Assembly: GCF_030013205.1 (NCBI RefSeq)
Contig: NZ_CP122648.1
Length of the DNA stretch: 64,000 nucleotides
Strand: one strand, 5' to 3'
DNA from: Escherichia coli
GTDB taxonomy: Bacteria > Pseudomonadota > Gammaproteobacteria > Enterobacterales > Enterobacteriaceae
Shown here: positions 1 through 64,000 of the stretch, piece by piece
Layout of the letters: the number at the start of each line of letters is the position of its first letter
How positions within the stretch are numbered: the first letter of the stretch is position 1
Program-made: the position numbers and the translations under genes
Notes under the pieces: model-generated
Seen by the model: the letters and a program-made list of their open reading frames with translations, nothing else
What the model was told of the DNA's origin: nothing
Database searches by the model: none

Positions 1-1
1 A

Positions 2-1417
<1,416 letters not shown>

Positions 1418-1425
1418 CAGAAAAG

Positions 1426-1498
1426 AAAAAGGCCACTCGTGAGTGGCCAAAATTTCATCTCTGAATTCAGGGATGATGATAACAAATGCGCGTCTTTC
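1426..1498 (-). ncRNA. micA: MicA (SraD) small RNA, antisense regulator of ompA/phoPQ mRNAs
   Basis: Minus-strand sequence reads GAAAGACGCGCATTTGTTATCATCATCCCTGAATTCAGAGATGAAATTTTGGCCACTCACGAGTGGCCTTTTT, which I recognise as MicA; sits in the gshA-luxS intergenic region with a terminal hairpin plus U-tract. Confidence 0.8.
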
Positions 1499-1566
1499 AT
1501 ATACTCAGACTCGCATGGGAAGAAAGAGTTCAGAAAATTTTTAAAAAAATTACCGGAGGTGGCTAA

Positions 1567-2082
1567 ATGCCGTTGTTAGATAGCTTCACAGTCGATCATA
1601 CCCGGATGGAAGCGCCTGCAGTTCGGGTGGCGAAAACAATGAACACCCCGCATGGCGACGCAATCACCGTGTTCGATCTGCGCTTCTGCGTGCCGAACAA
1701 AGAAGTGATGCCAGAAAGAGGGATCCATACCCTGGAGCACCTGTTTGCTGGTTTTATGCGTAACCATCTTAACGGTAATGGTGTAGAGATTATCGATATC
1801 TCGCCAATGGGCTGCCGCACCGGTTTTTATATGAGTCTGATTGGTACGCCAGATGAGCAGCGTGTTGCTGATGCCTGGAAAGCGGCAATGGAAGACGTGC
1901 TGAAAGTGCAGGATCAGAATCAGATCCCGGAACTGAACGTCTACCAGTGTGGCACTTACCAGATGCACTCGTTGCAGGAAGCGCAGGATATTGCGCGTAG
2001 CATTCTGGAACGTGACGTGCGCATCAACAGCAACGAAGAACTGGCGCTGCCGAAAGAGAAGTTGCAGGAACTGCACATCTAG
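1567..2082 (+). CDS. luxS: S-ribosylhomocysteine lyase (autoinducer-2 synthase)
   Basis: 171 aa ORF with the LuxS metal-binding HTLEH motif; conserved position next to gshA. Confidence 0.97.
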
Positions 2083-2139
2083 TCAGTAAACTATCTTCAC
2101 AATTAATTGAAAAAAGCCAGTTCAAATGAACTGGCTTAG

Positions 2140-2822
2140 TTGTGCACAGAAAACCCCCAGCTAGGCTGGGGGTTCCGGAAAGCTTTCAGCTTTGAGCCAG
2201 TTATTAAAACCCCTTTTGATTTGTTAAAACACCTTGCGGTCTGGCAACTGCAAGTGTCAAACAAGAAATCAAAAGGGGGTCCCAATGGGGAACGAAAAGA
2301 GCTTAGCGCACACCCGATGGAACTGTAAATATCACATAGTTTTTGCGCCAAAATACCGAAGACAAGTGTTCTACAGAGAGAAGCGTAGAGCAATAGGCAG
2401 TATTTTGAGAAAGCTGTGTGAGTGGAAAAGCGTACGGATTCTGGAAGCTGAATGCTGTGCAGATCATATCCATATGCTTGTGGAGATCCCGCCCAAAATG
2501 AGCGTATCCGGCTTTATGGGATATCTGAAAGGGAAAAGCAGTCTGATGCTTTACGAGCAGTTTGGTGATTTGAAATTCAAATACAGGAACAGAGAGTTCT
2601 GGTGCAGAGGGTACTACGTCGATACGGTGGGTAAGAACACGGCGAAGATACAGGATTACATAAAGCACCAGCTTGAAGAGGATAAAATGGGAGAGCAGTT
2701 ATCGATTCCCTATCCGGGCAGCCCGTTTACGGGCCGTAAGTAACGAAGTTGGATGCAAATGTCAGATCGTGTGCGCCTGTTAGGGCGCGGCTGGTAAGAG
2801 AGCCTTATAGGCGCATTTGAAA
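2140..2822 (+). mobile_element. IS200-family insertion sequence (boundaries approximate)
   Basis: Left-end hairpin AAACCCCCAGCTAGGCTGGGGGTT, then a second stem-loop (CCCCTTTTGATTT…AAATCAAAAGGGGG) that sequesters the RBS, then an IS200 tnpA; lies between luxS and emrB, where I recall no IS in K-12. Confidence 0.7.
2285..2743 (+). CDS. tnpA: IS200/IS605-family Y1 transposase TnpA
   Basis: 152 aa from MGNEKSLAHTRWNCKYHIVFAPKYRR… with the HIHMLVEIPP HuH motif; near-identical to remembered IS200 TnpA. Confidence 0.9.
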   Translation: MGNEKSLAHTRWNCKYHIVFAPKYRRQVFYREKRRAIGSILRKLCEWKSVRILEAECCADHIHMLVEIPPKMSVSGFMGYLKGKSSLMLYEQFGDLKFKYRNREFWCRGYYVDTVGKNTAKIQDYIKHQLEEDKMGEQLSIPYPGSPFTGRK

Positions 2823-2848
2823 AACCTCCGGCTATGCCGGAGGATATT
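2822..2848 (-). terminator. Putative rho-independent terminator downstream of emrB
   Basis: Minus-strand hairpin CCTCCGGCATAGCCGGAGG followed by a T-run immediately after the emrB stop. Confidence 0.5.
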
Positions 2849-2857
2849 TATTTGTAC

Positions 2858-4396
2858 TTAGTGCGCACCACCTCCGCCGCCACCTGCGCCAAATGGCGGT
2901 TTAGCAAACCACACCAGCCCCAGCAAGACGAGGAATATCCCGGCTGACATCCAGAAGATCTCATTGGCGGAAATAATCAGCCCCTGATTGGTGATCTGCT
3001 GGGCAATCCAGCCTGATGCCTGCTGTTGCGTCATTCCCAGTCCTTCCAGTTGACTGTACATCGCCTGGGCATTCGGGTTGAACGGGTTTACCGACTCGGT
3101 TAACTGTGCGTGGTGCATCGACTCGCGGTTGGTCCACATGGTAGTGGTGATGGATGTGCCGATAGACCCCGCCAGCGTACGCGTAAAGTTGGAGAGGCTC
3201 GATGCCGCCGCCAGTCGTTCCGGTGGCAAACCAGACAGCGTAATGGTGGTCAGCGGCATAAAGAAGCAGGCCACTGCGAAGCCCTGGATAAACTGCGGCC
3301 AGGCCGACGCACCAAAATCCATACCAGGTTCAAAGGTATAGGCACGCCAGTAAAAGCAGACGGCATACATAATAAAGCTGAAGGTTACCAGCCGCCGCAT
3401 ATCCAGTTTATGCGCGAAGCGGCCGATAATCGGCGACAGGATCACCGGAATAATCCCTACCGGCGCAGAGGCCAAACCTGCCCACGTTGCCGTGTAACCG
3501 TAGACCTCCTGCAACAACTGCGGCAGCAGAACAATCGCGCCGAAGTAGAGCATATACGCGAGGCTGATACACAAGCAGCCGATGGTGAAGTTGCGCGACT
3601 TAAACAACGACAGATCGACTATCGGGTTATCGTCGGTCAGCTCCCAGACAATCAGGAAGCAGATAGCCACCACTGCCACCACGGTAAGGATGATAATTTC
3701 CTGTGATGAAAACCAGTCCAGCTCTTTACCGCGGTCGAGCATAATCTGCAGGCTACCGATACCAATAACCAGCAGTGCCAGCCCCACGGCATCAATCCGC
3801 CGCCGTTCGGTGCGGGTTTCACGTCCGCGCAGGGTTTGCAGTGTCATCAACACCACCGCCACGCCAATCGGTACGTTGATGAAGAATATCCAGCCCCAGT
3901 GGTAATTGTCACTGATATACCCGCCGAGGATCGGGCCGCAAATTGGCGCGACAATCACCGTCATCGACCATAACGCCAGCGCGATCGAGCGTTTGGCTGG
4001 CGGGTAGTTATTCAGCAATAGACTTTGCGAAAGCGGAATTAACGGCCCGGCGACAATCCCCTGAATCACGCGGAAGAAGATCAGCATATTCAGGCTGCTG
4101 GAGACACCACACGCCCACGACGCAATAGCAAAGGCGATGGTGGACCAGAGGAACAGTTTCACTTCCCCGACGCGCTTTGCCAGCCAGCCGGTAAGCGGGA
4201 TCGAGATGGCATTCGCCACCCCGAAAGAAGTGATTACCCACGTTCCCTGGCTGAGCGATGAGCCCAGATTCCCGGCGATAGTGGGGATCGCCACGTTAGC
4301 AATGGTGGAGTCCAGCACCTGCATGAATGTCGCCAGTGACAGCGCAATCGTCATAATGACCAGTTGCGCGCCTTCCAGCGGTTTTTGCTGTTGCAT
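2858..4396 (-). CDS. emrB: Multidrug efflux MFS transporter EmrB
   Basis: 512 aa from MQQQKPLEGAQLVIMTIALSLATF…, 14-TMS MFS; ORF track extends 3 codons upstream. Confidence 0.95.
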   Translation of the reverse strand: MQQQKPLEGAQLVIMTIALSLATFMQVLDSTIANVAIPTIAGNLGSSLSQGTWVITSFGVANAISIPLTGWLAKRVGEVKLFLWSTIAFAIASWACGVSSSLNMLIFFRVIQGIVAGPLIPLSQSLLLNNYPPAKRSIALALWSMTVIVAPICGPILGGYISDNYHWGWIFFINVPIGVAVVLMTLQTLRGRETRTERRRIDAVGLALLVIGIGSLQIMLDRGKELDWFSSQEIIILTVVAVVAICFLIVWELTDDNPIVDLSLFKSRNFTIGCLCISLAYMLYFGAIVLLPQLLQEVYGYTATWAGLASAPVGIIPVILSPIIGRFAHKLDMRRLVTFSFIMYAVCFYWRAYTFEPGMDFGASAWPQFIQGFAVACFFMPLTTITLSGLPPERLAAASSLSNFTRTLAGSIGTSITTTMWTNRESMHHAQLTESVNPFNPNAQAMYSQLEGLGMTQQQASGWIAQQITNQGLIISANEIFWMSAGIFLVLLGLVWFAKPPFGAGGGGGGAH

Positions 4397-4412
4397 CACA
4401 CGCACCTCTGGA

Positions 4413-5585
4413 TTAGCCAGCGTTAGCTTTTACGATATCGTCGATCAGTTTATTGACAGGTGCCAGGCTGATTTCACGCGCGGTGCTTACCGCTACCGGT
4501 GTGGAACGTACTTTATTTGCCAGTACCTGACCGTCACGGTTAGTGGTATTGACGCTCACCAGCGTGGACAAACCGATACGCAGCGGGTATTGCTCGAGCT
4601 GTTTCTGGTCCAGTTCAATACGAACAGGCAGACGCTGAACGACTTTGATCCAGTTACCGGTCGCATTTTGCGCCGGAAGCAGTGAGAACGCGCTACCTGT
4701 GCCCATATCCAGACCAACCACTTTACCGGTGTATTTCACATCATCGCCGTAAATATCCGTGGTGATAGTGACCGGCTGACCGATACGCATATTGGCAATC
4801 TGCGTCTCTTTAAAGTTGGCATCCACCCACATATTGGTGGCTGGAACGACCGCCATCAGCGGCGTCGTTGGGCTAATTTGTGCCCCAGGCTGTACCGCGC
4901 GGCGGGAGACATAACCGGTCATCGGACTGACAATACGAGTACGCTCCAGCGCCAGCCAGGCGTTACGTACTTCGGTGGCAGCCTGTTGCACGGCAGGCTG
5001 ATCTTCCAGTTTAGTCCCCAGAATCATCGCCTGATTGGCATTGTATTGTTGAATAGCGACGTCCAGTTGTGCCTGGGCACTGGTGACGGCGTCGCGGGCG
5101 TGTTGCAGCTCTTCGCGACCAATCAGGTTGGCATTGCCCAGCGGCACACGGCGGTTGTAGTCGCTTTGTGCTTTCGCGAGGGCGATTTTTTGCACCTCAA
5201 TATTCGCCTGCAACTGTTTGCTGTTAATCATCAGCTGGTGGGTTTGGCGAACGCTTGAAGCCAGTGCAGTTTTGGCTTTTTCAAACGCCTGGCGAGCATC
5301 TGTCGGGTCGAGAGTGACCAGCACGTCGCCTTCTTTTACAAAATCGGTGTTATCGGCCCAGACTTTCGTCACGCTGCCAGACACCTGAGACATAATTTGA
5401 ATCTGATTCCCTGCCACGTATGCGTCATCGGTTTCTTCGAAATGACGCAGTACTAAAAACCAATAAATCCCTATCGCTACGGCAATAATTATAAAGAGCA
5501 AGGTGAGAAGGAGGAGCAGACGCTTACGTTTGCCGCTCTTCTTTACCGGTTGCTGCGGGGTTTGAGTCTCCGCATTTGCGCTCAT
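4413..5585 (-). CDS. emrA: Multidrug efflux membrane fusion protein EmrA
   Basis: 390 aa from MSANAETQTPQQPVKKSGKRKR…; HlyD-like periplasmic adaptor; conserved emrRAB order. Confidence 0.95.
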   Translation of the reverse strand: MSANAETQTPQQPVKKSGKRKRLLLLLTLLFIIIAVAIGIYWFLVLRHFEETDDAYVAGNQIQIMSQVSGSVTKVWADNTDFVKEGDVLVTLDPTDARQAFEKAKTALASSVRQTHQLMINSKQLQANIEVQKIALAKAQSDYNRRVPLGNANLIGREELQHARDAVTSAQAQLDVAIQQYNANQAMILGTKLEDQPAVQQAATEVRNAWLALERTRIVSPMTGYVSRRAVQPGAQISPTTPLMAVVPATNMWVDANFKETQIANMRIGQPVTITTDIYGDDVKYTGKVVGLDMGTGSAFSLLPAQNATGNWIKVVQRLPVRIELDQKQLEQYPLRIGLSTLVSVNTTNRDGQVLANKVRSTPVAVSTAREISLAPVNKLIDDIVKANAG

Positions 5586-5712
5586 ATTGTTCTCCACGAT
5601 CTTCTTAACTCATCGGCTGAGCCGACCTGCTTGCCAAAAAAGGCCAGCATGTTGCGATGCTGGCCAGTCATTTTTTCTTTTATAAATCTGGATTTTTGAG
5701 CGAGATGACGCG

Positions 5713-6243
5713 TTAGCTCATCGCTTCGAGAACCACACCGTCTTGTTCCATCTGGTCGAGACGGGAGAGCAATTTGCGGGTGATTTGCTCGAGCTGATCT
5801 TTTTCTGTTGTGCTGAGCGCGGACCAGAGTTGATGCAGGCAGTTATGCTGCGGTGGTAAAACCTCGCGCAAAAACTCGTGACCTTTTTCCGTTAATTGCA
5901 GATGCAGGCAGCGGCGATCGTTATCGCTTTCACGACGTTCGATCCAACCGCGTTTTTCCAGTTCATCGGCAATACGCGTCGCGTTGGTACGGGATGATCC
6001 AAGAGCACAACTCAATTCAGAAGGCTGAATACTGTGGTTTTCCTGAGACTCCAGCGTAATCAACGCCATAAACAACGTCTCGTTAATCCCCTGAGCCTTC
6101 AGCATTTTATTGCGGTTCTCCAGCAGCTTGCTTTGCATGTGCATGCAAAGACGAGTCAGAAGGATCTCCTGATAAGGAAAATCTTCGTGGCGGCTGGCGC
6201 GAAATTTTAGCATTTGTTCAATGGGCGTAAACGAACTATCCAT
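5713..6243 (-). CDS. mprA: MarR-family repressor of emrAB (EmrR/MprA)
   Basis: 176 aa, MarR winged helix; sequence matches remembered MprA. Confidence 0.95.
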
Positions 6244-6333
6244 TTGGGTATGACCTCATTAATTTCAGCCGATATAGTAACGACAGTGACAAATAAAGTA
6301 AATGTATTGTTTTAGAAAAATGATTCTTGTGGG

Positions 6334-6669
6334 TTATATAATCGCCATCACTTTCCAGGCGAGCCCGTAGGCCAGCGCACTAAGCAGTGTTGGGATGATA
6401 ATGCTGCGTGTTTTATAGAAACTGGCACCCAGTACCGCGAAGCCGACCAGCGTGGGCACGAAACGGCGTGTATCGTGCATCACTTCTGGTGCGGTAGAGA
6501 CAACCAGCAGAGCGCATATCGAGGCGATGCCAATGGTGTCGAGCAAAATACCTACCGCGCCACGTTTGGTTGGGCGGGCATTACCCACACGCAGGCGCAG
6601 CGGCAAATAGCGGAAGCAATAATTCGCCGCGCCAACCAGTAACCCAAGCAGCAGAACCTCATAGCTCAT
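6334..6669 (-). CDS. ygaH: L-valine exporter small subunit (AzlD family)
   Basis: 111 aa hydrophobic protein; overlaps ygaZ stop; conserved synteny. Confidence 0.9.
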
Positions 6670-7396
6670 CGGGCGCTCCTTGCCAGAATGCCTGGATTAA
6701 CGCAGTGAGGCAGCCACAGACAATGCCTGCCAGAATGGCGACGGGAATAGAAAATAGCGTTACGCCTGCAAGGGCACCAACTAACGCTGCGGTAACGCAA
6801 AGAGATTGTTTGCGCTGGAAAGAGGCGAGCAGGAAACTCATAAAGAGTGCCGGAAGCATAAAACCTAATGCTGCTTCAACGGCGGGATATCCTTGCAGCA
6901 AGCCGCTGCCGGAGAATGCCCCTATTACCGTACCAAATACCCACGATGACCATGAACTGAAGGCAATGCCGATCATCCAGTTCTCGCTCCAGCGGCGATT
7001 ATTGCGTACCAGTTTTGCGGTTGCGGCGGCAAAAACCTCATCCGTCAGGCCAAATGCCCACAGGGCGGTTTTCGATTTTTGCAGACGCTGAATAATACGG
7101 CTACGCAGTGACGGGCCATACAAAACATGGCGAACATCCATTGCCATGACGGTCAGTGCAGCAACCCACAAACTACTCCCGGCTGCCAGCATCGCGGTAA
7201 TGACGAACTGGCTCGCGCCTGCATAAATGATGCAGGAGAAAAAAACGCTTTCGAGAGGAGAGAATCCCAGACGGGTCGCATTCAGACCGAACGCAAAGGC
7301 CACCGGAATATAACTAATAACAATCGGTAAACTGTCTTTGCATCCTTCCATGAAGGTCGCCGAACCAGGAGCAGGCTGTGGAGTAGGGCTTTCCAT
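6659..7396 (-). CDS. ygaZ: L-valine exporter large subunit (AzlC family)
   Basis: 245 aa polytopic membrane protein; conserved synteny with ygaH. Confidence 0.9.
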
Positions 7397-7519
7397 AGAG
7401 TGTACGCTTAACGATTGTTAATATTATAAATAGACTGAATGAATATCTTAACCTTATCAGACTGATGGGCTTCTTAACACCCTTATAAGTGTAAAGCCAC
7501 GAAAACGGTTGCTGATTGC

Positions 7520-8704
7520 TTAATTTGCGGCTTCCTGACGATGAAAACCTCGCCACCAGACCAGTAAGTTAACCAGGGCAATCGTCGCGCCAGCCAGACA
7601 AACGCCAGCCCAACCGCCATGTTGCCAGGCTGAGGCTGAAATTAGCGAACCGGCGGCACCGCCAATAAAGTAGCTGGTCATGTAACCTGCGGTCAGGCGA
7701 TTACGCGCATCAGGATGTATTCGATAAATTACCGTCTGGTTAGTGATATGCACGCCCTGCACGGTGAGGTCCAGCACCAGGATGCCGATAATCAGCGCCA
7801 GTACGGAAGTGTGACCAAACCAGATTGCCAGCCATGAAAGTAACAGCAGAAGCAGACCGAAAGTTGTTGTGTGGTGCGATTTGCCCTTGTCGGCAAAACC
7901 GCCCGCCGGACGAGCGCCCAACGCTCCGGCAGCTCCCGCAAGTCCAAACAGACCAATTACACCATCGCTGTAGTTAAAAGGTGGAGCGGCAAGCAAAAAG
8001 GCCATTGAGGTCCAGAGAATGCTGAAGTTGGCAAAGGTCAGGCAGCCCAGCAACGCGCGGGTGCGCAGAATTTTATCGCTGATAAACATGCTGAAAACGG
8101 AACCAAGCAACTGTGGGTAGTTGAGGTGGGTTTCTGATTTCATTTGTGGCAGACCACGCCATAATGCCAGCGCCATCAGTGCCATTAACACCGAGGCAAC
8201 CCAAAAGACGGTGCGCCAGCCGCCGAGGTTTGCCAGCAACCCGGCAACGGTTCGTGCCAGCAAGATCCCCAACAGCAGCCCGCTCATAATGGTGCCGACC
8301 ACTTTGCCGCGTTTGTCTGGTGAAGCCAGCGTCGCTGCCAGCGGAACCAGAATTTGTGCCACGACCGAGAATAAACCGGTCAATGCCGTACCGAGGATCA
8401 TCATCGCCAGCGACTGACTGCTGGCAGTAATTAACATGCCGCCTGCCGCCAGTAAGGTCATCGAGACAATCAGGCGGCGACGTTCAAACATATCACCGAG
8501 GGGAACAAGAAACAGCAGACCTGCGGCATAGCCCAACTGTGCGGCGGTAACAATAAAGCCTGCCGAACTGGCGGAAAGGGAAAAGTTACGCGCGATGGTG
8601 TCGAGCAATGGCTGGGCGTAATAGTTACTGGCTACCGCCAGACCGGTGGCGATAGACATCAGCACGATCAGCGCCGGGCTAAGCTCATGATTAGGTTTAG
8701 TCAT
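7520..8704 (-). CDS. ygaY: MFS transporter YgaY (intact here)
   Basis: 394 aa 12-TMS MFS-type ORF between ygaZ and proX. Confidence 0.8.
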   Translation of the reverse strand: MTKPNHELSPALIVLMSIATGLAVASNYYAQPLLDTIARNFSLSASSAGFIVTAAQLGYAAGLLFLVPLGDMFERRRLIVSMTLLAAGGMLITASSQSLAMMILGTALTGLFSVVAQILVPLAATLASPDKRGKVVGTIMSGLLLGILLARTVAGLLANLGGWRTVFWVASVLMALMALALWRGLPQMKSETHLNYPQLLGSVFSMFISDKILRTRALLGCLTFANFSILWTSMAFLLAAPPFNYSDGVIGLFGLAGAAGALGARPAGGFADKGKSHHTTTFGLLLLLLSWLAIWFGHTSVLALIIGILVLDLTVQGVHITNQTVIYRIHPDARNRLTAGYMTSYFIGGAAGSLISASAWQHGGWAGVCLAGATIALVNLLVWWRGFHRQEAAN

Positions 8705-9156
8705 TATTTTTGTTCATCAGGTGATGATTAAGCTGGAAATCAATAATAGCGGATGTTGATGAATGTGGGGCGAAAGATAGATTGTTAAAATGTGCGGGTA
8801 ATGGGGAGAGGGTATTTGAAGGTGAAATATGCCACTAAGGCAAATGTTACGTTCACTTCCAGACTATAGCTACTTTGTCACTATTTTGCTGGTGAACGTG
8901 CCAGGGTGGCTCAGTCGCCACCACCCTGGCGACCCAGGCTTTTGGCACAAAATCGCCGCTACGCGGTACATTCGACTTATTTCTTACGGCTATCGGGTAC
9001 GGGCGCGAGGTAACATCCCTGTAAGACGCGCCCTCGCCGCGCATCCCTGCGCGTCGCCCCGGCCTTCAGAAAACGTCTCATCGATTTTCAGCCGGATTAA
9101 AACCATCGCTGCAATTGTTTTACTCACATGAGCATTATCTGCGCGGTTATCAATAT

Positions 9157-10149
9157 TTACTTCTGCGCTGCCAGCGCCTCATTCACCCAGCCATCGAACT
9201 GCTGCTGGTGGGCTTTGATCCAACCATCAACGTGGCCCTGAATATCGCCTTCTGAGGCTTTGCCTTCATGCATAATGGCGTTCTGGGCGTTAATATCTGC
9301 CACTGGCAACTGCATAATGGCAAACAGTTTGGCTGCCGCCGGATTTTTCTCGGCCCAGGCTTTGTTGGCAACGATATGCATGGTACTGACCGGGAAGCCG
9401 TAATTCGCGCCATTCGGCAGTTTGGTATCGGCATTTTTATCGCCCGGCAGTGCGGAGAACGGCACCTGCAACCAGACCACATCTTTCCCCGGTTTCAGTT
9501 CGTTACTCACCCAGTACGGCGTCCAGGTGTAGTAAAACACCGGCTTACCCTCTTTGTAACGACTGATGGTGTCAGCCATCATCGCTGCGTAGTTCCCCTG
9601 ATTATGCGTCACGGTATTGGTCAGTCCATACGCGGCAAGCTGGTGGTTGATCGCACCTTCGCAGCCCCAGCCTGGGTTACAGCCGGTTAAATCCGCTTTA
9701 CCGTCGCCGTTGGTATCGAACAGTTTGGCGATCTTCGGATCTTTAAGTTGCGCGATGTTGGTGATTTTGTACTGGTCGGCGGTTTTCTTATCGATCAGGT
9801 AACCCTGTGCCGCGCCGTTAACGAATACCCCTTCACGATAAAATTTCTTATCGCCACCGGCAGCTTCGTACATGTTGTCATGCAGCGGCGTCCAGTTCAC
9901 GGCGGTGAAGGTTGCATCGCCGGAAGCAAGCGAGGTGTAGCCAACGTTGTAATCCACTTCGCTGGGTTTATTGACGGTATAACCTAATTTCTCCAGTGCA
10001 CGACTGACCAGCAGCGTCTGGAAGGTTTCTTCAGTGATGGTGCTCTGAACTGGATTAACAGTAATGCCTTTGCCCGGCAGATCGGCAGCAAAAGTTTGTG
10101 TAGAGATAAGCGTGGCAAACGCTGTCGCAAAAAGTACGCTATGTCGCAT
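9157..10149 (-). CDS. proX: Glycine betaine/proline ABC transporter periplasmic binding protein
   Basis: 330 aa from [21 protein letters not shown] (signal peptide); ORF track extends 14 codons upstream. Confidence 0.95.
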
Positions 10150-10206
10150 TGTTATTCCTTTTTTTGGCAGGGTGATAATGCCCGGCGTCACCGGGCAAGT
10201 GCAGAG

Positions 10207-11271
10207 TTACTTAATGAATGGGCGGGTCAGCAGACCGACAGGGCCAGTGGTGTACCAGCGACGGTTGCCGCGACTGCGTGAGTCGCGCCCAACGGCCTGC
10301 GTCAGACGGTCGAGGATAATGGCGAGGATCACAATCCCGACGCCGCCAACGGTGGCAAGCCCCATATCCAGACGACCGATACCGCGAAGTACCATCTGAC
10401 CCAGCCCGCCGACGGCAATCATCGAGGCGATGACCACCATAGAAAGGGCCAGCATCAGCGTCTGGTTAACGCCCGCCATAATGGTTGGCATCGCCAGCGG
10501 TAACTGAACTTTGAACAGCATCTGGCGCGGGCTGGCACCGAATGAGCGCGAGGCTTCAATCAGATCCGCCGGAACCTGGTTAATTCCCAGAATCGTCAGA
10601 CGGATAATCGGCGGCAGCGCAAAGATGATCGTCACCACCACGCCCGGCACGTTGCCGATACCAAACAGCATGACGATTGGCACCAGATAAACAAACGCGG
10701 GCGTGGTCTGCATGGCATCAAGTAGTGGACGAATAATTTTCGCCGCTCGCGGACTTCTCGCTAGCCAGATCCCCAACGGCAAACCTATGACGATACAGAA
10801 CAGCAGGGCTGTTAACACCAGCGCCAGGGTAACCATTGCCTGTGACCAGGCACCGATTGCGCCGATGGCAATCAGCGAAACCAGCGTCGCCACGCCCATT
10901 CCGACCCCGGAAATCTGCCAGGCGATGAGAGCGAAAACGATAATCGCCACTGGCGCTGGCATACCCAGCAGCAATTGCTGGAAACCGTTGAGGATATAAT
11001 CAACCGGAACGCGCACGCCCTGGAAGACGGGACGGAAATGGGTAACGACCCAGTCGATCCCTTCAGTGACCCAACTGTCGAGCGGGATCAGCGTTTTATG
11101 GAACGGATCGAGAATATTAAAATGCTCGACGTTTGGCGCAGGCGTACTGGTCAGCCAGTCAGCACCACCGCCGTCAGTCGGTGCAGCAGCCGGTGTACCC
11201 CAGGCGTCTGCGGACTGTGCGGCACTGTCCGCCGCTGGCGTGGTATCCCACGGATTATTTTGATCAGCCAT
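10207..11271 (-). CDS. proW: Glycine betaine/proline ABC transporter permease
   Basis: 354 aa; ABC permease signature; overlaps proV. Confidence 0.95.
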
Positions 11272-12466
11272 TATTTACCCCCTCACGATCTAAAGCGCGC
11301 AGCAGCATTCCTTTCGAAATGATGCCGACATACTGTTGGTCCTCATCGACCACGGGCACCGCACAGGGGGCCTGTCCGACATGAGAGAGCAACTCGCTAA
11401 GAGGCGTTTGTGCATCGACCGCTAACGGCGCATCAATCAGCGCCGCATCAAGACCTTGCTGCTGCGTTAACGCGGCTTTAAGCGAATCGATAGACACAGC
11501 GCCGACAAACTTATTACCGCGTTCGATGACGTAGCCATATTCGCGATCTTCATCCTGCAATAATTTCAGTGCCGAACGCGGGCCGAAGCCGGGGGTTTTA
11601 CGAATTAAGCCGTTCGGTGTACGACGGGCAATATCTTTCGCACTGAACACCTGGCTAATATCGACGCCACGGAAGAAGGTACGGACATAATCATTCGCCG
11701 GATTATTGAGAATTTCATCCGGTGTGCCGACCTGTACCACTTCACCATTTTGCATAATGGCAATTCGGTCGCCAATACGCATGGCTTCATCGAGATCGTG
11801 GGAAATAAAGACAATGGTGCGCTGATGTTTCGCCTGTAATTTTACCAGCTCATCCTGCATCTCGGTGCGAATTAATGGATCGAGTGCTGAGAAGGCTTCG
11901 TCCATTAATAATATATCCGGATTAATCGCTAACGCGCGGGCTAATCCCACACGTTGACGCATCCCGCCAGAGAGTTCATCCGGGTAGCTGTGGGCATAAT
12001 TTTCCAGCCCGACCTGACGCAGTGCATCAAGGGCTTTTTCCCGGCGTTCTTCGGCATTAATTCCGGCCAATTCCATACCGAATGCAGTATTGTCCAGCAC
12101 GGTCATATGCGGCATTAAGGCAAAGGACTGGAAGACCATCGCAATCTTTTTTCTGCGCACCTCACGGAGTTCGGCGTCGGATATTTTGGCAATATCCACA
12201 CCATCAATCAGCACTTGCCCGCGGGTGGGTTCAATCAGGCGATTGAGAAGGCGTACCATTGTGGATTTACCCGAACCGGATAATCCCATGATGACAAATA
12301 TCTCGCCTTCTTCAATGGCCAGACTGGCGTCTTTTACGCCAAGCGATAGCCCAGTTTTTTCCAGAATTTGTTCTTTTGAAAGTCCTTGTTCGATATATTT
12401 GAAAGCTCGCTGTGGATGCTCACCAAATATTTTATAAAGATTTTTAATTTCTAATTTAATTGCCAT
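11264..12466 (-). CDS. proV: Glycine betaine/proline ABC transporter ATPase
   Basis: 400 aa; Walker [13 protein letters not shown] signature LSGGMRQR, C-terminal CBS domains. Confidence 0.95.
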
Positions 12467-12822
12467 GCAATAGAAAGATTCCTGTTATTTGTTTATGTCG
12501 ATACATTACCCAATGGAAATAGTCACTTTTTTCTACCCTAACATACTGAGAATCTGAGGCAACCCCTGATGGCAAATGTGGCATGAATATTGATGTGAGC
12601 AAATCGCCGGAATTTCCCATGATATAAGGGCTGAGAGCAAATCGAGAAAAGTTGATATTTTTTGTCAAAGATAGCAAAAAAACGCCTGAATATTGTGGTT
12701 TCAGGCGAATAATGCAACAGAGTGTCAGTGTAGATCACCACAAAATATTTGCGTGATAAAAAGCTATTTGGCGGGAATTATTTCCCTGCTGCGGGTAGTG
12801 ATATTTTTGAAAAATAACACCC
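12467..12822 (-). promoter_or_regulatory. proU (proVWX) osmoregulated promoter region
   Basis: AT-rich curved DNA upstream of proV; position matches the known H-NS-silenced proU control region (individual sites not mapped). Confidence 0.5.
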
Positions 12823-13791
<969 letters not shown>

Positions 13792-15936
13792 TTAAAGTGC
13801 ACACGAGACGCAGCCTTCAATTTCAGTGCCTTCCAGCGCCATCTGACGCAGGCGGATGTAATAGAGCGTTTTGATACCTTTGCGCCAGGCGTAAATCTGC
13901 GCTTTGTTGATATCGCGAGTGGTGGCGGTATCGGGGAAAAACAGCGTCAGCGACAGCCCCTGATCGACATGGCGAGTCGCTTCCGCGTAAGTGTCGATGA
14001 TCTTTTCTGCGCCAATTTCGTAAGCGTCCTGATACAGCGCCAGATTCTCGTTAGTCATAAACGGGGCAGGGTAGTAAACGCGTCCTGTTTTGCCCTCTTT
14101 GCGTATCTCTACTTTCGCCACAATCGGATGAATACTCGACGTAGCATGGTTGATATAAGAGATAGAACCGGTTGGCGGCACCGCCTGAAGATTCTGGTTG
14201 TAAATGCCGTAGCGCATCACGTCGTCGCGCAGCTGCGCCCACATCTCACGGGTAGGTAACGTAATACCGCTACGGGTAAACAGTTCGCCAACTTTCGCCG
14301 TTTTCGGCTGCCAGTTCCCTTGCAGATATTGGCTAAAATATTCACCACTGGCATAGCGTGACTGTTTGAACCCGGCGAAGGTTTCACCGCGTTCGCGCGC
14401 CAGCAACATCGAGGTACGCAGTGCGTGCCAGGTGATGGTATAGAAATAGAGATTGGTGAAATCCAGTGCTTCCGGCGACCCATAAGCGATGCCTTCTCGC
14501 GCCAGATAGCCGTGTAAATTCATCTGCCCCAGTCCGATGGCGTGTGAGGCGGCATTTCCGGCTTCGATGGACGGCACGCTGCGGATATGACTCATATCTG
14601 ATACTGCCGTTAAACCGCGCACGGCAGTCTCTACCGTGCGGGCAAAGTCGGGGGAATCCATGGTGTGGGCAATATTCAACGAACCTAAATTGCAGGAAAT
14701 ATCATGGCCTGTGCGGGCATAGTCGAGATTCTCGTCATACTCTGAGGCGCTGTTAACCTGCAAAATTTCTGAGCAGAGATTGCTCATATTTATGCGCCCG
14801 GCGATAGGGTTAGCACGGTTAACCGTGTCTTCATACATGATGTAGGGATAGCCGGACTCAAACTGGATTTCTGCCAGTCGCTGGAAGAAATCACGGGCGT
14901 TGATGTATTTTTTGCGGATGCGTTCATTGGCAACCAGTTCGGCATAGTGTTCACTGATGGCGATATCAGCAAACGGCTTGCCATAAACCCGCTCAACGTC
15001 ATAAGGCGAAAACAGTGCCATCTGCGCATTCTCTTTTGCCAGATGGAAAGTGATATCCGGGATCACCACGCCCAGCGACAGTGTTTTAATGCGGATTTTC
15101 TCGTCGGCATTTTCCCGTTTCGTATCGAGAAAACGCAGAATATCGGGATGATGGGCATGTAAATAGACTGCCCCAGCCCCCTGACGCGCGCCGAGCTGGT
15201 TGGCATAGGAAAATGCGTCTTCCAGCATTTTCATCACCGGAATCACGCCAGATGATTGATTTTCAATACGTTTAATTGGCGCGCCCGCTTCTCGCAGATT
15301 CGACAGCAAAAATGCCACGCCGCCGCCGCGTTTCGACAGTTGCAGTGCGGAATTTACCGCCCGGCCAATCGACTCCATGTTGTCTTCAATACGCAGCAAA
15401 AAACAGGAAACCAGTTCGCCGCGCTGCTGCTTACCACAGTTGAGGAATGTCGGTGTTGCAGGCTGAAAGCGTCCTGACAGCATCTCATCGGTCAGTTGCG
15501 TCGCCAGTGTTTCATCGCCTTGTGCCAGCATCAGCGCCATCATCGTGACTCGATCGGCAAAATCTTCCAGATAACGCTTACCGTCGAATGTCTTCAACGT
15601 ATAGCTGGTGTAAAACTTCCATGCTCCGAGGAATGTCTGAAAACGAAAACCGCTGGCGTGTGCGTGGGCAAACAGCGTAATGACAAAATCGCGAGAGTAG
15701 CGGTTGAGGACGTTTTCATCATAGTAACCTTCGTTGACTAGCCAGTTCAGGCGCTGCTGCTGGCTACTGAAGGTCACACTGTTCGGACGCACATGTGTCG
15801 CCATAAAGGCGTCAACGGCCTGGCGATCTTTATCGAACTGAATGCGACCTGCGCTATCGTAAAGGTTAAGCATCGCATTCAGCGCGTGGTAATCCATCGT
15901 TTCCTGCGTCAGGCGTTCTGCGGTTGTCGTTGCCAA
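13792..15936 (-). CDS. nrdE: Class Ib ribonucleotide reductase alpha subunit
   Basis: 714 aa; RNR large subunit with C-terminal redox Cys pair. Confidence 0.95.
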
Positions 15937-16319
15937 AATTCGGTTACTCCTTTACGAACGTTTTCGATATCGCTTTGCGTACCCATGAGTTCAAAGCGGT
16001 ACAACCACGGCACGCCGCATTTCCGGGCTATCACATCTCCGGCGCGGCCATACGCCTCACCAAAGTTGCGATTACCCGAAGCAATAACGCCGCGCAGCAA
16101 CGCCCGGTTGTGCTCGTCGTTTAAAAAGCGAATGACCTGTCGTGGCACCGCGCCAGCCGTACCGCCGCCGCCGTAAGAGGGCACGATCAGGATGTAAGGC
16201 TCGTCTACCTGAATCCGTTCCCGCTCATTGAGCGGGATGCGCACCGCGGGCAGCCCTAAACGTTCGATAAAACGCTGCGTATTTTCGGAGCTGCTGGAAA
16301 AGTAGACGAGCTGGCTCAT
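15909..16319 (-). CDS. nrdI: Flavodoxin-like NrdI
   Basis: 136 aa; overlaps nrdE start. Confidence 0.95.
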
Positions 16320-16561
16320 GCACTGGCAGCGTGTGGCGCTGGATGCAGACGATTGATCATGTCCGGGCGGAAACCAGACCAGCTAAGATCGCCTGCAATC
16401 ACAACCGGCAACTGACGAAAGCCCTGAGCACGCAGCGCTTCCGCCGCTTCAGGAACGCGATCGACATTAATCATTTCAAAATCAAAGCCCCGGTTTTCCA
16501 TCGCCCGTTTGGTGGCGTGGCACTGAACGCAATCGTTACGAGTGTAAATGGTAATGCGCAT
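16316..16561 (-). CDS. nrdH: Glutaredoxin-like NrdH redoxin
   Basis: 81 aa with CVQC redox motif. Confidence 0.95.
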
Positions 16562-16769
16562 GATTCGTATTTCCGTTTAAAATGAAGATACGGCGCGATG
16601 ATACGCGTCGGGTTGTCTCTCTGTTGATACAGAGATACTATATGTAGTTGAAAAAAGATTCAACCATACAAGATATGGGAATTTTAGATTGATTACGCCA
16701 CCGATGAATGGCTCAACGGGGTAGGGGATTTTGTGTTTTTTTGCCGGGTGAATACCCGGCATCAAGAAG

Positions 16770-17201
16770 TTACATCCGCATGGAAACGGCCAGACGGTTA
16801 AAACAATTCATCAGCCCGATGGCAAACGTTAAGTCGCTGATCTCTGCTGCGCTGAAATGCTCAAGCAAAGGCTGATAAACCTCGTCTTCCGCATGGGTTC
16901 TGGCAATTTCGGTTACCGATTCCGCCCATGCCAGCGCCGCCCGCTCGCGTTCATCAAAATGATGGCTTACGCGCCAACCTGCCAGGGCATCCAGTTTGTG
17001 CTGTGGCACGCCGGATTTGCGCAATGCTTTGCTGTGCATCTCCAGACAAAATGCGCAGCCGTTGATTTGCGAGACGCGCAAATAAACTAACTCCATCAAC
17101 GTGGTATCCAGCGTGCTATTTTCCAGTGCCGTTTTGGCCTGCACTAGTGCGTTATACACTGCCGGGCTAAGTTCGTAGTAAGGCTGACGTAATGTAGTCA
17201 T
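16770..17201 (-). CDS. Carboxymuconolactone decarboxylase / AhpD-like family protein
   Basis: 143 aa ORF with the CxxC…H core (NGCAFCLEMHS) typical of the AhpD/CMD family; I do not recall this gene between nrdH and ygaM in K-12. Confidence 0.7.
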   Translation of the reverse strand: MTTLRQPYYELSPAVYNALVQAKTALENSTLDTTLMELVYLRVSQINGCAFCLEMHSKALRKSGVPQHKLDALAGWRVSHHFDERERAALAWAESVTEIARTHAEDEVYQPLLEHFSAAEISDLTFAIGLMNCFNRLAVSMRM

Positions 17202-17288
17202 ACAGTTTCTCCTCTTATTAACGCCCGCAATGTAGCACTATAATGGACTGCTAAAGAGAGCCATAAATTACCTAAAAAAGCAGACCAT

Positions 17289-18623
17289 ATGCCGCGCTAT
17301 CAGGATATCGCCCGTCAGTTAAAAACGGCTATTGAGCAAGGGGAACTGAAACCCGGCGCAAGGCTGCCTTCAAGTCGTACCTGGTCGCAGGAGCTGGGGG
17401 TGTCTCGATCCACTGTCGAAAATGCGTATGCTGAGCTGGTGGCGCAAGGATGGCTGATCAGGCGGGGACAGGCTGGCACATTTGTCAGTGAGCGGATATA
17501 TCCGCAACAATCTACTGTACAAGTTGTAGCTTTTGCCGGTGAAAGTCAGCAACCGTTGCCATTTCAAATGGGATTACCCGCACTCGATCTCTTTCCGCGA
17601 GAGCTGTGGGCGCGGGTGATGGGGCGTCGCCTTCGTACCCAGACGCGCTTTGATTTGGCGTTAGGCGATGTCTGCGGTGAGGTGGCGTTGCGCGAGGCAA
17701 TAGTTGATTACTTACGCGTTTCACGTGGGATTGATTGTCAGCCAGAGCAGGTCTTTATCACTCACGGTTATGCGGCCTCAATAGCTTTAATTCTGCACGC
17801 GCTGGCGAAACCGGGAAACGGGATGTGGATAGAAGATCCCGGCTTTCCACTGATTCGCCCGATTGTCACTCGCCATGATGTGGAAATTTTGCCTGTGCCG
17901 GTTGATGACAATGGACTGGATATCACAAGCGGAATACAAAATTATCCTGATGCGCGTTTTGCCCTGATAACACCAGCACACCAAAGTCCGCTGGGTGTGG
18001 CGCTCTCTTTAGCGCGCAGGCATCAGATACTGGAATGGGCAGATCGTAGTCAGGCATGGATTATTGAAGATGATTATGACAGTGAGTTTCGCTATCACGG
18101 TAAGCCGTTACCGGCGTTAAAAAGTCTCGACGCACCGCAGCGGGTAATTTATGCCGGAACATTCAGCAAAGCGCTATTTCCTGCATTGCGCTGTGCGTGG
18201 CTGGTGTTGCCAGTGAAGCAAATTGCACAATTCCGCCACCAGGCGTCACTGGCTCCATGTGCGGTACCTGTTCTATGGCAGAACACACTGGCAGACTTTC
18301 TTCGCGAGGGGCATTTCTGGCGGCATCTGAAGAAAATGCGTCAGCATTATGCTCAACGTCGGCAATGGATTGAGCAAGCGTTGACGCAGCAAGGATTTCA
18401 GGTTGTGCCGCAGAAAGGTGGTATCCAGATGGTGATCAGAATGATAGGCGATGATATTGCCCATGCGCGTAAAGCCAATGCTGCAGGCCTTGCGGTGCAG
18501 GCACTTAGCGACTGGCGTATCCGTTCAAGTGGGGAAGGTGGATTACTGCTCTCGTTTACTAATATCGTTAACGAAGGTATGGCGCGACAGGTAGCACAAC
18601 AATTACGTAAAGCCTTAAGCTAA
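17289..18623 (+). CDS. MocR/GabR-type transcriptional regulator (GntR HTH fused to PLP aminotransferase-like domain)
   Basis: 444 aa; N-terminal GntR-type HTH (…RTWSQELGVSRSTVENAYAELV…) and C-terminal aminotransferase fold I region; divergent from the AhpD-like gene. Confidence 0.75.
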   Translation: MPRYQDIARQLKTAIEQGELKPGARLPSSRTWSQELGVSRSTVENAYAELVAQGWLIRRGQAGTFVSERIYPQQSTVQVVAFAGESQQPLPFQMGLPALDLFPRELWARVMGRRLRTQTRFDLALGDVCGEVALREAIVDYLRVSRGIDCQPEQVFITHGYAASIALILHALAKPGNGMWIEDPGFPLIRPIVTRHDVEILPVPVDDNGLDITSGIQNYPDARFALITPAHQSPLGVALSLARRHQILEWADRSQAWIIEDDYDSEFRYHGKPLPALKSLDAPQRVIYAGTFSKALFPALRCAWLVLPVKQIAQFRHQASLAPCAVPVLWQNTLADFLREGHFWRHLKKMRQHYAQRRQWIEQALTQQGFQVVPQKGGIQMVIRMIGDDIAHARKANAAGLAVQALSDWRIRSSGEGGLLLSFTNIVNEGMARQVAQQLRKALS

Positions 18624-18624
18624 A

Positions 18625-18652
18625 AAACCCCGAAGCCAGGCTTCGGGGTCAA
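18625..18652. terminator. Putative bidirectional terminator between MocR-family gene and ygaM
   Basis: AAAAACCCCGAAGCCAGGCTTCGGGGT hairpin between convergent genes. Confidence 0.5.
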
Positions 18653-18679
18653 AGACGCGTATTTATTATCATTATTGCA

Positions 18680-19009
18680 CTACGATTTGCGCATGCTTAA
18701 CAGTGCGCCGATAAAAATACCAACCGCAGCTGCTGTACCCACGCTACACCAGGGTCTTTCACGAACAAAAGAATCCGCGCAGCCAACGGCATCGCGCGCG
18801 GCTTGCTGGACGCGAGTACGACCATGCATTCGCGCTCTGGTTTCTTTCAGTAGAGCCTGCGCTTTACTACGAGCGGCTTCGGCTTCCCCTTTGGCGTCGC
18901 TGCCCCAGGACTTCAATACAGATTCGAGGCTGTCAGCTAATTGATTGACATCATTCTGGATATCCTGCACGCCATCATCGACGTCGTTGCGGTTCGGTCG
19001 GTTAAACAT
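18680..19009 (-). CDS. ygaM: DUF883/ElaB-family membrane-anchored protein
   Basis: Start placed at MFNRPNRNDV… (109 aa); C-terminal TM anchor; conserved synteny. Confidence 0.85.
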   Translation of the reverse strand: MFNRPNRNDVDDGVQDIQNDVNQLADSLESVLKSWGSDAKGEAEAARSKAQALLKETRARMHGRTRVQQAARDAVGCADSFVRERPWCSVGTAAAVGIFIGALLSMRKS

Positions 19010-19160
19010 ATGATCCCCCATTAGAATTCGATGTAATTTTCAGTGTAGACCATAATTTTCTTAACTGAGGTTCATCGCGGCTTTATGGACTTTTCTGAAA
19101 GCGTTGTGAATGCGCAATCAGGTAAGGTAGGCCCGCGGTTGATAATAACGAGGATCAAAT

Positions 19161-19505
19161 ATGTATTTACGACCAGACGAGGTGGCGCGCGTACTTGAAA
19201 AAGTCGGTTTTACTGTCGATGTGGTAACCCAGAAAGCGTATGGTTACCGCCGTGGGGAAAATTATGTCTATGTTAATCGTGAAGCACGAATGGGACGTAC
19301 CGCCCTGGTAATTCATCCAACATTAAAAGAACGTAGTTCGACACTGGCTGAACCCGCTTCCGATATTAAAACTTGCGATCATTACCAGCAATTTCCGCTC
19401 TATTTAGCGGGTGAACGTCATGAGCATTACGGTATCCCCCATGGCTTTAGTTCGCGTGTTGCGCTTGAACGTTATTTGAATGGTTTATTTGGCGAAGCCA
19501 GTTAA
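19161..19505 (+). CDS. ygaC: DUF2002 protein YgaC
   Basis: 114 aa; conserved synteny. Confidence 0.85.
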
Positions 19506-19541
19506 AGACGCGACTGGCGATGCCAGTCGCGAAAAGAAGGC

Positions 19542-19991
19542 TCAGGCTTTTACCTGCTGGTAACGGCTGACTTTAAACAGTCGGCGGCAATAATCGAGGA
19601 AGTAGCCATAAACCGCCCCCATCAACATCGAAACAACGATGTTTGAACTGACCGCCGCCATAATCTGATGCCAGTCTGCGCCCACCACTAACAAGATCGC
19701 CACATACACCGGTGACTGGAACGTCACATAAGCCATGATATCCGCCAGATTTTTTATCCAGCCCGACGGGCTAACTTTGCGTGCTGCGCGCATAAACAGA
19801 TCGCGGTACATACCGTATGGCCATGCAATTAAGATGTTCACCGGAATCGCTACCAATCTGGAATAAAAAGACTGTTCGAAGCTCATTCCGGAGAGGAAAA
19901 CTTCAATACACATGTTCACGACAGAACAGTAAACAACCATCGCGAACGTATCTGCAACTGCATGACGCAAGCGTGACTGCGGTGAGAACAT
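19542..19991 (-). CDS. alaE: L-alanine exporter
   Basis: 149 aa from [16 protein letters not shown]…; ORF track extends upstream. Confidence 0.85.
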
Positions 19992-20659
19992 GCTAATGCT
20001 CCTTAATAAAAGCGTAATGGGATGTGAATGGAGATGAAAGCAGTGGATCTCATTGCCATCTGCATTTTCGCATAGCGTATATCGCTGGCTATGACTAATC
20101 AATTAGTGAAAAATTTTTATTTAAACTGTTTTTGTAGATAAAATATTCCGTAACGGCGCGTTTTTTGTACATTGTGGATTTTTACATGCCGATATGGTTT
20201 ATTTTTAATTAAATCAATTAGATATGATTCTGCCTTTAATTACACTAATGAAAGTTTGGGGGTGAGGTAACGCTATAAGCGTAGAGAATTCGGTGTATGT
20301 CGTGACCGGGTCATTTTCAGCATTTTTTATGCCAGAAAATGTACATTGACAGCAGAAAGCACCAGTGAGGGGGGGGTTCCATTTATTCGGTTAAATTGCA
20401 TTTTTATTCATTTTTGTTTTGTCAGGCTTGCGGAATTAGCGAGCAGAGAGCGCCGCTCTGCTCACAAATAACCTAAATTACTCATCAAAATGGCTAATAT
20501 ATAATCTTGAAATTATTCTGAGAGTTTCAGAAAATAACAGCTGAAATAATCTCGCGCAGGACTGTAAATAGATTAAATTTTGTGGAAATATAATAAGTGA
20601 TCGCTTACACTACGCGACGAAATACTTTTTTGTTTTGGCGTTAAAAGGTTTTCTTTATT

Positions 20660-21064
20660 ATGTCCGTAATGTTACAAAGTTTAAATAACATTCGCACCCT
20701 CCGTGCGATGGCTCGCGAATTCTCCATTGACGTTCTTGAAGAAATGCTCGAAAAATTCAGGGTTGTCACTAAAGAAAGACGTGAAGAAGAAGAACAGCAG
20801 CAGCGTGAACTGGCTGAGCGTCAGGAAAAAATTAGCACCTGGCTGGAGCTGATGAAAGCTGACGGAATTAACCCGGAAGAGTTATTGGGTAATAGCTCTG
20901 CTGCTGCACCACGCGCTGGTAAAAAACGCCAGCCGCGTCCGGCGAAATATAAATTCACCGATGTTAACGGTGAAACTAAAACCTGGACCGGTCAGGGTCG
21001 TACACCGAAGCCAATCGCTCAGGCGCTGGCAGAAGGTAAATCTCTCGACGATTTCCTGATCTAA
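20660..21064 (+). CDS. stpA: H-NS paralogue StpA
   Basis: 134 aa; H-NS-like N-terminal oligomerisation and C-terminal DNA-binding region (TWTGQGRTP); long AT-rich upstream region. Confidence 0.95.
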
Positions 21065-21110
21065 TTACTGAGGCCGGATGCCGCCGCTATGGCGCGTCCG
21101 GCGTCGCTTC

Positions 21111-21635
21111 TCAAGCTCGTTGGTTCCACGGCATCTTACCTAACAACCTTGCCATCCCACAAAAACCGCTAATTCCTGCAAACAGTAACCCGGCACCAAC
21201 AAAGCCGCTTAATAAGAAGAAACCGCTATTTACGGTATAACCTAGTATAACTCCGATTAATATTAAACCACCCGCAGCGATCTGCACCTGGCGCATTAAC
21301 GGCAAGGGTTGAGATTTATTTACCGCTACTGGTAATCCTGCTTTTTTCCAGCCATCAATCCCATCTTCGAGTAAAAAGATTTCTGCGGGGGCGGCAATCG
21401 CTGCTAATTTATCGGCGTTATTACTGGTGCGTTTACCTGCCTGGCAGTGGAATATAATTTGCTCGTGACGTAATTTAGCCGGAAGACCTGACTGTTCCAG
21501 CACGGATAATGGAGCCAGATCTGCTTCAGGAATATGCTCACGAAGATATTCATCAGCGTCACGAATATCGATTAACTTTGCGCCGCGTGCGATTAATTCT
21601 TGTGCATCATGCGGCGAAATGGTTGTCAAAGCCAT
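21111..21635 (-). CDS. ygaP: Rhodanese-domain inner membrane sulfurtransferase
   Basis: 174 aa; rhodanese active-site Cys (HCQAGKRT) plus two C-terminal TM helices. Confidence 0.9.
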
Positions 21636-21644
21636 AGTGACTCC

Positions 21645-21944
21645 TTACGGACAATAGACATTTTTCAGGGTGGCGATAATGGCATTTACCGCCTCATTTT
21701 TAATGGAATATAGAATGCGTTGGGCATCCCGTTGGCTGTCGATAAGCCCTTCGTCCCGCATACGAGCGAGATGCTGTGATGTCGCAGAGGCACTCAGTCC
21801 GGTAATGCGCGTCAGCTCTCCCGCGCTGGTGCCGGGGGAACCGCTAAGCATGCACAGAATCAGCAACCGTTTAGGGTGGCTCATTGCTTTCAATAAGGCC
21901 GCTGCCTGTTCGGCACTGGCCTGTAATTGCGCGAGTTCAGTCAT
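21645..21944 (-). CDS. ygaV: ArsR-family transcriptional regulator
   Basis: 99 aa; ArsR/SmtB HTH; operon with ygaP. Confidence 0.9.
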   Translation of the reverse strand: MTELAQLQASAEQAAALLKAMSHPKRLLILCMLSGSPGTSAGELTRITGLSASATSQHLARMRDEGLIDSQRDAQRILYSIKNEAVNAIIATLKNVYCP

Positions 21945-22126
21945 AGTTATTTAAGTATTTTCTAAATTAAGTAAACTCTAAACTAAAAATGCAACATATA
22001 CCAGCCTCAGCAGCGTAAATGAGAGTAAAAGCGTAGGCTGAAACTGGCAGGCTCCGCTAAAATTACTACGCTTAAGAGATAAAATCTCTTTTTAAACAAT
22101 GAGTAATTTTCTTATAGGGAGTACAT

Positions 22127-22285
22127 ATGGGTTTCTGGAGAATCGTCATCACCATCATTCTGCCGCCGCTCGGCGTGCTGCTCGGTAAAGGGTTCGGTTG
22201 GGCGTTCATTATTAATATTCTGCTGACACTGCTTGGCTATATCCCCGGTTTGATTCACGCGTTCTGGGTGCAAACCCGCGATTAA
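22127..22285 (+). CDS. yqaE: Small Pmp3/UPF0057-family membrane protein
   Basis: 52 aa ORF MGFWRIVITIILPPLGVLLGKGFGWAFIINILLTLLGYIPGLIHAFWVQTRD found by eye (below the ORF-track length cut-off); good RBS. Confidence 0.85.
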   Translation: MGFWRIVITIILPPLGVLLGKGFGWAFIINILLTLLGYIPGLIHAFWVQTRD

Positions 22286-22368
22286 ACTTGTGTTCACCCC
22301 CGCGGCGTTAACGCGCCGCGTTCCTCTGCTACACTTTCTGAGTGTTTCCGTTAACGAATGAGGTAGCT

Positions 22369-22818
22369 ATGGGTCTGTTCAATTTTGTTAAAGATGCCGG
22401 AGAAAAACTCTGGGACGCGGTTACAGGTCAGCACGATAAAGACGATCAGGCGAAGAAGGTGCAGGAGCATCTGAACAAAACCGGTATACCGGATGCCGAT
22501 AAAGTGAACATTCAAATTGCCGACGGCAAAGCGACGGTCACTGGTGACGGCTTAAGTCAGGAGGCAAAGGAGAAAATCCTTATTGCGGTGGGAAATATTT
22601 CCGGTATTGCCAGTGTCGATGATCAGGTGAAAACGGCGACACCAGCCACTGCCAGCCAGTTTTATACCGTTAAGTCTGGCGACACTCTGAGTGCCATTTC
22701 CAAACAGGTCTACGGTAACGCTAATCTGTACAATAAAATCTTCGAAGCGAATAAACCGATGCTAAAAAGCCCGGATAAAATTTACCCGGGGCAAGTGTTG
22801 CGTATTCCTGAAGAGTAG
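22369..22818 (+). CDS. kbp: Potassium-binding protein Kbp (BON + LysM domains)
   Basis: 149 aa from [14 protein letters not shown]…; C-terminal LysM. Confidence 0.9.
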
Positions 22819-23481
22819 TTAATTGCCAGCCATCGCCTGCTGAATAATGGGAATTGGCGTCAGTAAATGCTGGCGCATTAACTCACTGGCGCGCGCGGTA
22901 TCTCGCGCCAGTACCGCTGCAGTCAGGGTCTGGTGCTGATCGTGTTTATCTTCCAGCATTTCCACCGAAAGCACTGTTCGCCGCAGCCAGATAAATCGAT
23001 AGCGCGCCGCCAGATCAAACAACCGTTCACGCATTTGCAGCAAATAGTGAGAACCACAGCCCGCCACAATTGCCGTATGAAACGCCTGATGACGCAGATC
23101 CCACTCATCAAGCATTTTCTCACTGGCGTCACAGGCCTCAAGCTTACTGAGCAGATGCGCTTTTGCGAGAACGTCTGCCTCCCACTCATCCCCACCGCGG
23201 GCAATCGCCAGACTCACTAACATCGCTTCCATATTGGCGCGGGCGTCGAAAATATCGAGCAGCTCCTGCTCTGACATAGACGCCACCCGATACCCTTTTT
23301 GATTCACCACCGTGACCAGCCGTTCCGCCACCAGTTGCGAAAGAGCTTCCCGTAACGGCCCAACGCCAAGTGCATAACGCGATGTCAGCAAACTCATCCG
23401 TAATTTTTCATCCGGTTGAAAATTACCGCGAATAATATCGTTCTTCAGCCAGCGATAGCCATCCAGAGACGTAATGGTCAT
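22819..23481 (-). CDS. csiR: GntR/FadR-family repressor CsiR (GabC)
   Basis: About 220 aa from MTITSLDGY…; position downstream of gabP. Confidence 0.9.
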   Translation of the reverse strand: MTITSLDGYRWLKNDIIRGNFQPDEKLRMSLLTSRYALGVGPLREALSQLVAERLVTVVNQKGYRVASMSEQELLDIFDARANMEAMLVSLAIARGGDEWEADVLAKAHLLSKLEACDASEKMLDEWDLRHQAFHTAIVAGCGSHYLLQMRERLFDLAARYRFIWLRRTVLSVEMLEDKHDQHQTLTAAVLARDTARASELMRQHLLTPIPIIQQAMAGN

Positions 23482-23501
23482 GGTGTGACTCCTGATCATT
23501 A

Positions 23502-24902
23502 TCAGCGCGTATTATGAACGGGTGTTTTTTGCCACAATACCAGCTTTTTCCAGCGAGCCATAATTGGCACGGTACAGATAATCCCTATCGCTAATAAGCC
23601 GGTGGAGATCACTTCTAACTGTTGCGCCGGACGGAATAGCATCACTACCAACACAAAGGTAATAAAGCCGATGACCAGCCAGGTGAGCCACGGATAAAGC
23701 CACATTCGCAAGCGAATTTCGCTTCCTTCTGCTCGCAGAATTTTGCGCATCCGCAACTGTGAAACGGCGATGACTAAATAAACCAGCAGGGCGATAGCGC
23801 CGGAGCTGTCGATCAGAAATTTAAACACTTTCGCAGGCGCGTAATAATTCACCACCACCGTTAAAAATGCCGCACCGGTCGAGAGTAATACCGCCACATA
23901 CGGGGTTTTACTGCGGTTGATTTTACCCATTACCGCGGGAGCATCACCGCGACGGCTTAAGGAGTAGAGCATTCTGGAAGCGGTATACAGCGCCGAGTTC
24001 AGGCAACTGGTTACGGAAAGTAATATCACGCAGTCCATGATTAATTTCGCATGGGGAATATTGAGCAACTCCAGAACCGAGCGATAAGATCCAACGGCTT
24101 TCAGCCCCGGCATATTCCACGGTATTAATGCCACAACGACAAAAATAGAGCATAAATAGAAGATAGAAATACGCCAGATAACCGAGTTGGTGGCGCGGAC
24201 AATATGTTTTTCCGGCGTGTCGGATTCCGCGGCGGCAATGGTGACAATTTCTGCGCCCATAAACGAGAACATGGTGATCAACATCGCGCTTAATACCGCG
24301 CCGAAGCCGTTGGGCATAAAGCCGCCGCTATCCCACAATCTTGAGATCCCGCTCACTTCGGCATAAGGGTAAAAACCGCTAATTGCGACTGCACCAAGGA
24401 AAATAAAGGCCAGGATAGCGATGACTTTGCACAGCGCCAGCCAGAACTCAAATTCGCCGTAGTTTTTAACGCTTAATAAATTACTGCCAGTTAAGGCGAG
24501 GGTAATGACCAGGGAAAATAACCAGATGGGAATGCCTGGAACCCACGAGTGCAGGATCATGGCGGCGATGTTGGCTTCCAGCGGGATAACCAGTACCCAA
24601 AACCACCAGTACAACCAGCCGATGGTATAGCCCGCCCAACGACCAATAGCTTTATCTGCATAGGTGGAAAACGAACCCGTGTCGGGCGTGGCAACCGCCA
24701 TTTCCGCCAACATCCGCATAATCATAACCACCAGTAATCCGGCGAACAGATAGGCCAGTAATACCGCCGGGCCCGCTTCGGCGATGGCGACGCTGGAACC
24801 GACAAACAGACTTGCGCCGATAACACCGGCAATAGACAACATGGTGACGTGGCGTGACTTCAGCCCGCCGCCTAACTCATGTGGTTGCGATGATTGCCCC
24901 AT
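23502..24902 (-). CDS. gabP: GABA permease (APC family)
   Basis: 466 aa from MGQSSQPHELGGGLKSRHVTMLS…; ORF track extends 29 codons upstream. Confidence 0.95.
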   Translation of the reverse strand: MGQSSQPHELGGGLKSRHVTMLSIAGVIGASLFVGSSVAIAEAGPAVLLAYLFAGLLVVMIMRMLAEMAVATPDTGSFSTYADKAIGRWAGYTIGWLYWWFWVLVIPLEANIAAMILHSWVPGIPIWLFSLVITLALTGSNLLSVKNYGEFEFWLALCKVIAILAFIFLGAVAISGFYPYAEVSGISRLWDSGGFMPNGFGAVLSAMLITMFSFMGAEIVTIAAAESDTPEKHIVRATNSVIWRISIFYLCSIFVVVALIPWNMPGLKAVGSYRSVLELLNIPHAKLIMDCVILLSVTSCLNSALYTASRMLYSLSRRGDAPAVMGKINRSKTPYVAVLLSTGAAFLTVVVNYYAPAKVFKFLIDSSGAIALLVYLVIAVSQLRMRKILRAEGSEIRLRMWLYPWLTWLVIGFITFVLVVMLFRPAQQLEVISTGLLAIGIICTVPIMARWKKLVLWQKTPVHNTR

Positions 24903-25009
24903 CCTGAATCCTCTCGAAAGTGTGTCACTTGGGAGAGCGCCCCGACATTTCCCGCGTCGGGTCACGCGTGTAATTGAGACGGTCAACAAAATCTTAAAAA
25001 CGAAAGCGG

Positions 25010-25110
25010 GAGGGTTTTCTCCCTCTCCCTTAGGGAGAGGGCCGGGGTGAGGGTGTAGCCGCGTGATTACCCCTCACCCTAACCCTCTCCCCAGAGGGGC
25101 GAGGGGACAG
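25010..25110. repeat. Clustered imperfect palindromes in gabP-gabT intergenic region (REP/BIME-like)
   Basis: Three inverted-repeat units: CCCTCTCCC-TTAG-GGAGAGGG, GGGGTGAGGG…CCCTCACCC, CCCTCTCCCC-AGAG-GGGCGAGGG. Confidence 0.5.
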
Positions 25111-34877: not shown

Positions 34878-37800
34878 TCATTTTCCTAATTCTCCAGCTA
34901 AAAGTTCAGCCTGCTTCAAAACAGTCTCTGTGGCGAGCAATGACATATCAGGCGGATAACCATATTTTTTGAGCAGACGTTTTACCACCACGCGAATTTT
35001 TGCTCTTGCTGCTTCTTTCACTGTCCAGTCAAGACTGACATTGTTGCGGATAGCCTCCGTAAGTACGACTGCCAGTTCTCGTAGTTTTTCCTTTTCCATT
35101 AACTCGCGAGCACTGTCGTTATCTGCAACAGCAGAATAGAAGGCATATTCATAAGCGCTGAGGTTTAACTGGCTGGCAAGGCTGTCAGATTCCTGGATAG
35201 TCTTGGCAAGCTTGATTAGCTCATCAATTACCTCCGCTGCGGTCAGTACCTTGTTCTGGTAGCCATTGATTGCAGAGGTCAGCATATCAATCAGTTTTTT
35301 GCCTTGGGTGATACTTTGATTCGAGCGAACCTTGATCTCGTCAGAAAGCAGTTTTTTAAGCGTTTCCAAAGCAATATTTCTGTGTTGGTAATCCTTCATT
35401 TCCTGAAGGAATTCTTCAGAAAGAACGGAAATATCAGGTTTTTGTATCCCAGCAGCGTCAAAAATATCAACAACTTTATCGGTAACCAGAGCCTGATCGA
35501 TAGTCTGTTTTACCCGAACTTCGAGACTGTCATTGTGTTCTTCTTCTGATCCGTCTGAGTTTTCAGTAAATTTATTCAGTCTGGCTTTTACTGCCTGGAA
35601 GAATGCTACTTCGGGTGCCGCTTCCATTGCTTTATCGTGCGGTGTCGCCAATGCAAATGCCTGCGATAAGGCTGCAACCGCAGCGAGGAAACGCATTTTA
35701 CCTTTACCGTTATCCAGCCCTAAAATATGGTTTTCTGATTCAAGAATAATTGTCAGGCGTTGTGAGGTAGTTGCGGCAAAGTAAGCTTTGTAATCGTATC
35801 CATGCATCATGCCTTCCAGGATTTCCAGCTTTTCCTGCATGAGCGTTACGGCTTCTTCCTGAACCTCAGCAGGATCTCCACGTCCACCTGCATCAGAGTA
35901 AAAGGAGAGGGCTTCTTTTAAATCAGAGGCAATGCCCAGATAGTCAACAACCAGACCGCCTATCTTATCTTTATACACACGGTTCACACGGGCAATTGCC
36001 TGCATAAGGTTGTGGCCTTTCATTGGTTTGTCGATATACAGCGTATGCATGCTGGGAGCGTCGAAGCCGGTTAACCACATATCACGCACTATCACCAGTT
36101 TCAGCTTGTCGTCGTCATCCTTCATACGGTTAGCCAGAACCTGACGTTCTTTTTTTGTGGTGTGGTGTTTGGCAATTTCTGGCCCGTCAGCAGCAGAAGA
36201 GGTCATGACGACTTTTATTATACCGTCATTTAAATCATCGCTGTGCCATTCAGGTTTTAAGGCTATGATTTCTTTATATAGTTCAGCAGCAATACGGCGG
36301 GACATGGTAACAATCATGCCCTTACCATGATCGGCATTGGATTTTAAGCGCTGCTCAAAGTGCAGAACCATATCCGCCGCAATCGCTTTAATACGTTTTG
36401 AACTGCCAATCAAACCTTCGATTCTGGCCCATTTAGAACGTTCTTTTTGCGTGAGCGTCAGTTCGTCCTCGTTAAACTCATCATCAAAGTCTTCAATAAG
36501 CTGACGACCTTCATCACTGATGGCAATTTTGGCAAGACGGCTTTCATAAAAGATACGAACTGTTGCACCATCTTCAACGGCCTGCGAGATATCGTAGATA
36601 TCAACATAGTTACCAAAAACAGCAGGCGTGTTGACGTCCGTTTTTTCTATGGGGGTTCCGGTAAAGCCGAGATAGGTCGCATTAGGTAAGGCATCACGCA
36701 TATATTTGGCAAAGCCGTAAACGGTGCGTTTACCTGTTACGTTGCCTTCGCTGTCTTTCACGTCAACTTCTTTGGCGCTGAAACCGTACTGGGAACGGTG
36801 TGCTTCATCAGCGATAACGACAATATTGGTTCTGTCTGACAACAACTCATAGATATTGCTGCCATCATCAGGCTGGAATTTTTGAATAGTAGTAAACACC
36901 ACACCGCCAGAGGCGACACGCAAATATTCTTTGAGTTCTTCCCGGTTGTTGGCCTGTTTTGGTGTCTGACGAAGTAGCTGGGTCGCGGAAGAGAACGTAC
37001 CGAATAGCTGATCATCTAAGTCGTTACGGTCAGTAATCACAACAACTGTCGGATTATCCAGCGCCAGCACAATTTTCCCGGTATAAAACACCATCGAAAG
37101 CGATTTACCGGAACCCTGAGTATGCCAGACTACGCCCGCTTTGCGATCTCCGGTTTTTTGCGCATTAACAAGATCTTTACTGTTACGTCCCTGCTGGCGC
37201 AGTGCCACTTCGGCAGAGGGGGAGTCCGCATTCACCGCTGAGGCACGAATAGTGGAAAGAACTGCTGCATTGACCGCGTAGTACTGGTGATAAGCCGCCA
37301 TTTTTTAACAGTACGGATACTGATAATCCCTTTGCTGTCTTCATGTTTGCTGGCCTCAAACACGATAAAGTGGCGGATTATATCCAGCAGCGTTACAGGA
37401 TTAAGCAACCCCTGTAATAAAACTTCAAGCTGTGGTTGGGTACTGGTGGCTTGCGTTTTACCGTTAGCAGTTTTCCACGTCATATAACGACTGAAATCGG
37501 CAGAAACCGTCCCCGCTTTGGCTTCCAGCCCGTCAGATATCACATTAAAAGCATTGTAGTTAAACAGACCGGGGATTTGGTTCTGATAGGTTTTAATCTG
37601 ATTATAGGCACCTGTTACCGTTGCATTTTCGTCAGCGGCATTTTTAAGTTCGATAACGACTAATGGCAGGCCATTGATGAATAAAATAAGATCAGGTCGG
37701 CGGGTATGGTTGCCTTCTTTGATGGTGAGCTGATTAATGACCAGAAATGCATTATTAGTGGGATCGTTAAAGTCGATCAGGCTGGCCAGTTCTCCTTGTG

Positions 37801-38116
37801 TATTACCATCCTTGCTGACTTCGATATTGATTCCTTCGGTCAAAAGGCGATGAAAGGTTAGATTGTTTGCCATTAGGTCAGGTGAGCTGATCTGCATCAC
37901 CTGTTTTAGAGCTTCTTCACACTTCTGCTCACTAAGGTGCGGGTTAATTCGTTGCAATGCTGTACGCACTTTATCTTCAAGGATAACCTGCTGATAGCTA
38001 CGTAACGGATTGATTCCACTGGGTTCAATGTCCGGGCCGTAAACATACTCATAGCCCAGCCCTTGCAGGTGCTCAATTGCCATTACTTCAATATCGGATT
38101 CGGTCATCTTTGCCAT
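34878..38116 (-). pseudogene. hsdR: Type I restriction enzyme R subunit HsdR, disrupted by a frameshift in an A6 tract
   Basis: Two overlapping minus-strand ORFs (37232..38116 N-terminal part; 34878..37301 C-terminal part with DEAH box [14 protein letters not shown]); frames switch at the AAAAAA run at 37295-37300; restoring A7 gives continuous …[20 protein letters not shown]…. Confidence 0.8.
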
Positions 38117-38174
38117 GCGTACTGTCCTTATTGCCGCTTAACCAGAGAGCGGGCTGTACACCCGCATAATTATT

Positions 38175-39368
38175 TTATGCTACTGATGCGATTGCTTCTT
38201 CCGCATACTGAACCCGTACTTCGCCGCTCATCAGTTTGGGAAGGAGAGTGTCGCGCAGAGATTCTATGTTTTTAATTTGTGAGTTGTTAATACTTATTTT
38301 TTTCCAGAAGAAATCAATCTGTGTAGTGAATTCTTTCACCATACACTCCGGGGGGAGTTTGAATTCTGGGCGTTGTAATCCGTCAGCCGACAGCTGATTT
38401 ACAGTTGAACCGTTAGTTGCAGCAACAACTTGCTCATGCATATCTTTGGAGCAAAGTAAATAGTACAGAAAAGCATTGGTTAAGTAACTATCGTCATTGA
38501 TGCTGATTTTAAATAAATGATGCGTATATATGGATAATTCGCTTTCTGTTTTTGGAATTATAGCAGGATACCCTATGAGTCGATATTCATGGCCCTGTTC
38601 TGTATTGGCTACAATGATATCCCCAGGCTTTATAATATGCCTTTCTTTAAAATCACCATTGTAGTATTTTATACCTGCACTCTTATAACCACCGCCCTCA
38701 AGTACTGAGTTCAAACTAAAAAGTGGAATGCCGTTATCTGACGTGGTAAGGCCGGCTCCCTTGTAGCTTAATCCCTTAGCTACTGTAATATGACAATCAA
38801 GAGTCGTTATTTCCCAATCCGCATGCGTCTCTTCAATAAACCACTGTCTAAATAGGGTTTCTGCCATGGATTCCAGAGTTTTATTCTGGCGATGAAGCAG
38901 GTCTATTTTGTCTTTAAGAGAGGACAAAATAGAGGCGATGGCTTTTTGTTCAGATTCATCAATTGGTAAGTAAAGAGGAATCAAATTTAGCGATGCTTTA
39001 TTTAATTTTGGTTGAGCAGCACCTGTTAAATAAGGAGATAGATCAAGTTGTGAAAAATATTGGATTATCAATGCCGTTAAATGGGGCTTTTTAGCTTTAA
39101 GGACATGAGCGTGATTATTAACCCAAAATTTTCCAGTAGCTTCAAATGCTATAGGTGTTTTTCTGGACTTTAAGTTTTCTCCATCTTCAGAAATAAGGAT
39201 GTAGCTGCCATCAAAAATATAATTGTCGATATAATCGACAATTCCTGACGCTCCATAATATGGAAAATTTCCTTTCTTATGGGCTCGTTCCATAGCACTC
39301 AAAGGAATTCTTTGTGCGTTGCAAAAATCTGCTAATTCAGTTATACAAAAATTTCTCCACCTACTCAT
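38175..39368 (-). CDS. hsdS: Type I restriction-modification specificity subunit HsdS
   Basis: 397 aa; position between hsdM and hsdR; 4-nt overlap with hsdM stop. Confidence 0.85.
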
Positions 39369-40912
39369 AAAACCACCTTCGCCAGATTATCAACGATGGC
39401 TCTGTTCAGACGCGCCTCTTCTTCCAGTTGCGCTTCAAACTCAGCTTTAAGAGCCGTAAAGCGTTCTTTAAAGTCGAAATCGTCTTCTTCATCAGCAAGA
39501 CCAACATAACGGCCAGGTGTCAGCACATAATCGAGTTTAGCAACTTCAGCAATGTCTACTGACGCACAGAAACCAGCGACGTCTTCGTAGTCGCCACCTT
39601 TGTTACGCCAGTTATGATAGGTATCAGCGATGGTTTTTATATCGTCGTCAGAAAGTACTTTGGTACGACGATTAATTAAATGACCGAGATTACGGGCATC
39701 AATAAACAGAATTTCTTTACTACGATCACGATACTGGTTGCTGTTATGACGGTCACGGCGCATAAACCATAATGCAGCAGGGATCTGAGTATTCAGGAAC
39801 AGCTTTGCCGGTAAGTTGACGATACAGTCAATCACATTGGCATCTTTTACCAGTGCAGCACGAATATCACCTTCACCAGAGCTTTTAGAAGTTAATGCCC
39901 CTTTTGCCAGAACAACACCCGCTTGCCCTTTAGGAGACAAGTGATACAAAAAATGTTGCATCCATGCAAAGTTAGCGTTGCCAGCAGGTGGAATGCCATA
40001 TTGCCAGCGGGCATCACCACGAAGCTGCTCACCAGACCAGTCGGAAACGTTAAACGGTGGGTTAGCTATGATAAAATCAGATTTCAAATCTTTGTGAGCA
40101 TCGTTAAGAAATGAACCTTCATTATTCCAGCGAACGTGTTCAGAATTAATCCCACGAATTGCCAGGTTCATTTTTGCCAGACGCCAAGTGGTCTGGTTGG
40201 ACTCCTGCCCATAGATCGAAATATCGTCAATATTTCCCTGATGTGCTTCTACAAATTTTTCTGACTGAACGAACATACCACCAGAACCACAGCAGGGATC
40301 AAAGACACGGCCTTTATAGGGTTCCAGCATGTTAACCAGCAGGCTTACAATAGATTTTGGCGTATAGAACTGGCCGCCTTGTTTGCCTTCTGCCAGTGCA
40401 AATTCACCTAGGAAGTATTCGAATACGTGACCTAAAACGTCAGCAGAGCGTGCTTTGGCATCTCCTAGTGCAATGTTGCCAATCAGATCTATCAGCTCAC
40501 CCAGAACAGTGGCGTCGAGGTTTTGTCGGGCATAGACTTTCGGCAACACACCTTTTAACTGTGGATTGCCCGCTTCGATAAGCTCCATCGCATCATCAAC
40601 CATCTTACCGATTTCAGGAAGCTTGGCCTTAGAAATCAGATAGTTCCAACGTGCAAGCTCAGGGACAAAGAAAACGTTGTAAGCGGTGTACTCGTCTTTG
40701 TCTTCCGGATCAGCACCTGCGAACTCGCCTTTACCGGCTTTCAGCAACTCATAATGAGATTCAAAAGAATCAGAAATGTACTTAAGGAAAATGAGGCCTA
40801 GTACGACGTGCTTGTACTCGGCTGCATCAATGTTTTTACGCAGTTTGTCTGCCGCTTTCCACAGGATGACCTCTAACGGGTCTGTTTTGATTTCTTTAGG
40901 TTTTCTGGCCAT
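39365..40912 (-). CDS. hsdM: Type I restriction-modification N6-adenine DNA methyltransferase HsdM
   Basis: 515 aa; AdoMet-binding [11 protein letters not shown] and catalytic NPPF motifs. Confidence 0.9.
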
Positions 40913-41039
40913 TAGCGTAACCTTATGAAGGGGGAAGATGGCCCTATTTTGCCTTAAAGTTCCGCTTGTTACGAGCTTATACAGCGATTAATTATTATCT
41001 GGTTTTAGTGTGTTCGTGTAGCTCAGCAAGTGCAATGAC

Positions 41040-41400
41040 TCATGGAGTAAATGCTTTGTAGCGGGATTGTAGATGTCAGGTCATTGCCGTCAATGGAGCC
41101 AGTGTCATTGGCATAATTGCTGCACAGCCGATGCCACGCGCACATTCGCTAGTTCACTGTGGTTCATCGTGTGTACTACACCAGTACGCAGTCCGGGAAG
41201 TAACGGCATGGCAGAATCGTTTGTAAAGACGTTCAAGCGGGATTATGTGTACGTAGATGATCTGCTGGATGCAGTCTAAATGATGGAAACAATGGCAGAA
41301 TAGATAGAGGATTATAATAATCTGCATCCACACAAGGGGTTGAACATGAAATCGCCACGCGAATATCGTGATGCCATATTAGCAGTTAATTAGCCGTGTC
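41040..41400 (+). pseudogene. IS3-family (IS2-like) transposase OrfB C-terminal remnant
   Basis: Short frames translate to …TPVRSPGSNGMAESFVKTFKRDYVYVDDLLDAV and …DYNNLHPHKGLNMKSPREYRDAILAVN, resembling the end of IS2 OrfB; no intact ORF. Confidence 0.6.
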
Positions 41401-42508
41401 CGTTTTAGCAGGGACAACTCCAGTATTCAAAAAAGCTTTCTTAGTGCATATGCATGAGGTGAATAGATGTACAGGCTATGACAAACCATAGTTGTAATTT
41501 TTAATGTTTAAAATTCTCCGTTACAGTAGGACATTCCTTGTACATTAAATTCCATCTAAGGTTGAATTTTTAATTTAATAAGGTCGCAATCTAAAATGAT
41601 GTGTATGGGGTTATTTGTAAGATGATTTTTTATTTTTGATAGTGGTGATTAAGGGAGCGGGTAATGTTTGTCTATTCAAAAATATAGAGATTCAAGGTTG
41701 GTAGCAGTTTGGCTTCTTTTATAACCGAAGGGCAGAAAAGCAAGGGGAACTCGAAGAAGCAAGCGCAGCGGCTTCGCAGAGTTAGCCCTTGCTTCTCTTA
41801 TAATTGGCATTATTCATTCAAGAACAATAGGATCTTCGCTTGTACAAGCGAAGCTATAATAAAAACAATCAATTAATAATTTTAAAAGTATTAAACAAGA
41901 ACCTATTGACATTCATAAAATACAAGTTATTTATAATGTATGCCATAAATAAAAAGTTTTATGTCATATGTATCCTGCACTATGTGCAGTTAATGTACCA
42001 CTTGTCCCATAGATGGGAATATTGGAAAGGTTACTTTGTTTTGAAGTAGCCTTTCGTCCTTCAATATTAACGATTACTTATTGCTATTACCAAGTCCAGT
42101 CGAATCGAAGAACATCTTTTATCTGAAACGACTCCTAATACCCGGTTAAAGCCACAATATCTCTCGCATACGTAGACCAAAGAAAAATTATGATATTAAC
42201 TATGTGATTTTTTTTAGTGTTAAGTTGAATAATTAAATACTGGAGAGTTTTCTGTGCACTACCAATTGCTGGTTCATCTGTTCTGCCGCTGATGTTTCTG
42301 ACGAATCTCCCGGTGACACAGAACTGTCCCTCTCTACCAGCCTTTATTCGACTCAATGTCCGGCTGCTGATACGCAGTTATCCCTTCGTATCAATGACTG
42401 ACACTTAAACGTAATGCTTTGGTTGCTGGCGTATCTGACAGCTTCTTCGGCGTGAAGGTCGTTGTGTAAGTATACTTCTTGGTTTATTTAGGCTATATAA
42501 AACCATGA

Positions 42509-43405
42509 CTATGACTTGCTGTTTTCAGTAAGAGTCTTATCATCCAAAGAATTTATTCTAGAAATTCTTTTTAACTCATTAAGATAATCAACCTCGTTTT
42601 CTAAGAACCAATGAAGAACTTTAGAATTGCCAAGTAATTTATTAATATATGACTGGATTATAACGAATTTCAACATATCTGAACCATACTCGGTTTGAAG
42701 CTTTTTCGTTTCTTCCGAAGTTGTTGCCATTTCTTGTTCCAGACGAAGTATGGTTTTTTTTATGTCCTTTTTATAGGGAGTGTTTTTCCCTTTATTTACT
42801 ATCATCGATGCCGGTGTTGCATCCAAGATGCTCATTGCAAATTTTTTACTATAATTATCAAAATTAATCATTGTACCGACTGCTTCAATTTGGCGAATTG
42901 GCTTCATTTTCCTCAAAACGTCAAATGTAGCCTTAGGTATAGGTTTATCAGAAAGTTTCGCAATTACACTTGGATCTATGCCGTTCATCACATTCGCTTT
43001 ATCTTTTATGGCATCAACAGATATGCCCAAAGCAGCACTAAGTTTTTCAATTGATACTTTTGCCAGAGACTTAATTATCATTCTATGTTCTTCAACTACA
43101 TTTATATGATTCACTTGTTTGTTAGGAGTGAAAGCATCATCTATGCTCGAAAGTATACATGGAGCTTTTTCTATACCTAAGTCTTTTAAAGCCTCAACCC
43201 TTAAATGGCCATCAAGTATCTTAGTGACATCTTTATCTTTGTCATAGAATACTATTATTGGTTCAATAATACCTAAGCTTTCGATAGAGGTAACTATTTG
43301 ATGATATTTATGGCTTCGCTTTACGTTTTCTAATAATTCCTTAGATGGAATTAACTTATTAGTTTCCAGGTAAATAAAATTATCGCCAAAACGTATCTGA
43401 ATCAT
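42509..43405 (-). CDS. ParB/Srx-fold protein (ParB N-terminal-like domain), function unknown
   Basis: 298 aa; ParB-like GxxR-containing segment …IIVFYDKDKDVTKILDGHLRVEALKDLGIEKAPCIL…; start overlaps upstream gene stop by 4 nt. Confidence 0.6.
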   Translation of the reverse strand: MIQIRFGDNFIYLETNKLIPSKELLENVKRSHKYHQIVTSIESLGIIEPIIVFYDKDKDVTKILDGHLRVEALKDLGIEKAPCILSSIDDAFTPNKQVNHINVVEEHRMIIKSLAKVSIEKLSAALGISVDAIKDKANVMNGIDPSVIAKLSDKPIPKATFDVLRKMKPIRQIEAVGTMINFDNYSKKFAMSILDATPASMIVNKGKNTPYKKDIKKTILRLEQEMATTSEETKKLQTEYGSDMLKFVIIQSYINKLLGNSKVLHWFLENEVDYLNELKRISRINSLDDKTLTENSKS

Positions 43406-44298
43406 TTTAATACCTCTTTGTTTACTGGGGTTAATATCTGAGATGGTAGTTCTGAAAGATTCTCTTGTTCAAGTATATGTTGAAAGCTTTTATTTATCAT
43501 TATGATGTTAAAAATCTCATTTACTATTAGTAGGTTGGTTTTTATGAATTTTGAGTTGTTATAAACAGATTTATGTTCAGCGATACTATTTTCATAAAGC
43601 TCAATCAACTCCTCTGCAGTCATCCTTTTTGATGGTTTGTGATAATAAAATCCGGCTGCTTTTGCACCTTTATTCCCAACTGTTCTTTGATTTAGAATGT
43701 GTTTTATCTTTATAATGTCCCGACTTTTTATTAATTTTTTATCATATGCTTCGGTAAGAATATCTTGTGCTTCCTCAGTTTCACATCTTGCAAATTGCAC
43801 TGCGAGATACAGAGGCAAATTACCCCGTTCGACTGCTGAGAGAAGTTTATGCTCTCCCTTATCAAGTAGCATATTAATACTGCTCACCCAGTTCGATGAA
43901 TATCCAGTAATCTCACTTATTTCGGAGTCTGAAAGTCCTCTGATTTTCATGTCTTTAATCACCTGTAATAACTCATTAGAACGTGGTCTTCTCCTTGCAA
44001 TGTTTTCAACTAAACTCATAACGTAAGCATCTTCTTCTGATACATCTCTTATAATTGCTGGAATAATAGTTTCACCTAATGCAACGAGAGCCTCTATTCT
44101 CCCTTGACCACAAATTAAAGCATATTTGAAATCGCCTTCATCAATAGCTCTTACGCTTATTGGCTTGCTTAATCCTCTTTTTTTTATGCTTTCCTTTATT
44201 TCTTCATGCACTACCTTATTTCTTGTTCGTGGGTTAAGAAATTTTATTTTTGCAATCTCAATTTGAATTATTGGGAATTCATTTTTTTCAGGCAGCAT
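43402..44298 (-). CDS. ParB/Srx-fold protein with HTH, function unknown
   Basis: 298 aa; ParB N-terminal-like segment …FLNPRTRNKVVHEEIKESIKKRGLSKPISVRAIDEGDFKYALICGQGRIEALVALGETIIPAIIRD… then HTH-like region; GQGR replaces the canonical GERR box; overlaps recombinase gene by 11 nt. Confidence 0.65.
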   Translation of the reverse strand: MLPEKNEFPIIQIEIAKIKFLNPRTRNKVVHEEIKESIKKRGLSKPISVRAIDEGDFKYALICGQGRIEALVALGETIIPAIIRDVSEEDAYVMSLVENIARRRPRSNELLQVIKDMKIRGLSDSEISEITGYSSNWVSSINMLLDKGEHKLLSAVERGNLPLYLAVQFARCETEEAQDILTEAYDKKLIKSRDIIKIKHILNQRTVGNKGAKAAGFYYHKPSKRMTAEELIELYENSIAEHKSVYNNSKFIKTNLLIVNEIFNIIMINKSFQHILEQENLSELPSQILTPVNKEVLK

Positions 44299-45844
44299 AT
44301 AGTTCCCTCACTTTCATGCGAGTAATAATTTGTAGAAGTTTATCAAGATTATCAAATCTATAGAGATCTAATCGAATGTTGTTTGTTTCCGTCATGCACA
44401 TTTTATTATATTCGTTTTCAATCTTTGGTATGATATAAAAATCAAGAGGTGAAATATTTTGTGAATTCATTCGTATAACAATTGTTATGTCTGCTTTCTG
44501 TGAGTTATCAAACCGGACTTTCCATCTAAGTTTACCTGATTTCATATGTATGCATTTAGTAACAAGGACGGAAATTAAAAACTCATCATTGATGTAAAGC
44601 ATTGGGGCATATTTATACTCGTCTATATGACAGTTACTTTTTAAAATTTCACCCTTAAAATCCTCAATTATCTCTGAGTAAAATGATCTTAGTGCTTCAT
44701 TTATTTTGAGATAGCTGTAATCATGTTCTGGCTTATAACCAATCAAAGTATATGCTCTTAAAAGACCACCAAATCGGGTTCTATAAACAGAAGATGAAGG
44801 GCCTGTATCATCTTCATCAATGATAAAGCCTGATAGTTTTCCATTAGATTCTAATTTTTGTTTTAGTTTTTCTAATAGATCTTCATTAGTCAAATGAATG
44901 GATCGGAGCTGAATTATTTCTTGAGCTTTATTGTATTTTTTCTTTGAAATAATAGGTTTATATGCCTTGTCACATCTAACCCATTCATGTTTGGGGTTTT
45001 TTACAAGCCTACTTTTTAATTTAGATGAGGTTTTGTTATATATGTTGTTTCCAATATATTTTTCATTTGTCAAAATTTGATGTATTTTTGCACGAGTCCA
45101 TAATGTTCCATTTTCTGCAGGTATGTTCTGTTCATTTAATCTCTCAGCAATAATGAATTCTGGGACGTTATTATCTATAAAGAGATCATATATTCTATTT
45201 ACAATTTTTATTTCATTTTTTGGTCCCGGAATTAATATTACCCTATCTGTTTGAATACTCTTTCTTTTGCGGAAACTCAATATTTCTTTAGCTATGCCAT
45301 TTTCGTCTACTAAAAGACGTCTCAGCCCATAACCAGCCATACCGCCTTGATGATAACCAAGCTTTATTAAATTTACTTGCCCTATAAATACCTTTTCAGA
45401 TAGATTCCTGCTGTGATATGCAGCACTAGATCTTTTTATATTCAGTATAACAGAGGACTCTAAAGGGAAATCTTTAGTGGGTATAGGTTCGGAACAATAT
45501 ATAAGATCTACACCATTTCTCTCAAATAGAAAGGAATAATATGCCGCTTCATCACTATTTTGAAAACGACCAAAACGGCTCACATCATAAAATAATACAG
45601 CCTGTATATCTATTTTCTTTTGTTCTACATCGCTAAGTAACTGCTGCAAAGAATGCCTGCCTACGATACTGACTCCGCTCTTACCTGCATCATCGTAGGT
45701 ATAAGCGATTTCCATATTGTTCTTTTCAGCATAATCTTTGATATATTCGGACTGATTATGTAAAGAATATTGCTGATGGTCGGTAGACATCCTCAAGTAC
45801 TGCGCGACCCTAACTCTATGATTTTTGTCATTTTCGCTAGCCAT
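44288..45844 (-). CDS. Large serine recombinase (resolvase/invertase catalytic domain plus recombinase domain)
   Basis: 518 aa; motifs YLRMSTDHQ (catalytic Ser), DDAGKSG, YDVSRFGR, and recombinase-domain WTRAKIHQILTNEKYIGNNIY. Confidence 0.75.
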   Translation of the reverse strand: MASENDKNHRVRVAQYLRMSTDHQQYSLHNQSEYIKDYAEKNNMEIAYTYDDAGKSGVSIVGRHSLQQLLSDVEQKKIDIQAVLFYDVSRFGRFQNSDEAAYYSFLFERNGVDLIYCSEPIPTKDFPLESSVILNIKRSSAAYHSRNLSEKVFIGQVNLIKLGYHQGGMAGYGLRRLLVDENGIAKEILSFRKRKSIQTDRVILIPGPKNEIKIVNRIYDLFIDNNVPEFIIAERLNEQNIPAENGTLWTRAKIHQILTNEKYIGNNIYNKTSSKLKSRLVKNPKHEWVRCDKAYKPIISKKKYNKAQEIIQLRSIHLTNEDLLEKLKQKLESNGKLSGFIIDEDDTGPSSSVYRTRFGGLLRAYTLIGYKPEHDYSYLKINEALRSFYSEIIEDFKGEILKSNCHIDEYKYAPMLYINDEFLISVLVTKCIHMKSGKLRWKVRFDNSQKADITIVIRMNSQNISPLDFYIIPKIENEYNKMCMTETNNIRLDLYRFDNLDKLLQIITRMKVRELYAA

Positions 45845-46126
45845 GCACGAAACCTCATGGATGATTCAATACAATGTAGTGGATAAAATTGATCAAATTT
45901 CAACCGAATTCAACTGTTTTATCATTGATTAGAGCGAATTTGGTAGATCTTCGAGGTGTATGATAATCGAGAAGAGATGTGAATTATTTAGCTGATATGA
46001 CCGACAGCTTTCGTTATGTGGACTCAATGTCCCCATTTGTAAATGGCTATGCTTAGTCCACATAGGTTAATGGTGTGATTATTAATTCTTTAACTAAATC
46101 AAGATAGTTAATCCATCATGGGAGAG

Positions 46127-47356
46127 TTATGCGGCCATAACTTTGCATTTTTGAGACGAAACATAGTCACTCCACCATTGCATGAGAACCACCCGTTCAG
46201 TGAGATACTCTGCACGATTGTAGGCTGCAATTATTTCATCTTTCTTCGAGTGGGCAAGGGCGGCTTCTAAGACATCAGTCCTAAACTTGCCAGACTCCTC
46301 AGCAGCCGTTCTAGCAATGGATCGCATACCGTGAGCTACAAGCTCACCTCCGAAACCCATACGGATTATGGCCGCATTAGCTGTTTGTTCATGCATGTGA
46401 TTGAGTGGAGCTTTGATACTGGGGAACACCCACTCTCTATGCCCGCTGATGACTTTCATTAAATCCAAAACTCGCAAAGCTTCTTTGCTCAGTGGAACTT
46501 TGTGAGGCTTCTTCATTTTCATAAACTCCGCCGGGATGTTCCACATGCCAGTTTCAATATCAATATCTGACCATCTTGTGCGAACAGCTTCACCTGGGCG
46601 AACCCATGTGAGAAGTTGCCACTCAATCAGTAGCCTTGTTTCCAAACGGATAGAAGCATTGTTTAGAGCAACCAAGAAGCGAGGGAGTTCGGAAGGGGGT
46701 AATGCTGGCATATTCTGTTTTTTTGGCTTGCTGAACCGTTGCCCCAGGTTGTCTGCCGGGTTGAATTCTATGAGTTCTTCTGTTGCTGCATAGCGGAAAA
46801 TTTCATTCAGGCGGGATATGATGCGGCGAAGTGTTTCAAGGACACCTCGTTTTTCTATGGGTTCTAAATGCTGTTTAAGCATTTTAGGGCGAATCTCCTT
46901 AATTGGGGTATCACCCAATGTGGAAAAGATATTTCTCTCTAGGCTTCGCCAGATGTCGTTAGCATGATCTTGGGAGATGCCTGACGTTTTGACTTTCTCA
47001 TCAAGCCACTTCTTGGCTACTGCTTGAAATGTATGTTCCGTGGCATCTTTCAGTGCATTGGCTTTTTGGTTGTTATGAACTTGGGGGTCTATACCATTTG
47101 TAAGCAACGACAAGTATTCATCACGTAAAGCTCGTGCCTTCGCAAGTGTAAGGTGAGGATAGGTTCCTAAGCTCACCTTAGTTCGCTTTTTGGTCACAGG
47201 CACTGCATATCTGAAATACCAATTTTTCTTCCCTCCCTTCGCCAGGGGAGCGATTCGCAACAGCAAACCATCGCCGTCAAAAAGGTTAACCTCTTTTTCG
47301 GCAGGTTTGGTGCTTTTGATTTCAGTGTCAGTGAGCTTCTTAGCGATTTTGGCCAT
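46127..47356 (-). CDS. int: P4-family tyrosine integrase next to ssrA
   Basis: About 409 aa from MAKIAKKLTDTEIKSTKPAEKEVNLFDGDGLLLRIAP…; C-terminal catalytic region with R…HGMRSIARTA…Y; ORF track extends 27 codons upstream. Confidence 0.9.
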   Translation of the reverse strand: MAKIAKKLTDTEIKSTKPAEKEVNLFDGDGLLLRIAPLAKGGKKNWYFRYAVPVTKKRTKVSLGTYPHLTLAKARALRDEYLSLLTNGIDPQVHNNQKANALKDATEHTFQAVAKKWLDEKVKTSGISQDHANDIWRSLERNIFSTLGDTPIKEIRPKMLKQHLEPIEKRGVLETLRRIISRLNEIFRYAATEELIEFNPADNLGQRFSKPKKQNMPALPPSELPRFLVALNNASIRLETRLLIEWQLLTWVRPGEAVRTRWSDIDIETGMWNIPAEFMKMKKPHKVPLSKEALRVLDLMKVISGHREWVFPSIKAPLNHMHEQTANAAIIRMGFGGELVAHGMRSIARTAAEESGKFRTDVLEAALAHSKKDEIIAAYNRAEYLTERVVLMQWWSDYVSSQKCKVMAA

Positions 47357-47522
47357 GTTTGGGACCCTCGATTTTAGGACCCATCTTCGTGGGTCCCATT
47401 CAGGGTGCCATAACTCGTAGTTCTCAGCAATTCTCACTAGACTACAATAGACGTAAAAAAGCCCGCAGAGCTTGTGCTGTGCGGGCTTAGTAGACTTTAC
47501 TGAACTTCAGTACATCAATATT

Positions 47523-47885
47523 TGGTGGAGCTGGCGGGAGTTGAACCCGCGTCCGAAATTCCTACGTCCTCGGTACTACATGCTTAGTCAGTCTTTACAT
47601 TCGCTTGCCAGCTGCGGACGGACACGCCACTAACAAACTAGCCTGATTAAGTTTTAACGCTTCAACCCCAGGCAGGGCTTCCACGCGATCTCTTTTGGGT
47701 TTGACCTCTCTTGATCCCCGTCCTAAGAGCGGAGGCTAGGGAGAGAGGGCTCTAAGCAGGTTATTAAGCTGCTAAAGCGTAGTTTTCGTCGTTTGCGACT
47801 ATTTTTTGCGGCTTTTTACGAGGCCAACCGCCCCTCGGCATGCACCTTGGGTTTCGCAAATCCCGTCGAATCCAGAATCAGCCCC
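47523..47885 (-). ncRNA. ssrA: tmRNA (SsrA, 10Sa RNA)
   Basis: Minus-strand sequence matches remembered E. coli tmRNA from GGGGCTGATTCTGGATTCGACGGG to …GCTCCACCA (363 nt). Confidence 0.95.
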
Positions 47886-48099
47886 AATGTGTAACGGCAA
47901 GTATACCAGATTTATGAGCGCCATGACCAGCCTCAATGGCGTTATCGTTAAAGATTTAGCACCCATGTAGCCTGATTTTTATTCGATTAAGCAATGGGAT
48001 GGCAACATTTGTGTCGGATGTGATAGCCAATAAGATGTTCATTCGCGCCGCCGGAGAGGGAGGCGCGGTGAGGAACTGGTCAATAATTGGAGTGCAGGT

Positions 48100-48582
48100 T
48101 TAACGGTGGGCGTTTTTCATGATACGCGCTTTATCCACCTGCCATTCGCGCTCTTTGATATCTGAACGTTTATCGTGCTGTTTCTTACCTTTGGCGACGC
48201 CGATTTTCACTTTGCACCAGGCATTTTTCCAGTACAGGGAGAGCGCCACTACGGTATAGCCTTCTCGATTGACGCGACCGTACAATGAGTCCAGTTCGCG
48301 CTGGTTGAGAAGTAACTTGCGGGTACGGGTAGGATCGCACACCACATGCGTGGAGGCCACGGCCATTGGCGTGATGTTAGCGCCAAACAGAAATGCCTCT
48401 CCGTCACGCAGAAGGACGTAGCTGTCGCTGATATTGGCTTTTCCTGCGCGCAGGGATTTAACCTCCCAGCCTTGCAGGGCAAGTCCCGCTTCGAACTCTT
48501 CTTCGATAAAGTATTCGTGACGGGCGCGCTTGTTAAGCGCGATGGTCGCTGAACCAGGTTTATGTGCTTTTTTCTTCGTCAT
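48100..48582 (-). CDS. smpB: SsrA-binding protein
   Basis: 160 aa; conserved synteny upstream of ssrA. Confidence 0.95.
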
Positions 48583-48713
48583 AAGCGTCGTGAATCATCG
48601 GTAATCTGAAATCGAAAACACCCCATATCAATCCTGCGGGGGACAAGGCTCTATCTTAGCATGAACCCGATGTTACCCAGCGCCGGGATAGCGTTTTTTT
48701 TACAGCAGGATAA

Positions 48714-49190
48714 ATGATATTATTTGTTGGATTTTTGTTGATGGAAATTGTTATGCCTCAGATTAGCCGGACCGCACTGGTACCCTACAGCGCGGAGCAA
48801 ATGTATCAGTTAGTGAATGACGTTCAGTCTTATCCTCAGTTTTTGCCGGGTTGTACCGGAAGTCGGATTCTGGAGTCCACTCCTGGGCAGATGACTGCGG
48901 CGGTAGATGTCTCTAAGGCTGGGATCAGCAAAACGTTTACTACCCGCAACCAGTTGACCAGTAACCAAAGTATTCTTATGAATCTGGTGGATGGGCCGTT
49001 CAAGAAATTGATCGGTGGCTGGAAGTTTACGCCGCTGAGTCAGGAGGCGTGCCGTATCGAGTTTCATCTCGATTTTGAGTTTACCAATAAGTTGATTGAA
49101 CTCGCCTTTGGCCGCGTGTTTAAAGAGCTGGCGGCTAATATGGTCCAGGCTTTTACGGTTCGTGCGAAAGAGGTTTACAGTGCCAGGTAA
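48714..49190 (+). CDS. ratA: Ribosome association toxin RatA (YfjG)
   Basis: 158 aa polyketide-cyclase/SRPBCC-like protein; N-terminal extent uncertain. Confidence 0.85.
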
Positions 49191-49470
49191 AATTGCCGTT
49201 GAGGTGGCTTATGCGCTACCTGAGAAGCAGTACCTGCAGCGCGTGACGCTGCAGGAGGGTGCGACGGTTGAAGAAGCTATTCGCGCCAGTGGCTTGCTGG
49301 AATTGCGTACCGATATCGATTTAACTAAAAACAAAGTCGGCATTTATAGCCGTCCGGCAAAACTGAGCGATAGTGTGCATGATGGCGATCGGGTGGAGAT
49401 TTATCGCCCTCTCATTGCCGATCCGAAAGAGCTGCGCAGGCAACGAGCAGAAAAATCAGCGAATAAATAA
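49180..49470 (+). CDS. ratB: RatB (YfjF, UPF0125)
   Basis: 96 aa from a GTG start ([21 protein letters not shown]…) overlapping the ratA stop; ORF track 49096..49470 is the same frame from an upstream alternative start. Confidence 0.75.
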
Positions 49471-49531
49471 CAGACAGAAAAAAGGTGCTCATTGAGCACC
49501 TTTTTTAACGTCTTTGAGAGCAACTTTATTA

Positions 49532-49873
49532 TTAGTTACCACTCAGCGCAGGTTTGTTATCAATGTTGGTCAACACACCGCTACTGTTAAAGGTCAGCGT
49601 CAGCGTTTGCTGCGTTACACCTTCATGACCTGGTTGCTGGCGGAAGACATAGAACCAGGTATTCGTACCAAATGGATCGGACATCAACGGTGTACCCAAT
49701 GCGTACGCAACTTGTTGTTGCGTCATGCCAACGCGTATTTTGGATACGTCGTTAGCGGTCAGATAATTCCCCTGGTTGATGTCAGGACGGTAAACCACTC
49801 GCTCCAGAGTGGAACAGCCTGCGGTCAACATCAATAGTACTGCTGCTGCAGCAGTCAGCGTTTTACAGCGCAT
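49532..49873 (-). CDS. bamE: Outer membrane protein assembly factor BamE (SmpA)
   Basis: 113 aa lipoprotein with lipobox LTAGC. Confidence 0.95.
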
Positions 49874-50021
49874 AGTGATTTGATTCCTTTTCGGGCCCGA
49901 GCAGTACGTGGCTCATCTGTAATATGCCGATGATAATAGACCTTTCGTCACTTTAAAACCTTTTGCTTTCCGGTCTTACGGCGTTTTGCTGTTTACTCTG
50001 ACCGTGAAGCAGGAAAAAAGT

Positions 50022-51683
50022 TTACGCCGCAAGCAGTTCTTTCGCATTCGCCAGTGTGTTACGTGTGACTTCACTGCCACCAAGCAGGCGCGCCAGCTCT
50101 TGTAACCGCGCTTTTTTATCCAGGGATTGCATATGCGTTTCTGTCATCGCACCATCGGTTTCTTTGCTGACAAAATAGTGTTGATGACCACATCCCGCGA
50201 CTTGTGGCAAGTGGGTAACACACATCACCTGAGTTGATTCGCCAAGTTGACGCAGCAGTTTGCCGACAACTGCCGCTGTTGGACCGCTAATCCCTACATC
50301 CACTTCATCAAAAATCAGTGCCGGGGTTTCCATTTTACGCGCCGTGATGACCTGAATTGCCAATGCGATGCGGGACAATTCACCACCGGATGCAACTTTG
50401 GCAATAGGCTGCATTGGCTGACCTGGGTTGGTGGTTACCCGAAACTCAATACGATCAGCGCCGTCAGCGCCCAGGTGATGCTCGTCAAATTTAATATCGA
50501 TCGTAAACTGCCCATGTGGCATAGAGAGCGCATGCATACTTTTGGTGATCAGCTGTGCCAACTCATTTGCATAATGCTGGCGTTGCAGGTGTAATGCGTG
50601 CGCGGTTTCCAGTGCCTGCTGATGATGTTTCGTTACCGCCAGCGCGAGCGTTTCTTGTGAGTCGGCCTGATCGTCCAGTTGCTGCTGTTCTTCCAGTAGC
50701 GACTGGTAATACTGTGGCAATGCCTCAGGGCTGACGTGATGTTTACGTGCCAGCGAAATCTGTTTTGAGATGCGCTGTTCAAGTTCAAACAGTCGGTTGG
50801 GATCGAGATCCAGACGATCGCAGTAGTGGCGCAGTTCATCGCTGGCTTCAGTAATCTGGATGGTAGCTTCTTCCAGCATATCAAGTACGCCGGACAGTTT
50901 GCTGTCCATGCCAATCAATTCGCTCACCAGTTGTTTAGCCGTGTAAAGCTGACTTTGCAGGTTTGCGTCTTCACCGTCGGCCATTACTGCCAATGCATTC
51001 TGGCTGGTAGTCAGCAATTGACCGCTGTTCGCCAGACGTTTGTACTCTTCGTCGATTTGCTCAAACTCTCCGGGCTGCGGATTAAATTCGTTAAGTTCTT
51101 TTAATTGGTATTGCAGCAGTTCTGCACGGGCGGCGCGTTCCTGACTTAACTGTTGATGATGCGCGAGGTCACGGCAGCTTTGATGCCACAACTGATAACG
51201 TGCGGTCATTTCCTGGAGTAGAGAGGTTTCATTGGCATAGCCATCAAGCAGGAATTTTTGGTGCTCGGGTTTGGTGAGTAACTGATGAGCGTGCTGACCA
51301 TGGATCTGAATCAGCAACTGACCCAGTTCGCGCAGTTGTGAAAGAGGAACCGCTGTACCGTTGATAAAACCACGGGAGCGACCATCGCTGCTGATTACGC
51401 GACGAAGCAAACATTCATGCCCGTCTTCAAGCTGGTTTTCTTCCAGCCAGCGCAGGGCCGCTGGCGTATCTTTCAGAGAAAAACGGGCGCACAGGTCGGC
51501 ACGAGCAGCGCCGGTACGCACCATGTCGGCTTCAGCGCGACCACCGAGACAAAGGCCGAGGGCATCTATTGCAATAGATTTACCCGCGCCGGTCTCGCCA
51601 GTTATTACGGTCATGCCGCTATGAAAATCAATCTCAAGCTCACGAACGATAGCAAAGTTGCTGATGGTCAGTTGTGCCAACAT
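50022..51683 (-). CDS. recN: DNA repair protein RecN
   Basis: 553 aa SMC-like protein with Walker A GETGAGKS. Confidence 0.95.
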
Positions 51684-51711
51684 AGTTGTTTTCCTGTATG
51701 AAAAACCATTA

Positions 51712-51749
51712 CTGTTATTGTGTACAGTATAAACTGGTTTTATATACAG
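51712..51749. promoter_or_regulatory. Two LexA (SOS) boxes in the recN promoter
   Basis: CTGTTATTGTGTACAG (51712-51727) and CTGGTTTTATATACAG (51734-51749) fit CTG-N10-CAG just upstream of recN. Confidence 0.8.
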
Positions 51750-51768
51750 TAAAGAGGCTGGCGTAAAA

Positions 51769-52647
51769 TTAGAATAATTTTTTTGACCAGCCGAGCTTGG
51801 TGCTTAATGTATTGAAATAACTGTAATCTTTCGGATGAATCAGATTCAGATGGTAATCACAGCGACGAATCAGGACATCTTCACCTTCCTGAATCGGCAG
51901 TGCTATCTGGCTGTCGCAACTGATTTCCAGGTCGTTACGGCGATGCGAAAAACGCAGACGGATCGTGCTGCTGCTGTTTATCACCAGCGGTCGCGCTGAC
52001 AACGTATGCGGGAACATGGGCACCAGGGTAATCGCATCCAGAGAGGGTGTCAGAATAGGACCGCCCGCAGAGAGGGAATAGGCGGTGGAGCCTGTTGGCG
52101 TCGAAATAATCAGGCCATCAGAACGCTGAGAAAACGCAAAGATCTCGTCGATATACACTTCGAACTCAATCATATGCGCCACTTTGCCAGGATGAAGTAC
52201 CACTTCGTTAATCGCCGTGCTGATGCGTTTCTGGCAATCTTGCTGACAAACTTGCGCTTCCAGCAAAAAACGTTTCTCGCTGATGTAGTGGCCTTCCAGC
52301 ACATCGGCTAATTGTTGCTGGGCGTTATCGGGATCAAGGTCGGTCAGGAAACCCAGGTTGCCACGGTTGATTCCAATAACTTTAATATCGTAACGGGCGA
52401 GTGTGCGTGCCGCGCCCAGCATATTACCGTCGCCACCAACGACTACCGCGAGATCAGCCAGTTGTCCAATCTCCGCGAGCGTGCCAGTTTTCACATTCTT
52501 CAGTTGCAGTTCGTGAGCGATTTGCTGCTCAACGATGACCTCGTAACCTTTTGTGCACAGCCAGCGGTAGAGCATTTCATGTGTTGTCAGTGCAGTGGGG
52601 TGCCGTGGGTGTCCCACAATGCCAATACACTTGAAATGATTATTCAT
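51769..52647 (-). CDS. nadK: NAD kinase
   Basis: 292 aa with GGDG motif. Confidence 0.95.
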
Positions 52648-52736
52648 TTTTCCGAGGTCCTTGTTGCGAAGATTGATGACAATGTGAGTGCTTCCCTTGA
52701 AACCCTGAAACTGATCCCCATAATAAGCGAAGTTAG

Positions 52737-53363
<627 letters not shown>

Positions 53364-53382
53364 TTTCTGCTTTCGTAATAAA

Positions 53383-53417
53383 TCACGGCCCAGCATGCGA
53401 ATGCCGGGCCGTTTTCG
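53383..53417. terminator. Putative terminator between convergent grpE and yfjD
   Basis: Hairpin CGGCCCAGCATGCGAATGCCGGGCCG followed by a T-run. Confidence 0.5.
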
Positions 53418-54704
53418 TTACTCCGCCACACTCTCGCGCAGCGGTTTCACAGGAAAAACTTTTACCTGTTTAATCATATTGTCCTGTACGTCGAGAATAT
53501 CGATATCGTACTCGCCAATACGTACACGGGTGCCCGCGACCGGGATCTCTTCCAGTGCCTCAAGAATGACGCCATTAACCGTTCGTGCATCATCTTCCGG
53601 TAGATGCCAGTTAAAGGCTTTGTTGATTTCCCGCACGTTGGCGGTGCCATCAATAATCACCGAACCGTCGTTTTGCGGCGTGACCTCTTCGGCAAGTGTT
53701 GGCGACATGGACGTGGTGAAATCACCGACGATCTCTTCCAGAATATCTTCAACCGTCACCAGTCCCTGAATGTCTCCATACTCGTTGACGACCAGGCCGA
53801 CTTTCTTTTTGTTGCGCTGAAACTTCACCAACTGCGTGCTGAGGGGCGTACCTTCCGGGACAAAATAGATCTCGTCCGCGGCGCGCAGCATGGTTTCTTT
53901 GGTGAACTCTTTTTTCTCCGACATCAACCGCCAGGCTTCACGTACTCGCAGCATACTGATGGCGTCGTCCAGCGAATCACGGTAGAGCACGATGCGCCCG
54001 TGAGGTGAGTGGGAGAGTTGGCGCAGAATCGATTTCCAGTCATCGTTGATATCAATACCGATAATTTCACTGCGCGGCACCATGATGTCATCAACGGTCA
54101 TCTTTTCCAGATCGAGCACAGACAGCAGCATATCCTGATTGCGACGGGAAATTTGTGAGCGCGACTCATGCACGATAGTGCGCAACTCTTCTTTGCTCAA
54201 AGAGCCGCTAACCACGATATCGGTTTTGATACCCATCATGCGCATCAGCATACGGGTGATAGCATTCAGCAACCAGACCAGCGGCATCATCAAAATTTGC
54301 AGCGGAGCCAGCAGAAAACTACTCGGATAAGCGACTTTTTCCGGGTACAGCGCGGCAATGGTTTTCGGCAATACCTCAGCAAAAACCAGAACGACAAAAG
54401 TCAGCACACCAGTCGCAATTGCCACGCCCGCATCGCCGTACAAACGCATCCCAACAATAGTGCCGAGCGCGGAGGCAAGAATATTGACCAGGTTATTGCC
54501 GATTAACACCAGGCTTATCAGGCGGTCTGGCTTACGCAGCAATTTTTCGACGCGTTTGGCCGAGCGATTACCCTGTTTCGCCATATGTCGCAGACGATAG
54601 CGGTTGAGGGTCATCATTCCGGTTTCGGACCCGGAAAAATAGGCTGAAATGACCACCATGATGATCAGAATAATGATCAACGTAGTAGTAGAAATGTGTT
54701 CCAG
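53418..54704 (-). CDS. yfjD: CNNM/CorC-family inner membrane protein (DUF21 + CBS pair + CorC_HlyC)
   Basis: ORF track gives 420 aa from an internal TTG; the frame stays open 8 codons further upstream (LEHISTTT), so the true start may be a non-canonical codon; start uncertain. Confidence 0.8.
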   Translation of the reverse strand: MEHISTTTLIIILIIMVVISAYFSGSETGMMTLNRYRLRHMAKQGNRSAKRVEKLLRKPDRLISLVLIGNNLVNILASALGTIVGMRLYGDAGVAIATGVLTFVVLVFAEVLPKTIAALYPEKVAYPSSFLLAPLQILMMPLVWLLNAITRMLMRMMGIKTDIVVSGSLSKEELRTIVHESRSQISRRNQDMLLSVLDLEKMTVDDIMVPRSEIIGIDINDDWKSILRQLSHSPHGRIVLYRDSLDDAISMLRVREAWRLMSEKKEFTKETMLRAADEIYFVPEGTPLSTQLVKFQRNKKKVGLVVNEYGDIQGLVTVEDILEEIVGDFTTSMSPTLAEEVTPQNDGSVIIDGTANVREINKAFNWHLPEDDARTVNGVILEALEEIPVAGTRVRIGEYDIDILDVQDNMIKQVKVFPVKPLRESVAE

Positions 54705-54724
54705 GGGAAACTCCTTTTCTGGGT

Positions 54725-55516
54725 TTAGCTGATTAACTGCTGGACAATTCGGCTGCCGAAGTAGGCCAGTGTCAGGATGACTGCACCCGCAACGTTAAAC
54801 CAGACGACGCGGCGTCCACGCCATCCTTCATGATAATGTCCCCACAGCAGCACAATATAGACAAACCACGCCACGATAGAGAGCACGGCCTTGTCGATAT
54901 TTTCCATGCTAAATAAGTTGTGCATGTAGAACAGGCCAGTGCAAAGCGTGAGCGTTAGCAGCACCACGCCAATCTGCGTGATGTGGAACATTTTACGCTC
55001 GATACTCATCAATGGCGGCATTTCCTGGTTAAATGCCAGCTTCTTGTTCTTCAATTGGTAATCAATCCACGCCAGTTGCAGCGCGTACAGGGCGGCGATA
55101 ATTAGCGTGGCATAGGAAAAGAGCGATAAGCCAATGTGCACCAGCATCCCAGGCGTTGCTTCCAGATGGGTGATGTATTCATTGGGCATGAAGGTCGCCA
55201 GCGCCAGGTTGATAAGCGCAAAGGCATAGACAATGGGTAGCAGCAACCAGCCACGATTGCGAGAAGCCACAATGGTCATTACCGTACAGATCATCAAACT
55301 GACCAATGAACCAACGTTCAGCAGGCTGAGGTTTTGTCCGCTATCACCGTCGGGCAGGATGCGGGCTTCCAGAGCGATTGCGTGGCAGACCAGCGCAATG
55401 ACCGCAGAAATAATAGCCATGCGCCGCCAGCCGCCGTTTTTTTGCAGCAGACCGGGAACAATCAGCGCAAGACTGACGGAGTAGGCGACAAGCGCGAGCA
55501 GAGCAAAAACGGGCAT
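54725..55516 (-). CDS. ypjD: Cytochrome c assembly-family inner membrane protein
   Basis: 263 aa from MPVFALLALVAYS…; ORF track extends upstream. Confidence 0.85.
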   Translation of the reverse strand: MPVFALLALVAYSVSLALIVPGLLQKNGGWRRMAIISAVIALVCHAIALEARILPDGDSGQNLSLLNVGSLVSLMICTVMTIVASRNRGWLLLPIVYAFALINLALATFMPNEYITHLEATPGMLVHIGLSLFSYATLIIAALYALQLAWIDYQLKNKKLAFNQEMPPLMSIERKMFHITQIGVVLLTLTLCTGLFYMHNLFSMENIDKAVLSIVAWFVYIVLLWGHYHEGWRGRRVVWFNVAGAVILTLAYFGSRIVQQLIS

Positions 55517-55682
55517 AGTAATGTCGACAGTTTGAGCAATAAGAAAGAGAAGCAGTATAGCGTCAGGTGAACGCTGCTCCAACCGTTGCATAACAACAAA
55601 GACGCCTTCATGTTATACTGCGGCAAAATACTGATGATGTGTCGCGATTGCGGCCAACCGTTTCCACCCCAGGCGAGAGACA

Positions 55683-57044
55683 ATGTTTGATAATTTAACC
55701 GATCGTTTGTCGCGCACGCTGCGCAATATCAGTGGCCGTGGACGCCTCACTGAAGACAACGTAAAAGATACGCTGCGCGAAGTGCGCATGGCGCTGCTGG
55801 AGGCGGACGTCGCTCTGCCGGTAGTGCGTGAGTTTATCAATCGCGTAAAAGAGAAAGCGGTTGGTCATGAAGTTAATAAGAGCCTGACGCCGGGGCAGGA
55901 GTTCGTCAAAATCGTCCGTAACGAACTGGTTGCGGCGATGGGCGAAGAGAACCAGACCCTGAACCTGGCTGCGCAACCGCCTGCGGTCGTGCTGATGGCG
56001 GGCCTGCAAGGTGCCGGTAAAACAACCAGCGTTGGTAAACTCGGTAAGTTCCTGCGCGAGAAGCACAAGAAGAAAGTGCTGGTGGTTTCCGCCGACGTTT
56101 ATCGCCCGGCGGCAATCAAACAGCTTGAGACGCTGGCAGAGCAGGTGGGCGTTGATTTCTTCCCTTCTGATGTTGGTCAGAAGCCGGTAGATATCGTTAA
56201 CGCGGCGCTGAAAGAAGCCAAACTGAAATTCTACGACGTGCTGCTGGTGGATACCGCTGGTCGTCTGCACGTTGACGAAGCGATGATGGATGAGATCAAA
56301 CAAGTCCATGCGTCGATTAATCCGGTTGAAACCCTGTTTGTGGTTGACGCCATGACCGGTCAGGATGCGGCCAATACGGCAAAAGCATTCAATGAAGCGT
56401 TACCGCTTACCGGTGTAGTGTTGACCAAAGTGGACGGCGATGCCCGCGGCGGTGCGGCGCTCTCTATTCGTCACATCACTGGCAAACCGATCAAGTTCCT
56501 CGGTGTTGGCGAGAAAACTGAGGCGCTGGAGCCGTTCCATCCGGACCGCATCGCGTCGCGTATTCTCGGTATGGGCGACGTACTGTCACTGATCGAAGAT
56601 ATCGAAAGCAAAGTTGACCGCGCGCAGGCAGAGAAATTAGCCAGCAAGCTGAAAAAAGGCGACGGCTTCGATCTCAACGACTTCCTTGAGCAACTGCGCC
56701 AGATGAAAAATATGGGCGGCATGGCCAGCCTGATGGGCAAACTGCCGGGCATGGGGCAGATCCCGGATAACGTCAAGTCGCAGATGGACGATAAAGTGCT
56801 GGTGCGTATGGAAGCCATCATCAACTCAATGACGATGAAAGAGCGCGCTAAGCCAGAAATCATAAAAGGTTCGCGTAAGCGTCGTATTGCTGCCGGTTGC
56901 GGTATGCAGGTGCAGGACGTTAACCGTCTTCTGAAACAGTTCGACGACATGCAGCGCATGATGAAGAAAATGAAGAAGGGCGGAATGGCGAAGATGATGA
57001 GAAGCATGAAGGGGATGATGCCGCCGGGATTTCCTGGTCGCTAA
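55683..57044 (+). CDS. ffh: Signal recognition particle protein Ffh
   Basis: 453 aa; SRP54 GTPase motifs GLQGAGKTT and DTAGR; Met-rich C-terminal M domain. Confidence 0.97.
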   Translation: MFDNLTDRLSRTLRNISGRGRLTEDNVKDTLREVRMALLEADVALPVVREFINRVKEKAVGHEVNKSLTPGQEFVKIVRNELVAAMGEENQTLNLAAQPPAVVLMAGLQGAGKTTSVGKLGKFLREKHKKKVLVVSADVYRPAAIKQLETLAEQVGVDFFPSDVGQKPVDIVNAALKEAKLKFYDVLLVDTAGRLHVDEAMMDEIKQVHASINPVETLFVVDAMTGQDAANTAKAFNEALPLTGVVLTKVDGDARGGAALSIRHITGKPIKFLGVGEKTEALEPFHPDRIASRILGMGDVLSLIEDIESKVDRAQAEKLASKLKKGDGFDLNDFLEQLRQMKNMGGMASLMGKLPGMGQIPDNVKSQMDDKVLVRMEAIINSMTMKERAKPEIIKGSRKRRIAAGCGMQVQDVNRLLKQFDDMQRMMKKMKKGGMAKMMRSMKGMMPPGFPGR

Positions 57045-57214
57045 TCGGCCTGGCTTGTTTGTCATTTTGGCACCGGGGTGTGCTCGTCATCCTCACGTAC
57101 TGCGTGTACGCTCCGGTGACTGCGCGCACTCCGGCACCAAACTGGCTGCACCGCCGACGGCCTTTTACAGCAGAGTTAGCAACTGTTGATTGCAATTTCC
57201 GCAAAAATGAGTAA

Positions 57215-57541
<327 letters not shown>

Positions 57542-57559
57542 TCTGTCACGGTGGTCATG

Positions 57560-58108
57560 ATGAGCAAACAACTCACCGCGCAAGCACCTGTTGATCCCAT
57601 CGTTTTGGGAAAAATGGGTTCGTCTTACGGTATTCGTGGGTGGCTCAGAGTGTTTTCTTCCACCGAAGACGCCGAAAGCATTTTTGACTATCAGCCCTGG
57701 TTTATCCAGAAGGCGGGTCAGTGGCAGCAAGTCCAGCTGGAAAGCTGGAAGCACCACAATCAGGACATGATCATCAAGCTGAAAGGCGTTGACGATCGTG
57801 ATGCGGCGAACCTGCTGACGAATTGTGAAGTTGTCGTGGATTCATCGCAGCTGCCTCAGCTTGAAGAGGGTGACTACTACTGGAAAGACCTGATGGGCTG
57901 CCAGGTAGTAACCACTGAAGGCTACGATCTCGGTAAAGTCGTCGATATGATGGAAACCGGATCTAATGACGTTCTCGTCATTAAGGCAAACCTGAAAGAT
58001 GCGTTTGGTATCAAGGAACGTCTCGTACCGTTCCTCGATGGGCAGGTTATCAAGAAAGTCGATCTCACTACTCGTTCAATTGAAGTAGATTGGGATCCTG
58101 GTTTTTAA
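57560..58108 (+). CDS. rimM: Ribosome maturation factor RimM
   Basis: 182 aa from [18 protein letters not shown]…. Confidence 0.95.
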
Positions 58109-58138
58109 ACCACCGGATAAACGGTAAAAGACGGCGCT

Positions 58139-64000: not shown

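Follow-up and report, generated by a model that had tools for sequence, protein, structure and literature searches.

The window analysed here is a stretch of 64,000 nucleotides of Escherichia coli DNA (RefSeq assembly GCF_030013205.1, contig NZ_CP122648.1). The luxS locus near its beginning comprises the following genes:

53..1417, + strand: gshA
1498..1427, - strand: micA, an sRNA gene (Rfam, 83.9 bits) located between gshA and luxS in a K-12-like arrangement
1567..2082, + strand: luxS (Pfam LuxS, E=1.6e-59; K-12 annotation), the left neighbour of the spacer ORF tnpA and co-oriented with it
2858..4405, - strand: emrB (Pfam MFS_1; K-12 and RefSeq annotation), the right neighbour, convergent with tnpA

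Downstream of luxS, a 775-bp spacer is followed by emrB and then by emrA and emrR. In K-12 MG1655, the luxS-emrB spacer measures 63 bp, with one hairpin. The window carries the same 63 bp plus 712 additional bases (net insertion), and only one ORF in the spacer, located at 2285..2743 (+) and encoding 152 aa, has protein-family matches. An earlier note on this DNA had proposed that an IS200-family element is inserted between luxS and emrB. This was borne out: The K-12 site is empty, and at the luxS-emrB junction RefSeq annotates WP_000526135.1 as "IS200/IS605-like element IS200C family transposase", by which similarity to IS200 is documented. The opposite view, that the region is core sequence present in all E. 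coli, fails because the K-12 site is empty and the junction is limited to 19 of 5426 complete genomes. A search for further IS200C copies within the window yielded none besides the element at 2142..2852. An Rfam match to SNORA57 within emrA (E=0.76) was discarded as noise.

Between luxS and emrB, the following features were delineated:

2114..2137, no strand assigned: native hairpin AAGCCAGTTC-AAAT-GAACTGGCTT, the terminator common to luxS (+) and emrB (-), unchanged in K-12 (DNA fold)
2142..2852, + strand: complete IS200C element of 711 bp, GTGCACAG…GGATATTTATT (K-12 comparison and ten other insertion sites)
2152..2174, no strand assigned: IS left-end hairpin AACCCCCAGC-TAG-GCTGGGGGTT (fold; first helix of the Rfam STnc490 model)
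2205..2294, - strand: predicted antisense sRNA art200, ~90 nt (position transferred from Ellis 2015, PMC4513863)
2210..2278, + strand: 5'UTR stem-loop hiding the ribosome-binding site (RNA fold, -40.4 kcal/mol, z=-3.92)
2285..2743, + strand: tnpA, encoding a 152-aa HUH/Y1 transposase with H61-I-H63 and the catalytic Y125 (Pfam, NCBIfam, motif positions)
2825..2843, no strand assigned: IS right-end subterminal hairpin CCTCCGGC-TAT-GCCGGAGG (fold; invariant in 11 copies, absent from K-12)
2853..2853, + strand: additional T at the right junction compared to the K-12 empty site (occupied cttagtt[IS]tgtactta, K-12 cttagttgtactta)

The identity of the element rests on its transposase. TnpA matches Pfam PF01797 (Y1_Tnp, "Transposase IS200 like") with E=3.8e-38 and 130.7 bits (cutoff 23) as well as the NCBIfam equivalog NF033573 (transpos_IS200) with 147.7 bits (cutoff 55), which confirms the previous assignment as an IS200-type tnpA. 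Its nearest PDB relatives are the IS200-like proteins 2ec2 and 2f5g from Sulfolobus, 2a6m and 2vhg from IS608 and 2xm3 from ISDra2. Neither a frameshift nor a loss of the HUH/Tyr residues was found in tnpA. Exchange of the catalytic tyrosine, Y125F, yields the catalytically dead TnpA mutant used by Ellis (Ellis 2015, PMC4513863). The coding content of the element is confined to tnpA, the sole ORF matching a family; tnpB is lacking, and the length of 711 bp fits the ~0.7-kb IS200 class. A weak match to the NCBIfam model REP_Tyr_transpos (32.2 bits) could point to a RAYT gene (REP-associated tyrosine transposase), a domesticated relative that is not an insertion sequence. This score is, however, far below the family cutoff of 80 and contrasts with the 147.7 bits for transpos_IS200. 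Moreover, the element is multi-copy and has IS200 ends, and none of the 11 aligned copies shows REP sequences in its flanks, so that the probability of a RAYT gene is negligible. The segment 2142..2852 is almost certainly an intact, probably still mobile IS200C element belonging to the IS200 group of the IS200/IS605 family. The name IS200C, the ISfinder name used by NCBI PGAP, rests on RefSeq PGAP labels of identical proteins and copies as proxy for the ISfinder reference. Nothing was found against this identification: Size class, single tnpA and subterminal hairpins agree with E. coli IS200C, and nothing substantive differs. The element as such was known before; what is specific to certain strains is its position at luxS-emrB. 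Annotating it is routine work on mobile elements, and PGAP has already done so for this junction in 19 complete genomes.

For the mapping of the ends, ten copies were fetched and, together with the window copy, aligned at both junctions, yielding 11 independent sites. Nine of the fetched copies are located at distinct other loci, downstream of galU, pgm, htpX, tkt, yiaY, ompX, wzzB, plaP and a hypothetical gene (Nissle-type strains). The tenth is an IS200C element in the luxS-emrB spacer in the opposite orientation. The block 2140..2852, TTGTGCACAG…GGATATTTATT, is invariant across the 11 sites, and its leading TT (2140..2141) corresponds at every one of them to a host T-run. Comparison with K-12 revealed exact 711-bp insertions, GTGCACAG…GGATATTTATT, without a duplicated base between galU and hns, between htpX and yebQ and on the emrB side of the luxS-emrB spacer. 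The element is assigned to 2142..2852 because of the invariant block, the exact 711-bp insertions and the alignment with Yersinia pestis IS1541 including its tandem junctions. Whereas the start proposed in the earlier note (2140) is correct to within 2 nt, the right end is not 2822 but 2852, ~30 nt further. A check for a target duplication had been suggested there, too: At the three sites compared with K-12, no real duplication is found, and the window copy has one additional T. This T at 2853 may stem from a 1-nt duplication of the target or from a polymorphism between strains. The comparison at ompX is blurred, since the length of the T-run at the empty site varies between strains. Terminal inverted repeats are absent: Neither tip, GTGCACAG or TATTTATT, is repeated in inverted form at the opposite end, and the subterminal hairpins at the left end (2152..2174) and at the right end (2825..2843) are unrelated in sequence.

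Three strong hairpins are present in the spacer, and only that at 2114..2137 is derived from the host. On the + strand, it is followed by AGTT (2138..2141), and it constitutes the target structure of the insertion. It is flanked by A6 on one side and by TTAGTT on the other. Read on the - strand, it is the canonical emrB terminator with the tail TTTTCAATTA (terminator-like score), while the + strand serves luxS. The IS200C copy has landed directly 3' of the T-containing tail of this luxS/emrB terminator hairpin, in the orientation of luxS. The insertion altered neither the luxS hairpin nor the initial 9 nt of the tail behind it. Two structural statements of the earlier note agree with this arrangement: The element lies just downstream of the luxS terminator, i.e. 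directly after the hairpin 2114..2137, and it has a terminator-like left-end hairpin, which the fold places at 2152..2174. By contrast, the supposed emrB terminator of the earlier note, to the right of the element, is a hairpin (2825..2843) that K-12 lacks and that belongs to the right end of the IS itself. The native emrB terminator is the luxS hairpin 2114..2137, which is now located across the IS, 712 bp further away from emrB. For annotation, the corrected coordinates 2142..2852 and the single host-derived spacer hairpin 2114..2137 can be used.

The right-end hairpin is followed by the tail ATATTTATT (2844..2852), which closes the element. It is terminator-like on both strands. With its - strand tail TTTTTCAAAT, it represents a strong terminator-like site 15 nt past the emrB stop codon. 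As judged from these letters, the right-end hairpin with its T5 run is probably an IS-borne replacement intrinsic terminator for emrB in the window strain. Transcription of emrB would lose direct access to the native terminator and, 15 nt after the stop codon, meet the IS right-end hairpin plus T5. The effect of the insertion on both luxS and emrB is, as we infer, probably near-neutral.

The 5' region of the element resembles that of Salmonella IS200, where the left-end hairpin (nt 12-34) acts as a bidirectional terminator, shielding tnpA from transcription that reads in from outside, and nt 69-138 form a stem-loop sequestering the Shine-Dalgarno sequence (Ellis 2015, PMC4513863). The counterpart of the latter is the stem-loop at 2210..2278. 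It pairs CCCCUUUUGAUUU with AAAUCAAAAGGGG and thereby buries the Shine-Dalgarno sequence AAGGGGGU in the fold (-40.4 kcal/mol, z=-3.92). None of 200 shuffled sequences folds as well. The RBS-sequestering stem-loop of the earlier note is thus present, and its remark that the IS200 5' UTR carries an antisense RNA agrees with Ellis 2015 (PMC4513863). The 5' ends of art200 were mapped to IS200 nt 153/154 in the same work, in which STnc490/art200 is described as antisense. With IS200 nt 1 set at 2141, these 5' ends correspond to 2293/2294 (-). A putative -35 box of art200, TTTACA, can be read from the sequence at 2329..2324, where it is expected. The predicted RNA is complementary to the 5'UTR of tnpA and its first three codons.

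Rfam STnc490 (RF01405) covers 2152..2275 (+) with all 124 model positions and 146.4 bits (gathering score 56). As evidence for art200, this match was rejected: It runs in the sense of tnpA, opposite to art200, and hence documents the conserved structure of the 5'UTR and not the antisense RNA. The left-end terminator hairpin is part of the Rfam model, which appears to describe the 5'UTR of tnpA in sense orientation.

By homology to Salmonella IS200, the left-end hairpin would stop transcription reading in from luxS, the 5'UTR stem-loop would hide the tnpA ribosome-binding site, and art200 would act as a third brake on the tnpA 5' region. With these three elements, tnpA expression would be expected to be very low. 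Apart from the stem-loops, the Shine-Dalgarno sequence AAGGGGGU, Y125 and, by prediction, the art200 start at nt 153/154 are common to both elements, and all these features map consistently onto the window if nt 1 is set to 2141 (positions from Ellis 2015, PMC4513863). The length differs: Salmonella IS200 is quoted with 707 bp (PMC4513863), compared to 711 bp for IS200C in the window.

Regarding mobility, full-length IS200C was found in 2063 of 5426 complete E. coli genomes. It resides on chromosomes as well as plasmids, at many loci and at up to 35 places in a single genome. Earlier work on the Salmonella element is said to include that of Lam & Roth from 1983 and of Beuzon & Casadesus. A 200-bp probe spanning the left junction of the window copy is fully covered in 19 of the 5426 genomes. 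The same 19 records cover the whole spacer and are mostly porcine ETEC/O139:H1, plus MS 69-1. The median number of IS200C places is 1 among genomes with any match, compared to 19-33 in the junction-bearing genomes.

It could be argued that the copy is a dead, immobile IS200 relic kept at luxS-emrB by vertical inheritance. The junction is limited to a few strains, which are related and mostly porcine; this would be in accord with a relic, as would the description of IS200 as almost dormant with a very low transposition frequency (Ellis 2015, PMC4513863). However, the ORF, the catalytic motifs and both ends are intact. Furthermore, bases 2144..2851 are 100% identical (708/708) to the IS200C copy at galU-hns in strain K_EC180, and the 19-33 IS200C places in each junction-bearing genome indicate a recent expansion in the lineage. 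A relic is therefore unlikely. Instead, the data suggest a recent burst of the usually "dormant" IS200C in the mostly porcine ETEC/O139:H1 lineage, with copies at different loci being 100% identical.

How such copies would move can be predicted from family membership (IS608, ISDra2). TnpA is a single-strand HUH/Y1 transposase that would excise one strand as a circle. The excised strand would then insert 3' of a short ssDNA target, mainly on the lagging-strand template and without target duplication. In the IS200/IS605 family, the lagging-strand template is preferred, and transposition proceeds by a single-strand "peel and paste" mechanism (PMC5371812). According to K-12 map positions, luxS is located at 2.81 Mb and co-directional with replication. 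Therefore, assuming no local inversion, the + strand of the window, which is the sense strand of tnpA and carries the hairpin with the T-tail, would be the lagging-strand template. The orientation of the copy would thus match the preference of the family.

In strain PAR and a further 91 genomes (92 of 5426), the same spacer harbours IS200C in the opposite orientation. This PAR-type copy is co-oriented with emrB. It adjoins the T6 run and is thus located on the other side of the native hairpin from the window-type copy; in both cases, the left end of the IS lies against the T-tail on its own strand. The two IS200C alleles share 98.5% identity and encode different proteins, WP_000526113 and WP_000526135. 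A single insertion followed by an inversion might be considered, since, owing to the nearly palindromic hairpin, BLAST aligned positions 31 to 769 of the query in inverted form. Yet the PAR hairpin is oriented as in K-12, with an unchanged asymmetric loop (AAAT) and unchanged flanks (A6 and TTAG), and therefore no inversion has occurred. The PAR IS lies beyond the T6 run, across the hairpin from the window-type copy, and this position as well as the differences between the alleles and their proteins likewise speak against an inversion. In sum, one inverted insertion is highly improbable. The luxS/emrB terminator was hit twice independently by IS200C, once on each side and in opposite orientations. 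These opposite insertions at one hairpin show that orientation is dictated by the strand of the T-tail. The two orientations, present in 19 and 92 of 5426 genomes, respectively, can also serve as strain markers.

The location behind a terminator is not a peculiarity of luxS. In E. coli, the upstream gene at each of the 11 sites is co-oriented with the element, and its canonical intrinsic terminator ends 2-10 nt before the left end. A wider scan was performed with the exact 24-nt left-end hairpin, using one genome per species, and comprised at least 120 loci. The matches listed include Y. pestis IS1541 and elements in Vibrio, Brenneria, Edwardsiella and Pluralibacter. Among the IS200/IS1541 sites listed, a terminator-like hairpin plus T-run abuts the left end at 101 of 129 unique sites, compared to 1.5% of 20,000 random positions. 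This count is based on a strict perfect-stem definition; most of the other 28 sites have imperfect hairpins. On average, the 40 nt immediately preceding the left end have an MFE of -18.2 kcal/mol, versus -7.0 kcal/mol at random positions. In a matched control on the matches listed, terminator-like structures were found at the left end in 46 of 57 cases, but at the right end in only one of 57. The two flanking bases preceding the element are TT at 56 of 57 sites, again among the matches listed.

Odaert et al. are said to have proposed in 1998 that terminator-like stem-loops are hot spots of IS1541. Terminator-like sequences upstream of IS200/IS605 elements have also been reported in a 2025-26 preprint (10.1101/2025.07.22.666184). 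The association with terminators is therefore not claimed here as new.

Y. pestis IS1541 is the closest counterpart for comparison. It shares 87.5% nucleotide identity with the window element over positions 1-711, its left-end hairpin and right-end tail are identical, and it is likewise located directly after terminator-like hairpins. Differences concern the left tip (GTGCCCAG instead of GTGCACAG), the length of 710 bp and the copy number of ~55 or more per genome, with some copies in tandem. Head-to-tail tandems were observed at four Y. pestis loci (e.g. spans 1984..3403 and 11928..13347). There, the left end of one copy comes immediately behind the hairpin and tail at the right end of its neighbour, and the copies abut exactly at the ends that match 2142 and 2852 of the window. 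From these tandem junctions it follows that the right end itself can serve as target.

Two explanations for the terminator association have to be weighed, targeting by the transposase and survival of those insertions that do no harm. The strict position and orientation, which are also observed in the recently expanded Y. pestis IS1541, probably argue for targeting. It is conceivable, though offered tentatively, that IS200-group transposases actively select intrinsic terminators by recognizing an ssDNA GC-rich hairpin with a T-tail ending in TT, and that selection is not the cause. The target structure would then resemble the right end of the element itself, with its hairpin and ATATTTATT, the part that tandem IS1541 copies use as target. 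Once inserted, the element would offer any gene convergent with it a substitute terminator, namely its right-end hairpin. If active selection of terminators applies, it would make the insertion transcriptionally silent and explain the dozens of harmless copies of a "dormant" IS. New in this proposal, if true, are solely the structure-specific recognition and the mimicry of the right end. The luxS-emrB site provides a natural example of IS200-group elements behind terminators and may be helpful for studies on target choice by HUH transposases.

With IS608 and ISDra2, IS200C shares a homologous HUH/Y1 TnpA (2a6m, 2vhg, 2xm3), subterminal hairpins, the lack of inverted repeats and of a target duplication and the insertion 3' of a short target. 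Both, however, encode tnpB and use defined tetra-/pentanucleotide targets (TTAC, TTGAT). In contrast, the target sequence of IS200C is merely a T-run ending in TT, nearly always after a hairpin. Bacterial group IIC introns likewise home 3' of intrinsic terminator hairpins, which keeps the insertion harmless. They are unrelated in mechanism, since they are retroelement ribozymes, whereas IS200C employs an HUH transposase.

Among the matches listed in the wider scan, the exact 24-nt left-end hairpin also occurs in MAGs labelled Mailhella/Desulfovibrio, Oxalobacter, Peptococcaceae, Bacillota, Saccharibacteria and Elusimicrobiaceae. These matches in distant phyla are mostly located at contig ends and have other left tips (GTGAAACGAA, GTATGAAGAA and GGTTAAAAGAA). 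They could reflect either a wide horizontal spread of the element or binning artefacts.

Follow-up and report, generated by a model that had tools for sequence, protein, structure and literature searches.

YgaY (P76628) is classified in TCDB as 2.A.1.36.3, within the YnfM family, and its function is listed there as 'unknown' (PMC5417439). In Escherichia coli K-12 the ygaY gene was described in a study of proVWX chromatin as cryptic and as carrying multiple in-frame stops (PMC10656529; bioRxiv 10.1101/2023.07.10.548347), its deletion has been used as a pseudogene control (bioRxiv 10.1101/072470), and it has served as a neutral site for chromosomal integration (PMC12134211). The pseudogene status of K-12 ygaY is already in the literature, and the difference between K-12 and the strain described here is real but ordinary. 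The reading which we hold with high confidence is that this strain carries a full-length, functional-looking ygaY whose product would, by analogy, act as an MFS exporter, and that the K-12 pseudogene reflects a recent loss, within the K-12 lineage, of a single 7-bp repeat unit.

The window analysed here is a stretch of 64,000 nucleotides of the E. coli contig NZ_CP122648.1. The listing of its open reading frames contains an uninterrupted, ATG-initiated ORF of 394 amino acids plus stop at 7520..8704 on the minus strand. A reading of the DNA made without database searches (the sequence-only reading) had called this an uninterrupted MFS-type ORF and had left its strand unstated; the call holds, with the ORF having exactly these limits and its product matching the Pfam profile MFS_1 (PF07690) at 142.2 bits (E 2.6e-41), far above the cut-off of 33.4. 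The match comes in two stretches, the best of which covers residues 17-289 of YgaY. E. coli CFSAN018748 carries the same 1185-bp CDS, annotated as 'MFS transporter' (WP_000165699.1), in a region 100% identical to the window. The assignment as ygaY CDS rests on the MFS_1 profile, the identity to an annotated CDS and synteny, and the ORF is a genuine gene, not a chance ORF.

Along the window the gene order is emrA (4413-5597), emrR/mprA (5713-6243), ygaH (6334-6669), ygaZ (6659-7396), ygaY, proX (9157-10191) and proW (10207-11271), all on the minus strand, which is the arrangement of the proVWX-ygaY-ygaZH-mprA-emrAB region of K-12 in reversed reading. Judged by its position between proX and ygaZ and by a nucleotide identity of ~96.5%, the window ORF is the orthologue of K-12 ygaY (b2681).

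In the K-12 MG1655 record NC_000913.3, ygaY is annotated as 'pseudogene' at 2808316..2809493 and measures 1178 bp, against 1185 bp in the window, and in one MG1655 derivative PGAP labels it 'frameshifted'. Global alignment of the two genes produced a single indel, the seven bases at gene positions 255-261 of the window copy being absent from K-12; the statement in the sequence-only reading that ygaY is a disrupted pseudogene in K-12 is thus borne out by the annotation, by the PGAP frameshift and by the 7-bp deletion in the alignment. Apart from the deletion, the 1178 aligned bases contain 35 substitutions in 34 codons, all of them synonymous, so that the K-12 copy is neither intact nor identical to that of the window. 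The deleted bases belong to a tandem heptamer, GGCGGCA GGCGGCA, which the alignment places at 8437..8450 (minus strand; gene positions 255-268, codons 85-90) in the predicted third transmembrane helix. Both units are kept in the window, where the K-12 deletion is absent and the frame is open. K-12 lacks one unit, with the result that its frame shifts and meets a stop at codon 89; beyond the deletion, the +2 frame of K-12 encodes exactly the window protein to its C-terminal end. At the deletion junction (around 5568-5580 of the K-12 record L002) the new TGA stop overlaps an in-frame ATG (GC ATG TTG A; GCATGTTGA), and the 305 codons downstream still match the intact protein, a layout which resembles termination and re-initiation.

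The distribution of the two states was examined in a set of 5426 complete E. coli genomes. The ygaY region was found in 5418 of these, with coverage of at least 80% in 5413 of the 5426 and identity of 95-100%. Gene length was read from 60 rows sampled across the whole ranking: 55 had 1185 bp, four had 1178 bp and one had a large deletion, and all four genes of 1178 bp belonged to K-12 derivatives. Such a length survey registers disruptions that are large or that alter the net length and is blind to nonsense mutations and to indels that compensate each other, and the fraction of intact frames outside K-12 is accordingly an estimate; the annotated CDS was intact in the non-K-12 genomes that were inspected. 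The sampled genome with the large deletion is that of strain PCP06021 (NZ_CM129877.1), one of few in which ygaY is mostly deleted; 158-250 bp are left adjoining ygaH, which implies that most of ygaY together with ygaZ has been lost.

The deletion allele was counted with a junction-specific 30-mer on the K-12 haplotype, shifted to the right in order to separate it from an allele with Cys at codon 88. It is present in exactly 353 of the 5426 genomes, and all 60 of the carriers sampled were K-12 laboratory derivatives, among them MG1655, BW25113, W3110-type strains, C600, J53, MC4100, JM109, TG1, S17-1, EPI300 and transconjugant recipients. On the haplotype that the window carries, this deletion was found in none of the 5426 genomes. 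A count of 1142 genomes obtained with a first junction probe was rejected, about two thirds of these matches being the intact Cys88 allele, which fits that probe at 28 of 30 bases; three of the matches that were fetched (E. coli C, 2009C-3133 and TOE17) each had an intact 1185-bp gene.

On the evidence of these genomes, intact ygaY is the norm of the species and its ancestral state, K-12 is the exception, and the 7-bp deletion belongs to the laboratory lineage of K-12 alone. The proposal of a strain-level difference in transporter repertoire stands in so far as the difference is real; it is not special to the strain sequenced here. Because the deletion is confined to the K-12 lineage, what separates the two is a loss in K-12 and no gain or retention peculiar to this strain.

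The haplotype on which the deletion arose can be approached through codon 88 (8441..8443, minus strand), which is GGC (Gly) in the window and has TGC (Cys) as a common alternative in the sequences of E. coli C, 2009C-3133 and TOE17. Gly88/Cys88 is a common polymorphism within helix 3 of YgaY: the window's exact 30-mer with GGC occurs in 1655 genomes, and the TGC form in roughly 780, a figure extrapolated from 41 of 60 sampled rows of the first-probe matches. The Cys88 allele turns the repeat into GCGGCAT GCGGCAT, and a perfect 7-bp tandem repeat is retained with either residue. K-12 shares the flanking SNPs of its ygaY with E. coli C and TOE17, and when GCGGCAT is restored the K-12 gene becomes identical at 1185 of 1185 positions to that of TOE17 (isolated from human faeces in Myanmar) and lies one nucleotide from that of E. 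coli C. The Cys88 haplotype is likely to have been the parent of the K-12 deletion, and the identity of the repaired gene to the TOE17 gene over all 1185 bp argues that the deletion is very recent and private to K-12. The repeat structure suggests replication slippage as the most plausible way in which one 7-bp unit was lost; this loss inside the third transmembrane helix shifts the frame and brings translation to an end at codon 89.

The flanks of the gene differ in how far they are shared. The region 5' of ygaY (8705..8796, minus strand) is, by alignment, common to essentially all E. coli, and most genomes align to window:7400-8830:- from query base 34/35 onward. The adjoining part of the proX-ygaY spacer (8797..9156, minus strand) varies between strains, with ~360 bp in the window where K-12 and E. 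coli C have a REP-like stretch of ~107 bp; the whole spacer measures 452 bp in the window against 191 bp in K-12 (L002:5126-5316) and E. coli C. A promoter scan of 8705..8796 found no strong sigma-70 consensus upstream of ygaY, and a scan of 7300-9300 for promoters and terminators returned sites no more numerous than in shuffled sequence. On the other side, the ygaY-ygaZ spacer (7397..7519, minus strand) holds a promoter-like TTAAGA-17-TATAAT at 7451..7423 which could serve ygaZH, a consensus-scan candidate in a region whose site count equals that of the shuffles.

The want of a strong promoter consensus upstream would suit a different reading, in which the intact ORF is itself decaying or silent and has merely escaped disruption so far, so that the strains would not truly differ in their working transporters. 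It would suit this reading too that the K-12 locus is H-NS-associated and weakly transcribed (PMC10656529; bioRxiv 10.1101/2023.07.10.548347) and that K-12 is viable without ygaY, a deletion of the gene having been used as a neutral control (bioRxiv 10.1101/072470). The pattern of substitution is hard to reconcile with decay, however, as 34 synonymous codon differences are set against 0-1 amino-acid changes, and among divergent intact alleles a pS of 0.06-0.11 and a pN of 0.002-0.003 give a pN/pS of about 0.02-0.04; in addition, almost all of 5413 genomes, from different lineages, carry the gene at full length. A silent gene strikes us as very improbable. That intact ygaY is maintained is the reading which these values favour, and they indicate strong, sustained purifying selection on it; G88C is the only residue change that separates the window protein from that of the TOE17/K-12 haplotype.

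Less probable again is that ygaY is still alive in K-12, with termination and re-initiation yielding two polypeptides (residues 1-88 and 90-394) that together form a split transporter. The reading frames would allow it, as frame 0 ends ...AAC* and frame 2 restarts MLITASS... and from there equals the intact protein, but the break would cut predicted helix 3 (residues 78-94) through its middle, and for this reason a split transporter is unlikely. Moreover, the transcript level falls along the downstream part of the gene in K-12 (PMC10656529; bioRxiv 10.1101/2023.07.10.548347), and curators and users alike regard K-12 ygaY as non-functional. That the K-12 'pseudogene' is an artefact of assembly or annotation, or that a deleted ancestor reverted to give the intact gene of the window, can be dismissed almost entirely, since the identical 7-bp deletion recurs in 353 complete assemblies, made by many laboratories and with many technologies from K-12 derivatives, the intact state occurs on every haplotype and in every lineage, and none of the genomes searched has the deletion on the haplotype of the window. 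The explanation that we retain is that the K-12 lineage, starting from an intact ancestor, lost one repeat unit.

Of the 11 clear peaks in a crude hydropathy scan of YgaY, six precede residue 181 and five follow residue 224; a weaker hydrophobic stretch, judged by eye and unscored, lies near residues 335-355. Full-length alignment to 12-helix relatives agrees with the hydropathy; the protein most likely has 12 helices, in a pattern consistent with a 6+6 MFS topology, and the site of the K-12 deletion falls within predicted helix 3, at residues 78-94. A sequence like MFS motif A (G-x-L-a-D-r-x-G-r-k-x-x-l) is read in the translation between helices 2 and 3 as L69-G-D-M-F-E-R-R-R-L78, with the Asp and the basic cluster kept and the second Gly replaced by Glu. 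In a BLASTP comparison YgaY aligns to K-12 YnfM over its full length (26% identity over 409 columns, E 2e-20). No NCBIfam equivalog reached its cut-off for YgaY; the best full-length NCBIfam matches were to sugar efflux PRK03545 (E 1.4e-17) and to drug exporters of the Cmx/Bcr type, and the nearest solved structures in a PDB sequence search were distant (GlcP 4lds, E 3e-8; SotB 6kki, E 5e-4). With no equivalog at its cut-off and only distant relatives in the PDB, no substrate can be inferred. These matches suggest a DHA1-like exporter fold, and by analogy with its sugar and drug efflux relatives in the MFS, YgaY, an inner-membrane transporter, would most likely export some small molecule in a proton-coupled manner.

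The strain-variable part of the proX-ygaY spacer contains a structured, dispersed element of ~205 nt (8893..9097, minus strand), whose putative structure consists of an outer stem, a pair of adjoining hairpins with loops of the GGAU type and a further hairpin on the 3' side. By sensitive blastn, copies of the element occur in 5425 of the 5426 genomes, at a median of three places and up to ten, with seven in CFSAN018748; the full-length spacer segment is present at the proX-ygaY site in 547 of the 5426. Other sites are yegH-asmA, lysO-aqpZ (which is occupied in K-12 too), dusC-yohP and efeU-putP, and none of the 40 records listed carried an annotation of the element. At dusC-yohP the element lies in opposite orientations in CH4790 and MS20659 (L012:1490-1758 and L016, respectively; 88% identity) with collinear flanks, which suggests independent insertion or inversion. 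Klebsiella copies have 84-87% identity (a single record of 5.4 Mb holds as many as 13) and Citrobacter copies 75%; a search pattern with six N (GGCCGGGGCNNNNNNNNNGGATGNNNNNNGAGGGCGCG) matched one viral contig (L018). The element may correspond to 'RSA', a repeat of 152 bp described in E. coli surveys of the 1990s, and a search of the literature for a published name gave nothing usable.

In an alignment of eight copies, 67 consensus pairs were counted, 14 of them with compensatory double changes. Three copies scored 28.2 (the window copy), 31.5 and 30.6 bits with the Rfam model TwoAYGGAY (RF01731), model positions 1-168 being covered each time; with a gathering threshold of 43 this is a resemblance and not an assignment. 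TwoAYGGAY is itself described as an orphan 'probable RNA' without a stated function (PMC2864571). There is a slim chance that the element belongs to a mobile family of structured RNAs akin to TwoAYGGAY, so far unannotated and spread across the Enterobacteriaceae, and that its insertion between proX and ygaY, present in about 10% of E. coli, could alter the formation of the proVWX 3' end or the expression of intact ygaY. Alternatively, the element may simply be an old, functionless 'RSA' DNA repeat.

Elsewhere in the window, Rfam models scored above threshold for MicA (1427-1498, minus strand), STnc490 (2152-2275, plus strand) and tmRNA (ssrA; 47523-47885, minus strand). About 39 kb separate ssrA from ygaY here; on the K-12 map ssrA lies at about 2,755 kb, ~53 kb from ygaY, so that the gene content beside ssrA may not be the same as in K-12. 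Two IS1-like direct repeats (32273-33040 and 34112-34880) are 90-96% identical over blocks of 250-300 nt and ~1.8 kb apart, and an ORF for an IS1 transposase occupies 32523-33026. The ORF flanked by the two repeats encodes ankyrin repeats (33037-33648, minus strand), and the second copy is abutted by an 807-aa ORF resembling a type I restriction R subunit (34878-37301, minus strand), which may be N-terminally truncated.

Although the loss of ygaY in K-12 is of little significance for biology at large, it makes K-12 an unfaithful reference for the transporter repertoire of E. coli. As ygaY is dead in K-12, the neutrality of its deletion there, or its use as a 'safe' integration site, is uninformative for strains that carry an intact gene under purifying selection. 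The lesion being exactly one 7-bp unit, ygaY could easily be restored in K-12 in order to probe its transport.

Among the systems already described, the window gene resembles the intact, annotated MFS transporter CDSs of E. coli C, TOE17 and 2009C-3133 (WP_081508785.1, WP_000165680.1 and WP_000165685.1), which have equal length and the same locus and differ by Cys88 for Gly88 and by 19-35 synonymous differences. K-12 ygaY (b2681; UniProt P76628; TCDB 2.A.1.36.3) shares the proX-ygaZ locus and, in its downstream frame, encodes an identical protein, but it is one 7-bp unit short (1178 vs 1185 bp), stops at codon 89 and is a pseudogene. YnfM (K-12 b1596), the founder of the TCDB 2.A.1.36 'acriflavin-sensitivity' family, aligns with YgaY from end to end and both have the MFS architecture; it differs in being a distant paralogue at another locus, where it adjoins the LysR-type regulator ynfL. 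To SotB-type sugar efflux proteins (PDB 6kki; PRK03545) and to the Bcr/CflA or Cmx drug exporters, YgaY gives profile matches that span its full length but are weak (E 1.4e-17 to 2e-13) and all lie far under the curated cut-offs; as the equivalog thresholds are not reached, YgaY does not belong to the SotB, Bcr/CflA or Cmx families.

Follow-up and report, generated by a model that had tools for sequence, protein, structure and literature searches.

The window, by which we mean the whole 64,000-nucleotide stretch of the Escherichia coli chromosome that was analysed, carries on its minus strand nrdHIEF, the operon of the manganese, or class Ib, ribonucleotide reductase. The genes at the promoter end of this operon are the following.

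Positions 16316–16561, minus strand: nrdH, with which nrdHIEF begins and which is the target of the regulation, defined by its open reading frame and the RefSeq annotation.
Positions 16770–17201, minus strand: an open reading frame of 143 amino acids of the carboxymuconolactone decarboxylase (CMD) family, AhpD-like, defined by the open reading frame and annotation.
Positions 17289–18623, plus strand: a gene for a MocR/PdxR-like regulator, divergent from the CMD gene, taken from the annotation.

The A of the nrdH ATG is at position 16561 and the last base of the CMD open reading frame is at 16770, coordinates that bear out the 208-bp gap given by the initial annotation. Beyond the MocR-like gene lies ygaM, from position 18680 onward. 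Bases 16300–19100 are 100% identical to E. coli strain K_EC180. The 87-bp divergent intergenic region between the CMD-family and MocR-like genes (17202–17288) has the layout typical of a MocR regulator and its target. The gene for the regulator NrdR is located outside the window; it was found in 5,424 of 5,426 complete E. coli genomes, and the host can be regarded as one that encodes NrdR.

The initial annotation described the AhpD-like gene as inserted next to nrdH, a description that did not survive comparison with other species. In a set made up of one genome per species and comprising 80 Enterobacteriaceae loci that encode NrdH, the CMD/MocR pair is present between ygaM and nrdH in the same orientation in 41 species belonging to many genera. 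These include E. albertii, E. whittamii, many Citrobacter, S. enterica subsp. diarizonae and Yokenella, as well as Pseudescherichia, Raoultella, the Klebsiella oxytoca group and Pluralibacter, and the protein identities of the CMD and MocR homologues occupy a range comparable to that seen for NrdH and YgaM. Within E. coli, the pair is found in about 1,276–1,400 of 5,421 genomes, CFT073, 536, O157:H7 and 042 among them, and is absent from K-12-like genomes. Considering its synteny across so many genera, the pair is most simply taken to have been present at this site ancestrally and to have suffered repeated losses, K-12 representing a deletion. The segment missing in K-12 extends from the T-run of the ygaM terminator (at about position 18625 of the window) to just upstream of a hairpin, the 3′ arm of which is gone from K-12 too.

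Positions 16741–16758, minus strand: stable hairpin GCCGGGT-ATTC-ACCCGGC directly after the stop codon of the CMD-family gene, read from the sequence.

This hairpin marks the nrdH-side edge of the missing segment. On the sense strand it is followed by seven A residues and by no U-tract, and a terminator scan called no terminator at this hairpin on either strand. As the U-tract is absent, there is no canonical terminator between the CMD gene and the nrdH promoter (PnrdH), and it is conceivable that transcripts of the CMD gene read through into nrdHIEF. In CFT073, the CMD-family coding sequence (2124–2609 of the locus) is annotated as 54 nt longer, at 486 bp, and ends 151 bp before the nrdH ATG, over the hairpin region.

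The interval between the CMD gene and nrdH contains two 16-bp NrdR boxes separated by a linker.

Positions 16681–16666, minus strand (nrdH sense): NrdR box 1, promoter-distal, TTCCCATATCTTGTAT, which aligns with K-12 box 1 TTGCTATATATTGTGT.
Positions 16665–16651, minus strand: 15-bp linker GGTTGAATCTTTTTT, identical to that of K-12 and holding the putative −35 hexamer TTGAAT.
Positions 16650–16635, minus strand: NrdR box 2, promoter-proximal, CAACTACATATAGTAT, whose K-12 counterpart is CAACTACATCTAGTAT and whose last six bases are TAGTAT.

Paired NrdR boxes upstream of nrdH had been proposed in the initial annotation on the basis of the strings GATACTATATGTAGTT (plus strand, 16634–16649) and CCATACAAGATATGGGAA (16664–16681), which span the actual 16-bp boxes, shifted by no more than 2 nt. 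The comparison with the K-12 nrdH promoter that it suggested gives a gap-free alignment of the operator to the ygaM–nrdH intergenic region, and the proposal is upheld by this base-for-base correspondence to the K-12 operator, by the critical box positions, by the 15-bp linker and by conservation throughout the family.

The K-12 nrdHIEF operator has been characterized biochemically (Rozman Grinberg 2025, PMC12176259): a 57-bp K-12 nrdEF probe binds NrdR loaded with ATP and dATP with a Kd of 138 nM (PMC12176259). A mutational study of 2026 lists C4, A6, A8, T9, T11 and G13 as the highly conserved positions of the NrdR box, a partially palindromic 16-mer, and describes that the G13C replacement in box 2 of nrdEF abolishes NrdR binding; positions 3, 5, 7, 10 and 14 are reported to be tolerant in mutagenesis. 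All six conserved positions are intact in both boxes of the window. The linker measures 15 bp; NrdR operators have linkers of 15–16 bp, which set their box centres a whole number of helical turns (31–32 bp) apart, and here the centres are 31 bp, or three turns, apart. From C4 to G13, box 1 has an AT content of 75% and box 2 one of 88%, compared to a native range of 63–100%, and box 2 ends 73 nt from the nrdH ATG, the same distance as in K-12. The motifs are the already known NrdR operator of nrdHIEF, which was reportedly described by Rodionov and Gelfand in 2005 and by Torrents in 2007, and their identification is correct but ordinary.

The arrangement is conserved throughout the family. The box pair with its 15-bp linker is present in all 80 Enterobacteriaceae species, and the distance from the end of box 2 to the ATG is 71–75 nt in every one of them, three apparent exceptions being due to a shifted tblastn start. 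The 12 critical positions (six per box) are free of mismatches in 75 of the 80 species and carry a single mismatch in the remaining five. The TAGTAT that closes box 2 on its 3′ side never varies (82 of 82 sequences), nor does the TTG that starts TTGAAT in the linker across the 80 species, and the per-column information profile peaks at the core of box 1, at GGTTGA and over almost the entire box 2. Of the 5,426 complete E. coli genomes, 5,420 have the operator; the exact 57-nt operator of the window occurs in 18 of these 5,420. Strain P276M, a low-identity match, was disregarded on account of its frameshift-ridden assembly.

The only conserved σ70-like hexamer pair at this locus is TTGAAT (16663–16658) and TAGTAT (16640–16635), which are separated by 17 bp and together match the consensus at 8 of 12 positions. 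From their sequence and conservation, we infer that these hexamers are the −35 and −10 elements of the nrdHIEF promoter, a geometry that places the transcription start near position 16628.

Positions 16627–16629, minus strand: putative nrdHIEF transcription start, about 7 nt past TAGTAT and about 67 nt before the ATG.

The K-12 start site reportedly given by EcoCyc and by Monje-Casas in 2001 agrees with this location; the mapping of the nrdHIEF transcription start and of its −35 and −10 elements is said to go back to Monje-Casas in 2001, Torrents in 2007, and Martin and Imlay in 2011. The promoter scanner did not call the TTGAAT-17-TAGTAT pair, which is below its threshold. The pair that it did report, TCAACA-18-TATCAT (16627–16598), was rejected as the main promoter because neither of its hexamers is conserved in other species, unlike TTGAAT and TAGTAT. 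Counted from the putative start, box 2 would occupy positions of about −22 to −7, covering spacer sequence and the whole of the −10 hexamer, and box 1 positions of about −53 to −38, abutting the −35 hexamer. The boxes are located upstream of a ribonucleotide reductase operon and overlap its putative core promoter as read from the sequence and supported by conservation, and occlusion of the core promoter is the usual arrangement for NrdR.

Combining these findings, we hold with high confidence that the region constitutes the promoter-operator of nrdHIEF, the class Ib ribonucleotide reductase operon, with NrdR boxes laid over a σ70 promoter. According to the mechanism described in the literature, a NrdR tetramer carrying ATP and dATP would bind both boxes together, bend the DNA and exclude RNA polymerase; NrdR carrying ATP only would assemble into higher oligomers that are unable to bind DNA, and the operon would be derepressed. 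Two further regulators would act on the same promoter: (i) Fe-Fur, bound to a weak site at the start codon (about +58 to +76 from the putative start), would repress the operon in iron-replete cells, and (ii) apo-IscR would activate it via a type II site that shares sequence with the −35 hexamer.

To score the boxes independently of the locus, we used a symmetric NrdR position weight matrix (PWM) whose only inputs were the four K-12 boxes of nrdAB and nrdDG, to the exclusion of the nrdHIEF boxes. Box 2 ranks first among 63,985 positions of the window (14.5 bits), and the box pair, with a combined 17.1 bits, is the best in the window, the next unrelated pair scoring 4.5. Box 1 ranks 55th of 63,985 with 2.6 bits, compared to 10.1 bits for box 1 of K-12, a low score that should not be over-read because a four-site PWM is tiny. 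The difference in score, together with the fact that 4 of the 16 box 1 positions (3, 5, 10 and 15) differ from K-12, could mean that the window carries a functionally weakened NrdR operator and that repression of nrdHIEF in island-type strains is looser than in K-12. We consider this improbable. Positions 3, 5 and 10 are individually tolerant in mutagenesis (box 1 has C at positions 5 and 10), and all six critical positions are kept; position 15 is at the edge of the box. Furthermore, of all box 1 forms, TTCCCATATCTTGTAT is the most frequent in the comparison of genera (Citrobacter, Salmonella, Enterobacter and E. albertii), which shows that it has been maintained for a long time and has not decayed; E. 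coli 042 has it as well. Finally, in strain E2348/69, whose promoter contains the 8-mer CGTAATCA typical of the window allele class, nrdE is still derepressed 15–24-fold upon deletion of nrdR (PMC3458845). Judged by its sequence, the window allele would be expected to bind NrdR as well as the K-12 allele does. Box 2 differs from its K-12 counterpart at position 10. This C10A change (position 16641) is rare, setting the window apart from nearly all other E. coli; it brings the box nearer to the NrdR consensus and creates TATAGT beside the −10 hexamer.

The differences in box 1 are part of a larger pattern in which two E. coli promoter haplotypes are distinguished by three box 1 positions and by a patch immediately upstream of the box.

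Positions 16682–16725, minus strand: upstream patch of about 45 bp, strongly different from K-12 in alignments and containing CGTAATCA.

The haplotype of the window resembles E. albertii, Salmonella and Citrobacter, and that of K-12 is the odd one out; the K-12-type arrangement is found in about three quarters of E. coli genomes. The published work on NrdR and Fur at this operon rests on the K-12 promoter, which on the simplest reading is the derived allele, the window representing the ancestral form found throughout the family; the K-12-type promoter may be regulated differently from the ancestral type.

A second alternative to the NrdR promoter-operator described above is that the conserved blocks are mainly contacts of RNA polymerase and IscR and that their likeness to NrdR boxes is secondary. 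The invariant TAGTAT falls within box 2 and TTGAAT within the linker, apo-IscR is reported in the literature to activate PnrdH by way of a type II site with the −35 hexamer inside it, and a search with an IscR type II pattern (25 bp, symmetric CCxYA half-sites, the right one of which would hold the −35 hexamer) detects a match that overlaps box 1.

Positions 16658–16684, no strand assigned: candidate IscR type II site ATTCCCATATCTTGTATGGTTGAAT, which matches the pattern at 7 of 9 positions and overlaps both box 1 and the −35 hexamer.

The half-sites of this candidate are, however, 2 bp too close to each other compared to the canonical spacing, and K-12 matches the pattern worse and is devoid of the left CC half-site. 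Moreover, conservation extends to C4, A6 and A8 in box 2 and to the entire box 1 core, none of which has a role as a −10 or −35 element, NrdR binds the K-12 version directly and loses this ability upon the G-to-C replacement of G13 in box 2, and mutations of C4 or G13 that spare the −10 and −35 hexamers yet abolish NrdR repression are reported for both K-12 and Salmonella. It is very unlikely that polymerase and IscR contacts are the main reason for the conservation. The two readings are compatible and not mutually exclusive.

As for the possibility that the motifs are chance AT-rich palindromes without a regulatory role, short palindromes are frequent in AT-rich intergenic DNA and the single-box core C.A.AT.T.G is not enriched (13 occurrences in the window compared to 18.8 expected), but the 12-position paired pattern C.A.AT.T.G-N21-C.A.AT.T.G occurs once where 0.01 occurrences are expected from dinucleotide shuffles (0.16 if one mismatch is allowed), the pair is the top PWM pair in the window and only 3 of 200 whole-window shuffles reach its 17.1 bits, its position is fixed in 80 species, and it is orthologous to the experimentally bound K-12 site, by which this possibility, to which we assign a negligible probability, is already refuted.

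The NrdR promoter-operator of the window can be compared to three known systems. In the K-12 operator, the position is orthologous and the linker, the critical positions, the 5′ leader and the Fur site are identical to those of the window, whereas the upstream side is occupied by the ygaM terminator instead of the CMD/MocR pair and about 45 bp of upstream sequence have diverged. In Salmonella Typhimurium, nrdHIEF is likewise preceded by paired NrdR boxes, mutation of which derepresses the operon (Panosa 2010, PMC2892513), and the operon is repressed by Fur, which binds to the promoter fragment (PMC2892513); its validated Fur box, however, is 309 bp upstream of the transcription start, whereas the E. 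coli Fur site is on the nrdH start codon. Salmonella subspecies carry the box 1 of the window, TTCCCATATCTTGTAT. The E. coli nrdDG and nrdAB operators also consist of two 16-bp boxes with a 15-bp linker and display affinities of 113–160 nM, but their partner regulators are different (FNR and H-NS for nrdDG, DnaA and H-NS for nrdAB), and the functional box pair of nrdAB is downstream of its promoter. What the present analysis adds to the textbook account is the ancestral gene pair, the position of the Fur site and a hairpin in the leader; the understanding of NrdR itself is unchanged.

The leader hairpin is located between the promoter and the nrdH start codon.

Positions 16610–16591, minus strand: GC-rich hairpin CGACGCG-TATCAT-CGCGCCG in the nrdH 5′ leader, identified by conservation and pairing.
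Positions 16590–16579, minus strand: T-rich tract TATCTTCATTTT after the leader hairpin, read from the sequence.

The hairpin is found at −49 to −30 from the ATG in at least 73 of the 80 species, its stems being conserved and its loop variable. In an alignment of 73 distinct sequences, 81% of the cells are paired and 5 of the 7 pairs display changes on both sides (11 cells), values that are matched by 6–7 of 500 shuffles. Clear cases of such both-side changes come from two Citrobacter species, with GATG(T)...GCATC, and from K. michiganensis, with GACGT...ACGTC. At the third pair, 62 of the 73 sequences have an A·C mismatch, which would correspond to G·U on the antisense strand, and the mean minimum free energy is −7.0 kcal/mol for the sense strand and −10.4 kcal/mol for the antisense strand, compared to −4.1 kcal/mol for shuffled sequences. 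As most stem positions barely vary, this evidence is suggestive only, and it would suit an RNA element and a DNA palindrome alike. The fold of the whole leader RNA shows no global structure (z = −0.03), an Rfam scan of positions 16200–17400 with E-values of up to 1 returned no RNA family, and the top results of a literature search for a nrdHIEF leader or attenuator included no paper with the term nrdHIEF and no description of this hairpin. The plus-strand 'terminator' that was called by the scanner at 16591–16610 was rejected, being an antisense reading of the leader hairpin that ends no plus-strand gene. The fixed distance from the ATG and the maintenance of pairing through both-side changes nevertheless make the hairpin a candidate, and we tentatively put forward, as a minority possibility, that it is an undescribed cis-regulatory element of nrdHIEF. 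It might function as a transcription attenuator or pause site, as a determinant of mRNA stability, or as a palindromic operator for another factor. If true, a leader element would add a post-initiation layer to the control exerted by NrdR, Fur and IscR.

Regulation of nrdHIEF by Fur, the other claim of the initial annotation, is documented: the operon belongs to the core Fur regulon of nine strains, and Fur ChIP-exo peaks are found at nrdH. No Fur-PWM-positive site, however, is present among the boxes or upstream of them (16572–16769). The Fur PWM was built from nine experimentally supported K-12 sites, whose coordinates were taken from Table 4 of Chen 2007 and converted to the current K-12 record. 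Near nrdH, it gives a positive score to two sites only.

Positions 16553–16571, no strand assigned: weak Fur box AATACGAATCATGCGCATT, with its centre one base before the nrdH ATG (position −1), Fur PWM score 8.5 bits, rank 15 of 63,982.
Positions 16547–16565, no strand assigned: second, overlapping Fur site, 6 bp off, 5.2 bits.

The two sites conform, weakly, to the 19-bp 9-1-9 Fur matrix, matches to which typically overlap at a distance of 6 bp. Their scores are far from the 24–28 bits of the training sites, and 21 positions of the window reach at least 8 bits, which makes the PWM insufficient by itself; the support for the site comes from its coincidence with in vivo data. Chen 2007 describes a 10.1-bit nrdHIEF Fur site 728 bp upstream of ygaC, which is the same place as 16553–16571. 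We mapped the coordinates of published ChIP-exo peaks onto the genome records to derive their positions relative to the nrdH ATG: the Fur peak is at −2 to +28 in MG1655 and at +8 to +20 in W3110 and, in the island-bearing strains, at −2 to +11 in 042 and at +2 to +14 in CFT073. The best-supported Fur site of nrdHIEF is the one at the start codon and not the often-quoted upstream "Fur box". The 8-mer CGTAATCA (16697–16690 in the window), which was called a Fur box in E2348/69 (PMC3458845), is included in the stretch 16572–16769, in which the Fur PWM found nothing above 0, and the same is true of the K-12 equivalent. This null result agrees with Chen 2007, where the K-12 upstream site scores 1.4 bits and shows 'extremely weak binding' of Fur in vitro. 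A second Fur ChIP-exo peak of MG1655 (P87) is located at −152 to −118, which corresponds to the patch 16682–16725, and given this peak there may be a weak or cooperative upstream Fur contact.

The Fur ChIP-exo peak of strain Sakai falls 118–130 bp upstream of the ATG in NC_002695.2 and was left out of the Fur evidence; version.1 of NC_002695 is presumably 128 bp shorter, and the peak would then fall on the start codon. Another weak Fur-like site (6 bits), AATGATAATAAATACGCGT, is located at 18655–18679, immediately past the ygaM stop codon on its 3′ side; it precedes the nrdH ATG by 232 bp in K-12 and by about 2.1 kb in the window, where the gene pair lies between.

Follow-up and report, generated by a model that had tools for sequence, protein, structure and literature searches.

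Why does the spacer between nrdH and ygaM hold a divergently transcribed gene pair in this Escherichia coli strain but not in K-12, and what does the pair do? We analyzed a window of 64,000 nucleotides, in which nrdH (16316..16561, minus strand) and ygaM (18680..19021 or 19009, minus strand) flank a minus-strand gene for a 143-aa protein (16770..17201) and a plus-strand gene for a 444-aa protein (17289..18623), separated by an 87-bp control region (17202..17288). NCBIfam models confirmed the flanking products as NrdH and a YgaM-type protein (PRK10132). A first-pass annotation had read the two ORFs as an AhpD/CMD-family protein and a MocR-type regulator diverging across 87 bp, in agreement with the ORF list and with our Pfam and NCBIfam matches. 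Its statement that nrdH adjoins ygaM in K-12 was correct as well: both genes are adjacent in NEB10-beta, with a spacer of 247 bp, and K-12-type strains do not carry the pair at this position.

The larger protein combines an N-terminal GntR winged helix-turn-helix (PF00392, residues 4–66, E 1.4e-17) with a fold-type-I aminotransferase-like domain spanning approximately residues 100–440 (Aminotran_1_2, PF00155, E 1.4e-25). In HMMER alignments to 4N0B and 7PQ9, Lys294 within GTFSKALFPALR (codon at 18168..18170, plus strand) matches the PLP-binding K312 of Bacillus subtilis GabR, and R301 matches the phosphate arginine R319. Repeated operator boxes, identified computationally, adjoin the regulator gene. 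Judged by these sequence features, the protein is a member of the MocR/GabR subfamily and is predicted to bind PLP.

The newer RefSeq name goes further, calling the regulator PdxR and thereby making it an activator that senses PLP and controls genes of vitamin B6 biosynthesis or salvage. Indeed, it scores 408 bits against NCBIfam model NF052282 (cut-off 320), and among solved structures Bacillus clausii PdxR (7PQ9, E 1e-62) is its best match. Like PdxR, it has no arginines at the positions of the GABA-binding Arg207 and Arg430 of GabR, which are occupied by Leu188 and Asp408, and PLP itself could thus be the ligand. The gene context, however, argues against this identity. All Enterobacterales loci, and most of the others examined, have a CMD/AhpD-like gene opposite the regulator, sometimes accompanied by GNAT and AzoR genes, whereas no pdxST, pdxK or other pdx gene was linked to the regulator in about 80 loci, and none was seen between nrdF and ygaV. 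E. coli synthesizes PLP via the PdxA/PdxJ route and is not known to have pdxST. In addition, a 2016 regulon study gives the group discussed below a locus-tag name of its own, Spro_3719, and separates it from the groups named PdxR (PMC5320631). The name PdxR is hence unsupported by gene context, and we regard control of vitamin B6 genes by this protein as improbable.

The region between the two start codons points to the adjacent gene as the target. It contains a 46-bp operator of the form ATGGACTGC-N28-GCAGACCAT with a central GCCAT, and this spacing is kept in more than 25 genera. Arm 1 lies at 17243..17251 (minus strand; ATGGACTGC, reverse complement GCAGTCCAT), the central element AGAGCCATA at 17257..17265 (plus strand) and arm 3, GCAGACCAT, at 17280..17288 (plus strand), where it abuts the mocR start codon; in many genera arm 3 even contains the mocR ATG. 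In an alignment of 23 Enterobacteriaceae sequences the boxes are invariant (ATGG and C-T in arm 1, GCCAT in the center) and their spacing is free of indels, while the surrounding intergenic bases vary freely. A pattern search found the identical 46-bp layout in Budvicia, Hafnia, Rahnella, some Pseudomonas loci and Derxia. Moreover, arms 1 and 3 co-vary: both read TAAGACCAT in Kluyvera, GTAGnCCAT in Budvicia and CTAGGCCAT in Pseudomonas. A search of the 87 bp for direct-repeat MocR sites had been suggested; conserved boxes are present, but they are inverted 9-mers with a central half-site. The earlier suggestion of a self-contained regulator–target pair agrees with the linkage of the two genes in many genera and with the conserved operator, and on these sequence grounds the predicted pairing is well supported.

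A MocR-type dimer would bind this operator, which overlaps the likely mocR promoter and start codon and extends over −10 to −55 of the likely CMD promoter. A candidate −10 element for mocR, TATAAT (17240..17245, plus strand), is part of CACTAT(A/G)ATGG, conserved in 23 of 23 sequences, and overlaps a candidate −10 for the CMD gene, TATAGT (17238–17243, minus strand). We only infer these promoter positions and the logic of activation and repression, because a consensus promoter scan reported no canonical sigma-70 −35/−10 pair in the intergenic region. If it behaves like GabR and PdxR, the regulator would repress its own gene, and an amine-type or PLP-related effector in the sensor domain would turn on or derepress the divergent gene. 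Within the window, GCAGWCCAT occurs three times, i.e., in the two operator arms and alone at 24030–24038. With about 1.0 chance match expected, and at least three matches in 8 of 100 shuffled sequences, this is no evidence for further regulon members in the window. We also considered pairing of the 5′UTR with the coding sequence, as the spacer at 17250–17272 is perfectly complementary to mocR 18002–18013 and 18143–18153; this was treated as chance, because the match erodes in O157, E. albertii and Citrobacter and no compensatory substitutions accompany its loss.

Alternatively, the pair might be a functionless relic in the process of being lost, its intergenic motif reflecting shared ancestry alone. 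The pair is absent from 74% of complete E. coli genomes, about 111 genomes have an N-terminal mocR deletion that removes the DNA-binding domain (585 bp, as in T309.Ta3, NZ_CP128255), and in CFT073 the C terminus of the CMD protein is frameshifted. This repeated decay suggests that the module is dispensable in many niches. In Salmonella, STM2804 served as a neutral insertion site in mouse experiments (PMC3723669), and our literature search found STM2803/STM2804 only as such a marker site. Yet both ORFs are intact in 1276 genomes, and dN/dS values of 0.03–0.06 for the CMD gene and 0.07–0.11 for mocR, in comparisons up to a dS of 0.7, indicate purifying selection on both. Operator boxes that stay invariant amid freely varying bases, with arms that co-vary across orders, likewise speak against decay without function. 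A mere relic therefore seems quite improbable to us.

How the pair came to be present in some strains only was approached by comparative genomics of complete E. coli genomes, as the first-pass annotation had proposed. The pair was found in 1387 of 5426 genomes, B2 and O157 lineages among them, always as a single chromosomal copy and never on a plasmid; CFT073, Nissle and O157 Sakai are examples of carriers. In RefSeq, the two genes are annotated in over 1300 complete genomes of the species. A cassette-free K-12-type junction was present in 4033 genomes, with 96–100% identity to the K-12 spacer and mostly at least 99%; RV308 (K-12) and C43(DE3) also show the short form. Carriers and K-12-type junctions together make up 5420 of the 5421 matched genomes.

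The K-12-type genomes without the pair could be taken to mean that a cassette was inserted by horizontal transfer into the nrdH–ygaM spacer of this strain's lineage; the first-pass annotation had described the pair as inserted. The synonymous divergence of mocR between B2 and O157 alleles might add to this, since its dS of 0.41 is far above the 0.10–0.14 of the neighboring CMD, nrdI and ygaC genes; the excess points to recombination or old allelic divergence in the block. However, more than 20 Enterobacteriaceae species and Rahnella have retained the order nrdI-nrdH-CMD<->MocR-ygaM-ygaC. The same site is occupied in E. albertii, Citrobacter, Pseudocitrobacter, Cedecea, Pseudescherichia, Shimwellia, Pluralibacter and Rahnella, in the same orientation, and across genera the divergence of the pair tracks that of the flanking genes. 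Its GC content of 0.49–0.53 resembles that of the flanks, and no boundary repeats, integrase, tRNA or mobility genes were found at the pair. With occupied outgroup sites, ordinary composition and none of these elements, the locus does not resemble a genomic island. A cassette that is never plasmid-borne and never multicopy, facing 4033 near-identical empty junctions, also fits poorly with transfer. Insertion is hence largely refuted and, in our judgment, very unlikely.

Outgroup synteny, flank-like divergence, normal GC, the lack of repeats and mobility genes and a possible remnant instead mark the K-12 order as the derived, deleted state. We therefore consider it likely that the pair is a vertically inherited regulator–target module of Enterobacterales, and that one deletion removed it from the lineage or lineages that include K-12. 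The segment missing in K-12-type genomes corresponds approximately to 16736..18624; their spacer is 1871 bp shorter and retains what may be a diverged remnant of roughly 22 nt. At this possible remnant, next to the position of the CMD stop codon, about 17 of 23 bases match, and over the neighboring 45 nt the two kinds of junction diverge strongly. Given this weak match and the strongly differing neighboring bases, the deletion may date far back, or recombination may have carried it from one lineage to another.

Downstream, the polymorphic segment is bounded by a hairpin at 18626..18650 with an 11-bp stem and seven G-C pairs, calculated at −18.6 kcal/mol on the plus and −21.7 kcal/mol on the minus strand. 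It had been described as a bidirectional terminator separating the pair from ygaM. The hairpin is real; since its T-run is on the minus strand only, we assign it to ygaM as an intrinsic terminator, and a bidirectional function seems doubtful because on the mocR strand the hairpin is followed by CAAAGACG. It is unchanged in K-12, and the ygaM terminator is older than the presence/absence polymorphism. At the other end, a hairpin TGCCGGGT-GAAT-ACCCGGCA (16742..16761) lies just past the CMD stop codon, with no U-run on the CMD strand. As an intrinsic CMD terminator it was rejected, given that the T-run is on the wrong side for either strand and that a terminator scan did not call it. From the sequence match, K-12 may keep a remnant of the right half of this hairpin. 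The CMD gene has no recognizable terminator of its own, and transcription from it could, speculatively, continue into nrdHIEF, which is oriented the same way.

The predicted target would be a small AhpD-like CxxC thiol oxidoreductase. The 143-aa protein matches the CMD domain (PF02627, E 3.5e-21) and TIGR00778 (54.9 bits, cut-off 27.8), and within NCBIfam it matches best the models for the AhpD core domain and for peroxidase-related proteins. Its CxxC motif, C49-A-F-C52, is completed by E37 and H56 to a proton-relay-like set, as in the AhpD-like branch, and all four residues are invariant across 23 orthologs and PA0269. The five-residue relay is incomplete, however, since Phe51 takes the place of Tyr50 in PA0269 and of His132 in Mycobacterium tuberculosis AhpD. 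Among solved structures the protein matches PA0269 (2IJC/2O4D/7XW1; E 3e-31, 41% identity) and also Atu0492 (2GMY). That the protein is really the gamma-carboxymuconolactone decarboxylase (PcaC) used in breaking down aromatic compounds, as the Pfam family and RefSeq product names imply, can practically be dismissed, because the CxxC/Glu/His set is absent from the gamma-CMD branch (PMC3141380), no pca genes are nearby and the AhpD core and peroxidase-related models match best.

An AhpC-coupled peroxidase system is not indicated by the gene context either, as no ahpC-like gene was found in the neighborhood of the CMD gene. Its partners in relatives are rather GNAT and AzoR genes, in GNAT-AzoR-CMD operons in Pseudomonas and as GNAT-CMD in Pectobacterium. 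PA0269, the nearest relative that has been studied, reduces H2O2 weakly, with an NEM-sensitive, cysteine-dependent activity (PMC3141380). This weak peroxidase activity and the Pseudomonas co-transcription with GNAT and an AzoR/AcpD-type azoreductase point, by analogy, to a probable role in removing a toxic oxidant, quinone, azo or arylamine-type compound and not to vitamin B6 synthesis. We may speculate, as a long shot, that the PLP cofactor of the regulator senses a PLP-reactive or redox-active xenobiotic and that the AhpD-like reductase is then induced, with read-through adding a stress input to nrdHIEF. Candidate compounds would be an arylamine, a hydroxylamine, a hydrazine or a quinone- or azo-derived product. 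If so, in carriers such as B2 ExPEC and O157 the ribonucleotide reductase of oxidative stress would receive one more stress signal than it does in K-12.

Experimental work on this protein pair was not found in our literature search for any species, nor was a paper on MocR together with carboxymuconolactone decarboxylase. A look-up of Z3972-4 and ECs3533-5 identified ECs3533 as ygaM. In O157, the product of z3974, a candidate for the CMD gene, was recovered on a salicylidene acylhydrazide resin in a pull-down but gave no Far-Western signal.

These results correct a K-12-centered view: the laboratory strain is probably the deletion mutant at this locus, and B2 and O157 strains keep the ancestral order. 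A probable annotation error is spreading through RefSeq, where the name pdxR is given to this regulator although its conserved target gene encodes a predicted redox enzyme. A three-box operator with fixed coordinates and natural regulator-deletion strains should also ease the characterization of an orphan MocR regulon. The importance is modest, as knowledge of how MocR regulators or AhpD-like proteins work is left unchanged.

Compared with known systems, the predicted regulator shares with GabR of B. subtilis (4N0B), the paradigm of MocR proteins, the winged helix-turn-helix fused to an aminotransferase fold, the PLP lysine and a divergent target. The GabR operator likewise comprises about 46 bp and extends over the promoter of gabR and the upstream portion of the target promoter, as predicted here. 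GabR, however, lacks the substitutions at the GABA-binding arginines, recognizes two direct ATACCA repeats rather than inverted 9-mers with a central half-site, and controls gabTD instead of a redox enzyme. B. clausii PdxR is the nearest solved sequence relative, and its operator reportedly has three boxes in mixed orientation, whereas the target here is CMD/AhpD-like. On the target side, M. tuberculosis AhpD has the CMD-fold CxxC and the Glu/Cys/Cys/His relay in common with the CMD protein, but it is much longer, with its active site at the opposite chain end, and it is encoded beside ahpC and acts via lipoamide/DlaT, partners not found near the E. coli gene. PA0269 of P. aeruginosa is closer in fold, length and CxxC with Glu and His, differing in its CAYC motif (CAFC in E. 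coli). It is also paired with a MocR neighbor, PA0268 (group 'PA0268', target COG2128), which falls into another, paralogous group of MocR regulators. The Pseudomonas relatives nearer to the E. coli protein (58–62% identity) are those in the GNAT-AzoR-CMD operons.

The closest counterpart is the regulon of the Spro_3719 group, an in-silico prediction by Suvorova and Rodionov in 2016 (RegPrecise; PMC5320631). Its 'Spro_3719 - Enterobacteriales' regulog comprises STM2803, CKO_04020, KPN_03002, Ent638_0497, ECA2654 and Spro_3719 with COG2128 targets (Table S1b), and the distance of STM2804 from stpA, about 5 kb, resembles that of the CMD gene here. The member list names no E. coli gene, and K-12-type genomes are without the pair. 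Protein architecture and a single divergent COG2128 (AhpD/CMD) target are shared; the orthologous regulon was thus already predicted in 2016 and the E. coli regulator belongs to the Spro_3719 group, although our operator was derived independently of the motif of that study. Table S1b further lists PFL_2191 as regulating COG2128, AcpD and GNAT genes, and the COG2128, AcpD and GNAT operon of the Pseudomonas member of the Spro_3719 group matches the Pseudomonas locus found in this work.

The CMD gene, a 143-codon ORF for a small AhpD-like protein (16770-17201, minus strand), and mocR, a 444-codon regulator ORF (17289-18623, plus strand), lie between nrdH (16316-16561, minus strand; NrdH according to NCBIfam) and ygaM (18680-19009/19021, minus strand; a YgaM-type protein, PRK10132, according to NCBIfam). 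An 87-bp intergenic region (17202-17288) separates both start codons. The first-pass annotation had placed this divergent pair exactly to the base, as judged from ORF list and sequence, and Pfam agreed with the families it had named: CMD (PF02627, E 3.5e-21) for the small protein, GntR (PF00392) plus Aminotran_1_2 (PF00155), i.e., the MocR architecture, for the large one. The start of ygaM is ambiguous, with 19021 possible (113 aa) versus 19009 in RefSeq (109 aa). The note was also correct in that nrdH directly neighbors ygaM on the K-12 map; in the K-12 derivative NEB10-beta they are adjacent and 247 bp apart. What must be reversed is the conclusion that the pair had been inserted there.

We searched with the MocR protein in one genome per bacterial species and then compared the flanking proteins with 83 loci by tblastn. 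The order nrdI-nrdH-CMD<->MocR-ygaM-ygaC is shared by E. albertii (90% identity for MocR, 96% for CMD) and, without ygaM, by three Citrobacter species (MocR 74-77%, CMD 83-84%). It also occurs in Pseudocitrobacter, Cedecea, Pseudescherichia vulneris, Shimwellia, Pluralibacter and several 'Enterobacter sp.', and even in Rahnella, a member of a different family. Across these outgroups, CMD and MocR identities drop in parallel with those of the flanking genes. The GC content of the segment (0.49-0.53) equals that of its surroundings, a search around it gave no boundary repeats, and the ORF list holds no mobility genes within it. Outgroup synteny is the strong argument here, according to which the K-12 order most probably is the derived state.

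Comparing presence and absence across E. coli, as had been proposed, gave 1387 carriers among 5426 complete genomes, always with one chromosomal copy and never on plasmids, and 4033 genomes with a K-12-type junction (96-100% identical). The segment is thus a clean two-state polymorphism, since both states cover 5420 of the 5421 locus-matching genomes. The B2 carriers CFT073, Nissle (EcN), 83972 and APEC O18 share at least 99% identity with the window; O157:H7 is a carrier too, with ~92% identity, and in every carrier both genes have a RefSeq annotation. At the junction, K-12 retains ACGGGGTAGGGG(G)ATTTT(T)GTG, followed by ~22 nt (ATTCACCAGGCAAAAAGAA) and then directly by the ygaM terminator hairpin. 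These ~22 nt resemble the right half of a hairpin at 16742-16761 plus the bases adjacent to the CMD stop codon (~17/23 matches). A deletion of both genes from stop codon to stop codon would produce just such a junction, although the remnant is short and hence only suggestive. Synteny, normal GC content, lack of repeats and mobility genes, the two-state distribution and the junction all speak against an insertion; the pair is an ancestral module that was deleted in K-12 and ~74% of E. coli.

Where retained, both genes are under purifying selection, as follows from the low dN/dS in Nei-Gojobori comparisons of the window (B2 type), O157, the divergent E. coli SCPM-O-B-8794 and E. albertii (0.03-0.06 for CMD, 0.07-0.11 for mocR, with dS reaching up to 0.7). 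Roughly 111 genomes, including NZ_CP128255, share an identical ~585-bp deletion from window position 17289 to about 17872 that takes out the MocR start codon, DNA-binding domain (wHTH) and linker and spares operator and CMD gene. These strains are natural regulator knock-outs that could tell activation from repression by MocR. In CFT073 (locus L084, 1146-1631; window ~16780), CMD carries a 1-nt deletion four codons ahead of the stop codon, and in the annotated 161-aa product a frameshifted 21-residue tail replaces the final MRM. Between B2 and O157 (locus L003), dS over window 17289-19009 reaches 0.41 for mocR and 0.33 for ygaM, but merely 0.10-0.14 for CMD, nrdI and ygaC; MocR differs at 8% of its residues, whereas NrdI, NrdH, YgaM and YgaC are identical. 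Over mocR and ygaM, B2 and O157 thus seem to hold divergent haplotypes, a block that old polymorphism or recombination would explain.

Towards ygaM, the first-pass annotation had described a bidirectional terminator. The hairpin (18626-18650, 11-bp stem) is real and is found in K-12 too, but its symmetry did not hold: a T-run follows the stem on the minus strand only, and the hairpin is therefore the predicted terminator of ygaM, which may also slow mocR transcripts. In O157, a ~94-bp REP-like insert (...CCTGATGCGCTATGTTTTTCAGGCCTGTAGGCGG...; L003 ~3860-3955, window 18651) lies between this hairpin and ygaM; window and K-12 have none. The hairpin at 16742-16761, right after the CMD stop codon, is stable (-15 to -16 kcal/mol) with a T-run on its 5' side. 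It was rejected as a canonical terminator for both strands, as neither transcript would have a U-run, and CMD transcripts may thus read through towards nrdHIEF; from the CMD gene to the promoter region of nrdHIEF, which runs in the same direction, no intrinsic terminator was recognisable. Upstream of nrdH, ~45 nt (window ~16672-16716) are only ~60% alike between all genomes with the cassette (B2, O157, E. albertii) and K-12, within nearly identical flanks. As this stretch presumably belongs to, or borders on, the NrdR/Fur-box part of the nrdHIEF promoter, nrdHIEF regulation may differ between carriers and non-carriers. Further away, the alaE-stpA intergenic region upstream of stpA (window 19800-20700) has a GC content of 0.34-0.41 against 0.50 locally.

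MocR and CMD have long been linked, and in many taxa. Beyond the Enterobacteriaceae, a divergent CMD homologue (58-65% identity) still lies upstream of the MocR homologue (41-48% identity) in Pectobacterium, Hafnia, Budvicia, many Pseudomonas species and several betaproteobacteria. The divergent operon comprises GNAT and CMD in Pectobacterium; in Pseudomonas saxonica it has three genes, for a 148-aa GNAT acetyltransferase, a 206-aa AzoR/AcpD-like flavoprotein and the 143-aa CMD protein.

In the 23 Enterobacteriaceae intergenic regions that we aligned, three invariant blocks, CACTAT(A/G)ATGGnCTG, AG(A/T)GCCAT and AAAAA(G/C)CAGnCCAT, stand in a variable background without any indels between them. 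The proposed search of the 87-bp region for MocR sites thereby yielded three conserved boxes at fixed spacing, the outer two inverted. The predicted operator spans 46 bp and consists of two inverted 9-mers, arm 1 (ATGGACTGC, 17243-17251) and arm 3 (GCAGACCAT, 17280-17288), with a putative central half-site (AGAGCCATA, 17257-17265) within the 28-bp spacer. In a pattern test, the layout was also found in Rahnella, Budvicia, Hafnia, Derxia and two of eight Pseudomonas loci; the other six fail the strict pattern, several of them being similar in layout by eye. The arms co-vary between genera, with TAAGACCAT in both arms in Kluyvera, GTAGnCCAT in both arms in Budvicia, (C/T)TAGGCCAT in Pseudomonas and CC(A/G)GGACAT in Derxia. 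Such concerted change of arms 37 bp apart would be expected if one protein domain reads both. Together with the wide linkage, this conserved operator supports the regulator-target pair that had been proposed. Within the spacer, adjacent 12-nt and 11-nt pieces (17250-17272) are perfectly complementary to mocR-internal 18002-18013 and 18143-18153; relatives do not maintain the match, which we reject as meaningful pairing and which probably is due to chance.

In E. coli the mocR start codon directly adjoins arm 3; in many genera it falls within the arm. A consensus promoter scan called no full -35/-10 pair in the intergenic region, and promoter positions are inferred. For mocR, the conserved TATAAT at 17240-17245 on the plus strand would make a plausible -10 element; counted from the corresponding transcription start, the boxes would lie near -5, +10 and +32, which suggests autorepression. 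On the minus strand, an overlapping TATAGT is a plausible CMD -10 element, with boxes at about -16, -31 and -53. This predicted geometry resembles that of the GabR operator.

As for the target, the CMD protein is similar to Atu0492 and to P. aeruginosa PA0269 (PDB 2IJC/2O4D/7XW1; 41% identity, E 3e-31). PA0269 has a Glu36/Cys48/Tyr50/Cys51/His55 relay and weak, NEM-sensitive H2O2-reducing activity (Clarke et al., PMC3141380). The counterparts are E37, C49, F51, C52 and H56; Glu, both Cys and His are invariant in 23 CMD orthologs, with either Phe or Tyr at position 51. As these relay residues are kept, the protein most probably is an AhpD-like CxxC thiol oxidoreductase rather than a PcaC-type decarboxylase. 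The O157 EDL933 z3974 protein, which by gene numbering (ECs3533 = ygaM) may be the CMD gene product, was among 16 proteins kept on a salicylidene acylhydrazide affinity resin, as were Tpx and WrbA, and gave no Far-Western signal (PMC3191033).

Our literature search found no experimental study of the MocR-CMD pair for any organism. Both genes are annotated in RefSeq, and for the orthologs the regulator-target relationship had already been predicted in print. Among 761 MocR regulons reconstructed by Suvorova and Rodionov in 2016, Table S1b holds the orthologous group 'Spro_3719' (PMC5320631). As listed there, the regulog 'Spro_3719 - Enterobacteriales' includes Salmonella STM2803, Citrobacter koseri CKO_04020, Enterobacter Ent638_0497, Pectobacterium ECA2654, Serratia Spro_3719 and, under the printed tag 'KPM_03002', a gene of Klebsiella pneumoniae MGH 78578; every one of them has just one target, from COG2128 (AhpD/CMD), and no E. 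coli gene is among the members named. In total, COG2128 genes are part of 53 MocR regulons. STM2804, a gene of unknown function, lies ~5 kb from stpA (PMC3723669), which matches the CMD gene position in the window. Useful outcomes of the present work are the operator coordinates, the natural strains without the MocR DNA-binding domain and a caution on the name PdxR.

In newer RefSeq records the regulator bears the name 'pdxR: MocR-like pyridoxine biosynthesis transcription factor', because its score against NCBIfam model NF052282 (408 bits) exceeds the cut-off of 320, and the closest solved structure indeed is B. clausii PdxR. However, a PdxR is defined by controlling PLP synthesis or salvage genes that are linked to it, a feature seen in none of the loci examined, and E. 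coli is not known to carry pdxST. We hence rejected this name, although PLP itself could be a ligand. With modest confidence, the most likely role is redox, electrophile or arylamine-type detoxification, because relatives' regulons hold GNAT and azoreductase, to which the 2016 tables add Bcp, a DsbD-like COG4232 protein and cupins (PMC5320631). In the same tables, Pseudomonas fluorescens PFL_2191 of the 'Spro_3719' group regulates COG2128, AcpD and GNAT, the same operon as in our Pseudomonas locus (L024). Aligned with GabR, MocR retains the PLP lysine (K312 in GabR, K294 in MocR) and the phosphate-binding arginine (R319, R301). In contrast, both arginines that hold the GABA carboxylate in GabR are replaced (R207 by L188, R430 by D408), and the MocR effector therefore most probably is not GABA-like.

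Follow-up and report, generated by a model that had tools for sequence, protein, structure and literature searches.

A convergent BoxC pair in the gabT-gabP spacer of Escherichia coli

The repeat lying between gabT and gabP in the Escherichia coli DNA analysed here (a stretch of 64 kb, taken at its full length and called the window) is identified by the sequence of its units as a convergent, head-to-head BoxC pair made of one type A and one type B unit, and this explanation, taken as a whole and with the mechanism graded separately, is in our judgement highly probable. The feature is real but ordinary and already known, this BoxC copy having been catalogued before. A preliminary description of the same DNA had taken the feature for a repeat of the REP/BIME type; it is indeed a multicopy, intergenic and palindromic repeat, but exact unit matches place it in the BoxC family and not among the REPs.

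The BoxC family, which belongs to E. coli and its relatives, was described in the 1990s, and the naming as PIT elements goes back to Hoyne and Maher (2000, 2002). Through a full-text search with the two 9-mers the repeat was traced to Holder et al. 2015 (PMC4666352), where the successive names BoxC, PIT elements and TM_ECO motifs are given, and to Kaplan et al. 2016 (PMC5100583), where the same elements were published as the G-quadruplex motifs HPG1 and HPG2.

Locus, palindromes and identity of the repeat

The gab genes of the window all lie on the minus strand and are arranged as lhgO-gabD-gabT-(310-nt spacer)-gabP-csiR, with gene names taken from the annotation of a strain whose 151-nt element is 100% identical to that of the window. 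This annotation confirms the gene context originally given, namely the gap between gabT and gabP within csiD-lhgO-gabDTP, which is a single operon (PMC6265302). The inverted repeats that had been noticed there are present as three nested or adjacent repeats at 25021-25105, built of the blocks CCCTCNCCC / GGGWGAGGG and far beyond chance: GGGWGAGGG occurs seven times in the 64-kb window against 0.33 expected, and five of the seven are found within 25021-25091, while those at 8804 and 60561 are both isolated single blocks and were therefore put down to chance. The span of 25010-25110 first proposed does enclose these palindromes, but the palindromic region is wider (24994-25127) and an outer inverted repeat had been missed (Table 1). 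The gabP-side arm of this outer repeat is locus-specific, carries the T-run CGTTTTT on the mRNA strand and, in the alignment, is not conserved at the K-12 pairs. Folded as the mRNA strand, 24985-25135 (151 nt) reaches -85.7 kcal/mol (z = -9.1; 0 of 200 shuffles as stable), and a long hairpin is retained in all five other orthologous BoxC cassettes examined (-66 to -84 kcal/mol), the differences among these cassettes being concentrated in the apical spacer and the motif loops. A search of 22000-28000 against Rfam at a permissive threshold returned only eukaryotic miRNA and antizyme families, with E = 0.12-0.8 and far below gathering scores, which were rejected as artefacts of the long GC-rich hairpin.

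Table 1. Features of the gabT-gabP spacer and the adjoining genes, in positions of the window
Feature	Position	Strand	Remarks
gabP (GABA permease)	23502-24902	-	gene downstream of the repeat
gabP leader	24903-24976	-	common to both spacer alleles, nearly invariant between species; outside the repeat, marks the cassette boundary
Dimorphic 236-nt cassette	24977-25212	-	first base past the gabT stop codon up to CAATTA; made up of single-copy DNA adjoining gabT and of the BoxC pair with flanks
Outer inverted repeat	24994-25009/25112-25127		repeat search
gabP-side arm of outer repeat	24994-25009	.	partner 25112-25127; extends the hairpin to ~134 nt
Weak terminator-like site GGGAG-AAAACC-CTCCC, then GCTTTCGTTT	25008-25023	-	consensus scan
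Type B-side short flank, AGAAAAC on the minus strand	25014-25020	-	conserved among BoxC pairs
BoxC / TM_ECO type B unit CCCTCTCCCTTAGGGAGAGGGCCGGGGTGAGGGT	25021-25054	+	antisense in gab mRNA; contains HPG2 motif GGGAGAGGGCCGGGGTGAGGG
Perfect 10-bp hairpin CCCTCTCCCT/AGGGAGAGGG	25021-25030/25032-25041		repeat search
21-nt arms GGGAGAGGGCCGGGGTGAGGG / CCCTCACCCTAACCCTCTCCC	25033-25053/25071-25091		86% complementary, repeat search
Spacer between convergent units, 15 nt	25055-25069	.	apical loop of the long hairpin; most variable part among orthologues
BoxC / TM_ECO type A unit, one mismatched triplet, CCCTCGCCCCTCTGGGGAGAGGGTTAGGGTGAGGGG	25070-25105	-	sense in gab mRNA; contains HPG1 motif GGGAGAGGGTTAGGGTGAGGG
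Inverted repeat CCCCTCACCC/GGGCGAGGGG	25070-25079/25097-25106		repeat search
Type A-side flank GACAAAGTTAAAAACGACTGCGGACTGTC	25106-25134	-	partly conserved among BoxC pairs at unrelated K-12 loci
gabT (4-aminobutyrate aminotransferase)	25213-26493	-	gene upstream of the repeat

Both units show the exact block pattern of the BoxC/PIT/TM_ECO family, CCCTCNCCC-loop-GGGAGAGGG-loop-GGGTGAGGG. Written as the regular expression 5'-CCCTCNCCC-N(3-5)-GGGAGAGGG-N(2-3)-GGGTGAGGG-3', with TTA (type A) or CCG/CC (type B) as second loop, this pattern has exactly two matches in the 64-kb window, at 25021-25053 (plus strand, type B) and 25071-25105 (minus strand, type A); the comparison can be regarded as validated, because the same expression gives exactly the published start coordinates of ten paired K-12 units. 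For the type A unit the 23 motifs listed for K-12 in Table 1 of PMC4666352 include four identical copies, TM_ECO nos. 9, 16, 19 and 22, and the type B unit differs from no. 1 of that list by two bases in the first loop and by the last base. The type B 34-mer itself appears in the supplementary table of the same paper for E. coli IAI1 (no. 207) and 55989 (no. 237). That supplement uses no gene names, and the gab locus was found in it by sequence and by coordinates, those of no. 207 falling between gabT and gabP of IAI1, in a spacer with 6 differences from the window over 310 positions. One of the six hits the type A C-block, which is the probable reason why the catalogue gives the B unit alone for IAI1. 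K-12, the reference of the family, differs in having no gab copy: REP is found there instead, and the gab site lies outside the 23 K-12 sites. The gab copy also holds both published 21-mers verbatim, GGGAGAGGGTTAGGGTGAGGG of HPG1 and GGGAGAGGGCCGGGGTGAGGG of HPG2, as well as the conserved C-rich 5' flank that allows hairpin formation (PMC5100583). HPG1 and HPG2 are the same sequences viewed as G-quadruplexes; in gab mRNA only type A presents its G-rich strand.

The arrangement of the two units agrees with the family as well. All five K-12 pairs consist of one type A and one type B unit in inverted orientation (PMC4666352), and so does the gab pair, with B(+) followed by A(-); the same order is found at three K-12 sites, and fepB-entC is convergent too, as A(+)/B(-). 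The spacers of the convergent K-12 pairs measure ~16-28 nt against 15 nt at gab. When the gab copy was aligned with four K-12 pairs, partial conservation extended ~30 nt beyond type A and ~7 nt beyond type B, which would agree with the 56 bp first given as the length of BoxC (PMC2267715), and since the flank at 25106-25134 is partly conserved at unrelated K-12 pairs it belongs to the repeated element.

A search for further copies in the genome had been suggested earlier as a check, and many were found. Of 5426 complete E. coli genomes, 5413 have a BoxC unit, with a median of 18 places in each, so that the unit is not unique to this locus, and the listed strains with an identical gab copy have 23-28 BoxC places each. 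With 87028 chromosomal places and 50 on plasmids the family is, like the BoxC elements already published, a multicopy, strictly intergenic and chromosomal one with tens of copies per genome, and it is essentially absent from phages, where 6 weak records were found. In the plasmid collection several E. coli records are of multi-megabase size and are probably chromosomes under a wrong label. The same collection also gave weaker matches, mostly at 80-90% identity, on replicons of Sinorhizobium (58 records), Rhizobium (46) and Azospirillum (44), and for this reason similar G/C-block palindromic repeats seem to exist in alphaproteobacteria.

Two alleles of one spacer

REPs, the classic palindromic units, have a stabilising effect on upstream mRNA and are bound by IHF, gyrase and Pol I. 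The likeness to them is considerable, as the gab feature shares with REP/BIME elements the position between genes inside an operon, the multicopy, GC-rich and imperfectly palindromic character and the capacity for stable RNA hairpins, and a true REP cluster is found at the same position in K-12, O157, Nissle, E. albertii and E. whittamii. The two families nevertheless have no sequence similarity, BoxC being composed of three 9-nt blocks and REP of one 35-40-nt palindrome, and the copy number of BoxC is ~ten-fold lower. One survey counted 22 BoxC members, where 32 had been reported before, and 301 PU-BIME members, where the earlier figure was 485 (PMC2267715), and the median of 18 places found here is well away from the several hundred per genome expected of REP/BIME. 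None of six REP signature strings matches the window spacer, while two of the six, GTAGGCCGGA and CGGATAAG, match the K-12 spacer; a further signature, CGGATAAGGCG, is also unmatched in the window spacer. With no signatures, no homology between the spacers and units that match another named family exactly, the REP/BIME identity is refuted by the sequence, and we leave it next to no probability.

What the REP cluster represents is the alternative allele of the same spacer. In the alignment with MG1655 identity runs through the gabT stop codon and resumes at CAATTA, 74 nt upstream of the gabP ATG; between these points K-12, O157 and Nissle carry a 163-nt REP cassette that is non-homologous to the 236-nt BoxC cassette of the window. 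The latter cassette is present in 1304 of the 5426 complete E. coli genomes (~24%), among them B, BL21, IAI1 and non-O157 STEC, and essentially all others, including K-12, O157:H7 and Nissle, have the REP allele. The 95 nt of the cassette nearest to gabT (25118-25212) are single-copy and present only in these 1304 genomes, which indicates a locus-specific allele that contains a BoxC pair and not a bare insertion of one. Within this single-copy part, at 25143-25176, there are two 13-nt direct repeats 21 nt apart (CATCGTTATTATT and CATCGTTATCATT on the plus strand, AATAATAACGATG and AATGATAACGATG on the mRNA strand), which could be due to chance or could be a protein-binding site.

RNA of the REP allele is strongly folded too (-73.2 kcal/mol, z = -4.3), and the number of REPs in it varies between genomes. 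K-12 has the single 163-nt cluster, and long tandem REP arrays are found in strain 32F4, E. albertii and several other Escherichia (loci L003, L008, L011, L013 and L017); REP expansion, too, has a hotspot at the gabT-gabP site. The distance from the gabT stop codon to the first REP of the K-12 allele is no more than ~12 nt (L001, 3517-3560), and REPs within such a spacing were reportedly linked to translation effects by Liang et al. in 2015.

Ten gabT-gabP loci were recovered by a pattern scan of one genome per species. Among them, Pseudocitrobacter faecalis and a divergent strain that bears the label E. coli E69 have the BoxC allele; REP alleles were found in E. albertii, E. whittamii, P. vendiensis and three more Escherichia (two Escherichia sp. 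and one E. coli), with a REP-like unit at a more distant locus labelled uncultured Klebsiella MAG. The BoxC cassettes of P. faecalis and E69 are 92-94% identical to the window, the flanking coding DNA 91-94%; having diverged between lineages about as much as the flanking genes, the cassette must be considered old. That most relatives and the distant outgroup carry REP is a weak indication of REP being the older state. In P. faecalis DSM 27453 (L009, 4515-12096) a 7.5-kb block is 91% identical to window positions 22829-30374, which, going by the gene order of the window, is expected to be the csiD-to-csiR block. Beyond either end of this block, which covers only 22829-30374, the similarity is lost, and this suggests a horizontal transfer of the whole csiD-to-csiR cluster from one genus to another, BoxC spacer allele included.

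The 74 nt directly 5' of the gabP start codon are 96-99% identical among Escherichia species and Pseudocitrobacter, against 91-97% for the flanking coding DNA. This leader holds a CCCGAC/GTCGGG hairpin and a CTCTC...GAGAG hairpin overlapping the Shine-Dalgarno sequence, with two GGA motifs adjoining the ATG; it had no Rfam match in the scan of 22000-28000 and could be a translational control element.

Instability and the question of mobility

Several observations on the repeat and its relatives are in agreement with the "palindrome effect" of Holder et al. 2015 and with the association of the motif with local sequence variability and instability that they report (PMC4666352). One is the REP/BoxC dimorphism itself, another the decay of the type B unit, which is degenerate in E. 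coli B and SCU-113, and a third comes from the hrpB-mrcB pair, where in some strains a 64-nt deletion between direct GGGAGAGGG repeats has collapsed the pair to one perfect hairpin and in others the site is empty, with imprecise and non-alignable borders. At the DNA level the palindrome would be prone to form a cruciform, triplex or G-quadruplex when single-stranded, and this is a plausible reason why the site is variable among strains. In vitro a single strand forms a triplex or a G-quadruplex/hairpin and the duplex does not, the folds of type A and type B oligonucleotides having been shown by CD and NMR (PMC4666352, PMC5100583).

It could be supposed on these grounds that the activity of the feature is one of DNA, a transient intrastrand triplex, G-quadruplex or cruciform arising in replication or transcription and turning the site into a hotspot of deletion and replacement. 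This is the genomic-instability model of Holder et al.; it is compatible with the convergent BoxC pair as best explanation and draws on the behaviour of the oligonucleotides, the dimorphism of the gab site, the varying REP number, the decayed units and the hrpB-mrcB deletion. We nevertheless hold it to be unlikely, though well worth considering, because no stable triplex was detected by DMS footprinting in vivo (PMC4666352), because a cassette that has diverged about as much as its flanking genes is old and fairly stable here, and because REP sites are variable too, so that the variability may reflect a permissive intergenic site and not the chemistry of BoxC.

The same polymorphism bears on the possibility that the composite element is a MITE. 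An inverted-repeat symmetry over ~130-150 nt at many intergenic sites, flanks common to the copies beyond the triplex motif and the presence/absence polymorphism at hrpB-mrcB would all fit, and a comparable likeness exists to ERIC/IRU elements, which together with MITEs represent composite imperfect palindromes of ~130 nt that are intergenic, transcribed, enterobacterial and polymorphic for presence. The ERIC consensus is not known to be related to the BoxC sequence. At the empty hrpB-mrcB site, the one other locus examined, there is neither a target-site duplication nor a clean insertion border, and no empty allele at all exists at the gab locus in the census of 5426 complete E. coli genomes, so that neither locus presents the combination expected of a MITE, terminal inverted repeats with a target-site duplication and clean filled and empty alleles. 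We know of no cognate transposase for BoxC, and the family has no association with phages or plasmids. Single units are moreover commoner than pairs, 13 of the 23 K-12 units being unpaired (PMC4666352), and a MITE is in our opinion very unlikely.

Possible roles in the gab mRNA and their significance

Regarding the role of the convergent BoxC pair we are more cautious. It is possible, if somewhat short of probable, that the pair is a passenger structural repeat without a dedicated regulatory role, and, at the same tentative level, that it folds in the polycistronic gab mRNA into a near-perfect hairpin of ~100-130 nt, in which the G-blocks of type A would pair with the antisense C-blocks of type B and the flanks would close the stem. 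Such a hairpin would be a passive barrier to 3'-to-5' exonucleases, so that RNA from csiD to gabT would be modestly protected relative to gabP. By analogy with REP the BoxC hairpin may act as a modest barrier of this kind, and a stabilisation of mRNA by so strong a structure is plausible; according to published work on REPs, the REP cluster of the other allele is expected to act likewise as a decay barrier. To our knowledge no binding proteins and no RAYT transposase are known for BoxC, nor has an effect on mRNA been demonstrated. In the outer stem, compared over six orthologous copies, a number too small for formal testing, the substitutions in Pseudocitrobacter and E69 are not compensatory, a C-to-U change keeping a wobble pair and a U-to-C change breaking an A-U pair. 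Taken with the decay of type B in some lineages, this gives no sign of selection on the fold at the gab locus.

Negative reporter assays of PIT elements date from 2002. As summarised in PMC4666352, these elements behaved neither as promoters nor as terminators when tested with reporters and left RNA polymerase unaffected, and they block DNA polymerase in vitro with no effect in vivo. Of the two effects put forward in the preliminary description, stabilisation of upstream mRNA and attenuation of read-through into gabP, attenuation is the weaker half for this reason. If gabP were uncoupled from gabT by an intrinsic terminator or attenuator, this would consist of the large GC-rich hairpin closed by GCGG/CCGC and followed by UUUCGUUUUU on the mRNA strand; one terminator-like match is present at 25023-25008 on the minus strand, the copies of Pseudocitrobacter and E69 have kept the U-rich tract that follows the long hairpin, and Kaplan et al. 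suggested a terminator role for copies inside operons (PMC5100583). The scanned stem, however, is of 5 bp only, and the local minimum-energy fold forms the BoxC hairpin in its place; the full fold has the U-run base-paired within the outer stem. An efficient terminator would also silence gabP in about a quarter of E. coli strains, as no sigma-70-type promoter for gabP was found downstream. A consensus scan found no sigma-70-like promoter in the gabT-gabP spacer, and a gabP promoter inside the cassette was dropped as a candidate on that account. Termination is altogether quite improbable.

It could further be imagined that the gabT-gabP junction is under selection for some very stable hairpin of whatever kind. 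The BoxC pair and the REP cluster would then be interchangeable modules of mRNA punctuation, and their dimorphism, of long standing, would extend from species to species and go along with the 7.5-kb csiD-to-csiR cluster, into Pseudocitrobacter as well; we consider this improbable, if slightly less so than termination.

The BoxC family having been catalogued genome-wide in 2015 (PMC4666352), the dimorphism of REP and BoxC at one operon junction is only a mildly new point. For annotation it follows that BoxC pairs should not be labelled REP/BIME; PGAP leaves them unannotated. If the two cassettes were truly interchangeable, this would be the first demonstrated function of BoxC, as a decay barrier or translational decoupler equivalent to REP. 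The gab spacer, with the BoxC cassette in ~24% of complete E. coli genomes and REP in the rest, is a natural experiment which could be used to test for any effect of BoxC on mRNA.

Follow-up and report, generated by a model that had tools for sequence, protein, structure and literature searches.

A one-base contraction of a poly-A run splits hsdR of an Escherichia coli type I restriction-modification system: probable inherited deletion or nanopore consensus error

The classical restriction-minus, modification-plus (r- m+) hsdR mutants of E. coli include the hsdR17 and hsdR2 alleles of EcoKI carried by laboratory strains. The locus described here shows both marks of such a null allele in its sequence: the reading frame of hsdR is disrupted, and hsdM and hsdS are intact, so that an inactivated R subunit accompanies untouched modification and specificity genes, as in the EcoKI mutants. 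It differs from these in belonging to another type I system, located on an ssrA-linked island and encoding an HsdR with a HindI-like C-terminal domain; moreover, its lesion would be a natural homopolymer deletion, for which the r- m+ phenotype is predicted. Since M2S1 is an independent methyltransferase (PMC7383803), methylation without restriction would be expected from this genotype.

Frameshift-prone mononucleotide runs inside hsd genes are also known from phase-variable type I systems. The survey of Atack et al. 2020 required a run of at least nine bases, treated an absence of length variation among strains as counting against switching, and noted that switching R alone brings no obvious benefit (PMC7383803). 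The present locus shares with these genes a frameshift-prone run within an hsd gene, but the run has seven bases rather than nine or more, lies in hsdR and not in hsdS or hsdM, and shows essentially no length variation between strains, so that neither of the two sequence marks of a phase-variable hsd gene was found.

The third point of comparison is technical. Residual errors of assemblies built from nanopore R9.4.1 reads alone are mostly homopolymer indels, typically deletions (PMC9262707, PMC8812927), and our case is similar to them as a single-base loss in a run of seven, in a long-read-only assembly without short-read polishing, resulting in a split gene call. Unlike such errors, it is not private to one assembly: it is shared with the sister isolate ETEC4077 and absent from clone-mates processed with the same pipeline, and the rest of the window is clean.

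The hsdMSR operon and its frame break

The window (the whole stretch of DNA analysed, 64,000 nt) was 100% identical over 40,080 bases to NZ_CP122643.1 (E. coli ETEC4079; pig faeces, Belgium), with window position w corresponding to position w + 1,183,725 of that record. It carries an hsdM-hsdS-hsdR operon, with hsdR as the last gene, on an island adjoining ssrA. The features are as follows.

34878..38116, minus strand: hsdR, type I restriction subunit R, disrupted (RefSeq, TIGR00348, Pfam)
37232..38116, minus strand: upstream open reading frame (ORF), 294 aa; HsdR residues 1-272 plus 22 out-of-frame residues, holding the PD-(D/E)xK nuclease domain
34878..37301, minus strand: downstream ORF, 807 aa; HsdR residues 273-1079, comprising the motor, helical and C-terminal domains
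37301..37306, minus strand: A6 run (A7 in relatives), site of the one-base deletion; T6 on the plus strand
37232..37235, minus strand: GTGA overlap, in which the TGA of the 294-aa ORF overlaps an in-frame GTG
36150..36156, minus strand: second A7 run in hsdR, intact here; T7 on the plus strand
38175..39368, minus strand: hsdS, specificity subunit, intact, 397 aa (WP_001356249.1; Pfam Methylase_S)
39365..40912, minus strand: hsdM, methyltransferase subunit, intact, 515 aa (WP_000101606.1; Pfam HsdM_N, N6_Mtase)

The components of a type I system were all recognized: an HsdR combining a PD-(D/E)xK nuclease with an SF2 ATPase, an adjacent hsdM, and an hsdS with two target recognition domains (TRDs). 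The hsdM and hsdS genes are adjacent and co-oriented with a 4-nt overlap, their RefSeq names agree with the Pfam assignment, and they encode the same proteins as in genomes with an intact hsdR, which bears out the preliminary description in calling them intact. The NCBIfam model TIGR00497 scored 181 bits, below its equivalog cut-off of 243, and indicates family-level membership only; no HsdS family was found in NCBIfam at E 1e-10 or better, and the identity of HsdS is taken from Pfam and the RefSeq name. For the repaired HsdR, Pfam placed HSDR_N at residues 4-209, SWI2_SNF2 at 278-549, T1R_D3-like at 653-726 and the HindI-like T1RH-like_C at 744-1074, together with ResIII, and TIGR00348 (hsdR), whose cut-off is 285, scored 591 bits. 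The protein displays the motifs PDLILFINGLPLVVIELK, GSGKS and DEAH, with the PD-(D/E)xK motif kept in the upstream fragment and GSGKS and DEAH located in the downstream ORF. Its sole solved relatives are the HsdR subunits of EcoR124I/EcoR124II (type IC), matched at E=3e-29 over part of the protein only.

The island, which spans approximately 32300-47400 next to ssrA, comprises a tyrosine integrase, a serine recombinase, two ParB-like genes, hsdMSR and two IS1 copies. Its ankyrin-repeat gene is shortened by IS1 (612 nt here vs 870 nt in WCHEC020031), and its alpha-amylase-like gene is truncated by IS1.

Around the A6 run, the minus strand reads CGTACTGTTAAAAAATGGCGGCTTATCACCAG. The 294-aa and 807-aa ORFs overlap by 70 nt, at 37232-37301, and the final A of the run is the first base of the ATG of the 807-aa ORF, which is the native Met273 codon. 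The run covers codons K271-K272-M273, with Val-Lys-Lys-Met written GTT AAA AAA ATG in the uninterrupted gene. The break at K272/M273 falls in the nuclease-motor linker, directly upstream of the YHQY Q motif. Adding one A resulted in a 1079-aa HsdR residue-for-residue identical to WP_001096907.1 (P0121), an intact protein present on at least 1000 public contigs. Both ORFs matched a single HsdR family protein end to end, and HsdR homologues of other species keep a continuous frame across the break site; the split hsdR is therefore not a chance pattern of ORFs. A break elsewhere within the 70-nt overlap was excluded, as clone-mate alignments differ at the A run only.

These data confirm the frame break at the A run given in the preliminary description, whose span of 37232-37301 is exactly the ORF overlap. 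Its placement of the A6 run at 37295-37300 was six bases off (the run occupies 37301-37306), and its prediction that one extra A would give a continuous protein held for the frame, with a length of 1079 aa instead of 1078. The feature itself was already known: RefSeq annotates hsdR in NZ_CP122643.1 (1218603-1221841) as a pseudogene with the note "frameshifted", and it is not of a new kind.

A 785-aa product (residues 295-1079, without the YHQY Q motif) could be made from the GTG at the GTGA overlap, and gene calls of 785 aa exist in Logan contigs that carry this A6 allele. No Shine-Dalgarno-like sequence is visible before the internal ATG of the 807-aa ORF.

An A/C single-nucleotide polymorphism (SNP) lies at 38148, in the 58-nt hsdS-hsdR spacer and 32 nt 5' of the hsdR start; the base is C in ETEC4070 and 4071, and A in the window, ETEC4067 and ETEC4069.

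Tract length across genomes and the question of switching

The locus was present in 316 complete E. coli genomes, whose best matches span 3402 bases as compared to 3401 in the query. An 80-nt query with A6 had an exact match in one genome only, ETEC4079, while the corresponding 81-nt query with A7 matched 243 genomes exactly. Among the other 40 of approximately 283 genomes, ETEC4079 aligned with a gap, and all others sampled were ungapped with 3-4 substitutions. Two divergent alleles that were aligned retained A7 amid synonymous changes. ETEC4079 was the only one of the ~283 complete genomes with hsdR to have a tract of other than seven bases.

At the protein level, the products expected from A5 and A9 tracts were absent from about 15 billion proteins. 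The A8 product does exist; in each contig encoding it, however, between two and four further poly-A/T runs have a +1 insertion as well, and substitutions are nearly lacking (zero in four contigs, four in another). We rejected these A8 alleles as evidence of switching, since +1 insertions at poly-A/T runs are an error signature. Five records (L027-L031: GCA_030398435.1, GCA_025420475.1, ERR13669486, ERR13669350, ERR2744290) show +1 changes at several poly-A/T runs of the island, namely A8 to A9, A7 to A8 and T6 to T7; such a bias towards insertions is systematic and leaves deposited draft genomes with false frameshifts.

A6 alleles were also found among Logan assemblies. The same 294-aa product (P0122) is encoded in nine of them, each from an independent run. 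Seven of the nine contigs carry other homopolymer deletions or CCTGG (Dcm-site) errors, written CC-CG for CCTGG, indicating that the tract at 37301-37306 is miscalled in noisy long-read data. SRR17277027, by contrast with the noisy contigs, has A6 within a 13.3-kb stretch free of any other indel, in which seven further long runs are called correctly. Over 9.4 kb it matches WCHEC020031, an unrelated strain, at every position outside the tract, and it differs from ETEC4079 by 5 SNPs. As judged from its contig, whose sequencing platform was deduced from the error profile alone, SRR17277027 looks like an independent real A6 allele, which suggests that real A6 alleles probably occur in nature.

A6 alleles also occur at the second A7 run of hsdR (36150-36156) in other public assemblies, with a 664-aa product (P0129). 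The contigs L022, L023 and L025 are clean at this allele and others are noisy; the complete chromosome CP165476.1 has A6 at the second run together with further indels in the locus. Because the second run also shows sporadic A6 alleles, the focal tract is not special.

These comparisons bear on the proposal of the preliminary description that the A run is a slipped-strand ON/OFF switch, making hsdR a contingency locus of a phase-variable type I system. The break does sit in a homopolymer, a +1 slip would reverse it in principle, A6 alleles occur in at least two lineages, and phase-variable hsd genes are known in other bacteria (PMC7383803). Against this, the tract of 7 nt (A6 here) is below the threshold of 9 for mononucleotide phase variation in hsd genes. 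Tract-length variation, which the preliminary description had suggested looking for in a population, turned out to be near absent between strains: 243 genomes have exactly A7, the two divergent alleles have A7, the other sampled variant records are ungapped, A8 appears only in error-laden contigs, and A5 and A9 are absent. The tract moreover encodes Lys-Lys-Met with the usual AAA codon of E. coli, and the second A7 run behaves alike. With a wild-type tract of no more than A7 and ~282 of 283 complete genomes keeping seven bases, the proposal lacks support, and we consider switching at this tract highly improbable.

Restriction could also be reduced without being lost if the deletion were real and leaky, with -1 ribosomal slippage of tRNA-Lys, or transcriptional slippage, restoring some full-length HsdR. 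A-rich Lys codons are slippery sites in E. coli, for example the A-AAA-AAG of dnaX, and a -1 shift within AAAAAA reaches the correct frame. On inspection of the sequence, though, no stimulatory element (upstream Shine-Dalgarno-like sequence or downstream hairpin) was identified, and six A's are short for transcriptional slippage. We hold such recoding to be highly improbable.

Inherited deletion versus consensus error

The frameshift is observed in the sequence of ETEC4079; whether the base is truly absent from the DNA has to be judged from the assembly and its relatives. The genome was produced with R9.4.1 nanopore chemistry, SQK-RBK004 rapid barcoding, Bonito 0.4.0, Trycycler and medaka 1.5.0, with no Illumina reads (Vereecke et al. 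2023, PMC10151945), at a coverage of about 195x and a stated accuracy of Q50 (PMC10151945).

The relatives sequenced in the same study allow a direct comparison. Against the clone-mate ETEC4069 (49.5 kb), the tract is the sole indel, and the same holds against ETEC4067, 4070 and 4071 (16 kb each). Homopolymers of 7-8 nt occur at 21 other places in the window, and none of those within window 1-49544 differs in ETEC4069. Window 39001-64000 has a gap-free match in seven of eight same-study clone-mates, the exception being ETEC1748, where a ParB-like gene has T7 for T8 and an intergenic run has G10 for G8, both as singletons. As the other runs agree with the clone-mates, the assembly is not riddled with homopolymer errors; for this pipeline, the discrepancy per tract is estimated at about 1-2%. 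Direct inspection showed A7 or an intact hsdR in ETEC4067, 4069, 4070, 4071, 1748 and 6333 (same study, same pipeline), and A7 is implied for ETEC6334 and 1701, since only one record matches the A6 query.

The exact 294-aa and 807-aa products are each found in two GenBank accessions. This match at the protein level points to the A6 allele in the sister isolate ETEC4077, which is likewise nanopore-only. The chromosomes measure 5,190,196 bp in ETEC_4077 (Table S1, PMC10151945) and 5,181,067 bp in ETEC4079. ETEC 4077, 4078F and 4079 have a common plasmid with 12 resistance genes (PMC10151945), and a chromosomal ant(3'')-Ia is restricted to 4077 and 4079 (supplement, PMC10151945). ETEC4071 was apparently sequenced in one batch with 4077 and 4079, as judged from read counts in round multiples of 4000. 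An artefact specific to that batch was also considered and is weakened by the A7 of ETEC4071.

The main alternative to a deletion, a homopolymer sequencing error, had been raised in the preliminary description, and the nanopore-only R9.4.1 origin of the assembly, without short-read polishing, makes it a live one: the genome would have A7 and an intact hsdR, and the consensus would be one base short in both ETEC4079 and ETEC4077. An accuracy of Q50 corresponds to ~50 residual errors per genome, or ~0.6 per 64 kb, so that a single error in the window is about what would be expected; given this figure and the homopolymer type of the residual errors, an artefact is favored on priors alone. Independent noisy long-read assemblies repeat the A7-to-A6 call beside other homopolymer deletions and Dcm-site errors, the sibling assembly ETEC1748 has singleton homopolymer indels of its own, and the solitary position of ETEC4079 among the complete genomes suits an error as well. 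The distribution of the allele argues the other way. An artefact requires the same miscall in a pair of mutually closest relatives that were sequenced separately, while at least six same-pipeline clone-mates with identical flanks were called A7, at a tract class with a discrepancy of only about 1-2%. Consensus errors at about 200x are mostly context-determined, so an identical context should yield an identical call; an A6 that follows phylogeny in identical context fits an inherited mutation and not a random or context-driven consensus error. We regard the artefact as a serious but less probable explanation.

To weigh these points, we took the prior odds of a real deletion to be about 1:5, from ~10 real lineage-specific indels vs ~50 assembly errors per genome (rough figures). 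The sharing with the sister isolate and the 0/8 affected clone-mates give a likelihood ratio of roughly 10-20, if a real mutation is taken to be shared with a probability of ~0.7 and an error to strike this tract a second time with a probability of ~0.02-0.07. The calculation results in about 0.6-0.8 for a real deletion, which we trimmed to 0.62 because a sub-clone-specific methyltransferase could bias basecalling at the tract, an effect that could rescue the artefact. We thus put the probability of a real inherited deletion, with a putative restriction-minus, methylation-plus genotype, at about 0.62.

The case is ordinary if the deletion is real and trivial if it is an artefact. More generally, a homopolymer-split gene in a nanopore-only assembly is not readable as biology without orthogonal data, and comparison with clone-mates and a sister isolate is a cheap means of weighing mutation against artefact.

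Predicted consequences of a real deletion and minor observations

If the deletion is real, ordinary replication slippage in the ancestor shared by the two sister isolates from pigs, ETEC4079 and ETEC4077, would have shortened A7 to A6 in hsdR. HsdR would be severed between its N-terminal nuclease and its ATP-dependent motor domains and, because the break separates the two, we infer that no functional R subunit would be formed. The untouched HsdM and HsdS should still assemble the M2S1 methyltransferase. As regards this type I system, the sub-clone would lack restriction and retain modification, with hsdR as a plain loss-of-function pseudogene and not a switch. Methylation without restriction, which the preliminary description had put forward as a possibility, is the best remaining reading of the sequence, on condition that the deletion is real (roughly 60-65%).

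The outcome would be one pig ETEC/STEC sub-clone that has lost restriction by this type I system and kept methylation. Its barrier to incoming plasmids and phages could be slightly lower, a matter of local epidemiological interest only. The A6 sub-clone (ETEC4077, 4079) exceeds its clone-mates in genome size and carries an additional 217-kb plasmid encoding 12 resistance genes; speculatively, the plasmid gain and the larger genome fit a lowered barrier to foreign DNA, and as a single lineage they prove nothing. Clean A6 alleles occur at either A7 run of hsdR in unrelated lineages. One could imagine from this that the A7 runs of this HsdR, which is widespread in enterobacteria, are weak points mutating at a low rate, by which restriction is lost time and again in different lineages and foreign DNA is taken up more easily; we hold this broader idea to be improbable.

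Several differences were recorded elsewhere in the window. The T8 run at 44178-44185, in a ParB-like gene of the island, is T7 in ETEC1748, where RefSeq calls the gene frameshifted; it is a second singleton homopolymer frameshift among these nanopore-only genomes. The G8 run at 20369-20376, intergenic between the divergent stpA and alaE, is G7 in K_EC180, G8 here and in ETEC4069, and G10 in ETEC1748, and could be either a truly hypermutable promoter-region poly-G or sequencing noise. Position 62237, in dgcN, is G in the window and A in ETEC1748, which according to RefSeq creates an internal stop in this diguanylate cyclase gene. Finally, five SNPs fall within about 420 bp (2209-2626) at an IS200C copy, relative to the clone-mates ETEC4069 and K_EC180, and the following ~47 kb of window 1-49544 contain no further SNP relative to ETEC4069. 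Such clustering points to gene conversion among IS200 copies, or else to an artefact of polishing with reads that belong to other copies.

Follow-up and report, generated by a model that had tools for sequence, protein, structure and literature searches.

The window, a stretch of 64,000 nt of Escherichia coli DNA, carries genes for a type I restriction-modification (R-M) system on an island at the tmRNA gene. This raises the question of whether the locus encodes a working restriction enzyme, a methyltransferase only, or a system in which restriction can be switched. There is hardly any doubt that the locus is an ordinary type I restriction-modification cassette, and we hold with considerable confidence the account as a whole, namely an ordinary cassette on a decayed island, whose hsdR is broken as written and which would be r− m+ if the sequence is accurate. 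The hsd cassette is already known and catalogued and is not new. The assignment to type I with the gene order M-S-R, proposed in the initial annotation, is borne out by domain matches (Pfam, NCBIfam, PADLOC), by relatives in the PDB and by directly read junctions, and the methyltransferase motifs and the DEAH box named there are present (HsdM residues 204 and 284; motor ORF of hsdR). Its description of the gene set as complete fails on hsdR, which a frameshift splits here into two overlapping ORFs and which carries the RefSeq label 'frameshifted'.

Composition of the cassette

Together with an upstream region that contains an IS3-family remnant, hsdM, hsdS and hsdR occupy 6.96 kb on the minus strand (34848..41804). 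The first gene, hsdM (39365..40912, minus strand), is intact and encodes a protein of 515 aa that is identical to WP_000101606.1. HsdM contains the Pfam domains N6_Mtase (E 2.6e-107) and HsdM_N (E 9.8e-26), matches PADLOC MTase_I at 625 bits and carries an AdoMet motif ([11 protein letters not shown]) at residue 204 and the catalytic NPPF at residue 284. All features of a type I methyltransferase (gamma-class N6-adenine, xDPxxGxGG, NPPF/Y, HsdM_N) are therefore found in this protein. The second gene, hsdS (38175..39368, minus strand), is likewise intact and encodes 397 aa (WP_001356249.1). Direct reading of the junction shows that the hsdS ATG and the hsdM stop share 4 nt (ATGA), and both this overlap and the 58-bp spacer before the hsdR start at 38116 had been given exactly in the initial annotation. 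The spacer (38117..38174, minus strand) contains a GC hairpin at 38149-38165.

Breakpoints deduced from hybrid hsdS alleles define the layout of HsdS as TRD1 (~aa 1-139), CR1 (~140-177), TRD2 (~178-360) and CR2, which extends to the C-terminal end. The natural hybrid alleles break within CR1, at nt 418-531, and the hsdS alleles across strains read as classical domain shuffling. We considered a half-size S subunit, given that Pfam Methylase_S covers one TRD only (TRD1), and rejected it because TRD2, together with CR2, aligns to S.MjaXI (1YF2) and to EcoKI HsdS, and because PADLOC Specificity_I matches the protein over its full length at 485 bits. HsdS has the two TRDs and the conserved helical regions of type I systems. 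A literature search by accessions, strain name and ST410 methylomes returned nothing on the recognition sequence, on these proteins or on the strain ETEC4079. Since PacBio was used to sequence many of the strains with WP_001356249.1, its motif has probably been recorded already.

Two weak promoter-like sites on the minus strand were found, (i) upstream of hsdM (41066..41093, TTGACG-16-TACAAT) and (ii) within the 3′-terminal part of hsdS, ~145 nt ahead of hsdR (38261..38290, TTAACA-18-TAGAAT). Because the promoter and terminator scan of the region yielded sites no more numerous than the shuffled expectation, a layout with two promoters, for hsdM and for hsdR, is a suggestion only.

In type I systems, one HsdS with two TRDs and two HsdM form an M2S1 N6-adenine methyltransferase, and HsdS and HsdM of this locus would be expected to assemble in the same way, the subunit make-up being taken from established type I biology. 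An intact HsdR, with its PD-(D/E)xK nuclease and SF2 DEAH motor, would dock on the M2S1 core, translocate and cut unmodified DNA.

The frameshift in hsdR

As written, hsdR (34878..38116, minus strand) is a frameshifted pseudogene of 3239 nt, a length that is not divisible by 3. The intact allele, for which we used that of APEC O78, comprises 3240 nt and encodes 1079 aa (WP_001096907.1), and its product scores 591 bits with TIGR00348 and 1229 bits with PADLOC REase_I. A tract of seven A in intact alleles is reduced to six (37301..37306, minus strand), which shifts the frame by −1 behind codon 272, where the nuclease domain gives way to the motor domain. The N-terminal ORF (37232..38116, minus strand; 294 aa) consists of 272 native residues and a 22-aa out-of-frame tail and contains the HSDR_N nuclease domain with D..ELK and QxxxY, which aligns to the EcoR124I endonuclease domain. 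The overlapping C-terminal ORF (34878..37301, minus strand; 807 aa, native residues 273-1079) contains the SF2 DEAH motor ([21 protein letters not shown]), domain 3 and a T1RH-like C-terminal domain, and no Shine-Dalgarno sequence is found ahead of its ATG. In at least 243 other genomes the A7 allele encodes PD-(D/E)xK nuclease, SF2 motor and C-terminal assembly domain in a single polypeptide, whereas here the domains are split over two frames. The same lesion is recorded by RefSeq/PGAP, which annotates hsdR as 'frameshifted' and as a pseudogene in ETEC4079, a pig E. coli whose chromosome equals the window exactly over the 28 kb compared.

Because one A is lost from A7, translation would end after the 272-residue nuclease domain, without the motor or the C-terminal docking region. 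Loss of HsdR with intact HsdM and HsdS is expected to abolish restriction while methylation is kept. Should the sequence be correct, this locus would thus methylate a bipartite target without restriction (r− m+); we infer both this phenotype and expression of the hsd genes. K-12 laboratory hsdR mutants (r− m+, e.g. hsdR17) resemble this state in that HsdR is lost and HsdM and HsdS are intact, but they belong to another type I family, and the lesion in the window is possibly an assembly artefact.

The missing A is the sole difference between the window and APEC O78 over 6.4 kb and the sole difference from the sister strain ETEC4067 over 28 kb. Among complete genomes, A6 occurs in 1 of 286, and an exact 81-mer with A7 is present in 243 genomes. 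Indels do not abound in the assembly: ETEC4079 differs from APEC O78 by 2 gaps in 23 kb and from ETEC4067 at 4 positions in ~55 kb. Two of these four differences concern homopolymer length, a pattern to be expected from errors in a long-read consensus no less than from real slippage. Two origins of the A6 tract come into question: hsdR was knocked out very recently, or the consensus sequence is wrong in the homopolymer.

We lean slightly towards a real mutation. It is nevertheless quite possible, if not what we favour, that a consensus or assembly error occurred at the 7-base homopolymer, in which case hsdR of ETEC4079 would be intact and the locus fully functional (r+ m+). A single-base deletion in a homopolymer, unique among 286 genomes and set in DNA that is otherwise identical to ETEC4067 over 28 kb, is what such an error would produce, and with half of the four differences over ~55 kb lying in homopolymers, the ratio of indels to SNPs exceeds what we would expect, by an estimate that was not computed, for real divergence. 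Against this reading, ETEC4067 and ETEC4069, sister assemblies from one project with ETEC4079, both have A7 at the site, which argues against a systematic error of context, and the inspected regions are almost free of other frameshift annotations (the note 'frameshifted' is attached to 1 of 82 annotated features). Other strains also carry independent knock-outs of the same cassette, with IS1 in hsdR, IS1 in hsdS or IS3 in hsdM, so that loss of function is recurrent and a real inactivation is plausible.

The tract itself could also be given a function, either as a switch, in which slipped-strand toggling between A7 and A6 turns restriction on and off at constant methylation, or as a recoding site, where ribosomes or RNA polymerase slip by −1 on GTT AAA AAA TGG and some full-length HsdR is still made. 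If tRNA-Lys slipped by −1 on the second AAA, the native V-K-K-M-A-A reading would be restored exactly, the tract lies precisely at the boundary between nuclease and motor domains, and type I systems under homopolymer control are known from other bacteria (PMC7383803). Seven bases are short for a contingency locus, however, the lysine-lysine codons need no explanation beyond the requirements of the protein, and with only 1 of 286 genomes deviating, the locus does not classify as a phase-variable (simple-sequence-repeat) type I system; we regard such a switch or recoding site as scarcely credible. It is highly improbable, too, that the A7 tract acts as a low-frequency switch of lineages, with restriction off, self-methylation kept and plasmid uptake eased, or that the split gene gives a nuclease-free motor subunit or a slippage-restored HsdR with residual activity.

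The island at ssrA

The cassette is carried by an integrative mobilizable island, now decayed, whose integration site is ssrA (47523..47885, minus strand), the gene for tmRNA. The backbone of the island (42509..47356, minus strand) comprises a tyrosine integrase (46127-47356), a large serine recombinase (44288-45844) and two ParB/RepB-like genes (43402-44298 and 42509-43405), all on the minus strand; PADLOC made no defence-system assignment for the ParB/ParB/serine-recombinase genes. Of the IS elements that the initial annotation had placed at the borders, the IS1 directly downstream of hsdR stands (34114..34847; both terminal repeats are present, and 33 bp are deleted internally). The 'IS2 remnant' on the other side was imprecise, as the transposase fragment upstream of hsdM (about 41073..41393, plus strand) belongs to the IS3 family and is IS2-like at the protein level, with 51% identity over 53 aa to IS2 OrfB and no nucleotide match to IS2. 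In the segment beyond the IS1 (33042..34113, minus strand), kwaB is reduced to its final 36 bp; an intergenic stretch follows, and then the 5′ portion of an ankyrin-repeat gene (ORF 33037-33648), which a second IS1 (32274-33041) cuts off. The gene order in the window runs from ssrA and the integrase to IS1, the alpha-amylase pseudogene and glaH. Since no repeat of at least 12 nt was found that could represent the attR copy of the ssrA 3′ end, the distal end of the island was set at the junction of IS1 and alpha-amylase.

The location of the genes on the island and away from the usual hsd site was described correctly: ssrA and the alpha-amylase pseudogene enclose them, the immigration control region of this strain (yjiA-mdtM) contains no hsd genes at all, and no other type I locus was seen in the regions inspected. 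As a distinctive trait, the placement loses its weight. The tmRNA site is the published E. coli defence-island hotspot #9 (Hochhauser et al. 2023, PMC10121019), which is flanked by smpB/tmRNA and a pseudogenised alpha-amylase gene (S1 Table and main text of that work), and the window has its variable DNA between just these flanks. The identical cassette is found in about 300 complete E. coli genomes.

Family placement and relatives of the cassette

By sequence, the locus is outside types IA, IB and IC, the families that were compared. Membership of a type I family is taken to require ~70% or more similarity of HsdM and HsdR to the prototype (as summarised in PMC10030836). For type IA, HsdM shows 23% identity to EcoKI HsdM, and gene order (M-S-R) and location (ssrA) do not correspond; for type IB, HsdR reaches 26.2 bits against the NCBIfam EcoAI/FtnUII equivalog, whose cut-off is 550 bits; and for type IC, despite the matching gene order, HsdR matches EcoR124I in three short stretches only (105 bits) and HsdM scores 141 bits. 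On reading the sequence, no tandem 4-aa (TAEL-type) repeats were found in the central region (CR1) of HsdS. HsdM of KpnBI (type IE) is much longer (~877 aa), which would argue against type IE. Distant E. coli hsdR matches, tried as an immigration control region reference for type ID, were rejected as unrelated island-borne systems near leuX, paoD and yecA. The order M-S-R is also found in two other island-borne type I loci of E. coli that we inspected.

Among prototypes, EcoR124I/EcoR124II (type IC; PDB 2W00, 7BST) shares the M-S-R order, the carriage on mobile DNA and the plan of HsdR, in which an N-terminal PD-(D/E)xK nuclease bearing QxxxY is followed by the SF2 DEAH motor and then by a C-terminal region for docking, and the mode of action is presumably the same; the HsdR and HsdM scores are nevertheless far below the ~70% level within families. 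EcoKI, the type IA prototype of E. coli K-12, shares the three-subunit logic and the coupling of hsdM and hsdS in translation through an overlapping stop and start, but differs in sequence, with 23% identity for HsdM and about 20% for HsdS. Its genes are arranged R-M-S in the yjiA-mdtM immigration control region, the site that is empty in the strain of the window.

The closest relatives are found in APEC O78 (NC_020163.1: WP_000101606.1 / WP_001356249.1 / WP_001096907.1) and ETEC4067, whose M and S proteins are identical to those of the window and whose cassettes lie on the same ssrA island, with IS1 after hsdR and an IS3-family remnant upstream. Their DNA is one base apart from that of the window, the difference being A7 and an intact 1079-aa HsdR in place of A6 and a split gene. 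An integrative mobilizable element of Salmonella enterica (hsdMSR-kwaAB, loci L014-L017) has 97.7% nucleotide identity over 6.96 kb and shares the protein lengths of 515/397/1079 aa, the 58-bp spacer and, downstream, the ankyrin gene; its HsdS falls into the same cluster as that of the window (at least 90% identity). The integrase of the element is a different one, as is its backbone, which has a TraI_2 relaxase, an RES-domain gene and a P4 cII-like gene; there hsdR is followed by the Kiwa genes kwaA-kwaB, whose place IS1 has taken in the window. Overall, about 5-6% of the complete E. coli genomes carry the cassette, identical proteins also occur in other enterobacterial genera, and the exact hsd proteins are each found on at least 1000 contigs.

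Beyond strain bookkeeping, the significance of the locus is slight. The lesson to be drawn is that gene sets described as complete should be checked for continuity of the reading frame. The locus is a tidy example of one R-M cassette moving between mobile elements of different genera and of its erosion by IS1, with Kiwa lost and the ankyrin gene truncated here and IS insertions in M, S or R elsewhere. If the frameshift is real, ETEC4079 combines an empty immigration control region with a broken hsdR and would be without restriction from this system while its DNA is still marked, so that plasmid and phage DNA could enter more easily than in its sister strains.

Gene organization and the interrupted hsdR frame

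On the minus strand, hsdM (39365–40912, 515 aa) and hsdS (38175–39368, 397 aa) share ATGA as stop and start, which gives the 4-nt overlap previously described, and the spacer from the hsdS stop to the hsdR ATG at 38116 indeed measures 58 bases. We read the HsdM motifs directly (the 11-letter motif at residue 204 and NPPF at residue 284) and found the DEAH motif in the HsdR sequence, both in agreement with the initial annotation. Three independent libraries (Pfam, NCBIfam and PADLOC) together recognise all three Hsd proteins. Pfam detects HsdM_N and N6_Mtase in HsdM, Methylase_S in HsdS, and HSDR_N, SWI2_SNF2/ResIII, T1R_D3-like and T1RH-like_C in HsdR; the NCBIfam hsdR model TIGR00348 matches with 591 bits, and PADLOC scores 625 bits for MTase_I, 1229 bits for REase_I and 485 bits for a full-length match of Specificity_I to HsdS.

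The gene set had been called complete, but hsdR is broken as written. Its 3239 nt, from the ATG at 38116 down to 34878 on the minus strand, are divided between two overlapping ORFs on that strand, an upstream one of 294 aa (37232–38116) and a downstream one of 807 aa (34878–37301). The break falls within the run GTT AAA AAA TGG, with six adenines (A6) at 37301–37306. Intact hsdR in E. coli APEC O78 has 3240 nt and encodes 1079 aa, and alignment of the 6.4-kb locus with this strain reveals a single difference, A6 in the window versus A7 in APEC O78. Residue 272 is the last before the frameshift. The upstream fragment retains the PD-(D/E)xK/QxxxY nuclease domain and carries 22 out-of-frame residues; the downstream ORF begins at the native Met273 and includes the entire SF2 motor and the C-terminal region, with no Shine-Dalgarno sequence before its ATG.

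Family placement and distribution

By published convention, HsdM and HsdR that are about 70% or more similar are assigned to one type I family, and those below about 30% to different families (PMC10030836). The cassette HsdM is 23% identical to that of EcoKI (type IA); HsdR reaches 26 bits against the equivalog model of EcoAI (type IB), for which the cut-off is 550; and against EcoR124I/II (type IC) HsdR matches in three short stretches with 105 bits and HsdM with 141 bits. Because all three comparisons are low, the cassette lies outside IA, IB and IC. The closest solved relative of HsdM is PDB 3KHK (E 5e-143). The central region of HsdS contains no TAEL-type tandem repeats, and its target-recognition domains (TRDs) show no resemblance to those of EcoKI and EcoR124I.

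At a coverage of ≥80%, 305 of 5426 complete E. coli genomes carry the locus, and 316 carry hsdR of this family. All 288 places matching the frameshift region are chromosomal, none being on plasmids. HsdM, HsdS and HsdR each occur in identical form on at least 1000 contigs, and their 90%-identity clusters extend to Salmonella, Klebsiella, Enterobacter and E. albertii. In 230 genomes the hsdS allele is present in full; hybrids in other strains have in common with it either nt 1–531 alone (TRD1 and conserved region CR1), nt 418–1194 alone (CR1, TRD2 and CR2) or the conserved regions alone, a pattern that corresponds to the classical domain shuffling of type I families. A literature search found no paper naming these cassette proteins. 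The M-S-R order is not special, since two other island-borne E. coli type I loci that we inspected are arranged M-S-(DUF4268)-R. The R-M system is a catalogued one, with a wide distribution and a conventional organisation.

The ssrA island and its Salmonella relative

The island extends from ssrA (47523–47885) to the junction of IS1 and an alpha-amylase pseudogene at ~32274. From the ssrA end it encodes a tyrosine integrase and a large serine recombinase, followed by two ParB/RepB-like genes; next come an AT-rich gap that contains a remnant of an IS3-family element, the hsdMSR genes and an IS1, and after these an ankyrin gene that is truncated and a second IS1. The remnant had been ascribed to IS2; it belongs to the IS3 family, matches IS2 OrfB at 51% identity over 53 aa and has no match to IS2 at the DNA level. 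The site is hotspot #9 of a survey of E. coli defence islands, which is flanked by smpB and a pseudogenised alpha-amylase gene, is filled in 402 of 649 genomes and takes in many kinds of mobile element (PMC10121019). While the earlier observation was largely right and its interpretation right in kind, apart from completeness, the significance of the location was overstated. The proposed check for a second hsd locus returned none at the immigration control region: in the yjiA-mdtM interval, ETEC4079, the pig strain matched by the window, carries brnT/brnA, an IS1 that is defective and a fragment of a dienelactone-hydrolase gene and nothing else (NZ_CP122643.1 4385816–4387618; 5816–7618 of the extracted region L005), without the mrr, hsdRMS or mcrBC of the K-12 layout, and the cassette's hsdR family occurs once in its chromosome.

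A Salmonella enterica integrative mobilizable element (L014) contains a segment 97.7% identical to 34848–41804, in which hsdR is followed by kwaA-kwaB (Kiwa; L014 14523–16083) and then ankyrin genes. In the window, IS1 (34114–34847) occupies the exact place of kwaAB, and 33042–34113 holds the last 36 bp of kwaB and the 5′ part of an ankyrin gene; therefore, the E. coli island lost a second defence system. E. coli strain 26561 has a fuller version, with a second ankyrin gene and a relaxase still present, and strain KFu015 carries the cassette and its IS1 at another chromosomal site.

The IS1 adjoining hsdR has lost 33 bp internally, within insA, and keeps both terminal repeats; it is only 89% identical to the copy at 32274–33041, which truncates the ankyrin gene as well as the alpha-amylase pseudogene. 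Between integrase and cassette, 42509–45844 holds a trio of low GC (~33–35%), made up of the 518-aa serine recombinase and two ParB/RepB-like genes that overlap and encode 298 aa each. The trio is kept in E. coli versions of the island, is missing from the Salmonella element, has no PADLOC defence assignment and may serve island maintenance or partition. The ~1.1 kb of AT-rich DNA at 41394–42508, which has the IS3-family remnant on one side and the ParB-like gene on the other, contains no convincing ORF, and its right-hand part past 41804 is confined to the E. coli island backbone.

Status and expected consequence of the frameshift

Across the 28,080 bases compared, the window is identical to the chromosome of ETEC4079 (NZ_CP122643.1), a strain from pig faeces in Belgium, and RefSeq annotates hsdR there as a ‘frameshifted’ pseudogene. 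In ETEC4067, from the same project and source, the hsdR tract base is the only difference in 28 kb. An 80-mer across the A6 tract has an exact match in ETEC4079 alone (1 of 286 genomes), and the A7 version is exact in 243. The one-base homopolymer deletion is the sole strain-specific feature of the cassette, and its reality is uncertain. Over ~55 kb, four differences separate ETEC4079 from ETEC4067: two SNPs, the length of a G tract (G8/G10, 20367–20374) and the hsdR indel. Two of the four are homopolymer lengths, as might be expected if A6 were a consensus error in the ETEC4079 assembly. Against such an error, the sister strain ETEC4069 shares the G8 tract with ETEC4079, A7 is read in both ETEC4067 and ETEC4069, only two gaps separate the window from APEC O78 in 23 kb, and just 1 of 82 annotated features inspected is noted as ‘frameshifted’. 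Inactivation of this cassette is recurrent, with IS1 inside hsdR in isolate 410 (OW967802), IS1 inside hsdS in strain EC98 and IS3 inside hsdM in strain DETEC-P169. Since the same cassette has been broken independently in these strains, real loss of hsdR function is plausible, and we lean slightly towards the frameshift being a real mutation.

Some of the strains with an IS-broken cassette are ST410-like clinical isolates. The poly-G tract, located between alaE and stpA, is G8 in the window and ETEC4069 and G10 in ETEC4067, and is surrounded by 83 bp that vary among E. coli genomes; the tract may be either hypermutable or prone to sequencing error.

By homology, HsdS and two HsdM would form the methyltransferase core, which would methylate adenine in a bipartite target chosen by the two TRDs. 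We infer from established type I biology that intact HsdR would dock via its C-terminal region, draw DNA in with ATP and cleave at a distance. The frameshift would leave a nuclease fragment without motor and docking region and a motor fragment without a translation start signal, and for this reason the frameshifted locus is expected to confer methylation without restriction.

Follow-up and report, generated by a model that had tools for sequence, protein, structure and literature searches.

A truncated and decayed IS2-subgroup insertion sequence located beside the type I restriction-modification operon of an ssrA-integrated island in Escherichia coli

The spacer between the hsdM gene of a type I restriction-modification (R-M) operon and a parB gene, on an island of Escherichia coli, raised the question of what the transposase-like DNA located there is, whether it has a function and whether it took part in bringing the neighbouring genes together. 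The first-pass annotation of the window, i.e., the whole 64-kb stretch of DNA that was analyzed, had described positions 41040-41400 as an IS2-like transposase remnant, with fragmented frames encoding the C-terminal end of an IS3-family OrfB, which separates two modules of the island and is consistent with their stepwise, IS-mediated assembly.

The closest intact relative was found on Klebsiella pasteurii plasmid pkle02 (NZ_CP073237.1, 46149-47459; transposase WP_228299445.1) and a second one on K. variicola pKGB1a (WP_253616148.1; 76% amino acid identity by tblastn, and 74% nucleotide identity between this copy and the remnant by blastn). Both elements were delimited at 1311 bp; in each, the orfA and orfB frames overlap, with a slippery A7G run. 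Their ends are IRL TGTAATAGCCCCCGTTTAAACCGGACAC, which starts with TGTAATAGCCCCC, and IRR GTGTCCGTTTTAGCAGGGGCAACTCCA, and the copies are bordered by the 5-bp direct repeats CTATT and CTTGG; the target duplication of IS2 is also 5 bp long. Both elements are labeled 'IS3 family transposase' by PGAP, with no element-level name.

The first-pass annotation had proposed nucleotide alignment against IS2/IS3-family references as a check; alignment with the Klebsiella elements by blastn defined the boundaries of the remnant and its missing portion. Positions 41117-41422 are the last 306 bp (23%) of an insertion sequence of approximately 1311 bp, dead and truncated, which belongs to the IS2 subgroup of the IS3 family; the first 1005 bp are missing. 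The interval given before starts ~77 bp too far to the left, in non-IS DNA, and on the right it stops short of the last 22 bp of the IRR. The IS-derived interval should therefore be annotated as 41117-41422, with a complete IRR. The features of the remnant and of the island are listed in Table 1.

Table 1. Positions in the window of the remnant, its parts and the surrounding genes.
Feature	Position	Strand	Remarks
Whole remnant	41117-41422	+	IS positions 1006-1311 of 1311 bp; blastn 86.3% over 306 bp
Left limit of the remnant	41110-41117		Uncertain by ~7 bp
Truncation junction, hsdM-upstream DNA / IS interior	41110-41117	.	Homology to the intact IS begins here
Decayed 3' end of orfB	41115-41393	+	Final 92 codons, transposase catalytic domain
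GAA codon in ...NGMAESF..., DDE-triad Glu (conserved)	41214-41216	+	Read from the sequence
In-frame TAA	41277-41279	+	TCA (Ser) in the intact relative; alignment and translation
In-frame TAG	41301-41303	+	TGG (Trp) in the intact relative; alignment and translation
Complete right inverted repeat (IRR), core GTGTCCGTTTTAGCAGGGACAACTCCA	41396-41422	+	Terminal CA-3'
GTATT	41423-41427	+	Putative surviving right-hand copy of the 5-bp target duplication
hsdM upstream spacer	40913-41116	-	Non-IS context; more conserved than the hsdM coding sequence
glaH	29266-30243
Alpha-amylase pseudogene	30580-32277
IS1	32329-33026
Ankyrin-repeat gene	33037-33648
IS1	34168-34832
hsdR	34878-38116	-	Frameshift-split into two ORFs
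hsdS	38175-39368
hsdM	39365-40912
Two ParB_N/RepB genes	42509-44298
Large serine recombinase	44288-45844
Tyrosine integrase	46127-47356
ssrA	47523-47885

The conceptual OrfB remnant matched the Pfam family rve_3 above the gathering score (E=4.8e-11), and its top match among the NCBIfam models was IS2 TnpB (E=1.6e-20, 73.9 bits, profile positions 201-285 of 301). The generic IS3 model of NCBIfam, transpos_IS3, was matched at E=1.1e-15 (57.7 bits, positions 288-369 of 369); this score falls under the cut-off set for whole proteins, as no more than the C-terminal 92 codons are left. Blastx against a small local database gave 82.6% identity over 92 amino acids to OrfB of the intact Klebsiella element (residues 218-309, E=5e-48), and tblastn against plasmids, which retrieved the intact relatives, gave E=5e-38. 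The assignment to the C-terminal part of an IS3-family OrfB, made from the sequence in the first-pass annotation, was borne out by these matches, which go well past what chance would produce.

Both peptides quoted in that annotation lie in a single forward frame, which reads ...RSPGSNGMAESFVKTFKRDYVYVDDLLDAV, the TAA codon, MMETMAE, the TAG codon, IEDYNNLHPHKGLNMKSPREYRDAILAVN and the natural stop codon TAG at 41391-41393. The frame is broken by two nonsense codons and by no frameshifts. Glu is the sole catalytic residue kept of three; its assignment to the DDE triad follows from what is known of the IS3-family and retroviral-integrase core (PMC3219604). In the intact relative the second Asp is found in ...WLTDNGS..., 36 residues upstream of the Glu, and the window shows ...CHWHN... 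at that place.

At the right end, the remnant has the terminal repeat expected of the IS3 family (5'-TG...CA-3'): the IRR ends with ...CTCCA-3' and shows one mismatch in 27 to the IRR of the K. pasteurii element, which pairs with its own IRL. The IRR tip, TGGAnTTGcCCCT, equals that of IS2 apart from one base in the remnant, when compared with the published sequence ...GGGGCAAATCCA (PMC3219604). Reverse-complemented, the end of the remnant reads TGGAGTTGTCCCTGCTAAAACGGACAC; it differs from the K. pasteurii IRR at one position and at its tip is similar to the IS2 IRR, TGGATTTGCCCCT... (PMC3219604). Homology to both intact copies ends exactly at the CA-3' tip of the IRR. This edge looks like an authentic transposition junction, which cannot be proven with the left copy of the target duplication gone. 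No pentamer matching GTATT was found at the left junction, and the left-hand copy would have been lost with the deleted part.

At the left end, homology starts inside orfB, just past the ...WLTDNG... codons, among which is that of the second catalytic Asp of the intact relative. The missing 5' part, with IRL, orfA and both catalytic Asp codons, was found nowhere in the 64-kb window by blastn or tblastn, and its relocation by an inversion or a split was rejected on these empty searches. OrfA and the slippery site of the programmed -1 frameshift between orfA and orfB are absent from the window because of the truncation, and the sequence is therefore a fragment and not an insertion sequence.

A 22-nt repeat (41047-41068 and 41223-41244) hinted at a second, more decayed IS fragment to the left of 41117. 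This candidate was rejected by a shuffle test based on local alignment of 40913-41109 with IS2, IS3, both Klebsiella elements and the remnant, in which the scores stayed at shuffle level (210/300 and 229/500 shuffles). IS similarity of 41040-41116 was likewise at shuffle level, as 210 of 300 shuffles reached the observed score.

The remnant sits on a chromosomal island integrated at the tmRNA gene (ssrA), and the region 24000-48000 is 100% identical to E. coli ETEC4079 (NZ_CP122643.1). In the window and in ETEC4079 the hsdR frameshift generates overlapping ORFs of 807 and 294 amino acids; the gene is intact in WCHEC020031 and others. Judging from the sequence, the type I system is probably restriction-deficient here, yet modification-capable. 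The two IS1 copies bracket the ankyrin-repeat gene, which is shorter than the 870-bp version of WCHEC020031, and the first IS1 also truncates the alpha-amylase-family pseudogene. Upstream of the island in the sister strain WCHEC020031 (locus 1308-3899), a genuine IS2 is split by an IS3 with a 3-bp duplication, GCT. The split point, between the OrfB codons EWL and TDNG, is near the position at which the remnant is truncated, probably by coincidence.

Approximately 340 of 5426 complete E. coli genomes hold at least part of the remnant (279 with at least 80% of the 391-bp query), always on the chromosome. Blastn of these genomes gave no intact IS copy around the matches, and all E. coli versions are truncated. 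On plasmids, hsdM and the IS were matched separately and never jointly. A scan of species-representative genomes yielded two further truncated copies and an IS of Yersinia similis cut by a contig end.

The same truncation junction was found in the window, in 730V1, MB06022 and ST540, and in Kluyvera and Pseudocitrobacter. Identity of the block was 93% for 730V1, 89% for MB06022, 94% for Pseudocitrobacter vendiensis and 100% for Kluyvera cryocrescens (hsdM to remnant). The junction is common to variants that have diverged by 7-12% over three genera and is therefore far older than the present arrangements. In this respect the remnant serves as an evolutionary marker: by the single shared truncation junction, the hsdRSM block present in ~6% of complete E. 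coli genomes, in Kluyvera and in Pseudocitrobacter goes back to one ancestral arrangement.

In K. cryocrescens NBRC 102467 (NZ_BCTM01000053.1), window positions 33042-41784, which run from the ankyrin gene via hsdRSM to the remnant, were matched at 98.3% overall and at 100% from hsdM through the remnant. Such identity would indicate a very recent inter-genus transfer, or possibly a contamination of the type-strain assembly.

The lesions differ among the variants. The window carries TCA to TAA and TGG to TAG changes, 730V1 has two 1-bp deletions and a TAC to TAA change, and MB06022 has insertions of 4 and 2 bp. Only ~12 bp of the IS are kept past the junction in ST540, followed by 218 bp of unrelated DNA. 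When the intact Klebsiella element was compared with the majority consensus of the remnants, substitutions were distributed 4/4/23 over codon positions 1/2/3 (chi-square p=9e-6), and this divergence therefore built up under coding constraint. Sites variable among the remnants were distributed 9/12/8 (p=0.64), which indicates no constraint. The lineage-specific lesions and the even distribution of substitutions over codon positions therefore identify the remnant as an old scar in neutral decay. In overall divergence the remnant (90-94% identity) does not exceed the hsdM coding sequence (88-93%). The level of divergence alone fails to separate neutrality from weak constraint, which the indels and the codon-position pattern do.

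For placement within the family, genuine IS2 (1331 bp) and IS3 (1258 bp) were reconstructed from strain WCHEC020031 as references. The IS2-type transposase was the nearest in a comparison with OrfB of IS2, IS3 and ISSen4: amino acid identity was 48.8% to IS2 OrfB (residues 207-290, blastx), 27% to IS3 OrfB and 31% to ISSen4 OrfB. By these sequence comparisons the element is placed in the IS2 subgroup of the IS3 family, yet as an element other than IS2. The term 'IS2-like' was accordingly right at the level of the subgroup and would be wrong for IS2 proper. The top model is IS2 TnpB, the IRR tip resembles that of IS2, and the intact relatives have 5-bp duplications; of the remnant's own duplication only one flank survives. 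A heavily mutated piece of the classical E. coli element IS2 could account for the top model and for the IS2-like tip, and has next to no chance of being the correct identification: the identity to IS2 OrfB is to be set against 82.6% to another intact element, and blastn with sensitivity for distant matches (65-70%) never tied the remnant to IS2 in the 5426 complete E. coli genomes. Compared with the Klebsiella element, changes are mostly at third codon positions and therefore arose in a living lineage distinct from IS2. With 48.8% amino acid identity and no blastn match in place of near-identity to the 1331-bp IS2, an IS2 identity is effectively refuted.

As to the neighbours, the remnant is indeed positioned between hsdM and parB, as had been described; it lies, however, inside the R-M block, and the neighbouring DNA changes on the right, ~375 bp away. 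Directly after the block and the remnant, 730V1 has the integrase gene and ssrA, without the ParB/recombinase cassette. The two are followed in MB06022 by hypothetical, MPN and ThiF genes, and in Pseudocitrobacter by yet other DNA. In all three, homology is unbroken from hsdM through the remnant to ~41796-41804 (88.8-93.3% conserved) and ends at the 3' foot of a conserved hairpin, 41734-41800 (RNAfold, -34.6 kcal/mol for 41725-41812). Since homology runs ~375 bp past the end of the IS, the remnant is a passenger in the R-M block, and the variable joint is not at the IS. The long-term partner of the remnant is the R-M block and not the ParB/recombinase cassette.

A perfect 20-bp palindrome, CTTCGCTTGTACAAGCGAAG, adjoins the hairpin at 41834-41853, and the motif GCTTCGC / CAAGCGAAG recurs in the alternative right-hand sequences. 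The hairpin/palindrome region may be a recombination or protein-binding site.

Other variants are broken within the spacer. ST540 matches the ParB side from 41534 on, and 41129-41533 are swapped for 218 bp of AT-rich DNA (ST540 locus 5090-5307). This replacement occurs in ~50 E. coli genomes and resembled neither the IS nor any other part of the window. D2 matches the ParB side from 41388 on, and a complete IS3 adjoins the remnant's final 35 bp; in place of the whole R-M block, a SIR2-family gene and ypjA are found on the left. The D2 arrangement (D2 locus 3809-5000) points to an IS3-associated deletion or replacement with its breakpoint inside the remnant.

A second IS3-family relic, unrelated to the first, is located at 42273-42501 (+). 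It corresponds to the interior of an ISSen4-like OrfB (residues ~23-99), is decayed, with an in-frame stop and a frameshift, and its end lies 8 bp away from the stop codon of parB. Its segment 42327-42458 shows 71.6% DNA identity to ISSen4 in E. coli IAI1, and PGAP annotates it in some strains only (e.g. ST540, DLI.5a). The ParB-ParB-large serine recombinase cassette, 42060-46160, behaves as an indel of ~4.1 kb; in 730V1, which lacks it, a sequence resembling 41906-42059 (74%) is directly beside the integrase gene. A search with PADLOC defence models gave no match for the recombinase or the ParB proteins, except a weak ParB_N-type match to a methyltransferase model. On comparison of these sequences the hsdM-parB spacer is clearly a rearrangement hot spot.

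Could the remnant be the recombination joint at which IS activity brought the R-M and the ParB/serine-recombinase modules together? Its position between hsdM and parB, the second IS3-family relic abutting parB, the complete IS3 at 41388 in D2 in the absence of the R-M block, and the replacement of 41129-41533 in ST540 would all fit such a role. Against it, three lineages with different right-hand neighbours stay homologous for ~375 bp beyond the end of the IS; the left junction, at which the IS is truncated, is on the hsdM side and is the same in every variant; the flank on the IRR side is also common to the R-M-linked block; and nothing ties the IS of the remnant to the arrival of the ParB cassette. 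We consider this role unlikely. A stepwise, IS-mediated assembly through the remnant, as proposed in the first-pass annotation, is unsupported in view of the block of homology from hsdM to ~41796-41804 in 730V1, MB06022 and Pseudocitrobacter. The IS-driven mosaicism of the spacer is real and the idea of assembly is plausible in spirit, but the remnant is not evidence for it.

Judging from the decay pattern, the remnant probably has no present function either. The fragment has one end and no intact transposase, where mobility takes two ends and a source of transposase, and it therefore cannot transpose; an intact copy of the parent IS able to act in trans was not found by blastn in the 5426 E. 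coli genomes. Indels are seen in the remnant of every lineage. The adjoining spacer, 40913-41116, was conserved at 97.1%, 91.7% and 97.5%, compared with 93.4%, 88.3% and 90.1% for the hsdM coding sequence. The best sigma70-like site of the region, TTGACG-16-TACAAT, runs from 41093 to 41066, faces hsdM and lies outside the remnant; it is a consensus match only. In the promoter scan, the number of sigma70-like sites did not exceed the shuffle expectation. The remnant was rejected as a promoter source for hsdM, as the best site is in non-IS DNA and the count of sites is at shuffle expectation. In the hsdM-parB spacer no Rfam family was matched, apart from a chance snoRNA match (E=0.25).

The remnant might still have been co-opted, either through the 68-codon ORF 41073-41279, as the source of a small protein, or in cis, for instance with the IRR as a binding site or as an outward promoter acting on hsdM or on the downstream spacer. 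The ORF does have an ATG, the IRR is nearly intact in all lineages and the fragment has survived 7-12% divergence. Yet the first 14 codons of the ORF consist of non-IS DNA, and other lineages have it disrupted in other ways (730V1 by a nonsense codon and a 1-bp deletion, MB06022 by insertions); substitutions are even over codon positions; most or all of the remnant is missing from ST540 and D2; the best hsdM-facing promoter-like site lies outside it; and no Rfam match was obtained. Its persistence is explained by hitch-hiking between hsdM and the conserved hairpin, and co-option is very unlikely. Equally slight is the chance that the remnant was kept as part of an exchanged R-M cassette (ankyrin gene, hsdRSM, remnant and ~375 bp, with the hairpin 41734-41800 as right edge), in which the IRR stub or the adjoining hairpin would act in recombination or insulation when the cassette is exchanged between Escherichia, Kluyvera and Pseudocitrobacter. 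The remnant carries little weight and probably has no mechanistic or functional consequences.

The best explanation, with a probability of about 0.9, is the insertion of an IS2-subgroup element followed by a one-sided deletion and neutral drift as a passenger of the R-M block. An insertion sequence of ~1.3 kb would have transposed into DNA on the right-hand side of the type I R-M operon in the ssrA-integrated island, making the junction 41422/41423. Later, a deletion or illegitimate recombination would have removed the first 1005 bp, i.e., IRL, orfA, the frameshift site and the part of orfB with both Asp codons. The same event would have fused the interior of the IS to the upstream region of hsdM at ~41110-41117. 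It would have left a 306-bp relic that neither moves nor codes, having a single end and no transposase; this relic presumably drifted neutrally as it travelled with the hsdRSM block among E. coli lineages and to Kluyvera and Pseudocitrobacter. These steps start from the observed identity, extent and orientation of the remnant, its lost coding capacity, its age relative to the lineage splits and its linkage to the R-M block. That the insertion came first and the one-sided deletion second is inferred, because no empty site or full-length copy at the locus was found in the E. coli genomes, plasmids and species-representative genomes.

The locus is already covered by a RefSeq/PGAP pseudogene call, and it is an ordinary IS pseudogene. 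PGAP places at 41124-41393 an 'integrase core domain-containing protein; internal stop; missing N-terminus', and the same locus is annotated in RefSeq genomes as a partial 'integrase core domain-containing protein'. In contrast to the present analysis, the PGAP annotation contains neither the IRR nor the subgroup nor the limits of the IS-derived DNA. IS2, the prototype of the subgroup, resembles the remnant in being its top NCBIfam model, in the OrfB identity of 48.8% and in a similar IRR tip, TGGAnTTGCCCCT, and its length of 1331 bp is close to the 1311 bp of the intact relatives, which make 5-bp duplications. It is unlike the remnant in showing no DNA similarity by blastn, less than 50% amino acid identity and another inner IR sequence. 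The K. pasteurii pkle02 element is much closer, with 86.3% nucleotide identity over the 306 bp, 82.6% amino acid identity, one mismatch in 27 in the IRR, the same orientation and the same position of the stop codon. The Klebsiella elements are complete, with 1311 bp, IRL and target duplications, whereas the remnant comprises positions 1006-1311 only and carries two nonsense codons.

Follow-up and report, generated by a model that had tools for sequence, protein, structure and literature searches.

Large serine recombinases, such as PhiC31 Int-gp3, Bxb1 Int-gp47, SPbeta SprA-SprB, TnpX of Tn4451 and CcrAB of SCCmec, carry a zinc ribbon and a coiled coil that normally recognise the att sites and control the direction of recombination. 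Serine recombinases also occur in operons with a protein named ParB. The parCBA genes of RK2 form a resolvase operon in which ParA is a small resolvase, and ParB is a staphylococcal-nuclease-type protein rather than one with the ParB/Srx fold. In Dehalococcoides, the 'integration module' of the ssrA-GI is an operon at the ssrA-proximal island end that encodes a CcrB-like serine recombinase of ~540 aa and a ParB-domain protein (PMC3146451). Its six genes encode DsiB, DsiA (a second, small serine recombinase), a RecF-like protein, a 210-aa ParBc protein, Mom and a large protein; the att/ssrA repeat is embedded in dsiB, and there is no tyrosine integrase (PMC3146451). ParB-type proteins may also act alone: a precedent is BisD of ICEclc, an orphan ParB-CTP clamp with a regulatory role on an integrative element (PMC12409273).

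The locus described here lies in a stretch of 64,000 nucleotides of Escherichia coli DNA (contig NZ_CP122648.1), called the window below. It comprises three genes, for a serine recombinase (SR) and two ParB-type proteins (ParB-A and ParB-B), with the following features in and around them.

44288..45844, minus strand: SR, an atypical large serine recombinase of 518 aa (Pfam, PHROG, AF2, Foldseek)
44291..44899, minus strand: C-terminal region of SR, aa 316-518, with a predicted restriction-endonuclease/Holliday-junction-resolvase-like PD-(D/E)xK fold
43402..44298, minus strand: ParB-A, 298 aa (Pfam, TIGR00180, PDB profile search)
42509..43405, minus strand: ParB-B, 298 aa (Pfam; weak Noc/SerK matches)
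42461..42508, minus strand: tail of the conserved block 3' of the ParB-B stop, 48 nt (blastn)
45845..46126, minus strand: promoter-side intergenic region upstream of the SR gene, 282 bp (sequence)
46127..47437, minus strand: P4-type tyrosine integrase of the ssrA island, outside the trio and given as context (ORF; annotated as an integrase in L001, see below)
47523..47885, minus strand: ssrA (tmRNA), where the island is integrated, given as context (ARAGORN; Rfam tmRNA, 292.8 bits)

The SR and ParB-A genes overlap by 11 nt, and the ParB-A and ParB-B genes by 4 nt. This matches exactly the three minus-strand genes of a sequence-only reading of this DNA, and the motifs quoted there (YLRMSTDHQ, DDAGKSG, YDVSRFGR, WTRAKIHQILTNEKYIGNNIY, GQGRIEA and DGHLRVEA) are all found in the translations. 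The trio region has 31-36% GC, compared with ~50% in its flanks. A Type I R–M locus lies ~1.6 kb from the trio, with an IS remnant between the trio and hsdM. Neighbours were taken from the 43-kb annotation of L001, a locus identical to the trio of the window. GC content, ssrA, the P4-type integrase and this annotation agree on an AT-rich, tmRNA-associated island beside a Type I R–M system and IS remnants, as had been described. The 43-kb annotation around L001 contains no ParA and none occurs among the window ORFs around the trio, so the locus is not a classical partition cassette, again as had been argued. Rfam gave zero matches in the operon or in the tail conserved among Alphaproteobacteria.

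A ParB-A profile has at least 600 matches, and 80 loci were fetched with it from species-representative genomes. The order SR, ParB-A, ParB-B and the orientation of the genes are the same in all 80, and therefore the grouping is far above chance. Lack of conserved co-occurrence, which the sequence-only reading had named as grounds for refutation, is decisively contradicted. Protein lengths are conserved, as are the junctions, which are overlaps or abutments; the earlier view of a translationally coupled operon is borne out. The reverse test on plasmids likewise finds the genes together (52 versus 59 records, with adjacent coordinates). The loci come from Gamma-, Beta- and Alphaproteobacteria, Acidobacteria and Geobacter, and most carry an additional, divergent HTH gene; outside the enterobacteria the module is one of four genes, with a divergent HTH regulator. 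The reading from the letters alone had missed this fourth gene.

The module is found on chromosomes and on large plasmids, pAtC58 among them, and next to genes for a T4SS or a relaxase; some genomes have two or three copies. Plasmid carriage is rare (protein matches in 52 of 72,556 plasmid records), a single protein match was obtained among 50,697 phage records, in a record that is itself a piece of a bacterial genome, and searches of phages and plasmids at the DNA level gave no match to the trio. A prophage-type setting, in a phage genome or among phage genes, was not found for the module, nor did any ParA-like neighbour family recur across the 80 loci. A prophage or plasmid partition/resolution cassette is rejected on these grounds. 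A 7.4-kb 'phage' record that might have been a small free replicon proved to be a bacterial genome fragment. With PADLOC-DB v2, SR was unmatched, and the sole match of the ParB proteins was to a Type II methyltransferase model, in its ParB-like part. Neither a name nor a described function for the trio was found in the literature searched, in agreement with the earlier failure to match it to a named system. The trio is thus confirmed as a tightly conserved, widely spread and hitherto unnamed module of genomic islands and large plasmids.

Within E. coli, the trio is present in 654 of 5426 complete genomes (~12%), including an intact copy in BL21. It is always single-copy and lies directly beside a P4-type integrase in the same kind of place. 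Values of dN/dS of 0.04-0.11 show strong purifying selection. In two loci, L003 and L004, the tyrosine integrase is a pseudogene and the trio is intact and still under purifying selection. The E. coli copy is the first gene set after the ssrA-island integrase and is selected independently of it. Alignments (blastn) of the window with L003 and L004 end at 42461 and 42458, respectively, beyond which the E. coli island variants differ in cargo. Clean sites without the trio were sought in E. coli and only IS1 and IS2 events were found; none of the 654 genomes shows a sign of trio excision, the only changes being IS-mediated. A function that benefits the host would explain such strong selection on an immobile chromosomal copy no less well than a selfish one.

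SR is a large-serine-recombinase-type enzyme, as the sequence-only reading had it. The Pfam Resolvase (1.4e-21) and Recombinase (PF07508; 1.2e-21) domains are both present, and the best PHROG match is phrog_95 'integrase' (2.7e-69). The catalytic domain spans approximately aa 14-152 and, after a long alpha-E helix as in large serine recombinases, the recombinase domain spans approximately aa 210-312 (Pfam, Foldseek). Across 39 homologues, residues Y16, R18, S20, D87, R90 and R93 do not vary. The AF2 model has a pLDDT of 81, and its closest structures by Foldseek are integrases of phages and ICEs, the best being SprA, Bxb1 and PhiC31, with ~336 residues aligned. The C-terminal part is different. 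Zn_ribbon_recom is unmatched by Pfam and the SR sequence lacks a Cys cluster, and the model contains no coiled coil; instead, it has a helical region with one long helix (aa ~320-402) followed by a beta-rich domain (aa ~405-518) that matches the PD-(D/E)xK fold. In the model this domain appears to have the alpha-beta-beta-beta-alpha-beta core of that superfamily, and it is predicted to be a PD-(D/E)xK-like domain (Hjc/restriction-enzyme-like) where integrases have the zinc ribbon and coiled coil. In its nuclease-like motif, P451-D452 and D468 are conserved and R458 is invariant, but the +2 position is a Tyr and the canonical Lys is absent. The domain had escaped the reading from the letters alone.

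ParB-A matches Pfam ParB_N (5e-13) and RepB (1.4e-7), exceeds the cutoff of TIGR00180, and in a PDB profile search finds Spo0J first (1e-18), then Noc, ParB and KorB. By sequence, it is a ParB of the Spo0J/Noc/KorB kind: a domain of the NTP-binding type comes first, then an HTH/RepB region, then a C-terminal region. Of the ParB N-domain motifs, nearly all are retained; NPRxRN, GL..P, CGQGRxE and ENIARR are invariant, with the P-motif C-G-Q-G-R-x-E replacing GERRxRA. ParB-B matches RepB (2.9e-24) and ParB_N (2.6e-5), Noc and SerK giving weak matches, and its family has 513 representatives at E<=1e-30. Its N-domain is of the ParB/Srx kind but diverged (L-D-G-x-x-R, Y-N-K-x-x-N-R, Q-E-H-R-M), and a RepB-type region comes after it; L-D-G-x-x-R is invariant, and the canonical GERRxRA CTP-binding box is absent. 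ParB-A thus appears to be clamp-type with an altered nucleotide box, and ParB-B its diverged 'DGxxR' paralogue. That the locus encodes two ParB/Srx-fold proteins with non-canonical GxxR boxes had been noticed earlier and holds across the family. An HTH had been assigned to only one of them, whereas Pfam and NCBIfam find a ParB/Srx domain and an HTH in both, the RepB region following the N-domain in each. Gene fusions of SR and ParB were considered as evidence of interaction and discarded, the long matches being SR-ParB-B chimeras without ParB-A that are probably artefacts or deletions.

A candidate DNA site lies in the 282-bp region upstream of the SR gene. This 16-bp imperfect palindrome, AAATTTGATCAATTTT, at 45885-45900, occurs once in the window with no further copies. 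Its A5-TGATCA-T5 core is kept in loci of Erwinia and Citrobacter, although protein identity there is down to 45-50%, and the remaining spacer has diverged; other lineages have different palindromes at -55 to -136. Partition systems have clustered parS centromere sites; the one candidate seen in the window is this palindrome upstream of the SR gene. It may be an operator or a ParB loading site, and a single palindrome per locus is what either an operator or a recombination site would show.

The module has crossed between genera as a sharply bounded block. Geobacter sulfurreducens and Trichlorobacter lovleyi share a block of 3,851 bp at 90.6% identity, whereas its flanks are unrelated, and a block of ~4.35 kb is common to alphaproteobacterial loci with differing flanks. 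The module occurs at island ends, on plasmids, or solo between housekeeping genes, as in Stenotrophomonas, where it is a solo unit between hutU and dxs. In G. sulfurreducens, it lies at the end of an island inserted at tRNA-Asn, for which empty sites are known; toward the far end of this island, only empty sites or more cargo were found. No site was found that lacks the module alone rather than the whole island. At the block ends, no att-like repeats, recombination cores or target duplications were detected, nor any convincing terminal inverted or direct repeats; the borders coincide with the ends of genes and terminators. Ordinary recombination between related islands could also give such borders. 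Two further ideas were dropped. Insertion into the 3' end of the tyrosine integrase gene with a surrogate end finds no empty site in E. coli, and a flank repeat occurs in 2 of 67 other loci; in L003 and L004, 244 bp just downstream of ParB-B repeat the int 3' end at 80% identity, for which a tandem-island remnant is the simpler reading. Adjacency to a tRNA is not a general rule, with a tRNA within 10 kb in only 5 of 60 loci.

The sequence-only reading had left three functions unranked: a self-mobilising mini-element, a ParB-type pair acting on foreign DNA, and a recombinase-controlled switch. The data speak more for a role in recombination or mobility than for defence or an inversion switch. 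Our tentative preference, held at somewhat less than an even chance, is that the trio serves mobile elements as a module for site-specific recombination under ParB control, horizontally spread and possibly self-mobile. The ParB pair would bind the lineage-specific palindrome at the operon promoter, act as a nucleotide-dependent switch that autoregulates the operon, and recruit or license SR. SR would then perform site-specific recombination at the module border, which would either move the module and attached DNA or resolve or rearrange the carrier element. This proposal is made because of the invariant synteny, the intact catalytic residues, the integrase-like structures, the block transfer, the genomes with several copies, the solo, plasmid-borne and island-end settings, the change of cargo just past ParB-B in three genomes and the upstream palindrome, and because purifying selection holds even beside a dead tyrosine integrase. 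A regulatory role for the ParB proteins is suggested by analogy with BisD as an orphan ParB-CTP clamp.

Defence against plasmids, other mobile elements or phages is the best of the alternatives, although unlikely. The ParB switches would sense or load on invading DNA, and SR with its nuclease-like domain would cut or scramble it. The module is indeed a compact cassette with a divergent regulator that is transferred between genomes as a unit, patchy in E. coli yet under purifying selection and essentially absent from phages, and the predicted PD-(D/E)xK-like domain would suit an effector. The 'typical defence-island context' noted earlier holds in E. coli, Geobacter and pAtC58 (Type I R–M, AbiE, McrBC, Fic). 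Neighbours of this kind comprise Type I R–M systems (the window, L001 and Geobacter), AbiE, McrBC/NERD, Fic, PIN, Dcm and DrmD-like helicases. The context does not extend to the wider sample, which is ordinary mobile or accessory DNA with many non-defence neighbours (T4SS, relaxase, LigD, efflux pumps, and housekeeping genes such as glyS, hutU and dxs). No PADLOC family matches and no paper on such a system was found in the literature searched, the nuclease motif is missing its Lys, and the complete integrase-type catalytic core and recombinase domain that are kept would be superfluous for a simple effector. Furthermore, E. coli B and BL21 are classical permissive hosts for T phages and are easily transformed with common plasmids, yet BL21 holds an intact copy.

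Still less probable is a replicon stability cassette, in which SR would resolve multimers or cointegrates at a res-like promoter site and the ParB pair would provide partition-like positioning or silencing without a ParA. The layout of divergent gene, palindrome and recombinase recalls the res regions of Tn3-type elements, both ParB proteins have RepB-type regions, copies occur on large conjugative plasmids beside transfer genes, and the RK2 parCBA operon is a precedent. Against this, most copies are chromosomal, with the low plasmid count given above, and solo copies lie between housekeeping genes. There is no recurrent ParA-like neighbour family, pAtC58 already has its own repABC system, and SR is an integrase-type enzyme of the large serine class and not a small resolvase.

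It is very unlikely that the trio supplies accessory or directionality factors that control excision of the ssrA island by the neighbouring P4-type tyrosine integrase. The trio always directly adjoins the integrase in E. coli, several Alphaproteobacteria have the order guaA, integrase, module, and integrases lie 1.5-3 kb from the module in Pluralibacter, Dickeya and locus L077, but a P4-like integrase is detectable within 10 kb in only ~15 of the 80 loci, in either orientation. The module also occurs solo or on plasmids without such an integrase, and it is intact and selected where the integrase is a pseudogene. An inversion (phase-variation) switch for neighbours such as hsdS can be dismissed as highly improbable: invertases exist among the serine recombinases and the Type I R–M locus is near, but no segment is bracketed by inverted repeats, the IS remnant separates the trio from hsdM, each lineage has different neighbours, and SR is of the large serine recombinase type rather than the Hin/Gin type.

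A bolder idea, which we regard as rather doubtful, is that the trio is a new machine, a nucleotide-switched ParB heterodimer guiding a recombinase-nuclease fusion, that serves either as an island-end platform for cargo capture, an integron-like landing pad, or as immunity against plasmids and other mobile elements. Cargo capture is suggested because three Geobacteraceae genomes have different cargo starting no more than a few nucleotides past the ParB-B stop, as do E. coli variants within 48 nt of it.

Three uncharacterised genes are thus present in about an eighth of complete E. coli genomes, BL21(DE3) included, and in hundreds of species of several phyla. The module joins two active fields, the large serine recombinases used as tools for genome engineering and the ParB-type CTP/NTP switches. 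If the ParB pair licenses or targets SR, site-specific recombination would have a new mode of control, and islands a possible way of gaining cargo; if the module instead confers immunity, a standard laboratory strain would carry a new system of that kind. The apparent novelty lies in the modelled architecture of SR, in which a PD-(D/E)xK-like domain would replace the zinc ribbon and coiled coil; no report of a serine recombinase-PD-(D/E)xK fusion was found in the literature searched.

With the large serine recombinases named at the outset, SR shares the catalytic and recombinase domains. By analogy with those that have directionality factors, it may likewise rely on co-encoded partners, a dependence proposed for SR. 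It differs in having the PD-(D/E)xK-like domain instead of a Cys4 zinc ribbon and coiled coil, and its partners are two ParB-type proteins of 300 aa rather than a small RDF. In contrast to the PhiC31/Bxb1-type enzymes, the trio module is not found in phages. Compared with PD-(D/E)xK nucleases such as Hjc, I-Ssp6803I and Type II restriction enzymes, the SR domain lacks the lysine of (D/E)xK and is fused to a complete serine recombinase. The RK2/RP4 multimer-resolution operon parCBA likewise has three genes, encodes a serine recombinase and a 'ParB', and stabilises a mobile replicon; no sequence relationship between it and the trio was found. The likeness to the Dehalococcoides ssrA-GI module is confined to a large serine recombinase and a ParB-domain protein in an ssrA-island operon; the trio instead encodes a pair of ParB/RepB proteins, both full-length, and a P4-type tyrosine integrase sits at ssrA in E. 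coli. Finally, ParB-A shares with the orphan ParB-type CTP clamps (KorB of RK2, VirB of pINV, BisD of ICEclc, and Noc) the N-domain/HTH/C-terminal architecture, most of the N-domain motifs, a location on mobile DNA and the lack of a ParA partner. Where those proteins have GERR, ParB-A has GQGR and ParB-B has GHLR, and here the two form a fixed pair of paralogues in one operon with a recombinase.

Three overlapping minus-strand genes, encoding a serine recombinase (SR) and two ParB-type proteins (ParB-A and ParB-B), make up the unit analysed here. They lie beside a tyrosine integrase gene and ssrA, the tmRNA gene.

42509-43405, minus strand: ParB-B, 298 aa; Pfam ParB_N and RepB
43402-44298, minus strand: ParB-A, 298 aa; Pfam ParB_N and RepB
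44288-45844, minus strand: SR, 518 aa; Pfam Resolvase and Recombinase
46127-47437: P4-type tyrosine integrase, adjoining the trio
47523-47885: ssrA, on the integrase side of the trio

The coordinates, the overlaps of 11 nt and 4 nt and the peptide motifs reported in the sequence-only reading were all recovered from the ORFs and translations. The GC content of the trio segment is 31-36% compared with ~50% in its surroundings, and the opposite flank holds an IS3 remnant and a type I R-M locus (window ORFs and the annotation of L001, an identical E. coli locus), so the AT-rich, tmRNA-linked setting beside R-M genes and IS remnants was correctly described. The claim that ParA is missing also holds, none being annotated across 43 kb of the 100%-identical L001.

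In the window, hsdR (34878-38116) is broken up as a pair of overlapping ORFs, 34878-37301 (807 aa) and 37232-38116 (294 aa), whereas in the otherwise matching L001 it is an intact, single gene of 3240 nt; this strain may therefore have an R-M system deficient in restriction. The gap between ssrA and the start of the integrase gene (47455-47532), the att-side flank of the island, gives a sub-threshold Rfam match to the IsrM sRNA, which scores 46 bits where the gathering score is 376 and is probably without meaning.

The association of the three genes extends far beyond E. coli. ParB-A homologues are found in many Enterobacterales and, at ~40% identity, in Geobacter. When one genome per species was scanned with a ParB-A profile, at least 600 stretches were matched, from which 80 loci were kept. 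A survey of this kind had been proposed from the sequence alone, and it found co-occurrence of the trio to be conserved: the order SR, ParB-A, ParB-B and the strand are constant in all 80 loci (tblastn), members being absent solely at contig ends or where a frameshift or an insertion splits them (L046, L086 and L087). Neighbouring genes overlap or abut, mainly by -4 or -1 nt, and lengths are narrowly distributed (SR 507-534, ParB-A 288-304 and ParB-B 286-322 aa). A ParB-B profile retrieved 513 cluster representatives at E<=1e-30 out of 1.84 billion. Among plasmid records, ParB-A occurs in 52 and the SR C-terminal domain in 59, with near-identical taxon profiles and adjacent coordinates, so the co-occurrence holds both ways. 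A fourth gene, a divergent ORF with an HTH-like core common to Alphaproteobacteria through Geobacter and matching no Pfam family, is present in 39 loci and absent from those of E. coli.

Two database proteins, P0236 (480 aa) and P0245 (508 aa), join a partial recombinase to the C-terminal two-thirds of ParB-B, skipping ParB-A; a deletion or an artefact of assembly is the probable origin of these, not a true fusion. Homologues of SR and ParB-A of proteobacterial type (36-38% identity) also occur at 4663-6077 of NZ_CP110863.1, a linear 13.5-kb record listed as a plasmid of Lactiplantibacillus plantarum, which is likely to be contamination or a mislabelled contig.

Residues Y16, R18, S20, D87, R90 and R93 of SR are invariant in its homologues, and ~336 residues of its AF2 model (pLDDT 81) match the SprA, Bxb1 and PhiC31 integrases. 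The zinc ribbon and coiled coil are absent from SR. Its C-terminal domain, for which Pfam gave no match, has structural matches that include a long series of restriction enzymes and is predicted from the model to adopt a PD-(D/E)xK-like fold; the acidic residues (P-D452 and D468) are conserved at the expected places and the canonical lysine is missing. In AFDB, this domain is confined to unannotated ‘recombinase family’ proteins of 500-640 aa. The best-supported reading is that SR is an integrase-type serine recombinase that has lost the usual domain for site recognition and directionality.

ParB-A, nearest to Spo0J, Noc, ParB and KorB, retains NPRxRN, box I and ENIARR, with C-G-Q-G-R-x-E replacing GERRxRA. 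ParB-B has an invariant set of its own (VEP, L-D-G-x-x-R, YNKxxNR and QEHRM) and resembles the Srx/SerK-like ‘DGxxR’ branch. Candidate DNA sites are offered by lineage-specific palindromes 55-136 nt upstream of the SR gene. The enterobacterial one, A5-TGATCA-T5, occurs once in the window (45885-45900) and is kept in loci whose proteins are 45-50% identical.

Of 5426 complete E. coli genomes, 654 carry the 3.3-kb trio segment, E. coli B/BL21 derivatives among them, in every case as a single chromosomal copy. The P4-type integrase always directly adjoins it, and the site is usually ssrA; in strain I2 the trio lies within a composite island at a tRNA-Arg gene beside yfdC. Cargo on the far side varies by strain: type I R-M in the window and L001, ypjA elsewhere, and IS1 alone in BL21. 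In a further island variant (L003 3932-11504 and L004 6478-11501) it comprises a His-Xaa-Ser (HxsABCD) radical-SAM system, a TIGR04141 ‘sporadically distributed’ protein and then a relaxase, an arrangement that therefore resembles an integrative mobilizable element. The variants stay homologous until 48 nt past the ParB-B stop and then diverge. A clean trio-less site was not found in E. coli, only changes mediated by IS1 or IS2.

Directly downstream of ParB-B in L003 and L004 (11660-11903 in both; just beyond window position 42461) lies a 244-bp, ~80% identical copy of the 3' end of the P4-type integrase gene, so that the trio is flanked by direct repeats in these lineages. The repeat is most simply a tandem-island remnant, and it could be the mark of an old insertion event.

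For all three genes, E. coli alleles sharing 93-96% identity give dN/dS values of 0.04-0.11, although the tyrosine integrase beside the trio is a pseudogene in the lineages compared. The trio is therefore kept for its own sake, independently of the integrase. A role as an accessory to that integrase, its constant E. coli neighbour, is among the less likely explanations.

In Geobacter sulfurreducens, an island extending over >20 kb and inserted in the 3' end of a tRNA-Asn gene has the unit at one of its ends. Four empty sites were found there, and two occupied sites have the same unit with differing cargo, AbiE and type I R-M versus NERD and McrBC. A 3,851-bp block from this species recurs, 90.6% identical, in Trichlorobacter lovleyi between unrelated flanks. 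In three Geobacteraceae genomes, homology ends no more than a few nt from the ParB-B stop, after which the cargo differs. A near-perfect 17-bp palindrome, TTTTTCAG-G-CTGAAAAA, lies within the last ParB-B codons of Geobacteraceae, immediately before the divergence point:

L100, ~13770-13800: 17-bp palindrome
L101, ~13770-13801: 17-bp palindrome
L015, ~11740-11769: 17-bp palindrome

Alphaproteobacterial loci share a block of ~4.35 kb and are otherwise different, and several have guaA, a tyrosine integrase and the unit in that order. In many, ~200 nt downstream of ParB-B are better conserved than coding DNA (L032, 11835-12080; also L035, L038, L039, L041 and L044); the stretch ends in a terminator-like hairpin, carries a 31-aa reverse-strand ORF, MRGKPPLMRLDHMTTSLVGFVRVRRHSHHHA, and has no Rfam match.

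At other loci, the unit and an integrase 1.5-3 kb from it are convergent. It is flanked by AbiE and Fic genes on pAtC58; neighbours elsewhere include TrbI/VirB10, MobQ, LigD, PIN, Dcm, efflux genes and DrmD-like helicases. In one Stenotrophomonas species it stands alone, with hutU on one side and dxs on the other, and some genomes hold two or three copies. A tRNA lies within 10 kb at just 5 of 60 loci, and terminal repeats were sought at the block ends with no convincing case found. NHEJ genes occur within a few kb of the module on two unrelated replicons, two Ku and two LigD genes on pAtC58 (L110, 1-4880) and LigD in Pseudacidovorax (L027, 4316-6850), a proximity that may be due to chance or may reflect a functional tie to the processing of DNA ends.

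The best-supported interpretation takes the trio for a self-contained module that serves recombination and belongs to mobile DNA. SR, with its nuclease-like domain, would act jointly with the two ParB-type nucleotide switches, with the possible outcome that the module moves with attached cargo or, alternatively, that a host element is resolved or rearranged; the sites, nucleotide use, protein contacts and products of this model are all ones that we infer. The main rival is a defence system, as the neighbourhood and the cassette behaviour of the trio would suggest. The broad sample of neighbours counts against it, as do the fully conserved integrase core and the known permissiveness of BL21, a carrier of the trio, as a host. 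A stability role, in resolution or in something partition-like, is less likely. The sequence-only reading was right that this is not a classical partition cassette, as ParA is absent and the boxes are non-canonical, which rules out ParABS. Its option of a recombinase-controlled switch fails, there being no inverted repeats and varying neighbours, so an invertase switch is rejected.

Searches of phage DNA and proteins ruled out a phage module, the Dehalococcoides ssrA-GI module differs in composition, and the trio matches no PADLOC system. The literature searched, including a 2025 survey of ParB folds and a 2026 survey of genomic islands, contains no description of the module; an accession turns up just once, mentioned in passing by a paper on an Stx2l prophage. 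The trio is a genuine, strongly non-random and widespread feature that carries no name. It seems to us rather unlikely to be of a categorically new kind, either a system for ParB-guided capture of cargo or a novel form of immunity. The component families are known; relative to the literature searched, their combination and the architecture of the recombinase are new.
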